35,556 bases of DNA from Candidatus Sumerlaeales bacterium (GTDB lineage: Bacteria > Sumerlaeota > Sumerlaeia > Sumerlaeales > Sumerlaeaceae). The position numbers were made by a program, and so were the translations under genes. Under the pieces are notes generated by a model. That model searched no databases. It worked only from the letters and a program-made list of their open reading frames with translations, and was not told the origin of the DNA. Where the stretch lies: contig JBBSQY010000036.1 in assembly GCA_038243585.1 (NCBI GenBank), positions 1 to 35,556 on the forward strand, given 5' to 3'. This document shows positions 1 through 35,556 of the stretch, piece after piece; positions within the stretch are counted from its first letter, which is position 1, and each line of letters opens with the position of its first letter.

Positions 1-89
1 GAGCGAACGTCTTCTTGCGCGAAAAGATTACAGCAGAAAAAACTTAGACCCGTCGCCAAAACAGCCGCAGTAATTCTAAACAACTTCAT
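1..89 (-). CDS. 5' end of a probable secreted protein (runs off the window edge)
   Basis: Hand translation from ATG at 89: MKLFRITAAVLATGLSFFCCNLFAQEDVR, with basic N-terminus, hydrophobic core and LFA|QE cleavage-like site. GGAG SD at 104-101. Confidence 0.65.
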   Translation of the reverse strand, partial: MKLFRITAAVLATGLSFFCCNLFAQEDVR

Positions 90-207
90 GTCAACCACAT
101 CTCCAAAGTAATAAAAGGCTCTGGAATACGTGCAAAGATATTTAGGGACTGATCAATGTTTTTCTCAACACGCAGACGTCTGTTAAACGAACAAATAAAT
201 AAAAAAG

Positions 208-293
208 TGGTGCCGAAGGTGGGACTCGAACCCACACACCCTTGCGAGCGGAGGATTTTGAGTCCTCTGCGTCTGCCATTCCGCCACTTCGGC
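208..293 (-). tRNA. tRNA-Leu(CAA)
   Basis: Minus strand GCCGAAG..CTTCGGC acceptor stem, anticodon arm GAGGA-CTCAAAA-TCCTC, long variable arm, GGTTCGAGTCC T-arm, encoded CCA; 86 nt. Confidence 0.97.
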
Positions 294-347
294 GCGGTTT
301 AACGAAAGCTTGATTACCCAGATTAGTCATGGTTATTTCCGTTTCAT

Positions 348-1178
348 ATGATACAGCCTCCTGTTTGTTTGACTATAGCCGGCAGCGACCCCAGCGGCGG
401 CGCCGGAATACAAGGTGATTTGAAAACTTTCGCAGCCCATGGGGTTTACGGCATGGCTGTCATCACAGCACTTACTGCCCAAAACACACGCGAAGTCTCG
501 GGCGTAATGAAGGTTGCCCCGTCCTTTGTGGTGCAGCAATTGCAGGCCATTTACGATGACATTCCAGCAGATTATATCAAAACCGGCATGCTGCTTAACA
601 AAGCGAACATTGAAGCCATTGCCGGATTTTTCACCGCACGCAAGGCAGCAAAGCTGATAGTTGATCCAGTCATGATAAGCAGCAGCGGCGCCCAGTTACT
701 CCAAAACAACGCCATCAAAGCCTATGTGAAGTCCCTTTTTCCGCTGGCTACTCTTCTTACGCCAAACAACTTGGAAACCCGGCACTTTTCAGGTATTGAG
801 GTAAAGTCTGTCAATGATGCTGTGAAAGCGTCTGAAATAATTCGATCCATGGGCTTGGACAGCGTGTTGGTAAAAGGCGGCGATACCAAATTCGCTGAGG
901 CAAACGACAAGATTTACGATGTTCTAAATGAGCAGGGTACCATCCATGTGTTTGAGCGCGATCTTGTCGGGGCCCGTAACACCCATGGCACCGGGTGTGC
1001 CATGGCCGCTGCTATTTGCAGTAGGCTTGCGAGCGGTTATACGTTGTCGGAAGCGGTTGACATGGCGGGGAACTACGTTGGGGAAGCCTTAAAACAGGCT
1101 TATAAGACCGGCTCGGGAACCGGCTCCATAAATCATTTATTTAACATTCCGCCAAATGAGTGGGCCCAAAATCGATGA
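348..1178 (+). CDS. thiD: Hydroxymethylpyrimidine/phosphomethylpyrimidine kinase
   Basis: LTIAGSDPSGGAGIQGDLKTF, TALTAQNT, VDPVM, LLTPN, LVKGG, NTHGTGC motifs. Confidence 0.95.
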   Translation: MIQPPVCLTIAGSDPSGGAGIQGDLKTFAAHGVYGMAVITALTAQNTREVSGVMKVAPSFVVQQLQAIYDDIPADYIKTGMLLNKANIEAIAGFFTARKAAKLIVDPVMISSSGAQLLQNNAIKAYVKSLFPLATLLTPNNLETRHFSGIEVKSVNDAVKASEIIRSMGLDSVLVKGGDTKFAEANDKIYDVLNEQGTIHVFERDLVGARNTHGTGCAMAAAICSRLASGYTLSEAVDMAGNYVGEALKQAYKTGSGTGSINHLFNIPPNEWAQNR

Positions 1179-1225
1179 AAATTGCCATTAAGGAATACCT
1201 GATAGCGCATTCTTCGGAATGTGGT

Positions 1226-1408
1226 CGAGCCTCTGCTAGGTTAGTGTGGTTCTCGTTGTGTATTGAGCCGATAATATCTAATAGGGAGCCTTATTCCTCC
1301 GCGAAGAACATGCCTCTTTACGGGGACGTTTGAAGCGGATGTGCGGGCCCCCACCTTTCCCATGGAAGGTTCAAATCTCATTAGAACTCACGGCGGTGCG
1401 GAGGCTCG
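1226..1408 (+). ncRNA. ssrS: 6S RNA
   Basis: 183-nt rod. Terminal stem CGAGCCTCTGC/GCGGAGGCTCG, then GTGGTTCT/AGAACTCAC and TTGAGCC/GGTTCAA; A/U-rich central bubble strand GATAATATCTAATA, GGGAGCC, and CCCACC..GGTTCAA on the 3' side; followed by a T-run. Confidence 0.85.
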
Positions 1409-1486
1409 TTTTTTATTCTGAATTGATGAGTGGGCTTTTGCCTTGTGACGTTGCAACTATAGCTGAAATTGGAGTAGCTTGTTATA

Positions 1487-3628
1487 ATGGAAAACAGCCA
1501 GGATGATTTATGGAATACGGGCGATGCCGACCAGGGTTTGTTTGGCGCTACTGATCAAAGCGACGACATCTTCGGTGAAGTCCCGGAGTTAACCCCAACC
1601 AAACCTGATACACTTCCCCCCGCCCGTGCGAATACTTCAGCGGCATCTGCGACACAAAGCCCAAGAGCACCAATCGCCCCCACATCCAAAGCTCAAATCG
1701 ATGGATACGTGGTGTTAGCGCGAAAGTATCGCCCTCAAACATTCGATGATCTAGTTGGGCAGGATAGCGTTCAACAGGCTTTACGTGGTGCAATAGCCAC
1801 TGGTCAGATTTCTCATTCCTATCTGTTTAGTGGCCCTAGGGGCACCGGAAAAACATCAACCGCTCGGATTCTGGCCAAAGCGGTGAACTGCCAGGAAGGT
1901 GGCCCGCGTCCTGACCCTTGCGGCCGGTGTAGCAGCTGCCGTTCAATCACCCTTGGCAGCAGCCTTGATGTAATGGAAATCGACGCCGCCTCTAACACCG
2001 GCGTCGATAACATTCGCGAACTGAAGAGCGGCGTTGTCCTCGCCCCGTTTTCCCGCTACAAGGTCTACATAGTCGACGAAGTTCACATGCTCTCGAACCA
2101 GGCATTCAACGCGCTTTTGAAAACGCTGGAGGAGCCTCCACCTCAGGTCATATTTGTGCTGGCGACAACAGAACTGCACAAAGTGCCTGAAACCATTATT
2201 TCCCGCTGCCAGTCGTTTATGTTTCGGCGTTTTTCTCTGGAGGAACTGAAAAACCAGCTGGGTAATATTTTAGATATTGAAGCCGGGAACCGGTCAATAA
2301 CCGTTCAGGATGATGATCGGGAGAAAATTCTAGACCTGATCGCGAGAGGTGCCGAGGGAGGCATGCGTGATGCGCAGGTAACCTTGGACCAGGTGCTTGT
2401 TCTCAGCAAAGATACCATGGATTTTGAGTCGGTACGCCGGTTTCTTGGAATGGCCGATTCAGCCGCACTTGATCTGTTTGTCCGTCTGATAAACGAGCGA
2501 AACTCGCGAGAACTGCTGGAGCTTATTGACCAACTTGTAGTCAGCGGCCAGGATTTGGAACTTTTCCTCAAAGGCGTATGCGAGCACATGCGCGATCTGC
2601 TTCTCATTAAATGCGCAGGTCGCGAGACCACGATGATAAATGTGTCGGAAGATCGCGGCTTGGAGCTGGAAAAAGCTGCTGCTGCTTTACCTGCGCCATT
2701 TCTTGTGAATGCGGTAGATCATCTCTTAAAGGTTGTAGGAGAGATGAAAGTCTCCGGCCAGCCTCGTATAGTGCTGGAACTCGCAGTACTAAAGTTGGCT
2801 CTTGCAGAGCCCGCGCTAGACATTGCAAATATCCTGAAACGCCTCGATACGCTTGAAAAGGGGCACCCTCAGGCTGCCATCGAAAAGTCTTCTGCCGGAC
2901 CTGCAACTGTCTCCGAGGCCCCACCAGTGTCCCAATACCAGGCCGAAGAAATTGCCAAGCCACATACTCTAGAAATCGCAGTTCCGCTACCATCCTCACA
3001 GCAATATGACAATTCGCCCCCGACATCTCCTCAGGCAACGGCAGTTGTCGGCAATGCTGATAGCATGGCTGAAACGCTGATTGCGCGAACAGAGAAGGAA
3101 TCGCCAATGCTTTACAATGCTCTGAAAAAGGCATTGTCCAGGCACGAATTTGACGGCCGCGTAATAACTCTGTTCATAAATTCCGCTCAAAAGATGCAAA
3201 AGGATTTGCTGACGCGGCCACAAAGCATTGCTGTGCTTACAACCACCGTGAAAGAGCTTTTTGGCAGCGATATAATAGTCCGTCTACAGGTGGAAGACGT
3301 TGCCCCCGTGGAACCACAGCTTACCCCGGAACCGACCGCCTCTCAGACCGACGCTTCCGTACCAGTATCCTTCGTCGTCCCCCCCCCCGGGACTACGATG
3401 CGTTCAAACGCATCTGAGCAAGACTCGCCTGTAGTTGAAGAAGAAACTGCCCTTAAAATTTATTATCCGGAAGAAATTCGTGATAAGACAATGCTTGAAC
3501 TTAAGGATGCGGAGTTTGAAAAAGTGCTTTCCACAGACTCCACATTAAAAGATCTGGTTGAAAAAACCAAACAAGTTTTTGGCGTTGACGACAATGCCAT
3601 AAAATTTCATCGCAGCACATTAGCTTAA
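1487..3628 (+). CDS. dnaX: DNA polymerase III subunit gamma/tau
   Basis: LARKYRPQTF, Walker A GPRGTGKT, Zn-binding Cys cluster, EIDAAS, VDEVHML, NALLKTLEEPP, SRC motif. Has an N-terminal extension of about 70 aa, so the start is uncertain. Confidence 0.96.
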   Translation: MENSQDDLWNTGDADQGLFGATDQSDDIFGEVPELTPTKPDTLPPARANTSAASATQSPRAPIAPTSKAQIDGYVVLARKYRPQTFDDLVGQDSVQQALRGAIATGQISHSYLFSGPRGTGKTSTARILAKAVNCQEGGPRPDPCGRCSSCRSITLGSSLDVMEIDAASNTGVDNIRELKSGVVLAPFSRYKVYIVDEVHMLSNQAFNALLKTLEEPPPQVIFVLATTELHKVPETIISRCQSFMFRRFSLEELKNQLGNILDIEAGNRSITVQDDDREKILDLIARGAEGGMRDAQVTLDQVLVLSKDTMDFESVRRFLGMADSAALDLFVRLINERNSRELLELIDQLVVSGQDLELFLKGVCEHMRDLLLIKCAGRETTMINVSEDRGLELEKAAAALPAPFLVNAVDHLLKVVGEMKVSGQPRIVLELAVLKLALAEPALDIANILKRLDTLEKGHPQAAIEKSSAGPATVSEAPPVSQYQAEEIAKPHTLEIAVPLPSSQQYDNSPPTSPQATAVVGNADSMAETLIARTEKESPMLYNALKKALSRHEFDGRVITLFINSAQKMQKDLLTRPQSIAVLTTTVKELFGSDIIVRLQVEDVAPVEPQLTPEPTASQTDASVPVSFVVPPPGTTMRSNASEQDSPVVEEETALKIYYPEEIRDKTMLELKDAEFEKVLSTDSTLKDLVEKTKQVFGVDDNAIKFHRSTLA

Positions 3629-3652
3629 ATTTTACAAAAAGGGCACACACAG

Positions 3653-3964
3653 ATGTTTGATATTAAACAGATTCAAAAAATGCAAAAAGAGCTGCAAGAT
3701 CGCATGGCTCAGGTTCAGGGAGACTTGAAAACGCAGGAGGTCGAGGGGACATCCGGCGGCGGCATGGTGGTCGCCCGAGCCAACGGTAATCAGGAACTTA
3801 TAGATCTGACCATTAACAAAGATGTAGTGGACCCCGACGACGTGGAAATGCTGCAGGATCTTGTTGTTGCAGCTGTTAACAACGCCATGGACCAGGCAAG
3901 GGACCTTAACCAGAATGAAATGTCTAAGGTAACCGGAGGTATAAAAATACCGGGCCTGTTCTAG
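3653..3964 (+). CDS. ybaB: YbaB/EbfC family nucleoid-associated protein
   Basis: GTSGGGMV, DPDDVEMLQDLVVAAVNNA, IPGLF; canonical position after dnaX. Confidence 0.95.
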   Translation: MFDIKQIQKMQKELQDRMAQVQGDLKTQEVEGTSGGGMVVARANGNQELIDLTINKDVVDPDDVEMLQDLVVAAVNNAMDQARDLNQNEMSKVTGGIKIPGLF

Positions 3965-4009
3965 GTTTTATAACCCAATCACCGCTAACCTATATATGCA
4001 CATGAACCC

Positions 4010-6568
4010 CTATTGGATTTCACCTGTATAATATTTGGGATCGACAAAGGGCATGGATAGGCTCAATCCGTCCTGCGCAGAAAAGTCCCACGTCGGATCT
4101 ATTCCAGATTCACCGGACGGATTAGCCCTCCTGGAAAGCGTTGTCTGAACGGACCGGATGGATTCGGTAAGTTGCTCCGTAGCAATCGTTGATTGCTCGT
4201 CGGGAAGAAACTGCGCCTTGGCGGTAATAGCTGTGATGTCCCTCATCATTGTCGGGCTGACTTCGTGGGTCACAGCTGTGACAATACTGTTAGGCTCTAC
4301 TTGCAACGAAACGCTATCCAGCAGCGTAATTTCTGTTTCTGACTGCATGAACTTGATTTTCAACTCTCCGGACAATGCCAGCCACGTATCATTGATAACG
4401 ATAAATCTCGCTTGTATTAGGGGCTCACCTTGATGACAGACTATCTGCTCGCCACCCTCCACCTTTAATCCACTTGTGGTTTTCGGCTGAGTCGATGGCC
4501 AAAGCTCCATAGGCACAACTGATGATTCTACCCCGTCGATAAGCAGTTCCATTGACAGCAGAATCGGTGAGAAAAATCGCCGGCTGGCATGCCAGCTCAA
4601 TTTTGGCCTGCGATAATAATCGATCATTGACCAGCTTATTGCCGGATAGGCATCATGGTGCTGCCAGATTAGCACGCCGGCTGTCAGCATCCGCCGCCGC
4701 CTCCAGTGCTCCACGGCGCGGCGCAGGGTTTCCGCCTGCAGCTGCTGCGTTATTTCAACCCAGTCCTCCAGAGTTACAGGGATTTGATAATGGGCGGAAA
4801 CATAGCGAACCAGCCGTTGCTGGCCTTCGATCATCTTCTGATGATGATTGAGTTCGGGATGGTCCATTGAATCCGCTGCAGGGGCAAACGTCTTCAGAGA
4901 ATCCATAGCTGGCACAGATTGAAATCCAAATTCACTGATAAAACGGCCAATGTCCAGAAGGTAATTGTCAGAGTGTTGCCAGTCAGACCATGCGTCCCAG
5001 TTATGCCTGTCGCCGGATAGCTGATCATTATAGTCAGACTTATTCTTACCAAACGGGCTGCTTTGGTGATACACTCGGGAAGGATCATGATCCTCAACAA
5101 TTTCCCGAATCAGGTTTGACCATATTGTTTCACCGATGATCTTTTGCTCGCTGCCTTTTTTTAGCCCACCAGTTTGATGGAGCCATTCGTTTTCGTTATT
5201 CCCGCACCAAAGCATGATGCAGGGATGGTTCCGCAGACGGACTACTTGATAAAGCGCCTCGGCCTCTACCTCATCGAGAAATTGACGGTAAGTCGGATAT
5301 GCCGCGCATGCAAACATAAAATCCTGCCAAACCAGAATCCCTGCTTCATCACACAACTCGTAAAAAAGGTCCGTTTCGTAAATCCCGCCGCCCCAAACGC
5401 GGATGCAATTCATTCCAGCACCGACAGCCGCCGTAATCAGCGTAAGGTAATCATCTGACCGTGTAGCGGAGGGCATCATAGTTACAGGAACCCAATTAAC
5501 CCCGCGGCAAAAGATCGATACGCCGTTTACCTGCGGAATAAAGGATTCTCCAAGATCGTCTTTGTGCCTGTCCACCGAGACGGTTCGCACGCCGAAGGTG
5601 GCGCTTTCGCTCAGATCATACTCAAAGCCGAATCGGTCGGTTGCTTTAATCGAAATTTCCACGCGGTACATAGGCTGAGCGCCCATGCCCAGAGACCACC
5701 ATAATCGCGCCTGATCGATATCCACAATTCGGCGAATCTGAGCCGTTTTGGGTTTTATAGTTACAGCCTCGGTTTTTTCCGCCACGATTTCACCGGTGGT
5801 CAGATCAACGATCCGGATGGTTAAGTCTCCCGCCGCTCTCCGACGGGAAATCAGGTCCGAAATTATCTGAATTTGGACCGACTCAACAACTTCCTGTCCC
5901 GCAGTAACCGCTGGCAAAAAAGCCACATACGCTTGAAGGCCGGCAAGTTGTACAGGAAGATTCTTTTTAACCGTTGGCACTTCGAGTACGGAAACACTAC
6001 TCAGCCTGGGTGTCCAGTCCCACCCCGTTTGACACTGACTGCGGCGAGCGTGAACCCTGCCGGTATCAAACCCTGCGGGAAGCTGGCCGTAAGCTGTTTC
6101 CAAAACGCTGTTAACGTTGCGGGCACTACGGATGTAAATAATGAGTTCATTCTCATCCAGCAGGGGAGTCTCATCAAGGTCAAAAAGGTGATCATGAAAC
6201 TGGTTTCGTCCCTTGCCGACAAACCTTCTGTTTAGAAAAACTTCAAAATAGCAGTCAATCCTGTTCAAGGTCAATTGCAGCTCATCGTCTACGTCAAAAG
6301 CGTCTGCCGAAACAGAAAATTTCTTTCGTAAGATCCAGTCGACATCCTCTGCCCAGCGGTAGAGCATGTCATTAAAACCAACAACCGGATCCGGTCCGCG
6401 ACCGCTGTTATGAAGCCACGAAATAGCATCGAAAGGGATAGCCGCCCCCGCCCAGGTCCAGGTATCTGCATCGGCAATTTCCACAGGAGTGCCGGCCGGA
6501 GTATGGCGATGCGCACACACTTCCCAGCCCTCATTATCTATTTTAAAGGTCAAATCGGATGTACCCAC
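4010..6568 (-). CDS. Glycoside hydrolase family 2, beta-mannosidase-like
   Basis: GWDW, RGVNWVP, IRVWGGGIYE, WQDFMFAC, WCGNNE (acid/base), FISEFGFQS (nucleophile), SWSMIDY; no signal peptide seen. Confidence 0.9.
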   Translation of the reverse strand: MGTSDLTFKIDNEGWEVCAHRHTPAGTPVEIADADTWTWAGAAIPFDAISWLHNSGRGPDPVVGFNDMLYRWAEDVDWILRKKFSVSADAFDVDDELQLTLNRIDCYFEVFLNRRFVGKGRNQFHDHLFDLDETPLLDENELIIYIRSARNVNSVLETAYGQLPAGFDTGRVHARRSQCQTGWDWTPRLSSVSVLEVPTVKKNLPVQLAGLQAYVAFLPAVTAGQEVVESVQIQIISDLISRRRAAGDLTIRIVDLTTGEIVAEKTEAVTIKPKTAQIRRIVDIDQARLWWSLGMGAQPMYRVEISIKATDRFGFEYDLSESATFGVRTVSVDRHKDDLGESFIPQVNGVSIFCRGVNWVPVTMMPSATRSDDYLTLITAAVGAGMNCIRVWGGGIYETDLFYELCDEAGILVWQDFMFACAAYPTYRQFLDEVEAEALYQVVRLRNHPCIMLWCGNNENEWLHQTGGLKKGSEQKIIGETIWSNLIREIVEDHDPSRVYHQSSPFGKNKSDYNDQLSGDRHNWDAWSDWQHSDNYLLDIGRFISEFGFQSVPAMDSLKTFAPAADSMDHPELNHHQKMIEGQQRLVRYVSAHYQIPVTLEDWVEITQQLQAETLRRAVEHWRRRRMLTAGVLIWQHHDAYPAISWSMIDYYRRPKLSWHASRRFFSPILLSMELLIDGVESSVVPMELWPSTQPKTTSGLKVEGGEQIVCHQGEPLIQARFIVINDTWLALSGELKIKFMQSETEITLLDSVSLQVEPNSIVTAVTHEVSPTMMRDITAITAKAQFLPDEQSTIATEQLTESIRSVQTTLSRRANPSGESGIDPTWDFSAQDGLSLSMPFVDPKYYTGEIQ

Positions 6569-6720
6569 CTTCCCGCCGGATTGCGAATATTACCCAAAAA
6601 CGCGAAGTAGCCCTCCTTGGCCCTTGGGCCATTTGCAGGGGTAACTTGCGAAATTGATGTAATGCGACACTTCATTACAACAGATACGCATTGAAAATTA
6701 CAATACGAGGAGCAACCAAT

Positions 6721-7578
6721 TTGAGACGAATTATACAGTCAAAACCAGGATTGTCCATTGGGGTCAATTTGGCTTTGGCAATGCTGGCCCACTGTAAGCC
6801 TGGCTTTGCTGGCAGCGCTACAGAGGTAACAGCAAAAACGTCTTCGAGTGGACGCGACAAAAAAGTAGCGGCACAGCAGCTCGGTGAAGAGTATCTTGAA
6901 AAAGTCAGCTTTCGAGGTGCGGCCGCGGTGAATAACGCAAAAGCAATCTGGGGAAGCCTTGTTTTTGCAGCGGGATCGGAAGCGCGGAGTGGCACTCCTA
7001 TGAGCTACGAGGAAGTACGTCTATTTCTGCAGTCTTACAACGCAGGACCTTATGCATGTCTGAAATACAAAGGCACTGTTCCGTACAAAGAGACACGCAA
7101 CTACGTCCCAAAAATAATGAAGTATTATCAACGGAACATCAGCGATTCCCCTTACGATTCGATAATTGTAGAAAAAGCCACAAAATATGGCTTGGATCCT
7201 CAACTGATTCGGGCAATTATGAAAGCGGAATCAGGCTTCGATAAACGCATTGTGAGCCATGCGGGCGCACGCGGGTTAATGCAGGTCATGCCGTGCGTGT
7301 GGCAGGACGTTCAGAAGCGGTACCGTTTTAAATGGAATTATAATTCCGACGTGTTCGACCCGGAAAAAAACGTAGAAGTTGCCTGCGCTTATCTCGCATG
7401 GCTTCGCTACGATTTCCTACCTGGACACTTTCAGGAATTCCCAAAAAATCCAGAGGCTCCGGCAGTTGTAAAGCGTGACAAGCGACGCATGAAAAAAGAA
7501 CGTATCAGTGCACGAGAAGAAATTATGATCTCGCAAAAATCCGCTCAGGATAAGACAGTTACCGCCCCAGGGGCGTAA
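6721..7578 (+). CDS. Lytic transglycosylase (SLT/GH23-like) with circularly permuted motif order
   Basis: YNAGP and PYKETRNYV precede GLDPQLIRAIMKAESGF, GARGLMQVMP and DPEKNV..AYL. TTG at 6721 follows GAGGAG SD (ORF track starts at 6691); hydrophobic N-terminus. Confidence 0.85.
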   Translation: MRRIIQSKPGLSIGVNLALAMLAHCKPGFAGSATEVTAKTSSSGRDKKVAAQQLGEEYLEKVSFRGAAAVNNAKAIWGSLVFAAGSEARSGTPMSYEEVRLFLQSYNAGPYACLKYKGTVPYKETRNYVPKIMKYYQRNISDSPYDSIIVEKATKYGLDPQLIRAIMKAESGFDKRIVSHAGARGLMQVMPCVWQDVQKRYRFKWNYNSDVFDPEKNVEVACAYLAWLRYDFLPGHFQEFPKNPEAPAVVKRDKRRMKKERISAREEIMISQKSAQDKTVTAPGA

Positions 7579-9607
7579 TGCTCTTGAAATGGCGCACCGC
7601 TTTATCTGCGACCACCTCCGCTTGAAGAAGTCGAATGCGGTGATGCGTCGAAAGGCCCTGTAGCTCCATACCTGACAGCTTTTGCGGCAACGCGTTGGCA
7701 TAGCCGTGGAGATGATGATTCTCCACGGCACCCCAACGCTGCGGCTCACTTGCAGCGTATAACGTAAATGTCGGAACATCAAAGGCCATCGCCAGGTGTT
7801 TTGGGCCGGAGCAGCCACCAATAAAATACGAAGCAGACCGCACAAGAGCCATCATTTGGCCGGCAGTATCGCCAATCGTGCAGAGCATACCCGCAGAAAG
7901 TTTCACTTCTCGGACGGCTATATCACCAGCTTCCTTCCAGTTGAGCCCCCCCGTTATCACTATTGGCAGACCAATCTTCACGGCGATTTCTTTCAGAAAA
8001 GGGATCCATTGATCCAACGGCCATTCTTTGGATTCATGGCCAGCGCCAAATTGTACTAAAATGTATTCGCCTGTGATTCCCGCAGTAATTAGGGTTCTTT
8101 GCGCCCATTCTATATCTTCTTCGGCGACCGATGGGGGATGGGGTTTGACCGTCGGCCGTAGCGGCCAAAGCCTGAAGAGTCTTGCAAGATTTTCATGCTC
8201 ATGCAGTTCCATGTTTTTGTAAACAGTGTGGCGCGCGTACAGATAATCTCTGCGACCCGAAAAGCCCACGTCACAATTGAACGTAGTGCCTATTTGCGAC
8301 AGGTACGCTCTCCAAAGTCTGTAATCCCCGAAGGGGAAATATGGAATGATGGCCGCATCCACCGGTTCACCACCTCCCCGAACAAGCTTCGAAGCCACCG
8401 AGGTCGGCACCGCGTTTACGTTATCCCCGAGACCCTGCAAAAGCGCGGGGTATTTACAGGACACCAGAATGGTAGAGTTTTGAAATGATACAGCAAGTGT
8501 CTGGATGTGCCTCCGTAAAAGGACGGAGTCCCCAAGAAAGCATTCCGCTGATACAAAAATAGAACGAGGCGCCGACGGCGGAAAAATACCGCGATGCCGG
8601 AGTATGTTTCTCGAAAGAAACACTGCTTTTCCGGCGCGGATATTAGCCTGAAAAACCGCTGCCTTTGCAAGCTGTTTTACCTGTTCCCGTCTTCGCGGGC
8701 GAACCGTAACTGGGCTCTGCCATACGGCCATAAATTTTCCCCACTGCCGCTGCATCCACACAACGTCCGCCAACCTGTGCTGTGCGTCAAAAGGCCGCAG
8801 CGCCACCTTATCCGCCACAACGCCCGCAATATGCGCCAGGTCCCACGGAATAGCGGTTGCCGCGTCATAGTTGGGCCGGCGTAACCAGCTAGACACCCCA
8901 TCATTGCGGGCTCTCTGTTTGACATAGGTCCATGTCAACCTGTCGGAATGTACATGATGAGTGACAGCCTGTCTAAAATTGACCGATGCATCTGCCCCCA
9001 TGAGGCGTCGATCCATCCACCACTCCGCGTCCTCGCGACCGGTGGCATATAACTGACGAGCCTCTCGCCGAATAACATCAAACCGGTGCTCTGTCCAAAG
9101 GGCACCGTTTGCAGCCATATTACAGGTATCCGGATAATATCCCGCCACTCTCAAAACAGTTCCGGGCGGACTAAGACCAATGCACCAGTTAATTTCCGGA
9201 ACCCACCACTGCGGCACATCGCCATCGGCTATGGTGACACCGCCTGCGGCGTCGTGGTTTTGTAGGCCCCTCCGAATCTGATCAAGCCAGTTAGGAAAAG
9301 GATAGGCGTCATCGTCAATAAAAGCGACGGCATTTCCCGCCGCCAGGCTCAGAAGCTTGTTTCTGGCCGTGGCAAAATCAAAATGCTCCTGCTGAAAAGT
9401 ATGGTATCTGATCTGATCAGATTCCAATGCCGCAACCAATTGCTTTGTCACGTCAGACGATCCCGTATCCAGAACAAGAACCTGGTCAACCGGCCTTAAC
9501 TGCCTTTTCAACTCATCCAAAAGCGGTCGGAGCAGATGATCTCGGTTATAGGTTAGTATGCAAACGCAGACAGGAAGCCAAGCCGGTTCCTGGTTACCCT
9601 TTAACAT
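7559..9607 (-). CDS. GT2 plus GT9 (heptosyltransferase-like) fusion glycosyltransferase
   Basis: N-half: CILTYNR, AFIDDDA, REDAEW. C-half: FLGDSVL, HEHE, KEWPLDQW, SGPKHLAMAFDVPTFTLY, PQRWG. Confidence 0.85.
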   Translation of the reverse strand: MLKGNQEPAWLPVCVCILTYNRDHLLRPLLDELKRQLRPVDQVLVLDTGSSDVTKQLVAALESDQIRYHTFQQEHFDFATARNKLLSLAAGNAVAFIDDDAYPFPNWLDQIRRGLQNHDAAGGVTIADGDVPQWWVPEINWCIGLSPPGTVLRVAGYYPDTCNMAANGALWTEHRFDVIRREARQLYATGREDAEWWMDRRLMGADASVNFRQAVTHHVHSDRLTWTYVKQRARNDGVSSWLRRPNYDAATAIPWDLAHIAGVVADKVALRPFDAQHRLADVVWMQRQWGKFMAVWQSPVTVRPRRREQVKQLAKAAVFQANIRAGKAVFLSRNILRHRGIFPPSAPRSIFVSAECFLGDSVLLRRHIQTLAVSFQNSTILVSCKYPALLQGLGDNVNAVPTSVASKLVRGGGEPVDAAIIPYFPFGDYRLWRAYLSQIGTTFNCDVGFSGRRDYLYARHTVYKNMELHEHENLARLFRLWPLRPTVKPHPPSVAEEDIEWAQRTLITAGITGEYILVQFGAGHESKEWPLDQWIPFLKEIAVKIGLPIVITGGLNWKEAGDIAVREVKLSAGMLCTIGDTAGQMMALVRSASYFIGGCSGPKHLAMAFDVPTFTLYAASEPQRWGAVENHHLHGYANALPQKLSGMELQGLSTHHRIRLLQAEVVADKAVRHFKSITPLGR

Positions 9608-10545
9608 GGCTCTCCAAGCCCTTTAAACCGTTCAAAAACTTCTGCGTCCGAGAGTCGTTGACGCTGAAAACGAGCCTGTCGTTCCTTCAGAATCTGAGCG
9701 CGATGGACAAAAATATAGTGGAAAATAGCAAGACGCGATTTAAATCTCAAATTCTCGCCCTTTGCCACGAAGCCTGGCATGGCGCCCCACAAAGCCTGGC
9801 TTGCTTCGTAATCCGTAAGATTCATCGCCAGCATAAGCCAGCTGTTCCGCATGCGAATCTGGTTAATCCGCTCCTCTCCATGAGCTCTTATCATTGATCC
9901 CTGGCCAAGATGAGACCCCAGCGCCGTCGGGTCATAAAGATTACGATAGCCCGCCTTCAGTGCTTGGTACGAAATGTCGTAATCTTCCCAATAGCCAGGA
10001 GCAAAAAGCGGATGAAAACCGCCAAAATCCAAAAATTTCTCTCTTAGGACGGCACAAGACCCACCCTGCAAAAACATCGTCTCCGTTGTTTCCGCGTCGT
10101 CACTCCAGGTAAGGCGCAGTTTACCGTCCTCCATAAATCCGCGCATATTGAGATGGTTTGGTTCGCCGTTATCCCAGTCAACGGTCTTGCCCGAAACTCC
10201 AAAAATATCAGCCGCGTTATCAAAGTGCCGACAGAGATTTCCAATAAAACCGGGCCGGGCAATCAGGTCGTTGTTCACGAGTACGATAATTTTGCCCTGG
10301 GCCTGTTTTGCGCCTTCATTCACCATATGACCAAAACCCCGATTGGACTCGTGGGTAATCAGGCGAATGTCTGGAAATTGTTGATGCGTCTCCTGCGCGC
10401 TACCGTCAGTGCTGGCGTCATCCATCAGCAGGCACTCAAACGAATGACCATACTCGGCAGCGGATTGCAACACAGCGGCAACGCACCGTGTCAAATAAGC
10501 GCGCCCGTTCCAATTAGGGATGATGATAGAAAGCTTAATGGACAT
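9601..10545 (-). CDS. Glycosyltransferase family 2
   Basis: IIIPNWNG, DDASTDGS, NRGFG, LVNND, YWEDYDIS. Confidence 0.92.
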   Translation of the reverse strand: MSIKLSIIIPNWNGRAYLTRCVAAVLQSAAEYGHSFECLLMDDASTDGSAQETHQQFPDIRLITHESNRGFGHMVNEGAKQAQGKIIVLVNNDLIARPGFIGNLCRHFDNAADIFGVSGKTVDWDNGEPNHLNMRGFMEDGKLRLTWSDDAETTETMFLQGGSCAVLREKFLDFGGFHPLFAPGYWEDYDISYQALKAGYRNLYDPTALGSHLGQGSMIRAHGEERINQIRMRNSWLMLAMNLTDYEASQALWGAMPGFVAKGENLRFKSRLAIFHYIFVHRAQILKERQARFQRQRLSDAEVFERFKGLGEPC

Positions 10546-10572
10546 GGAGTGACGAAGTGACTTTGTTAACCG

Positions 10573-11736
10573 ATGTATTCAACTGCTAATATGGCCCGTT
10601 CCGCTGCATTTGAAATAGAACTTCAATCAAGCAAACCAATTCCCATGGAAGTCGCTCAGCGGATCGACGCGGATTTAGTCGAATGGTTTTTGGAATATCA
10701 GCGCCCTCTGAAGTTCCGCGAAACGACTGATCCGTATGACATTATGGTGTCAGAGTTCATGTTGCAGCAAACAACCGTCGCCTCTGTGGAGCCCTATTTC
10801 GCGCGATTTATAACCAGGTTCCCGGAAGTTGCTTCTCTTGCCAAGGCGACGGAAGATGAGGTTATGTCTCTCTGGGCAGGTCTCGGATATTATCGTCGGG
10901 CGAGGCAGCTTCGCGCATCAGCCGTGATATTAACTGAAAACTATGGTGGTCGTTTTCCTAAAGAGCCGGCCGAGCTGCAGAAGCTGCCTGGGTTTGGCAG
11001 ATATACGGCCGGAGCCGTGATCTCCCAGGCTTTCGACTTGCCTGCGGCGATACTTGAAACAAATACCGTCCGCGTTTTTGCCCGTCTAGCGGGGATAGGC
11101 GGTATGATCGGCGACTCAAAGTTTATGAAAGCTCTATGGATAATTGCCGAGGTCCTCGTATGCGCCGCAAAATCACCCAGAACATTTAACAGGGCTGCCA
11201 TGGAACTTGGCGCCCTGATATGCCGGCCGCTGCCCCTATGCCCGGAATGCCCGGTTCAGCAACATTGCGTGGCATATAAAAGTGGAACTGCGGCTACTCT
11301 CGTGCAGATTCGCCCGCGGCGTCAGAACGTTCCAGTTGAAGTTTTAACCTTGGCAATGCGCAACGAACATGCTCGATATGGTGTTCGACGAATCCCAAAA
11401 GGGGAGTGGCACGACGGGATGTGGGAGTTTCCCACCGAACGGATAACCAGCGGCGTCGCGTCTTTTACAGATGCTAAGACTTTTGCTGCTATCGTCCATG
11501 ACAGGGACATAGAATGCGCCCGACTACTTACCACGCTTCGATACCAGGTCACACACCATAAGATAATCTGTAACGTTTTCCATTGCGAGACTGAAAACCT
11601 CGTCTCAGAAAAAGCAAATAATGACACTGGCGTGCAGTTTCTTGACCTGAAAGAAATTTCAACCTTGCCCATGGGTTCAGCCCAGAAGAAAATCTGTATG
11701 CTCCTTATTGACTTAAACGACTCGGAAAACCTATGA
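10573..11736 (+). CDS. mutY: A/G-specific adenine glycosylase
   Basis: VSEFMLQQT, WAGLGYYRRAR, HhH LPGFGRYTAGA, MELGALIC Fe-S motif, GMWEFP C-terminal domain. Start may be downstream. Confidence 0.92.
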   Translation: MYSTANMARSAAFEIELQSSKPIPMEVAQRIDADLVEWFLEYQRPLKFRETTDPYDIMVSEFMLQQTTVASVEPYFARFITRFPEVASLAKATEDEVMSLWAGLGYYRRARQLRASAVILTENYGGRFPKEPAELQKLPGFGRYTAGAVISQAFDLPAAILETNTVRVFARLAGIGGMIGDSKFMKALWIIAEVLVCAAKSPRTFNRAAMELGALICRPLPLCPECPVQQHCVAYKSGTAATLVQIRPRRQNVPVEVLTLAMRNEHARYGVRRIPKGEWHDGMWEFPTERITSGVASFTDAKTFAAIVHDRDIECARLLTTLRYQVTHHKIICNVFHCETENLVSEKANNDTGVQFLDLKEISTLPMGSAQKKICMLLIDLNDSENL

Positions 11737-12698
11737 TGCCTGCCGCTGAGCTCACGATACAAACTCTGCTGACCGAATACGCGCGCGAGCTTGAACTTGA
11801 AGTACTCACCGGCGGTGACAGCCTCAATCGGGTCATCGCGACCCCCGAGCTAAATCGTCCCGGCCTCGCCTTTGCCGGCTTCTATGAAGTGTTTGCCTGG
11901 GATCGCATACAAATACTGGGAAACACCGAGCTATCCTACCTGAATAGCCTGACATTAAGTGACCGCGGCCAACGTATGGACGGAACGCTTCAATTCGAGA
12001 TACCCTGTATAATTGTAACAAACGGCAACCCGATATCTGATGATATAATAGACGCCAGCCGAACCCACAATACCCCGCTTCTGCGCACTAATCTTCCTAC
12101 AACTCGTTTAGTCGGTATGTTGACTGCATATCTCGAACGATTTTTCGCTCCCATGGCCAACGTGCACGGCAATTTGCTGGATGTATTTGGAATGGGCGTC
12201 CTGATCATGGGATCCAGCGGCGTAGGGAAAAGCGAATGTGCCCTTGAACTCATCGAACGCGGACACAGGCTCGTAGCCGATGACCAGGTTATCATCCGGC
12301 GGCTGAGTAAAGAAGTGCTTATCGGCAGAAGTTCGGATATGCTGAAATACCACATGGAGATTCGAGGCCTCGGAATCCTAAACTTGGAACTTCTCTTCGG
12401 GATCGCCTCTGTGGTGGAAGAAAAACCCATTGAAGTCGTTGTATGGCTTGAACGCTGGAATGAAAATCAGGAATACGAGCGGTTGGGGATTGACGAAGAA
12501 GAGCATACCATCTTCGATGTTCGCGTGCCGAAATACACCATTCCGGTCCAGCCAGGCCGCAATATTTCCATTATGGTGGAAATGGCCGCTTTGACCCAGC
12601 GACTAAAAAACACCGGAATCAATCCCGCCCAGATGATGAATGACTCACTAATTGCCCACATGAACGGGATAAAGCCAGGCCGGATCTTCCGTAAATAA
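11733..12698 (+). CDS. hprK: HPr kinase/phosphorylase
   Basis: NRPGLAFAG, GSSGVGKSECALELIERGHRLVADD, MEIRGLGI, IPVQPGRN. Confidence 0.97.
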   Translation: MMPAAELTIQTLLTEYARELELEVLTGGDSLNRVIATPELNRPGLAFAGFYEVFAWDRIQILGNTELSYLNSLTLSDRGQRMDGTLQFEIPCIIVTNGNPISDDIIDASRTHNTPLLRTNLPTTRLVGMLTAYLERFFAPMANVHGNLLDVFGMGVLIMGSSGVGKSECALELIERGHRLVADDQVIIRRLSKEVLIGRSSDMLKYHMEIRGLGILNLELLFGIASVVEEKPIEVVVWLERWNENQEYERLGIDEEEHTIFDVRVPKYTIPVQPGRNISIMVEMAALTQRLKNTGINPAQMMNDSLIAHMNGIKPGRIFRK

Positions 12699-12700
12699 AA

Positions 12701-13993
12701 ATGAAAAAAGTTTCGTCCTCTCTTTTATGCCTCGGAATCCTAGTTCTGCTATTTTCGCTAAATGCTAGATCGGTTTCGGCGCAAAATACTTTTCAATCCA
12801 AGCGCCTGAACGCTCTTTTAGAACGGCGCGGGTGGATCCGTATAGGTCTTGTTGACTCTGCTGCTCACTTAGAGATAAGCCTGCCGTCCGGCGGCACGGT
12901 ACGGCACGCCGGTAGCACAGCATCCGTATGCGAACCTGGCGTAATAAAGCTGACGGCCTCAAACGGCGTCATCAGCCTCACACTCCCAGGCGTAACTGCG
13001 CCAACCGTCGCGTCAGACGTGACAATAGTCCCGACCGGAAAGCCATTTCAATACCAGGGTAGATCCTATCGCGGCAACGCACGAGTAACCGCCGGAAGCT
13101 CCCTGGCACTGGTCAATGAAGTCATGATAGACGACTGGCTTAAAGGAGTGCTCCCGGCAGAGATCGGCAGTGACTCACCTTTAGAAGCTTTAAAAGCTCA
13201 GGCGGTCACCGCAAGATCAGAAGCCATATTCCGCCTTCTCAAACCACCCCACGCCAGCGAGGGTTATGACTTCTGCACGGGCGTGCATTGTCAGGCGTAC
13301 AAGGGGATAGGCGAAGAAAACGCCGCCATTCAACAGGCCTGCGACGCCACTCTCGGTTATGTTCTAGTAGCGCAAGAAGATGTTGTGAACGCCGTCTATC
13401 ACAACGTATGCGGCGGTGTAACTGCAGGGGCAGAAGATGTTTGGGACAGTGAACCTCTACCAGGCATTATACCGGTTTTTGATACCCTTAAAGGGGGCAC
13501 TCCTGATCTATCCAGCGAAGCGGCCGTCGCGCTCTTTATCCAGGATTCCGGAGCCGATTCCTTTTGTTACTCCGGAAACCCCGGCTACGCAAACTACGCA
13601 AAAAAATACTTTCGCTGGTCGAAAACCATCTCCGCGACTGAGGCTGGCCGCATGGCCGGCGTTGGGACTTTAACAGACATTAAAGTAACAGAGCGACGCC
13701 CCAGCGGTCGAGTGCGTAAGCTTACTGTCGTCGGCACAGCCGGCACCAAAACGATCGAAAGAGAACTCCCTATTCGAAACGTTTTTGATCTCTGGAGCGG
13801 ACTTTTCGTCCTGCAGCTCGATCAAGCGGCAGGACCCCTGTCTTCCATAACATTTCTGGGCGCGGGAAACGGTCACGGAGTAGGACTATGCCAACACGGT
13901 GCCCGGGAAATCGCCCGCCGCGGTGGCACCTACGATCAAATATTGGGTCAGTATTACAGAGGAGCCAAACTCCGGCGCGTCTATCGCCCCTGA
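12701..13993 (+). CDS. SpoIID/LytB domain protein (secreted peptidoglycan lytic enzyme)
   Basis: Signal peptide, YRG, GVLPAEI..EALKAQAVTARS, HCQAYKG, GNGHGVGLCQHGA. Confidence 0.92.
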   Translation: MKKVSSSLLCLGILVLLFSLNARSVSAQNTFQSKRLNALLERRGWIRIGLVDSAAHLEISLPSGGTVRHAGSTASVCEPGVIKLTASNGVISLTLPGVTAPTVASDVTIVPTGKPFQYQGRSYRGNARVTAGSSLALVNEVMIDDWLKGVLPAEIGSDSPLEALKAQAVTARSEAIFRLLKPPHASEGYDFCTGVHCQAYKGIGEENAAIQQACDATLGYVLVAQEDVVNAVYHNVCGGVTAGAEDVWDSEPLPGIIPVFDTLKGGTPDLSSEAAVALFIQDSGADSFCYSGNPGYANYAKKYFRWSKTISATEAGRMAGVGTLTDIKVTERRPSGRVRKLTVVGTAGTKTIERELPIRNVFDLWSGLFVLQLDQAAGPLSSITFLGAGNGHGVGLCQHGAREIARRGGTYDQILGQYYRGAKLRRVYRP

Positions 13994-14019
13994 AAAACAT
14001 CAGCACCCGCCCAAATGAA

Positions 14020-14042
14020 GTAGCATAGGCGTCCCGCCTGTG
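14020..14042 (+). repeat. GTAG-type REP-like palindrome, copy 1
   Basis: GTAG-CATAGGCG-TCC-CGCCTGTG between convergent genes; near-identical to 18761-18783. Confidence 0.7.
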
Positions 14043-14073
14043 TATAAACTCCGCAATCGCTACAAGCTCTTCG

Positions 14074-14658
14074 TCAGAATCCCGAAGGCTTTTCCAGCTT
14101 TAAAAAATTACTCAAGATCGACTTCCCCTCACCGGTCAAAATGCTTTCCGGGTGAAACTGCACACCCCAGACCGGATTTGTTTTATGGCGCATCGCCATA
14201 ATTAGCCCATCCTCTGTTTCCGCCGTCACCTGCAAACAGTCCGGCAGCGAAGGCCGATCAACAATCAGCGAATGATACCGCGTGGCTTCAAACGGGTTCG
14301 AAAGCCCGGCAAACAACTCATCGCCATCCACATAACGAACAGGGCTCACCTTGCCATGCATCACATAAGGCGCGCGCACCACCCGCCCGCCATACGCCTG
14401 CCCGATTGCCTGGTGTCCTAGGCACACCCCGAGTATCGGAAAAGCCTCACCCAGCGAGGTGATAATATCCAGAGAAATGCCTGCTTCGTTAGGCGTACAA
14501 GGTCCCGGGCTAATAACGATCCTGTCCGGTGCCATCTTTAAAATTTCCGCCGTCGTTACCTGGTCGTTGCGCACAACCTCAAGCTCCGCTCCCAGCTCAC
14601 CCAGATACTGAGCCAGGTTATAAGTAAACGAGTCATAATTATCGATAATGAGAAGCAT
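14074..14658 (-). CDS. trpG: Anthranilate/aminodeoxychorismate synthase component II (glutamine amidotransferase)
   Basis: [37 protein letters not shown]; follows trpE. Confidence 0.93.
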
Positions 14659-14662
14659 TGGT

Positions 14663-16147
14663 CTAGTCCAGTCCGTATTCGGCTATTTCGATAGCGCGTA
14701 TCATGGCGCCGGCTTTGCTAATCGTTTCCCGGTATTCTGACACCGGATCTGAGTCCGCCACAATGCCGGCCCCTGCCTGCACATAAGCTTGGTTATCCTT
14801 AATCAGAATAGTGCGGATAGTGATACAACTGTCCAGGTTTCCGTTAAATCCAAAATACCCCACGCTTCCCGCATAGGTTCCGCGATTCAGCTGCTCAATT
14901 TCATCGATAATTTGCATCGCTCGTATTTTCGGGGCTCCGCTAACCGTCCCTGCCGGAAACGCCGCGCGGAACACATCAAACGCATCAATGCCCGGCTTCA
15001 TCTTTCCACGAACATTAGAAACAATGTGCATCACGTGCGAATACCGCTCTACCGACATCAGATTGTCTACTTGAACACTGCCATATTCACACACCCGGCC
15101 GCAATCATTTCGCCCAAGGTCGACCAGCATGATATGCTCTGCCCGTTCTTTCGGGTCAGCCAGGAGTTCCTTTTCCAAAGCATTATCTTCCTCAACCGAA
15201 GCGCCCCGCTTACGAGTGCCCGCGATCGGACGAACCTGCACCACGTCCCCCGTCAGGCGCACAAGAATCTCCGGGCTGGCCCCAACCAGCCGCATATCCT
15301 TCAGTTTCAGATAAAACATATAAGGTGAAGGGTTAACCGATCGCAGCGCCCGATAAACTTCAAATGGTTCACAGGTGACAGGCACATTAAACCGCTGCGA
15401 AATCACCACCTGGAAAACGTCACCAGCGGAAATATACTCTTTGCATTTCTCCACGGCAGACGTAAATTCATCCTGCGTAAAGTTCGACTGGACCTCACTG
15501 CGCCCCGTACTGACAGTACGCTCCGCCGTCGTCACCGGCCGCAACAGCTTCTGATGCAGAAGATTGATCTTTTTCAGCGCCTCATCATAAAGCGCGTCAG
15601 GATCAACATCCCCCTGCAAATGACAGTTCACAACCAGCTTCATCCGGTGACGAAGATGGTCAAAGATCACAAGGGATTCCGTAATCACGAAACAGATATC
15701 CGGCAGATTCAGATCATCATTCTGCCCGCCGCCCACCGGCTCGAAGTTTTTAACCTCATCGTAAGAGACATAGCCGACCGCCCCACCCGAAAAAGGAGGG
15801 AGTTCGGGATCTTCCACAAACTTGTAAAGCTTCAGGATTTCTCTTAGACGATCGAGAGGCGCAGAATCCGTAAAAGATTCCTTCTTGCCTCCCGCGTAAG
15901 ATATCTCCACATCATGACGTTTGCTCTTAAACGTAACGACCGGGTGGAGGCCAATGAAGCTATATCGGGCCCATTTCTCGCCGCCCTCCACGCTCTCCAG
16001 CAGGTAGGAGCATTCAGAATCTTCCAGTTTTTTATACGCTGAAACCGGAGTATCCATATCTGCAACGATTTCCCGATAAACAGGGATTAGGTTTCCGCGC
16101 TTAGCGCGCTCTTTAAACTCGATACGGCTTGGGTATACGGATGACAT
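14663..16147 (-). CDS. trpE: Anthranilate synthase component I
   Basis: [59 protein letters not shown]. Confidence 0.93.
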
Positions 16148-16247
16148 TTCGTTTGATTAACCTGTCCAATGATAACAAAGGGTGGAAGATAAAGTACTAC
16201 GGGAATCAAAAGGCAGGTTAAAGACCGGTTTACAAGGGTGAAACAAA

Positions 16248-16655
16248 TCAGCCCTGTTTATTACTGTAAACCTTATCAGCGTCAAAAACCCGCTCGCCGT
16301 CCTCACGCCATCGTTCCCCATCAGCCAGACGATAAAAACACGACCGGTGTCCGGTGTGACATGCGCCGCCCGTCTGCTCTACAGAAACAAGCAAGGCGTC
16401 ACCATCACAATCCAGCCGCACACTCTTGACCATCTGCACGTTCCCGCTGGATTCCCCTTTGATCCACAACTTATTACGGGATCGGCTCCAATAACACGCA
16501 CGACCCTCACTCAGGGTTTTGCCCAGCGCTTCCTGATTCATCCACGCAAACATAAGCACTTCGCCGGACACGCAATCCTGCACAATAGCGCCCACAAGTC
16601 CTTTGTCGTCGAACTTGACCTGTTCCAGTAGAGTCTCTGTAATAGCGGTCGTCAT
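16248..16655 (-). CDS. hisI: Phosphoribosyl-AMP cyclohydrolase
   Basis: [32 protein letters not shown]. Confidence 0.96.
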
Positions 16656-16809
16656 GATAATCTGATCAATAATAGTGCAGCAGCCAACTTTTCATTTTTC
16701 ATCCAGCAAAAAAAATGTCTATACACAAGCATACAGAAGAATCTGCCGTTTGAGTTGCAATAGTTCGCCAGTCAGGTAGCAACACTTTTGAAGCAGCGTC
16801 GAGGGTAAG

Positions 16810-18075
16810 ATGAACGTCGGAGTTATTGGGCTGGGATACGTTGGCCTGCCACTGCTCGTGGAATTAGGCAAAGCCGGATTTAAGGCCGTAGGAATAGACA
16901 TCGATATGTCCAAGGTAGACTCAATCAACCGCGGCATCAGCTACATCGACGACGTTGATAAAGACGATCTTGAACAGCTTGTCGCTGCCGGCACCATATC
17001 TGCCACCACCGACTGGGACGCAATCACCAAACTGGACGCCATAAGCATCTGCGTCCCCACCCCCCTCCGCAAAACCAAAGATCCTGACATCTCTTTTATT
17101 GTAAACACCGTCGAACAAATCGCCCCAAGACTCCGCAAGGGTCACATCATCATTTTGGAAAGCACCACCTACCCCGGCACAACCGAAGAACTCCTCCTGC
17201 CCGACTTCGAAAAATCCGGTCTCAAAGTCGGCCAGGATTTTTTCCTGGCCTTTTCGCCGGAAAGAGTCGACCCGGGCAATACGAAATTCCATACAAAAAA
17301 CACCCCCAAGATCGTAGGCGGGTGCACCGCCGAATGCGGTAAAAAAGCCGTCGAATATTACTCCCGGATTTTTGACGAAGTCGTGCCCGTATCCAGCGCC
17401 CGCTGCGCTGAAATGGTCAAACTACTCGAAAACACCTTTCGCAGCGTCAACATCGGCCTCGTCAATGAAGTCGCTGTCATGTGCGATAAGCTCGGCCTGA
17501 ACGTATGGGAGGTCATAGACGCTGCCGCCACAAAACCCTTCGGATTTATGAAATTCTACCCCGGCCCCGGCCTCGGCGGTCACTGTATTCCAATTGATCC
17601 CCATTACCTGTCATGGAAACTCAAAGCCCTGAACTACAACGCCCGCTTCATCGAACTCGCCAGCGAGATCAACAGCCACATGCCCGAGTTCGTAGTAGAT
17701 AAAGTCATCCACGCGTTAAACGACGCCGAAAAATCCGTAAAAGGCAGCCACATCCTGATGATCGGGGTAGCCTATAAAGCCGACGTAAACGACGTCCGCG
17801 AAAGTCCTGCTCTCGACATCATAAGCCTTCTCCAGAATCTCGGCGCAAAAGTCGAATACCACGATCCCCACGTCCCGGAACTTCATGAGCACGGCCTCGA
17901 TATGAAATGCGTAACAATGGATAACCAACGCCTGTCCGCCGCCGACTGCGTCATCATAACCACCCAGCACGCAAAAATCGATTTCAAGGAAATCGGCGCG
18001 GCTTCAAAACTGATAATCGATACCAGAAACGCCATGAAGAACGTTCCCACTAACGCCCAGGTCGTTCTACTGTAA
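16810..18075 (+). CDS. Nucleotide-sugar dehydrogenase (UDP-GlcNAc/ManNAc dehydrogenase family)
   Basis: GLGYVGLP, ICVPTP, ESTTYPGTT, FSPERVDPGN, KLLENTFR, GGHCIPIDP, DVRESP. Confidence 0.95.
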   Translation: MNVGVIGLGYVGLPLLVELGKAGFKAVGIDIDMSKVDSINRGISYIDDVDKDDLEQLVAAGTISATTDWDAITKLDAISICVPTPLRKTKDPDISFIVNTVEQIAPRLRKGHIIILESTTYPGTTEELLLPDFEKSGLKVGQDFFLAFSPERVDPGNTKFHTKNTPKIVGGCTAECGKKAVEYYSRIFDEVVPVSSARCAEMVKLLENTFRSVNIGLVNEVAVMCDKLGLNVWEVIDAAATKPFGFMKFYPGPGLGGHCIPIDPHYLSWKLKALNYNARFIELASEINSHMPEFVVDKVIHALNDAEKSVKGSHILMIGVAYKADVNDVRESPALDIISLLQNLGAKVEYHDPHVPELHEHGLDMKCVTMDNQRLSAADCVIITTQHAKIDFKEIGAASKLIIDTRNAMKNVPTNAQVVLL

Positions 18076-18326
18076 AAGTCTGACAGCGCGGTACCAGAAT
18101 GTCCATAACACAGGTGCACACGTGCGAAATAACGGGTTTGTACCGAACTTGAAGTTGATGCCCTGGCGGATTATAATTAATTGAAACGATTTCACAAGGT
18201 GCCTCCGCCGTAGTCTGCAATCCAGGCAAATCTGTTACTTCTTCGCCCTTGCATTCGCTTAATGCCATGCACAGTTAGTGAACTTGTGACAATGCATACC
18301 GCTCTGGAAAGACTGGAAAATCCACG

Positions 18327-18719
18327 ATGAATAACGAAACCCGTAAACTCATGAAACTGCTCCACCTTGGAGCCGACGAAATCTACCACGTCTTTTGTCT
18401 GGCCCTGTGCATGGCCTACCTGGATGGACGTGTCTCCGACGAAGAAGGGGAAATTCTAACCCGCATCGGCTTCGGTCTCGGCCTGACACCAGAAGATATA
18501 TCCGCCTTGGGCGAAAACGCCAAATCCGCAGTAGCCGAAACCAGCCCCGGCGACGTAATCGCCTTCTCCATCGCCAGCTTGAAGGCAAAACTGGATAAGG
18601 AACAACTCCAGGGAGTGCGGCAGATATTGCAGTTTGTTGCCGTCAGCGATGACGCCATAGATTCTTCTGAACAGGACCTCCTGTCTCTGCTGGACGAAAT
18701 TTGGGATTCCGCTGATTAG
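18327..18719 (+). CDS. TerB-like family protein
   Basis: Duplicated A-x-x-D-G/D-x-V/I-x-x-x-E motif (MAYLDGRVSDEE; VAVSDDAIDSSE) in a 130-aa acidic helical protein. Confidence 0.7.
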   Translation: MNNETRKLMKLLHLGADEIYHVFCLALCMAYLDGRVSDEEGEILTRIGFGLGLTPEDISALGENAKSAVAETSPGDVIAFSIASLKAKLDKEQLQGVRQILQFVAVSDDAIDSSEQDLLSLLDEIWDSAD

Positions 18720-18722
18720 GCA

Positions 18723-18741
18723 GGCGTCTCCTGGGGACGCC
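18723..18741. terminator. GC-rich hairpin just after the TerB-like stop codon (possible terminator or stabiliser)
   Basis: GGCGTCTC-CTG-GGGACGCC; no U tract. Confidence 0.4.
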
Positions 18742-18760
18742 GGCGTAAACCGGCAAAGAA

Positions 18761-18783
18761 GTAGCATAGGCGTCTCGCCTACG
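18761..18783 (+). repeat. GTAG-type REP-like palindrome, copy 2
   Basis: GTAG-CATAGGCG-TCT-CGCCTACG; shares GAAGTAGCATAGGCGTC with the 14017 copy. Confidence 0.7.
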
Positions 18784-18888
18784 TGAGTGCAAGGGTGCTT
18801 AGCGGCGTAAAAGGGAATTTCAAAGAGCGTTGCGGAGACGATAATTTATACAGTGTATGAATAGGGAGCGACGTGCGGTCTGGGTTTC

Positions 18889-18913
18889 GGACGGCTCGGC
18901 GAGCCATCCCTAC
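18889..18913 (-). repeat. GTAG-type REP-like palindrome, second sequence class
   Basis: Minus strand reads GTAG-GGATGGCTC-GCC-GAGCCGTCC. Confidence 0.6.
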
Positions 18914-18924
18914 CCGAAACTGGT

Positions 18925-20703
18925 TTAGAATCTGCGGGTTCTGTTTTTTATGGATATGATGGGGCCTATTGGTTTTTCGCTGGCGCGGATCATTTCTATG
19001 CAGCTGGCGAGGGCGTCGAGGCCGTCGTCGTGGTTTGAGCGGCTTCCGTTGTATTCGTCGGCCTGGATGTAGAATTCCTGTTTGAGGTCTTGCTGGAAAA
19101 GGATACTTCCGGCGATGATATGGGGCTCGAGCAGGCTGATGCGGCTGTGTTTGCTGTGGTGGTTGTTGTGTTTTTCAATGGGGAGATGCCAGTGGTCTCC
19201 GGCGGTTTTCATGCGGGTTTGTTCATCTCGGATAAAGGTGCCGAGGGTTTCCTGGAAGCCGTTGCATTCGAAGCCAAACTTTTCGTATTTGTATTTCTGG
19301 TGGAGGGCGAAGACCTGGGTGACTTGTTTCATGGGAGAGGCTTTTTCCATCCAGACGTCCATGACGTAGAGGGTGTTGTCGGGGGCTTTGCCTACGGTGA
19401 CGATGGCGGCGTAGTCGCCGTCGCGGGTGGTGGCTTTTCCCATAGCGGGGTCGAGGAAGCCGTAGTATTTTAGCTGGTCTTTGTGGTGGCGGGGTGTGTT
19501 GGAATTACGAATTACTAATTCCGAATTACTAATGGTGGTGTCGCTGCGCGACGATGATTTGGATGACTGGCAGGAATGTTTATCCCACGATTGGCTGTCT
19601 GGATTTTCTTCCAGGGTGAGGCCTCTGGTTATGGGTTGGATGTGGCCGTCGGGGCTGATGAAGCGGGACCACATGCTTGTGTCAAAGATCTGGTCACCGT
19701 CTTTTATGGGGGAGTTCATTTTCTCTTTGAAGAAGGCGGAGCGGCCGAGGGTGAGGAGCTTTTCCTGGAGTTTGACGTAGGGTTCTTTTGAGGGCCAGAA
19801 GACTTCTACGCCTTCCATCATGGGAGTTTGGTTTTCGGCGAAGTAGGCTTCGGCGGTTTCGACGTTGTCGGGGTCGGAGCGGTCGGTGAAGAGGCGCTGC
19901 CAGGTGCGCCAGAGATCGGGGCGGCTGTCCCAGGCGGTGATGGATTTGTAGAGCTGGGATTTGTAGCCGGGGCGGTTGAGGAGGGTGCTGAGGAGGCTGT
20001 CGGTGTGGAGGATCGTGCCGACGATAGTGATGTGGGTGTAGCTGTCGCCGAGGTTCTCTACGGTTTCGTCGTACCATTGGAGTAGTTTAATTCGAAGGTA
20101 TGACGTGGTGGAATGCCGGGACTGCTCGACGTCGTCGAGGATGATGCGGGTGGGGCGGAATTCCCCGTGGCTGACGCCGCGCATTTCGCTGGCGGCACTG
20201 TAGGCTTCGATTCGGCAGTTGCCGATTTCGATGTAGCGGGTGTTGGACTTAAATTTGGGGACGCGGCCGCCGAAGAAGGTGTCGCGGATTTTGGGATTTG
20301 TGCGGAGTTCGCGGGCAATGGTGGCGAGGCGGTTTTTCGCCTGCTGCATAGTGCCGCTGATGATGACCTGGTGGCGCTCGCGGCCGGAGAGGATGTCGAT
20401 GATGGGAAACAGAAGCGGGTGGATGGTGGACTTGGCTGCGCCGCGGGGCGCAGCGACGGCGAGGCGACGTCCGGTGCGGACGGGCAGCGGGTGCGCGTGC
20501 TGCTTCAGGTATTGCTCAAAGCTGAACAGGTGCATATCGTTAAAGTCGTTGCGGCAGTGATGGCCGAGGAAATCGCGGAAGAACTGGGCAGGGTCGGACG
20601 TGAGCCGCGCGATCGTGTCGGCGGAAATGGTGGGTTCGGTTGGTGCGGGTGCGGTAGTGGCCGAAGTGTCGGAAGCAGCTGCGGAGTGGTTTTTATCGTT
20701 CAT
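18925..20703 (-). CDS. Phage-type terminase large subunit (orphan)
   Basis: Walker A APRGAAKST, RG..RPTRIILDDVE Walker B, VGT coupling motif, RNase H-like nuclease acidic motifs FLDPA, DYAAIV, FECNGFQ, HDDGLDALA. Confidence 0.9.
   Translation of the reverse strand: MNDKNHSAAASDTSATTAPAPTEPTISADTIARLTSDPAQFFRDFLGHHCRNDFNDMHLFSFEQYLKQHAHPLPVRTGRRLAVAAPRGAAKSTIHPLLFPIIDILSGRERHQVIISGTMQQAKNRLATIARELRTNPKIRDTFFGGRVPKFKSNTRYIEIGNCRIEAYSAASEMRGVSHGEFRPTRIILDDVEQSRHSTTSYLRIKLLQWYDETVENLGDSYTHITIVGTILHTDSLLSTLLNRPGYKSQLYKSITAWDSRPDLWRTWQRLFTDRSDPDNVETAEAYFAENQTPMMEGVEVFWPSKEPYVKLQEKLLTLGRSAFFKEKMNSPIKDGDQIFDTSMWSRFISPDGHIQPITRGLTLEENPDSQSWDKHSCQSSKSSSRSDTTISNSELVIRNSNTPRHHKDQLKYYGFLDPAMGKATTRDGDYAAIVTVGKAPDNTLYVMDVWMEKASPMKQVTQVFALHQKYKYEKFGFECNGFQETLGTFIRDEQTRMKTAGDHWHLPIEKHNNHHSKHSRISLLEPHIIAGSILFQQDLKQEFYIQADEYNGSRSNHDDGLDALASCIEMIRASEKPIGPIISIKNRTRRF
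19502..19570. repeat. Heptamer plus hairpin element, copy A (in frame within terminase gene)
   Basis: GAATTAC GAATTAC TAATTCC GAATTAC TAAT G GTGGT GTCGC-TGC-GCGAC GATGATTTGGATG ACTGG. Confidence 0.75.
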
Positions 20704-20766
20704 AGTGATGCGGTTATTAGCGAACGATTATGGGCTGGGTATTCCCGCACGGGTACTTAAGTGGAA

Positions 20767-20821
20767 AAATTACGAATTACAAATTGTGGTGCGGCTTCGC
20801 CGCGATGATTGGATGGGCTGG
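20767..20821. repeat. Heptamer plus hairpin element, copy B (upstream of terminase gene)
   Basis: AAATTAC GAATTAC AAAT T GTGGT GCGGC-TTC-GCCGC GATGATTGGATG GGCTGG. Confidence 0.75.
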
Positions 20822-20919
20822 TATATCTCGCACCTTCGGCGCTTATAAAACATTAATATACAATGGCTTATTGTAGCGAAGGGCTATGGTGCACACTGTG
20901 GGCTATGGCAGAAACTGTG

Positions 20920-20952
20920 CAAGCGGCCCAGAGCTACGCTCTGGGCCGCTTG
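20920..20952. terminator. Perfect 15-bp inverted repeat downstream of the ABC-F gene (probable terminator or palindromic repeat)
   Basis: CAAGCGGCCCAGAGC-TAC-GCTCTGGGCCGCTTG, about 20 nt past the stop codon; weak U tract. Confidence 0.6.
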
Positions 20953-20971
20953 GAAATATTTCACAGGGTTG

Positions 20972-22951
20972 TCAGGTTTTCAGGGCTTCGACTTCTACGC
21001 CTACATCTTCCCAGGATTTTACGAGTTGGGGTAGCTTGGCTTCAAGGGCGTGGCCTTCGGCGCTGATTTCCGGGGTGACCAGGTGTTTTGTGTAGGCTTC
21101 GGGATCGGCTTGCAGGGCGTGGATTTCGGCGAGGCGGGCTTCTGTTTTTTCTATTTGTTCTTCGAGGTCGCGTAGTTTTGCGAATAGCTGGGTTCTGGCC
21201 TGGGCGCGTTCTTTTTTGCCGAGCTGATTTAGTTTTGGCCCTTTAGGTTTTGGTGGTGCGGCGGGTTTCGCTGCTATGGCGTCGGCCTGCTGGGATTTCT
21301 CTTTTGGCATTACGGTGATGTTGCGTCCGCGGAGATCGTCTTCGTCCCGGCCGCCGGCTTCCCTGGTGGCGAGGTATTCGGAGTAGTTGCCGGAGTGGGA
21401 TTTGACTTTGTGGTCGGCGACTTCGACGATGCGGTTTGCGACGGCGTCGATGAAGTAGCGGTCATGGCTGATCATGATGATTGTGCCGGGGAAGTCGTGG
21501 AGGGCTTCCTGGAGAACTTCGCGGGTGGAGATGTCCAGATGGTTGGTGGGCTCATCTAGGAGGAGGAGGTTGCCTCTGCGGAGCATCATCCTGGCCATGG
21601 CGAGGCGGCTTTTTTCTCCGCCGCTGAGGACACGGACGGGCTTAAAGACTTCGTCTCCGGTGAACAGGAAGCAGCCGAGGAGGGAGCGGATCTGTTCATC
21701 GGTCTGGTTGGCACCGGGAACGCGGGCGTTGCTGAGGACGTCGGCGTCAAGGTCAAGGGTGTCGACGCGGTTCTGGCTGAAGTACTCGGAGAGGACCTTC
21801 GAGTGGATGGCAACTTCGCCGGTGTGATCAAGGATGCCGGCACAAATTTTCAAAAGGGTTGATTTGCCGGCTCCGTTGCGTCCGACGAGGGCGGCTTTGT
21901 CTCCGGGTTCGAAGCGAAGATTGACGTCGGAGAAGACGTGGTTGTCTCCGTAGGACTTTGAAACGTCGCGGAGTTCGAGGACGTTTCGGCCGACGGGAGC
22001 AGGGGGTGGAATGCGGAGTTTAACTTTTCGGGCGCTCTGGGGCAGCTCAATGCGCTCAATCTTGTCGACCATTTTGATGCGGCTCTGGACCAGGGTGGCT
22101 TTTGAGGCTTTGGACCGGAAGCGGTCGATGAAGAGCTGATGATGGGCGAGTTCGTCTTGCTGGTTCTGGTAGCGGCGCTGGAGCATTACTTCGTATTCTT
22201 CACGTTCTTTGAGGAACGCGCTGTAGTTTACGGCGTAGGTGTCGAGGCGTTTTTCGTGAACCCATGCGGTGCTTTTTGTGACGCGATCAAGGAAGTAGCG
22301 ATCATGGCTGACGACTACGAGGGCACCGTTGAAGGTGCCGAGAAACTTTTCAAGCCAGTCAATGCTTTCGAGATCCAGATGGTTGGTGGGTTCATCGAGC
22401 ATGAGCACGTCGGGAGCTTCGAGCAGGAGGCGGCCGATGTGGGCGCGCATCTGCCATCCGCCGCTGAACAGGCTGAGGGGCTGCTCCTGTTGCTCTTCGG
22501 TGAAACCCAGCCCAGTCATAATTTTGCGGGCGTCTGACTCGGCTTCGCCGGGGTTGTGATGATGGACGTGCTTTTCGAGCTGGTGGATGCGTTCGTATAG
22601 TTCTTCCAGCTCATCTTCCGGTGTGGTGGCGATGGCATGGTATGAACGGTCGAGTTCGGCAGCGTCCTGTTCTTCTTTTTCGTAAGCTTTTAAAACTTCC
22701 TGCAGGACGGTAGTTTCGCCGACGGCGGAATGAATTTCCTGACGGAGGAATCCGAGGCGGCAGTTTTTGCTGATTAAAACTTTTCCGCTCTGGGGTTCGA
22801 CTTCGTCTACGATCATGCGGAGGAGGGTGGTTTTCCCTGTGCCGTTATCGCCTACCAGGCCAATGCGTTCGCCTGGTCTGATGTGCCAGTTTAGGTCACT
22901 GTATAGATCTTTGTCTCCGACAAAGTGGTTAATATCAATAAAACGAATCAT
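20972..22951 (-). CDS. ABC-F family ATPase (ribosome-associated, YheS/Uup-like)
   Basis: Two NBDs (GDNGTGKT/FSGGW/LDEPTNHLD and GRNGAGKS/LSGGE/LDEPTNHLD), inter-domain linker FIDRFRSKASKA, C-terminal coiled coil, no TM segments. Confidence 0.95.
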   Translation of the reverse strand: MIRFIDINHFVGDKDLYSDLNWHIRPGERIGLVGDNGTGKTTLLRMIVDEVEPQSGKVLISKNCRLGFLRQEIHSAVGETTVLQEVLKAYEKEEQDAAELDRSYHAIATTPEDELEELYERIHQLEKHVHHHNPGEAESDARKIMTGLGFTEEQQEQPLSLFSGGWQMRAHIGRLLLEAPDVLMLDEPTNHLDLESIDWLEKFLGTFNGALVVVSHDRYFLDRVTKSTAWVHEKRLDTYAVNYSAFLKEREEYEVMLQRRYQNQQDELAHHQLFIDRFRSKASKATLVQSRIKMVDKIERIELPQSARKVKLRIPPPAPVGRNVLELRDVSKSYGDNHVFSDVNLRFEPGDKAALVGRNGAGKSTLLKICAGILDHTGEVAIHSKVLSEYFSQNRVDTLDLDADVLSNARVPGANQTDEQIRSLLGCFLFTGDEVFKPVRVLSGGEKSRLAMARMMLRRGNLLLLDEPTNHLDISTREVLQEALHDFPGTIIMISHDRYFIDAVANRIVEVADHKVKSHSGNYSEYLATREAGGRDEDDLRGRNITVMPKEKSQQADAIAAKPAAPPKPKGPKLNQLGKKERAQARTQLFAKLRDLEEQIEKTEARLAEIHALQADPEAYTKHLVTPEISAEGHALEAKLPQLVKSWEDVGVEVEALKT

Positions 22952-22959
22952 GTGTATTT

Positions 22960-23478
22960 TTATCCGGTTTTGCGGCTGAAGTCATCTTCCACCCGGATTA
23001 TATCTTCTTCATCTGAGGGATTTTCCGGGCTTGTATGTTCCCAGATTTCGGCAACTACACTCCATCCGCTTAATCCTGCGATTCTATGCCAGTAACCGCA
23101 CGGAATTTCTACAGTTTCTCCCATATTGTAGATTTTTTCGTGGAGTGAACTACCATCGGAGCCACGAATGATCTTTAATGGACCGGCCAAAACCCGCCAG
23201 TGCTCGTGACGCCTGTGGTGGTATTGAAGGGATAGCCTTGCCCCCGGGGCGATTAACAAGATTTTCGGATCGAATCGAAGGTTTGTGTTATCGAGCTTAT
23301 CTATGATTTCAGGCCAGTAAGCGTCTATAAATGCCGGCAATGAGTCTTCTGACAACCGCAGGTAAGACCCCCAGGGTTTATCTGGGGCAGATAGGGGTTC
23401 GTCCAGTTTAAGGCCAAAGCCTTTAACTTCTGCCATCAACCGTTTATACAAAAAAGCTTTTAGTGTTGTCGTATCCAT
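22960..23478 (-). CDS. Cupin protein resembling the type II mannose-6-phosphate isomerase C-terminal domain
   Basis: KPWG, PGARLSLQYHHRRHEHW, WHRI, EEDIIRVEDDF. Confidence 0.85.
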   Translation of the reverse strand: MDTTTLKAFLYKRLMAEVKGFGLKLDEPLSAPDKPWGSYLRLSEDSLPAFIDAYWPEIIDKLDNTNLRFDPKILLIAPGARLSLQYHHRRHEHWRVLAGPLKIIRGSDGSSLHEKIYNMGETVEIPCGYWHRIAGLSGWSVVAEIWEHTSPENPSDEEDIIRVEDDFSRKTG

Positions 23479-23555
23479 GGCCTTGTTTCTTTCTTAAAAG
23501 TGTTGCGGTGCAACGGTTTACGACTATCAGAAGCAGCAGGAACGCGTTAACATAA

Positions 23556-24920
23556 TCACGCGCCCAATGGCGCGCGTACTTTATGCCAGTGTTCTGTAAG
23601 AGCATTGGTGTTTTCAGAATCCGGATGTCTATTGCTATCAGCTGCTTTAACGGGTTTTGCAATCCAGTTTCGCAGTTCACTACCCCACTTGGCGCCATTG
23701 TAGTTTTCCAGTATGTAGTCACGGCATCGGGTGCCTCTATTTTTAGCGACCTGACTGCCTTCGGATGCGTCTATAAGTGTGCGGGTCAGACTTTCGGCGC
23801 TTCCCATTTCGAAGGGTGCCAACATTTCCGCCTGTGCAAGATCAACGCTTAGCTCAGTGACAACCGTGCTGGCTACGGGGATGCCGGCGGCGAGAAAATT
23901 GATAAGCCGAGTGCGGCTACCGAGTTCTGCTTCGTAGGTGTATCTGTCTATGGAGATGCCAAGATCGCATTGGGCGTAGAGGGCTTGCATTGCGGCCAGG
24001 GGCTGCCAGTCCATCAATGTGACCGCGCCTTCGACCTCCGCCTCTTTTATACCGGTGAGGAATTGGCCGTAGCTGATTTCGTTGTATCCGGCGATTTTGC
24101 CTCCGACAACAAGCAGACGCATGTTTGGGTTACTTTTTAAGGCATCTGTAATGCCTCGAGTCAGGGTAGGGACATCCATCCAAGTGTTAAAGCTGCCGCA
24201 CCACATAATTGTAAACTGCTCGGGGGGTTTTGACGCGGGAATCGAGGATAATTCTGTATCGGCTTCGAACACGGCATAGGGAAGATAATGGCATAATGAG
24301 GCTGACGCCGTAAATTGGTTAAGGCGTCCGGCGCAGCCAAGCTGCCCTTGCAGGGCGTGGCGCTGGCGGTGGGAAAGACCGTAGAAGCGATCGCCTTCCA
24401 GCAGAGCGTCGAGCAGAAGTTTCCATACATGAACAAGCCGGGTTTCGGCGGCTGCCGGTCCGTCTTCCGCAGTGAGTTCCATTTGGCTTTGCATTTCACA
24501 GATAGGATCGCCAAATACGTCAATCCACAGCGGGAGTGAGCGGAGCCTGGCAAAGCCGGCGGCTGTGGAATAAGGTTGTACGGAGCCGGTGGCGATTACG
24601 GCTCTTATTTCCGGGGGGAGTTGGTGTATGGAGGGTTGATCTGTTCCGAGATTTCTAAATTCTTCGTAGGGGAGTGGTCGGTATTCCACTTGAATCTTAT
24701 GTCCCTGGGAGCTGACAAGGGCTCGCGGAGTTGAAGCTGAGTTATCTGATCGTGGAACTTCATCCAGGCCAAAGATAAGAATACTTTCGCTGAGGGCGCC
24801 CGCCTGGACAAGGCCGTCGGCGACTGTGCGCACGATCTGCCATGTTCGGCTGCCGGGTGCGGTCACAGCATATTCTGATTCGGTGGGCATGGGGCCATTG
24901 CCAAAAATTATTACGCTCAT
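23556..24920 (-). CDS. GT-B fold glycosyltransferase (GT4-like)
   Basis: WCGSFNTWMD, LLVVGG, YAQCDLGI, ELGSRTRLINFLAAGIPVAST. ATG at 24920 has a GGGAG SD (ORF track starts at 24935). Confidence 0.75.
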   Translation of the reverse strand: MSVIIFGNGPMPTESEYAVTAPGSRTWQIVRTVADGLVQAGALSESILIFGLDEVPRSDNSASTPRALVSSQGHKIQVEYRPLPYEEFRNLGTDQPSIHQLPPEIRAVIATGSVQPYSTAAGFARLRSLPLWIDVFGDPICEMQSQMELTAEDGPAAAETRLVHVWKLLLDALLEGDRFYGLSHRQRHALQGQLGCAGRLNQFTASASLCHYLPYAVFEADTELSSIPASKPPEQFTIMWCGSFNTWMDVPTLTRGITDALKSNPNMRLLVVGGKIAGYNEISYGQFLTGIKEAEVEGAVTLMDWQPLAAMQALYAQCDLGISIDRYTYEAELGSRTRLINFLAAGIPVASTVVTELSVDLAQAEMLAPFEMGSAESLTRTLIDASEGSQVAKNRGTRCRDYILENYNGAKWGSELRNWIAKPVKAADSNRHPDSENTNALTEHWHKVRAPLGA

Positions 24921-24993
24921 GCTATCTCCCTTCAAAAACCTATATGGAGTGTAAAGGCTAAAGCTTTAAACCTGCACGTAAATTCTTGTTAGT

Positions 24994-25671
24994 ATGGGAT
25001 TGGACTCTGTCGATATGGCTTTGAATGACAAAGATGAGCAAATGCTTCGAGAAGAATTGTGCCGGATTTGCAGCAGACTGTGGCAGCGGGAGCTGATTGC
25101 CGCCAATGATGGAAATGTATCTGTACGCCTAACGGAGAACGCTATCCTATGCACCCCGTCGGGAGTTAGTAAAGGTTTTTTGCGTCCTGAAAATCTGGTG
25201 GTGACAGACTTGCAGTGCGATAAACTGAGCGGTTCGATGGCACCCAGCAGCGAATTGAAAATGCATGGGGAAATTTATCGACGTCGACCGGATGTTCAGG
25301 CGGTTGTTCATGCCCATCCGCCCCATGCTACTGCCTTTGCTGTTGCGGGGTTGGCATTGCCAACGTACGTAATGCCCGAAATTGATGTGCTTCTTGGGGC
25401 GGTGCCGCTGGTTGGTTACGAAACGCCGGGGACGGAACAGCTTGCTGTTGCTGCGGGGCAGGCCGCTGCTGGTGTTGGTGTCAGCGCGTTATTGTTGGCT
25501 AACCATGGGGCAGTGACTTTTGGGCCGAGTCTTGAAATGGCCTGGTTGCGGATGGAGTCTCTGGATCAATGTTGTCGAATCTTGTTGCTGGCTATGCAGG
25601 CTGGCGGGTGGAGACAAATTCCTTCGGGTCAAAGACAGGAGCTGGATGATCTAAAAACATACCTTCAATAG
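24994..25671 (+). CDS. Class II aldolase/adducin family protein (fuculose-1-phosphate aldolase-like)
   Basis: DGNVSVR, TPSGVSKG, PSSELKMH, VVHAHP, LLANHG. True start may be a downstream ATG. Confidence 0.92.
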   Translation: MGLDSVDMALNDKDEQMLREELCRICSRLWQRELIAANDGNVSVRLTENAILCTPSGVSKGFLRPENLVVTDLQCDKLSGSMAPSSELKMHGEIYRRRPDVQAVVHAHPPHATAFAVAGLALPTYVMPEIDVLLGAVPLVGYETPGTEQLAVAAGQAAAGVGVSALLLANHGAVTFGPSLEMAWLRMESLDQCCRILLLAMQAGGWRQIPSGQRQELDDLKTYLQ

Positions 25672-25730
25672 CAATATGGATCGAGGGCAGGTAGTGGCTA
25701 TTGGGGAACAGGACTGGTTGTAAGTATTAT

Positions 25731-25775
25731 AAAAACAGTGATCCCCGGATGCCTGATAAGTGACGTCCGGGGATC
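25731..25775 (-). terminator. Intrinsic terminator of sodA
   Basis: Minus strand GATCCCCGGACG-loop-CATCCGGGGATC followed by ACTGTTTTT. Confidence 0.75.
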
Positions 25776-25797
25776 GATGTTGAGCACGATGTAAGCT

Positions 25798-26409
25798 TTA
25801 TTTTAGTTTAGAGAACTGTTCTGCAACTTTATCGAAATTGACGACATTCCACCAAGCAGCCAGATAATCAGGGCGACGGTTCTGGTATTTTAAGTAATAG
25901 GCGTGTTCCCAAACGTCGTTGCCCAAGATCGGCTGGTGGCCGTCCATTAGAGGGTTATCCTGATTTGGTGTAGATATAATGTCAATCTTGCCGTCTTTTG
26001 TTTTGACCAGCCAAGCCCAGCCAGACCCAAAACGTTTGGTTCCTGCTTCGTTAAATTTTTTCTTCATGTCGTCAAAGCTGCCAAAGCTGGACTTTATGGC
26101 GTCAGCCAGTTCGCCAGTTGGCTCCTTAGCGCCGCCTGGGGTCATCATTTCCCAGAAAAGGGAGTGGTTGGCGTGACCACCGCCGTTGTTGCGAACAGCG
26201 GTGCGGATATCTTCGGGAACTGCATCCAGGTTGGAAATCAGTTCTTCTATGCTTTTAGAAGCCAGATCAGATTTTCCTTCGAGAGCTGCATTGACGTTGG
26301 TTACATAGGCGGCATGATGCTTATCGTGATGGATAGTCATCGTTTCTTTATCTATGTGGGGTTCCAACGCGTCATACGCGTACGGCAACGGTGGCAAAGT
26401 GAAAGCCAT
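25798..26409 (-). CDS. sodA: Superoxide dismutase (probably Mn)
   Basis: [39 protein letters not shown] and QD are Mn-type signatures. Confidence 0.95.
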
Positions 26410-26516
26410 TAAAAAATCTCCTCGTGTTGATCTATATGGTCGCAGATATTAATGCTTGCCGAGTCGGGTCGACTCAGACAGTTGGTTTAATATATTAACC
26501 GGTAAAGGGACCCGTA

Positions 26517-27353
26517 ATAAAAAATTCCATTGTAATCTGCGACCATGCCTTTGTTGATGCAAGTCTCATTCCACCACAGTGTCTTGGTCTTCCGGGAAGT
26601 TGCCCGGCAGGTGTGTATGAAACGCTGTTGTGGGATAGTGGCAAAATCAGAAATTGGCCAGAGCATCGTGATCGGTTGGCTGTCGGATGCTCATATGTTG
26701 GAATTAAGCCGGCTGAATGGCTTAAGATGTTTAACTCTGAACGGCTGGAAACCTTATTACAGAAGAATGGGTTGCATGAGACGAGGGCGCGCATTCGCCT
26801 GATGGTTTTTGCAAAGCCTTTTGTAGGAGAGACAAATAGCTATTCCCACCTGGCTGTTGCGGGGCCGGCTGCTCCGTTGGAAATTGCGCCCTGTTTTACC
26901 TGTGCCGTTAGTTCTTCAATCAGGGCTTCTGATGACGTGTCGTATAATCACAAGTTACTCGGACGTTTGCAGGCGGACCAAGACCTTCGCATTGCAGGGG
27001 CCAGGGGATATAATGACGTGTTGTATTTTAACGAAACAGGCGAAGTGTGTGAGGCGTCTTATTCCAATTTCTGGCTTATAAAAGACAATTCGGTCCATAC
27101 TTCACCGTTTACGGCACCATGTCTGCCAGGAATAATCCGGGATAAAATTTTAGCCGTGGCCACAGAGATTGGGTGCGCAGCCTACGCAAACGACCCCATA
27201 ACACGCGATCGAATCATTTCGGCTGACGAGATATTTTTATCTTCGAGCATCAGGGGCCTCTGCCGTGTAACGGCAGTTGATGGTATATGGTCCGCAAAAT
27301 CAAATATTGAATCATCGTTACTGTCCGATTTACGCCTTCTAGCAATGGGTTAG
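26517..27353 (+). CDS. Class IV PLP-dependent aminotransferase/aminodeoxychorismate lyase-like protein
   Basis: GVYET, HRDRL, HK (PLP lysine), GEVCEASYSNF, LPGIIR, ADEIFLSSSIRG. First canonical start is GTG 26613; the frame is open upstream to ATA 26517. Confidence 0.85.
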   Translation: MKNSIVICDHAFVDASLIPPQCLGLPGSCPAGVYETLLWDSGKIRNWPEHRDRLAVGCSYVGIKPAEWLKMFNSERLETLLQKNGLHETRARIRLMVFAKPFVGETNSYSHLAVAGPAAPLEIAPCFTCAVSSSIRASDDVSYNHKLLGRLQADQDLRIAGARGYNDVLYFNETGEVCEASYSNFWLIKDNSVHTSPFTAPCLPGIIRDKILAVATEIGCAAYANDPITRDRIISADEIFLSSSIRGLCRVTAVDGIWSAKSNIESSLLSDLRLLAMG

Positions 27354-27436
27354 GCATTTGTGTCTTTACTTGCGGGATGTTTGGGTTATTAGTTTTAGCT
27401 TAGTGTATTGCTTGAATTATTTTTAGGAGTTAGAAA

Positions 27437-28930
27437 TTGTCTAAATTTGGCATTCTCATGCCGGTGGATAACGCATCGGTGATTTCGCAGGATAAGCGAA
27501 TGCAGTTTTTAAAGAGTCAGACTCTTAGTGACTGGACTTGCTATTGCCTTCCTGCCGTGGAAGAGGATGGGGCCGGTAGTGACGACAGCCAGATCGAGGT
27601 TGGTCCAACTGGTCTGGACACTTTTTCGAAGCTGATAAATTATGGCGTGTCAAAAGGGCATGATTATCTCCTGCCACTGGCTCCTGGTGTGGAATTGGCA
27701 CCTACGGCACTTGAGGAATTTGCGTCCTTTCTAGATAAGAATCCAGATGCTGCAGTTGCTTATTCGGGATTTCAGGAGCAGGACGCTGACGGCAAGTCTA
27801 GTGATGTTAAGCTTTTTCAGCATGCCGGTGCCCCTCATGAGCGTTTTGATTTTGGATTTGCGAAAGTTTACAGAACGACTGCGGTGGAGCAGGTTGGTAA
27901 GGCGAGAGAAGACCTCCAGCATGCGGGAGAATACGACCTCGACCTGAAGATGGCGGAGAAGTTTACGCTAAAACTTGTCGATAAACCGTTATACAAAGCT
28001 GTGACCTCCGGGGCAGCGGCGGGGGAGAAGCCATCTGCACTGCATTCTCCTGGTAAAGGGCTGCTGGGCGGTTTTTCTTATATCTTTTATCCGCCTGACC
28101 TGGAGCGGGAAGTCACCGGAGTATTTGAGGAAGCATTGAAGCGGCGTGGGGCTTGGATTGATCATGAAACAGTCAATGTTCCTTATCCCGAAAAGCCATA
28201 TGACGTGCTTGCGACTGTAATTATTCCGGTGCTGGATCGGGTCAAGTATATCGGCAATGCACTTGACCGGGTGATAGACGGGACTTTTCAGGATTTTGAA
28301 GTTGTTGTTATTGATAACGGATCCACGGACGGAACGCAGAAGATTGTTGAGGAGTATGCGCAGCGGGATCCGCGCATTCGCCTGATCCATGGTACAGGCG
28401 GATCTATCGCTTCCGCGCTGAACGAAGGCATTCGCGCGGCCAAAGGTAAGTACATCTGCCAGTTGGATTCCGATGATGAGTACACCCCCGACACGCTGGA
28501 AATGATGGTCGGCCACATGGAATCACATCCAAAATGTGGACTTGCAATCTCTTATTATGAGTTAATGGATGAGAACCGGGGTCACGTGGAGGGAATTGAC
28601 CCAATAACTCATTCCGGTTATACCCGGAATCAGATATTGCGTCGTGACGGTGGCGGTGCACTTCGCGTGTTTCCAAAGGCGGTCCTTGAAGAAATGGGTC
28701 TGTACGACGAGAAGCACTTTGGCAATTTTGGTGAAGATTATGATATGGTGCTGAAGACCGGTGAAAAGTATGATGTTGACCGGGTCCACAAGGTGCTATA
28801 TCGTTATCGCAGGCATTCTGATAATACGGACATTACTCGTGATCCGCTGATGAAGATTGAGAACAAAAATAATGCGCGGCTCAATGCGCTTGGGCGGAGA
28901 AAGAAGCTTAACGCTGAGCGTAAAGCTTAA
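27437..28930 (+). CDS. Glycosyltransferase family 2 (degenerate N-terminal plus intact C-terminal GT-A domain)
   Basis: VIIPVLDR, IDNGSTDGT, QLDSDD, GEDYD, LYRYRRH; TTG start with AGGAG SD. Confidence 0.9.
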   Translation: MSKFGILMPVDNASVISQDKRMQFLKSQTLSDWTCYCLPAVEEDGAGSDDSQIEVGPTGLDTFSKLINYGVSKGHDYLLPLAPGVELAPTALEEFASFLDKNPDAAVAYSGFQEQDADGKSSDVKLFQHAGAPHERFDFGFAKVYRTTAVEQVGKAREDLQHAGEYDLDLKMAEKFTLKLVDKPLYKAVTSGAAAGEKPSALHSPGKGLLGGFSYIFYPPDLEREVTGVFEEALKRRGAWIDHETVNVPYPEKPYDVLATVIIPVLDRVKYIGNALDRVIDGTFQDFEVVVIDNGSTDGTQKIVEEYAQRDPRIRLIHGTGGSIASALNEGIRAAKGKYICQLDSDDEYTPDTLEMMVGHMESHPKCGLAISYYELMDENRGHVEGIDPITHSGYTRNQILRRDGGGALRVFPKAVLEEMGLYDEKHFGNFGEDYDMVLKTGEKYDVDRVHKVLYRYRRHSDNTDITRDPLMKIENKNNARLNALGRRKKLNAERKA

Positions 28931-28951
28931 AAATAACCTGGTTTTTACCTT

Positions 28952-28990
28952 AAGTGGCGCTTCCGCAAAATGGGAAGCGCCATTTTTTTT
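28952..28990 (+). terminator. Intrinsic terminator
   Basis: TGGCGCTTCC-GCAAAATG-GGAAGCGCCA followed by T8. Confidence 0.9.
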
Positions 28991-29032
28991 GGGGAGGCTG
29001 AATCGGGAGACGGGCAAACACTATTAGGTTTG

Positions 29033-29587
29033 ATGAACAATCTATCGGTGATTCAGTGTGGTTTCATTCAGCGAGCAGCTAAAGCTGTTTGCTTCTCTGC
29101 TGTTTTGTTTACTTTGACCGGCTGCGGGATGCAGCAAGAAGGCTCAAAGGACCTTAACGTTCAGATAGGGGATTCGATTCCCGCTTTTGCTTTAAAGGAT
29201 GTTGAAGGTAACATGGTATCTTCTCAGGAGTTGCTCGGGAAGCCGTATGTCGTGGCGGTTTTTGCTACTTGGTGTCCGCCTTGCAAGATGGAACTGGCAG
29301 CGTTAGAGAAGGACGTATGGCAACCGCTGAAGGAAAAAGGCGTGGGCGTCATTGGGATTAACTTTGGGGATGAAGATGCATCTCTCGTCAGTGGGTTCGC
29401 TGAAGAACTTGGCTTAACGTTTCCAATGCTCGTGGATATGCCCGGCAAGTTTCGCCAGGAGGTTGGGATTTCTGCAGTGCCCCAAAGCCTTGTCATTGGA
29501 CCTGATGGTAAAATTATCAATATGCATATAGGTTTTACCGATGAGTCGGTGGCTGCTACTGCAAGAGAACTAGAGGCGGCGCTGTAA
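29033..29587 (+). CDS. TlpA/ResA-like thiol-disulfide oxidoreductase, probable lipoprotein
   Basis: FATWCPPC, LTFPML, AVPQS, LTGC lipobox. The track's ATG at 28970 lies within the terminator, so ATG 29033 is preferred. Confidence 0.88.
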   Translation: MNNLSVIQCGFIQRAAKAVCFSAVLFTLTGCGMQQEGSKDLNVQIGDSIPAFALKDVEGNMVSSQELLGKPYVVAVFATWCPPCKMELAALEKDVWQPLKEKGVGVIGINFGDEDASLVSGFAEELGLTFPMLVDMPGKFRQEVGISAVPQSLVIGPDGKIINMHIGFTDESVAATARELEAAL

Positions 29588-29626
29588 AACGTTAGTTAGT
29601 TCGGTAATGACCGAGCAAAAGTTGCG

Positions 29627-30763
29627 CTACCTGCGACCTGTGAAAACGTATGCAACGCCACCTTTGTCAAACCAGGCTTTTGCAAGCTCTTCCTGCCGCC
29701 AAACGCTGTTTACACCGTAGTCTTTACTGGCTGTATCGTGAACAGTGACGGTTCCGTCTGCGCGTACGCCCGTAATAAGAACCAGGTGGCCTTCCGTGCC
29801 GTTTTTCCGTCGGTTGTGGCGAACCATTGGGTCATCAACTTCACGGGCCTTAAATCGAATAGACGCACAAACGACATGGCCTTGCGCAATTTCCTTGGTC
29901 ACATCATTCCAATTTCTAAAGCGTGTTATATATCCGCGCAGTCCTTCTTGTGAAGCGCCCTGGATTGAGCGGTGCCAAACTCCGAAAGCATCGCAAACGG
30001 GATCGTAAAGATCTGCCGCAACGGTTTGGGTCTCCTGTTGAATTCCAAACTGCGCCATGGCCATGTTTACGGAGGCTGGACTGCAAATGCGTCCAATCCA
30101 GTTTTCTCTACTTACAACCTGTGACTTATAGGGAATTTGCAAGCTGGCCCCGCCAAGCTGCTGAGCTTTGGGGTTTGCAAATTTTCGAGCAAGCTGTTGA
30201 TTGCCGGTGCTGTTGGTGTAAGCGAGGCAAAACATAAATATTTTAGGCGATGGCAGATCGGCCGACATTCGAACGAGGTCGAAGCGAACTGCGACACCCT
30301 CCGCTAGTGTGTTAAGTTGAAGCGTGTCAATATTATAGATTCCGTGGTGAAGAGGGATAATACGGGTGGTCAGTTCGTCTGAAACGCGCCCCCAGGTCCC
30401 GGCGTCAAACCAAGCGGACTGGGCCCTATTAGCCAGAACTGGATTCATCCACACTCTAAAACCTGTATTTTTTGCAGTCCACCCATTCCATGATGGAATT
30501 GCTTCATTCCACTGGAATTTGCCTGATATCATGGGAATGGTTAAAGATCCTGCCAAAGCACCGTCCACCAGCTCTACGAAAGAGCCATCTGCTGACGCCC
30601 GAACGTTGTCTGCACGAGCGCCGCGCATCAAATTTTGAGCGCCATCAATAACAACGAGATCATCTACTGTGCCCGGCGGGTAGGTGAGGGTGTTTTGTGC
30701 GGAGGCGGCCAAAGCAATTGTAACGATAAAGAGGGACAGAATAATCCGCATGCAGTACTTCAT
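29627..30763 (-). CDS. Secreted peptidase C39-like family protein
   Basis: Signal peptide; PYKSQ..ICSPASVNM (Cys), GHLVLITG (His), VHDTA (Asp). Confidence 0.8.
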   Translation of the reverse strand: MKYCMRIILSLFIVTIALAASAQNTLTYPPGTVDDLVVIDGAQNLMRGARADNVRASADGSFVELVDGALAGSLTIPMISGKFQWNEAIPSWNGWTAKNTGFRVWMNPVLANRAQSAWFDAGTWGRVSDELTTRIIPLHHGIYNIDTLQLNTLAEGVAVRFDLVRMSADLPSPKIFMFCLAYTNSTGNQQLARKFANPKAQQLGGASLQIPYKSQVVSRENWIGRICSPASVNMAMAQFGIQQETQTVAADLYDPVCDAFGVWHRSIQGASQEGLRGYITRFRNWNDVTKEIAQGHVVCASIRFKAREVDDPMVRHNRRKNGTEGHLVLITGVRADGTVTVHDTASKDYGVNSVWRQEELAKAWFDKGGVAYVFTGRR

Positions 30764-30796
30764 TTCAAGGATTTAGTAATCAATTTGCGTTAGATG

Positions 30797-31153
30797 TCAG
30801 CTTAGTGCTTTGTGGATTTTTTCTTTCAAGTCATCAAGATCAACTGGCTTGGTTATGTAATCGCTGACTTTTGAATCCCAAACCGTAAAATCGTCCTGTA
30901 ACCCTCGTACGGCTGTGCACATTATAACTGGAAGATCGGCATGAACCTGCCGAACCTGCTCCAGCACTTCCAATCCAGTCATATCTTCCATGCGAATATC
31001 CAGTACCATTAGGTCAGGCGGATCTGCGGCCACTCTGGCGAGGGCCTCCTGACCGCTACCAGCTGTATCTACTTCAAATCCAGCCTCTTCCAGTTCGTCT
31101 CTGAAGAGAGCACGGATGTTCTTTTCATCATCCACAACCAGGATTTTTTTCAT
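30797..31153 (-). CDS. Single-domain response regulator (receiver only)
   Basis: ILVVDDE, LDIRM, CTA, YITKP. Confidence 0.93.
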   Translation of the reverse strand: MKKILVVDDEKNIRALFRDELEEAGFEVDTAGSGQEALARVAADPPDLMVLDIRMEDMTGLEVLEQVRQVHADLPVIMCTAVRGLQDDFTVWDSKVSDYITKPVDLDDLKEKIHKALS

Positions 31154-31202
31154 TTGTTTTGCCTGCAGTCTTTAGCGTTATTGCGACGAAGATTTCCGGT
31201 TT

Positions 31203-31592
31203 TTACATCAAGTTCAATTGTAATTTTGCTGCTTCTGACATTTTTGACATATCCCATGGTGGATCCCACACCAACTCAACTTTTGAACCGCTAACTCCCG
31301 GTACCATTCCGGCTTTAGCTTCTACCTCAGGAGGGAGCGTTCCTGCAACTGGACAAGCGGGACTGGTCAGTGTCATCTTAATATCTGCGAAGTTAGATTC
31401 GTCCAAGTTGATTTCGTAGATAAGACCCAGTTCATAAATGTTAACCGGAATCTCAGGATCGTAAATGGTTTTTAACACTTCAATTATATCATTTTGAAGA
31501 GAACTGGCTGAGGATGCGGGACCTTCCTCCTGACTGGGCTCGTGGGTTGCTCCCGGCAAATCTTCTGTGGTTGGATTCCTGGTAAAACGCAT
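31203..31592 (-). CDS. DUF59/MIP18 (SufT-like) Fe-S assembly protein
   Basis: IYDPEIPVNIYELGLIY, MTLTSPACP, LVWDPPW. Confidence 0.92.
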   Translation of the reverse strand: MRFTRNPTTEDLPGATHEPSQEEGPASSASSLQNDIIEVLKTIYDPEIPVNIYELGLIYEINLDESNFADIKMTLTSPACPVAGTLPPEVEAKAGMVPGVSGSKVELVWDPPWDMSKMSEAAKLQLNLM

Positions 31593-31605
31593 AGCGGTTA
31601 ACCTC

Positions 31606-32061
31606 CTATTCGGTTGTTACTGGTTCTGATTTGTGTTCAAGGGCAGCCATGAGCGTATGCCATGGCAGTGTCGCGCATTTTACGCGGCTAGGGAAATTTT
31701 TTACACCGGCTAGAACAGTGAGCTTTCCCAGTTCTTCTATTTCAGAAACGGTGGCTTCATCTCTGACCATCTTCTTCATCAGGTTAAAGAGATGTTCTGC
31801 AGTCTGGCGGGATTTTCCTTTAAGTATCTGAGTCATCAAAGATGCACTGGCCTGACTTATGGCACAGCCTTTCCCTAGGAACGTAAGATCCTGGAGTAGA
31901 TCGTCTTTAACAGATGTGAAAATAGTGCACTCGTCACCGCACAGAGGGTTTGCACCTTTTGCAAACCCAGTTGCGCCGGACATGGGTTTAAAATTGCGCG
32001 GCTTGCGGCTGTGATCTAAAATCACTTCCTGGTAGAGATCTCTCAGGTCTGCATTCATCAT
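31606..32061 (-). CDS. sufU: SUF system Fe-S assembly protein SufU
   Basis: LYQEVILDH, NPLCGD, GCAISQAS, RVKCATLPW; ATG 32061 avoids overlap with sufS. Confidence 0.93.
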   Translation of the reverse strand: MMNADLRDLYQEVILDHSRKPRNFKPMSGATGFAKGANPLCGDECTIFTSVKDDLLQDLTFLGKGCAISQASASLMTQILKGKSRQTAEHLFNLMKKMVRDEATVSEIEELGKLTVLAGVKNFPSRVKCATLPWHTLMAALEHKSEPVTTE

Positions 32062-32074
32062 GGAGAAGTGCCTA

Positions 32075-33325
32075 TCACGAAAGTATTTTAATCGTTCTTT
32101 CAAGAGATTGGCAGAAGACTTCAACTTCTTCGCGGGTGTTGTAGAGACCGAAGGATGCTCGTGCTGTAGCAGGTATATTAAAGTAATCCATTACCGGCTG
32201 GGCGCAGTGATGGCCGGTACGGATGGCGATGCCATCGTGATCGAGAAAGGTGCCGAGATCGTGGGGGTGGACGCCATCGACAACAAATGAAACTGCGCCG
32301 GATTTTTCGGGGGCATTGCCGATAATACGGATTTTGCCCAAGGCGTTGAGTCCGTTTGTTGCATAGGTCAAAAGGTCGTGCTCATGGGCTGCAATGGCTT
32401 CCATGTCAAACTGGGATAAATAATCGAGAGCAGCTGCAAGCCCAATTGCGCCAGCAATATCGGGAGTGCCCGCTTCAAATTTATAAGGTAGGTCGTTCCA
32501 GGTACTTTTTTCGAAGGTCACCGTTCGGATCATATCGCCGCCGCCGTTGAAAGGCGGCATTTGGTTTAGGATTTCGCGACGACCGTAAAGGACACCTATA
32601 CCTGTGGGACCATAAATCTTATGACCGGAAAAGGCAAAAAAATCGGCATCCAATTCCTGCACGTTTATTTTCATATGCTGCACAGACTGTGCTCCATCAA
32701 CGAGAACGGGGATGTTATGCTGATGGGCCATTTGGATGAGTTGGTTGATGGGGTTTACAGTTCCAAGTGCATTTGAAATATGAACTATCGACAGAATTTT
32801 GCCGCCCTCTGCCAGAAGTGCTGCGGCAGCATGAAGATCAAGCACGCCGTCTTTATCAATAGGAATGACCTTTAGCGTTGCACCGGTGCGTTCTGCCAGA
32901 AGTTGCCATGGTACGATATTACTATGATGCTCCATGGCAGTAATAATTATGGAGTTATTGCTCGAACTTGCGCTTATACCATAAGTCGCAGCGACGAGAT
33001 TAATGGCTTCTGTGGTGCCGCGGGTGAAAATTATTTCTTCAACGTGACGGGCGTTAATGAATCTCCGAATGGTTTCGCGGGCAGCGTCGTGCATAGCCGT
33101 CGCGCGTTCACTTAGTTGATGCACCGCCCTGTGTATGTTAGCGTTGGACGTTTCGTAATAGTTAACCAAAGCATCGATAACTGAACGCGGTTTCTGGGTT
33201 GTCGCCGCATTATCCAAGTAAACAAGGGGTCGACCATGAATCATGGATCCAAGAATCGGGAAGTCCGCCCTGACATGGTCCACATTGAATTCGCGGCACC
33301 CCGGGATATTTGCAGCAACGCTCAC
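32075..33325 (-). CDS. sufS: Cysteine desulfurase SufS
   Basis: YLDNAATTQKP, MEHHSNIVPWQ, FSGHK, RTGHHCAQP. Confidence 0.96.
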   Translation of the reverse strand: MSVAANIPGCREFNVDHVRADFPILGSMIHGRPLVYLDNAATTQKPRSVIDALVNYYETSNANIHRAVHQLSERATAMHDAARETIRRFINARHVEEIIFTRGTTEAINLVAATYGISASSSNNSIIITAMEHHSNIVPWQLLAERTGATLKVIPIDKDGVLDLHAAAALLAEGGKILSIVHISNALGTVNPINQLIQMAHQHNIPVLVDGAQSVQHMKINVQELDADFFAFSGHKIYGPTGIGVLYGRREILNQMPPFNGGGDMIRTVTFEKSTWNDLPYKFEAGTPDIAGAIGLAAALDYLSQFDMEAIAAHEHDLLTYATNGLNALGKIRIIGNAPEKSGAVSFVVDGVHPHDLGTFLDHDGIAIRTGHHCAQPVMDYFNIPATARASFGLYNTREEVEVFCQSLERTIKILS

Positions 33326-34671
33326 TTAACGTGAGCCAAAGCTTCCCCGACTTTATGAGCTTCCAGCAGTCGGCTTTCCAGCAGGTCGCGCAGCGGTGCG
33401 ATTTTAATTTTTTCGACGACATTATTGGCAAAGGCAAACACTAGCATCCGCCGCGCCGCCTCATCTGATATGCCGCGGCTCTTGAGATAGTAAAGCTGGT
33501 TTGCGTCAATCTGGCCGATAGTAGCACCATGGGTGCATTTAACGTCATCTGCGAAAATCTCAAGTTGAGGGTTAGTGTTGATCATTGCGTGGGGAGACAG
33601 CAACATTGTTCTATTGGTCTGTTTAGCATCTGTCTTCTGGGCGATTTGTCTCACCATAATCATACCGTTAAAAACGCCACGCGCTCTGCCGTCAAGCACC
33701 CCTTTAAAAAGCTCGTGGGTTTCGCAGTTTGGCTGCGCGTGGTCAATTCGTGTATGGTTATCTACAAACTGGTCACCAGAGATCTGATAGAGGCCATTTA
33801 TCATTCCAAAGGCGCCCTGTCCGTCAAGGTTCAACCCGACATCGTTCCTGGTGAAGTGACCTCCGAAGGTAACAGACTGGGTCGAGAAATTGCTAGTACG
33901 TGCCTGGCGTGCGTCAATTGTGCTCGTATGAAAGGCCGCTTTGCCTTCAAGGTTAAGGCTATAATGGTCCACAACGGCGTTTTCTTCTACATCGAACTCT
34001 GCCACGCTGTTGTTAAAGTATCTCACGTCTTCCGGTCCCATAAAACTTTCGATGACCGTTACCTGGCTCATTGCTTCTGCAACCAGTAATAAACGCGGAT
34101 TAGTAAACAATGGTACTTCGGTTTCAGTGGTGAGGTAAAGAATGTGGATAGGCGGTATAACTACAGTGTTTTCAGGCACATGGATAATTAGCCCATCAGT
34201 AAAAAGGGCGCTGTTTAGTGCCATAAATGGATGACGCTGATCAACGGCAATTTTACCTAAATATTTCTGAGCAGTGGGATCCTGAAGACCTCCATCAGCA
34301 ATTGATTTGACAGTGATTGAATTAGGAAGATCAGTAGTTTCAGACAGATCGGGGCGATAGTGTCCGTTCACAAATACAAACCGAATGGTTGTTAATTTAA
34401 ACAGCCCATATTCTTCGGCAGACTGGAAAATATCATCAGCGGAAGCATCAGTATTGGCTGAAACACCAAAGCTTGCGTTGGCAAGCGCTGAGACGTTTGT
34501 AAAACGCCATTCCTCCTGCTTAAGAGTAGGCATGCCTAACGCATAATAACGCTTTAACGAATCCTTCCGGAAATCGGCGATAACTCCGCCAGATGGAAGC
34601 AGCGAAGCAGTGTTCAGGCGCTCAGAAAGAATGTTGGCATCGGCCAGTTTATTAGATTCCGCTTTTGACAT
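33322..34671 (-). CDS. sufD: Fe-S cluster assembly protein SufD
   Basis: EEWRFT, FKGVLDG, AQKTDAKQ, PQLEIFADDVKCTHGAT, YYLKSRGI. Confidence 0.94.
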   Translation of the reverse strand: MSKAESNKLADANILSERLNTASLLPSGGVIADFRKDSLKRYYALGMPTLKQEEWRFTNVSALANASFGVSANTDASADDIFQSAEEYGLFKLTTIRFVFVNGHYRPDLSETTDLPNSITVKSIADGGLQDPTAQKYLGKIAVDQRHPFMALNSALFTDGLIIHVPENTVVIPPIHILYLTTETEVPLFTNPRLLLVAEAMSQVTVIESFMGPEDVRYFNNSVAEFDVEENAVVDHYSLNLEGKAAFHTSTIDARQARTSNFSTQSVTFGGHFTRNDVGLNLDGQGAFGMINGLYQISGDQFVDNHTRIDHAQPNCETHELFKGVLDGRARGVFNGMIMVRQIAQKTDAKQTNRTMLLSPHAMINTNPQLEIFADDVKCTHGATIGQIDANQLYYLKSRGISDEAARRMLVFAFANNVVEKIKIAPLRDLLESRLLEAHKVGEALAHVK

Positions 34672-34710
34672 TGTGAAAGTTTTTATCTCCAGATATCTTG
34701 TAAGTTGTTG

Positions 34711-35469
34711 TTAAACAGTTGCCTTTTCATCAATCCAAGAGTAGCCTTTGGATTCCAGTTCGAGGGCTAGTTCCTTGCCGCCGGATTTCTGGATTTTCCC
34801 GTGCGCAAGTACGTGCACAAAATCGGGAACGATGTAGTTCAGCAAACGCTGATAGTGGGTAACCATGATAATTGCGCGGTCTGGGCTACGTAGAGCGTTT
34901 ACACCCTCGGCAACCGCTTGAAGGGCATCGATGTCCAGCCCTGAGTCGGTTTCATCCAGAATGGCAAGGCGAGGGTTGAGCACAGCCATTTGAAATATTT
35001 CATTACGTTTCTTTTCGCCACCAGAAAAACCTTCGTTAACCGGGCGGCTGAGGAGAGAATCTTCCATATGAAGGATCCGCATTTTCTCTTTGACGAGCTG
35101 AAGAAACTCCATGGCATCCAATTCCTCTTCCCCTCGGTATTTGCGCACAGAGTTAAGAGCAGCCTTAAGAAAATAGGTATTACTGACGCCGGGAATCTCT
35201 ACAGGGTACTGAAACGCCAGAAAAATTCCTTCACATGCGCGTACTTCCGGGTCCATTTCCAAAACGTCTTTTCCCTGGAAAGTAATGCTGCCACCAGTGA
35301 CTTCGTAGTCTTCACGGCCGGCAATTATCTGGGCAAGAGTACTTTTGCCTGAACCGTTGGGGCCCATGATGGCGTGAACTTCCCCTGGATTTACCTCTAG
35401 ATTAATACCTTTGAGTATCTCGTTACCATCAATGCCTGCAGTCAGGTCTTTTATTTCAAGTAGTGCCAT
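34711..35469 (-). CDS. sufC: Fe-S cluster assembly ATPase SufC
   Basis: GPNGSGKST, FLAFQYPVEIPGV, GFSGGEKKRNEI, LDETDSGLDID. Confidence 0.97.
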   Translation of the reverse strand: MALLEIKDLTAGIDGNEILKGINLEVNPGEVHAIMGPNGSGKSTLAQIIAGREDYEVTGGSITFQGKDVLEMDPEVRACEGIFLAFQYPVEIPGVSNTYFLKAALNSVRKYRGEEELDAMEFLQLVKEKMRILHMEDSLLSRPVNEGFSGGEKKRNEIFQMAVLNPRLAILDETDSGLDIDALQAVAEGVNALRSPDRAIIMVTHYQRLLNYIVPDFVHVLAHGKIQKSGGKELALELESKGYSWIDEKATV

Positions 35470-35556
35470 GCTTCACCTTGTGTCTTAATGTTTTGTGTGT
35501 AAGTCTTGCATTTTCAATTGTACAAATGTTGCTTTTATTGTCAGAACTGGATTAGC

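Follow-up and report, generated by a model that had tools for sequence, protein, structure and literature searches.

The large terminase gene (TerL) at 18925..20703 of the window, by which we mean the whole 35,556-nt stretch analyzed, probably encodes the packaging motor of an ancient capsid system of phage origin, inherited at the class level, whose genes are not contiguous. Judging from gene content and descent, its partner would be a four-gene head cassette on another contig (C67) of the same genome, and the set as a whole would resemble a gene transfer agent (GTA). Such a set may produce particles into which host DNA is packaged. The genome holding the window belongs to Candidatus Sumerlaeota (G000 below); it is 89.7% complete, and absences in it are weak evidence. 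The gene and its parts are:

18925..20703, minus strand: TerL gene, paralog alpha; 592 aa, intact, ATG start (open reading frame, phrog_38, TerL fold)
19630..20622, minus strand: ATPase domain, about residues 28-358 (invariant or nearly invariant columns; confidence 82-98 over most of it)
20428-20448, minus strand: Walker A motif PRGAAKS, residues 86-92 (63-sequence alignment)
20125-20136, minus strand: Walker B and catalytic glutamate, D190 D191 E193 (63-sequence alignment)
18949..19491, minus strand: RNase H-like nuclease domain, about residues 405-585 (invariant columns; TerL nuclease folds; TIGR01630, phrog_5573)
19503..19570, minus strand: in-frame insert within the disordered linker between the two domains (direct repeats, motif hits, blastn, pLDDT)

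An ORF check in the window found no internal stops over the 592 aa. Invariant columns were taken from an alignment of 63 sequences, and the protein retains all 19 of them, including P86, R87, K91, D190, D191, T230, D418, E479, K518, R521, D560, and D563, as well as the nearly invariant E193. With every invariant catalytic residue in place, the complete ATPase and nuclease motifs and the lack of frameshifts given in the preliminary description were borne out. Walker A, Walker B (D190 D191), and the catalytic E193 form the signature of an ASCE ATPase, and D418, E479, D560, and D563, all invariant, that of an RNase H-like nuclease. The Walker A motif has the family-typical form PRGxAKS, with alanine instead of the usual glycine before the lysine; because A90 is nearly invariant, this alanine is, as judged from the alignment, a family trait.

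The strongest profile match among PHROGs reported here is phrog_38 ("terminase large subunit"; E = 3.9e-76, residues 23-582), and three further TerL families of that collection also match the 592-aa protein. The NCBIfam model TIGR01630 scored 42.7, barely above its cut-off of 41.65, and termin_lrg_T7 scored 67.5, below its cut-off of 150. A Pfam scan returned no family at E <= 0.01, a phmmer search of PDB sequences yielded no TerL, all its hits being P-loop similarities to ABC transporters (E >= 0.026), and a scan of IMG/VR for TerL relatives confirmed no locus. The AlphaFold2 model (pLDDT 87.2, pTM 0.76) has the two-domain TerL fold: its best PDB folds in Foldseek are large terminases throughout, with PhiV-1 on top (8dgc_E, 4.9e-19), full-length matches to the TerLs of PhiV-1, HK97, T4 (gp17), D6E, and Sf6 (E 4.9e-19 to 1e-8), and matches of the nuclease domain to the TerL nucleases of HCMV, P22, SPP1, and G20c. 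Confidence drops below a pLDDT of 50 at residues 361-396. The insert in the linker is similar to the DNA with a hairpin and GTAATTN heptads that lies near the promoter, upstream of the other TerL copies; direct repeats D1/D2 pair it with 20768-20821, and blastn matches it to contigs C29, C34, and C8.

The surroundings of the gene are cellular. Pfam identified its neighbors as TerB (PF05099, 9.6e-10), ABC-F, a cupin, and UDP-glucose dehydrogenase, and the other 25 long ORFs of the 35-kb window match cellular Pfam families in 24 cases and none in one, with no portal, capsid, tail, or integrase among them. Both the TerB-like and ABC-F neighbors and the lack of such phage genes had been read correctly from the sequence. 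TerL therefore does not sit beside a small terminase and portal as in a phage genome, and phage genes were found neither in the window, nor beside the other copies, nor beside 12 relatives' loci, where 83 neighbors included no phage structural Pfam family. A distant second TerL in another genome (G013:C26) adjoins a second portal, like a true prophage, and serves as an internal control.

The flanks of the gene contain the following elements:

20715..20805, minus strand: upstream control region of TerL (sequence; equal module at copies C29 and C34)
20791-20803, minus strand: hairpin GCGGC-GAA-GCCGC (sequence)
20767-20785, minus strand: GTAATTN heptads (sequence)
20741-20753, minus strand: promoter-like core CCCGTGCGGGAAT (sequence)
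20715-20720, minus strand: CTAATA box, 20 nt beyond the core (sequence)
18884..18920, minus strand: REP-like hairpin repeat directly after the TerL stop (sequence; blastn)
18765..18783, minus strand: terminator-like hairpin downstream of TerL (pattern scan; consensus match only)
20920..20952, minus strand: perfect 15-nt inverted repeat (I2) after the ABC-F stop (inverted-repeat search)

The inverted repeat is likely the ABC-F terminator and bounds the space of the TerL unit on its upstream side. The REP-like hairpin, which blastn matched over 30 times to other contigs, is dispersed and lies outside that unit. Rfam returned nothing near any gathering score over 18650-21050, and a pattern scan detected no sigma-70 consensus upstream of TerL. 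In G000, both TerL and the portal operon are preceded by a promoter core of host type, CGTGCGGGAAT, followed after about 20 nt by a CTAAT-like box. The two share this core in G000, G002, G008, and further families, and in G002 their upstream regions have an exact 22-mer in common. The core is not specific to TerL and the head cassette: about 35 sites occur in G000 and 20 in G002 (0 in the reversed control). Since these sites precede diverse genes, the idea of a private regulon of packaging genes was dropped. A TerL-type upstream module also precedes a 236-aa ORF at G000:C8:2370-3080.

The TerL-less head cassette on the other contig (G000:C67:6496-10532) comprises genes for a Mu-type portal (PF06074, E = 1.2e-91 and 4.7e-92; phrog_113, 4.1e-93), a head protease (phrog_976, 2.1e-39), a scaffold/cement protein (phrog_673, 2.4e-13; also Phage_cement_2, 2.7e-6), and a major head protein (phrog_1005, 3.9e-76). 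Another portal family, PF04860 (Phage_portal), had no match in G000. The cassette is flanked by no phage genes and adjoins an IS200-like transposase. All 12 loci fetched from relatives carry the four head genes in identical order. A lipoprotein ("C") was rejected as a cassette member; it lies beside the cassette in four relatives and among housekeeping genes in G000. A search of the genome for a dispersed portal and capsid, as the preliminary description had advised, thus uncovered a cognate Mu-type cassette, and the term "orphan" applied there to TerL holds for the window but not for the genome.

In other families, the head genes are followed by a head-tail adaptor of the Mu Gp36 type and by proteins giving weak tail hits. 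The adaptor (phrog_195; PF07030, Phage_Mu_Gp36) occurs in 24 of the 41 related genomes surveyed, G000 included, but in none of the three genomes of G000's genus, none of the three of genus g2, and not in the complete genome G007. HMMs of the adaptor and of the cassette proteins "B" and "D" found nothing in G000 (89.7% complete), where searches with the tail-like proteins of other families were likewise negative. A tail or delivery apparatus with lysis genes, as in a GTA, was accordingly not found in G000 at this completeness. Because adaptor and tail-like proteins were not found in G000's genus, delivery of DNA to other cells there appears doubtful. No small terminase was recognized in TerL's taxonomic family; elsewhere, at 11 to 15 of 30 loci from other families, TerL is preceded by a conserved ORF of about 115 aa that is absent from this family.

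Across the 41 genomes, TerL is present in 34 and the portal in 33; 31 genomes have both, three only TerL, two only the portal, and five neither (Fisher p = 0.0014, a value that overstates the association as the genomes are related). In a TerL tree of 36 rows (one fragment omitted, the prophage outgroup set aside for the label count), 13 family labels require the minimum of 12 changes, compared with a shuffled mean of 23.1 and no value as low in 200 shuffles. The portal tree of 17 genomes likewise needs only the minimum of six changes for seven family labels. Pairwise identities of TerL and portal correlate (r = 0.86, 136 pairs), with means of 41% and 51%, respectively. TerL is under purifying selection: dN/dS is 0.06-0.10 among paralog fragments at dS 0.17-0.56 and 0.22-0.39 between paralogs alpha and beta. 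Between G000 and G002, it is 0.11 for the portal, 0.15 for MCP, 0.20 for the protease, and 0.28 for TerL. These data support vertical inheritance of TerL and the head set in Candidatus Sumerlaeota at the class level, as far as trees and substitution patterns can tell.

The genes of the set are spread over the chromosome. TerL and portal lie 133 kb apart in the complete genome G007, and in the complete genome G021, TerL is at 5.64 Mb, the portal at 0.15 Mb, and the adaptor at 0.46 Mb; in G020, 9 kb separate TerL from the head genes. Integrase or replication genes were seen neither beside TerL loci nor beside the head cassette. The set thus has two traits of GTAs: the host retains phage-derived genes for head and packaging under vertical inheritance and purifying selection, and these genes are spread over the chromosome (by at least 133 kb in two complete genomes) without a replication or integration module. 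TerL and portal also share their nearest phage relatives, a common set of Mushuvirus, Pseudomonas, and Ralstonia phages at 26-31% identity, and a gap of only about 0.8 kb separates the two genes in phage FP_Mushu (13744-15069 and 15865-17049), which supports a common phage origin of the two as judged by similarity.

The same comparisons bear on the reading that the TerL genes and the cassette are leftovers of a decaying Mu-like prophage with no present function. It would account for the Mu-like nature of the closest phages, the missing adaptor and tail-like genes of the genus, the IS200-like transposase next to the cassette, and the change of frame within the TerL match in at least five of the 34 genomes with TerL, in four of these between the ATPase and nuclease parts. 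Against it stand dN/dS values of 0.06-0.39, the retention of all invariant catalytic residues, the occurrence in 31 of 41 genomes of 15 families with taxonomy-congruent trees, the four head genes intact and in order at 12/12 loci, and the lack of replication, transposition, and lysogeny genes alongside. We regard it as highly improbable and close to refuted. The preliminary description had named absence from relatives, a dN/dS near 1, and homologues in intact prophages at this site as outcomes against its interpretation; none of them occurred. Instead, the comparison of the TerL tree with taxonomy showed congruence and co-divergence with the portal, and the dN/dS check showed purifying selection. 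Together with the cassette elsewhere in the genome and the co-occurrence, these results uphold its proposal of a domesticated terminase. Of the three readings it offered, the first, which makes the gene part of a dispersed GTA-like system for packaging, agrees with the data.

What could not be seen from the window is that its TerL is one of at least five copies in the genome, all of which, except the window's copy, break contigs. Six further TerL fragments sit at contig ends, each flanked by different cellular genes; of the 24 flanking ORFs, 21 match cellular Pfam families, three match none, and none is phage-related. The duplicated unit, about 2 kb in size with sharp borders, consists of the ORF and about 220 nt upstream of its ATG, and homology between copies ends at the stop codon. 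G002 and G008 also carry several copies; most genomes have one locus. In G002, a member of the same genus, ABC-F and TerB directly adjoin with no TerL between them, and the site of the window is therefore empty there; between the filled and the empty site, only coding DNA aligns (about 79% identity). The empty site shows that the residence of TerL at this locus is recent, and the "long residence" deduced earlier from composition (G+C is 0.55-0.57 in TerL and 0.58 in the ABC-F gene) proved wrong for the window locus. Among the TerL copies of G002, the one nearest to that of the window occupies another slot, which is filled in G000 by an abortive-infection gene (Abi_2, E = 3e-54) and a Y1 transposase. 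Three further sequencing runs, from soil or sediment, contained contigs at least 88% like TerL but no match to its flanks; a single joint among the run matches ("skips 1281") falls on the repeated heptad motif and was set aside.

Multiple copies at unrelated positions, together with sites that are empty in relatives, are a pattern expected of transposons, and the roughly 2-kb unit could be a selfish mobile gene that duplicates or relocates itself inside and among related genomes and whose link to the cassette is historical only. Its different cellular flanks with no phage genes, the sharply bounded homology from about 220 nt upstream of the ATG to the stop codon, the changed slots between G000 and G002, the multiple copies in G002 and G008, and the TerL-like contigs of the other runs all agree with this. 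A further hint, of later exchange, comes from pS between G000 and G002, which is 0.53 for TerL and 0.62-0.84 for the five other genes compared. However, a repeat search and inspection of the homology borders found no terminal inverted repeats, no target duplication is recognizable at these borders (where only one copy is complete enough for such a check), and the unit contains neither integrase nor transposase. TerL nucleases cleave DNA; strand joining is not a known activity of theirs. In addition, most genomes have a single locus, the trees are congruent with taxonomy at the family level, TerL co-diverges with the portal, and the copies differ by dS 0.17-0.56 with the protein preserved, unlike a recent IS burst. 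We thus consider a purely selfish unit rather unlikely.

Another explanation is that TerL paralogs act against phages, for instance by cleaving or wrongly packaging the DNA that phages with related heads bring in, and do not serve a host particle system. The variable slot, occupied by Abi_2 in the sister species, the differing genomic contexts of the copies, and the expansion of a family that evolves faster than the portal (mean identity 41% versus 51%) are in line with such a role. On the other hand, PADLOC models gave 0 families for TerL, TerB, and a 459-aa neighbor, no sensor or effector partner is conserved beside TerL in G000's family, and co-occurrence and co-divergence with the head cassette favor a joint function. 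An anti-phage role therefore seems improbable to us.

In the favored reading, that of a GTA-like capsid system, TerL would supply the ATPase and headful nuclease. A host signal would activate the TerL locus and the head cassette together, the C67 cassette would assemble procapsids, and TerL would bind the portal, cleave DNA, and translocate it into the procapsid. As the family has no recognizable small terminase, packaging would probably not be sequence-specific and would take cellular DNA, like that of GTAs. In G000's genus, the particle could lack a tail, given that adaptor and tail-like proteins were not found there. The TerL gene and its promoter of about 220 nt have multiplied in the genus to at least five dispersed copies, with positions that vary between species. 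A single head cassette facing at least five TerL genes does not match the needs of a simple GTA. A combined scenario, to which we assign a small but real chance, is that the TerL gene escaped from the head genes of an ancient Mu-derived capsid machine retained throughout the class and became self-moving and multiplying, and that some genera lost adaptor and tail while retaining head and motor. This would suggest tailless DNA-filled capsids that serve something other than classical gene transfer, or a TerL gene spread by the very particles that it fills.

If the GTA-like reading is true, it would represent an independent domestication, of a Mu-like head, throughout a class of a phylum that is uncultured and lives in soil and sediment. 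Testable markers in metagenomic data from virus-like particles would be the proteins of the portal and major head, along with peaks in read length. The standard GTA picture does not explain a multiplied, relocating TerL, nor why some genera have lost adaptor and tail; both could show domesticated virus parts becoming independent.

Our literature searches found no paper joining Sumerlaeota with a gene transfer agent and nothing relevant on orphan or domesticated terminases or terminase-like transposases; among the matches listed for Sumerlaeota and terminase, titles and abstracts concerned other topics. Known gene transfer agents are very few and come mostly from Alphaproteobacteria (PMC12946183). 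The alphaproteobacterial RcGTA (PMC5026251, PMC9662315) resembles the Sumerlaeota set in being phage-derived, vertically inherited over a large taxon, under purifying selection, encoded at more than one locus, and without replication or integration genes, presumably with host-type control. The Sumerlaeota set belongs to another phylum, and its head genes trace back to Mu-like phages (Portal_Mu, Mu Gp36), not to RcGTA-like ones. In RcGTA, TerL lies within the main head-tail cluster, whereas in Sumerlaeota TerL itself is separated and, in G000's genus, multi-copy; tail genes were not found in G000.

A candidate GTA from beyond the Alphaproteobacteria is FpGTA of Faecalibacterium prausnitzii, whose genes encode TerL, portal, scaffold, and major capsid protein; the published account places a TerS candidate, TerL, portal, and capsid gene in one 10.5-kb operon and a second locus about 125 kb away, likens the proteins to those of short-tailed phages, and shows particles without visible tails that hold about 9 kb of host DNA (PMC12946183). 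In contrast to this single operon, TerL of Sumerlaeota stands apart, by at least 133 kb in two complete genomes and by 9 kb in G020, and while FpGTA particles have been demonstrated, the Sumerlaeota set is known from its gene complement.

The closest phage relatives of the Sumerlaeota TerL (26-29% identity) and portal (27-31%) are Mu-like phages; Mushuvirus mushu, Pseudomonas phage H70, and Haemophilus phage SuMu are ones that we take to be Mu-like (transposable). A portal of the Portal_Mu family and an adaptor of the Mu Gp36 type are further points in common. In Mu-like phages, TerL lies near the portal in a genome of about 37 kb with transposase, tail, and lysis genes, whereas in Sumerlaeota the two genes lie amid cellular genes without these. 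The nearest phages of the major head protein differ, being Arthrobacter and Vibrio phages. Finally, the TerL unit resembles insertion sequences in its size of about 2 kb, its multiple, assembly-breaking copies, its sharp borders, and the empty sites in relatives. It differs from them in lacking inverted repeats and a target duplication, in encoding a packaging ATPase-nuclease instead of a known transposase, and in the age (dS 0.17-0.56) and conservation of its copies.

The terminase gene of the window lies at 18925-20703 on the minus strand and comprises 592 open codons from an ATG start. In the PHROGs profiles it matches phrog_38 ('terminase large subunit') with E=3.9e-76 over residues 23-582, and three more large terminase (TerL) families match portions of the ORF. 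The NCBIfam T7-type TerL model scores 67.5 bits, under its cut-off of 150, and the TerL nuclease-domain model 42.7, barely over its cut-off of 41.65; a Pfam scan returned no family at E≤0.01, and a PDB sequence search returned only P-loop likeness to ABC transporters. In an alignment with 62 relatives, the protein retains all 19 invariant columns, including P86, R87, and K91 of Walker A, D190 and D191 of Walker B, T230, and the nuclease acids D418, E479, D560, and D563. Its predicted structure is confident (pLDDT 87.2, pTM 0.76) except for a disordered linker at residues 361-396, and the top-ranking PDB structures are, without exception, large terminases (PhiV-1 at 4.9e-19, then HK97, T4 gp17, D6E, and Sf6). 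Together, the open frame, profile match, invariant residues, and fold confirm the intact TerL proposed in the preliminary description.

Named relatives of this protein come from Candidatus Sumerlaeota/BRC1, within a wider family that counts 4070 cluster representatives at E≤0.001, or 463 at the stricter E≤1e-30. The closest TerLs among 50,697 phage records share just 26-29% identity with it. Their sources are Pseudomonas phages H70, LESphi4, and PaMx73, Haemophilus phage SuMu, Mannheimia phage 3927AP2, and Mushuvirus, which we take to be Mu-like transposable phages.

Pfam annotation agrees with the neighbors described earlier, TerB and ABC-F, and also shows cupin and UDP-glucose dehydrogenase genes. 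Among the 25 other long ORFs of the window, 24 match cellular Pfam families and one matches none; there is no phage gene among them. For a 459-aa ORF (23556-24935, minus strand), neither Pfam (at E≤1e-5) nor PADLOC gave a match; it is kept beside the cupin and ABC-F genes in another genome of the genus (G001, 65% identity). Directly 3' of the TerL stop, a 37-nt hairpin repeat (18884-18920; GTTTCGG...CCGAAAC around GGGTAGGGATGGCTCGCCGAGCCGTCC) recurs elsewhere in the genome, with over 30 blastn matches on other contigs, and resembles REP-type elements.

The gene had been described as an orphan, which does not hold for the genome as a whole: searched by family, that genome contains a Mu-type portal (PF06074, E=1.2e-91) on another contig, C67. 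This 14-kb contig carries four head genes in a row:

Head cassette on contig C67 of the window's genome, with PHROGs and other profile matches
6496-8010, portal (phrog_113, 4.1e-93)
8075-8938, head maturation protease (phrog_976, 2.1e-39)
8757-9428, scaffold/cement protein (phrog_673, 2.4e-13; Phage_cement_2, 2.7e-6)
9594-10532, major head protein (phrog_1005, 3.9e-76)

The cassette is flanked by pseudopilin-like genes, unmatched genes, a DUF2254 membrane protein, and an IS200-like transposase, and there is no TerL on C67. The portal has the same set of closest phages as the TerL (Mushuvirus and Pseudomonas and Ralstonia phages), and in phage FP_Mushu the two genes are separated by ~0.8 kb. 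The major head protein is closest to another set, Arthrobacter and Vibrio phages, at 31-33% identity. A separate island at C2:98000-118000 (locus L044) encodes an integrase (phrog_1, 9e-22), a primase/helicase-like protein (phrog_2373, 2.7e-47), and an HK97-type major head protein (PF05065, 6.4e-11; phrog_10, 4.5e-27). Neither a portal nor a terminase was seen there, and the island is perhaps a satellite or what remains of a prophage, with no relation to the Mu-type set.

TerL and portal co-occur across the class. In a survey of 41 genomes from 15 families, the window's genome included, TerL is present in 34 and the portal in 33; 31 genomes have both, five neither, three TerL alone, and two the portal alone, the discordant genomes being drafts that are 81-94% complete. 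The p value of 0.0014 from Fisher's test overstates the association because related genomes are not independent. The four head genes follow the identical order in all 12 portal loci fetched from relatives, and these loci share no flanking genes. The two proteins have also diverged together, with pairwise identities correlating at r=0.86 over 136 pairs. On a 36-row TerL tree (without one short fragment, and with the prophage outgroup set aside for the label count), 13 family labels need 12 changes, the minimum; shuffled labels need 23.1 on average and were as low in none of 200 shuffles. Likewise, the 7 labels of the portal tree (17 genomes) need the minimum of 6.

These genes are under purifying selection. 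Comparison of the window's genome with G002, of the same genus, gives dN/dS values of 0.11 (portal), 0.15 (major head protein), 0.20 (protease), and 0.28 (TerL), all of them rough because synonymous sites are near saturation. Both comparisons proposed in the preliminary description, of the TerL tree with taxonomy and of dN/dS with neutrality, point to an old gene set that follows its hosts and is constrained. Simple prophage decay, in which TerL and head genes would be leftovers of Mu-like prophages, is nearly excluded. As a control, we used a second, distant TerL (26% identity) in a relative (G013:C26:107879-110439, locus L082), which directly adjoins a second portal, with a second adaptor at 115143-115568; this locus is probably a genuine Mu-like prophage. 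In five relatives (G021, G027, G030, G031, and G033; loci L030, L075, L077, L078, and L080), one of them a complete genome, the TerL match shifts reading frame within the gene. In four, the frame change falls in the variable stretch linking ATPase and nuclease parts, and in G030 the breaks are inside and just after the ATPase part; such loci could reflect gene splitting, programmed frameshifting, or decay.

The loci are dispersed. In the complete genome G007, TerL lies 133 kb from the portal; in the complete genome G021, TerL, portal, and adaptor lie at 5.64, 0.15, and 0.46 Mb, respectively; in G020, TerL and portal are 9 kb apart on opposite strands. Around 12 TerL loci from 11 relatives, none of 83 ORFs matches a phage structural Pfam family at E≤1e-8, and the neighbors (glycine-cleavage genes, frr-uppS-cdsA, ribosomal proteins, recD2, nusA, and others) differ in each genome.

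TerL has moreover multiplied. Six further fragments occur in the window's genome, all at contig ends, four as 3' ends (C27, C65, C4, and C51) and two as 5' ends (C29 and C34). Each has different cellular flanks: 21 of 24 flank ORFs match cellular Pfam families, three match none, and no phage gene is among them. The six make up a beta group, in which the 3' fragments are 94-96% identical to one another in protein sequence and the two 5' fragments 92%; the window copy, alpha, is 68-70% identical to them, except for the short C34 fragment (51%). Four 3' and two 5' fragments plus alpha therefore amount to at least five TerL genes. With dN/dS of 0.06-0.10 at dS 0.17-0.56, the beta copies are not fresh, and their protein is being kept. 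DNA homology among the copies starts ~220 nt upstream of the ATG and stops at the stop codon, and no terminal inverted repeats were found at the ends of this unit.

The gene also changes place between species. In G002, which has at least three TerL copies (G008, another genome compared, has two), the TerB ortholog (90% identity) follows ABC-F after 87 nt with no TerL between, and the TerL closest to the window copy (support 97) has a 234-aa gene on one side and recD2 on the other, next to rplM-rpsI. The corresponding slot in the window's genome (C4:36867-38794; locus L093, 668-2595), from the rplM-rpsI side to recD2, is a variable islet occupied by an Abi_2 gene (3e-54) and a Y1 transposase in place of TerL; IS200/RAYT-like Y1 transposases both adjoin the head cassette and are present in this slot. 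Synonymous difference between the two species is lower for TerL (pS 0.53) than for five other genes compared (0.62-0.84); this single rough measure hints at exchange later than the separation of the species. Three other soil/sediment runs contain contigs with at least 88% likeness to TerL, and the flanks find nothing in them; depth is not readable there as copy number. Multiplication and relocation of the unit are real, and two readings are live, as rivals to a packaging role or additions to it: that the unit is a selfish mobile gene, and that its copies act in conflict with phages.

Upstream of the window TerL lie, in order:

a small hairpin
GTAATTN heptads
the core CCCGTGCGGGAAT
a CTAATA box, 20 nt further on

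The hairpin differs between copies on both arms (GCGGC/GCCGC versus GTCGC/GCGAC). The core recurs ~60 nt before the portal gene (module near C67 6420-6440), and it precedes both TerL and the portal operon in G002 (with an exact 22-mer in common), G008, and several other families. It is not private to this system: ~35 sites in the window's genome and 20 in G002, versus none in the reversed control, precede diverse genes. The promoter-like module (TAAG-N2-3-CCCGTGCGGGAAT, ~20 nt, and a CTAAT-like box; window 20741-20753) stands before many genes at these ~35 sites, some belonging to families of short Lys/Thr/Pro-rich ORFs; in relatives, its upstream half is made of TAAGGGNY direct repeats. We read the core as a putative host promoter type, perhaps belonging to an alternative sigma factor or bound by a regulator; this would fit host-controlled expression and prove no more. 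A copy of the hairpin-plus-heptad DNA lies in frame within the disordered interdomain linker of the window TerL (19503-19570), and the same module precedes an unrelated 236-aa ORF (C8:2370-3080).

Beyond the head genes, a Mu Gp36-type head-tail adaptor (phrog_195, E 1e-21 to 1e-31; PF07030 Phage_Mu_Gp36, 3e-25) follows the major head gene in 8 of 13 portal loci. Past it, several loci encode a 200-aa protein without match and two large proteins with weak tail-protein matches (1.2e-7 and 2.9e-5), one of which is conserved at its N-terminus and variable at its C-terminus. The adaptor family was found in 24 of 41 genomes, in none of three from the window's genus or three from genus g2, and not in the complete genome G007. 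Purpose-built HMMs and tblastn found neither adaptor, 200-aa protein, nor tail-like proteins in the window's genome (89.7% complete), which makes it doubtful that this genus delivers DNA to other cells. BLAST clustering places a conserved ~115-aa ORF across the TerL start in 11 loci (L017:1164-1490, L031:10713-11048, and nine more), and an HMM does so in 15 of 30, all outside the window's family and none in the window's genome. It has an acidic tail, the motif LKRIQ-ARR, and no Pfam match, and could be a small terminase.

The window TerL is best explained as the motor that fills the capsids of a domesticated, Mu-derived system of the gene transfer agent (GTA) kind; the system would have been inherited with its hosts across the class, TerL having parted from the head cassette. 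We infer that the TerL locus and the cassette work together; such a system would package DNA without sequence preference and release particles. Among the earlier readings of a domesticated TerL, the GTA-like one is favored, and phage interference is retained as a rival or addition.

In the library searched, we found no paper combining 'Sumerlaeota' and 'gene transfer agent', and, to judge from title and abstract, the matches listed for 'Sumerlaeota' and 'terminase' deal with other subjects. Among published cases, the nearest are the multilocus genome of RcGTA in Alphaproteobacteria (PMC5026251, PMC9662315) and FpGTA of Faecalibacterium prausnitzii (PMC12946183). Split packaging sets as a kind are already known; the novelty here lies in the phylum, a Mu-like origin, a TerL both separated and amplified, and adaptor-less genera.
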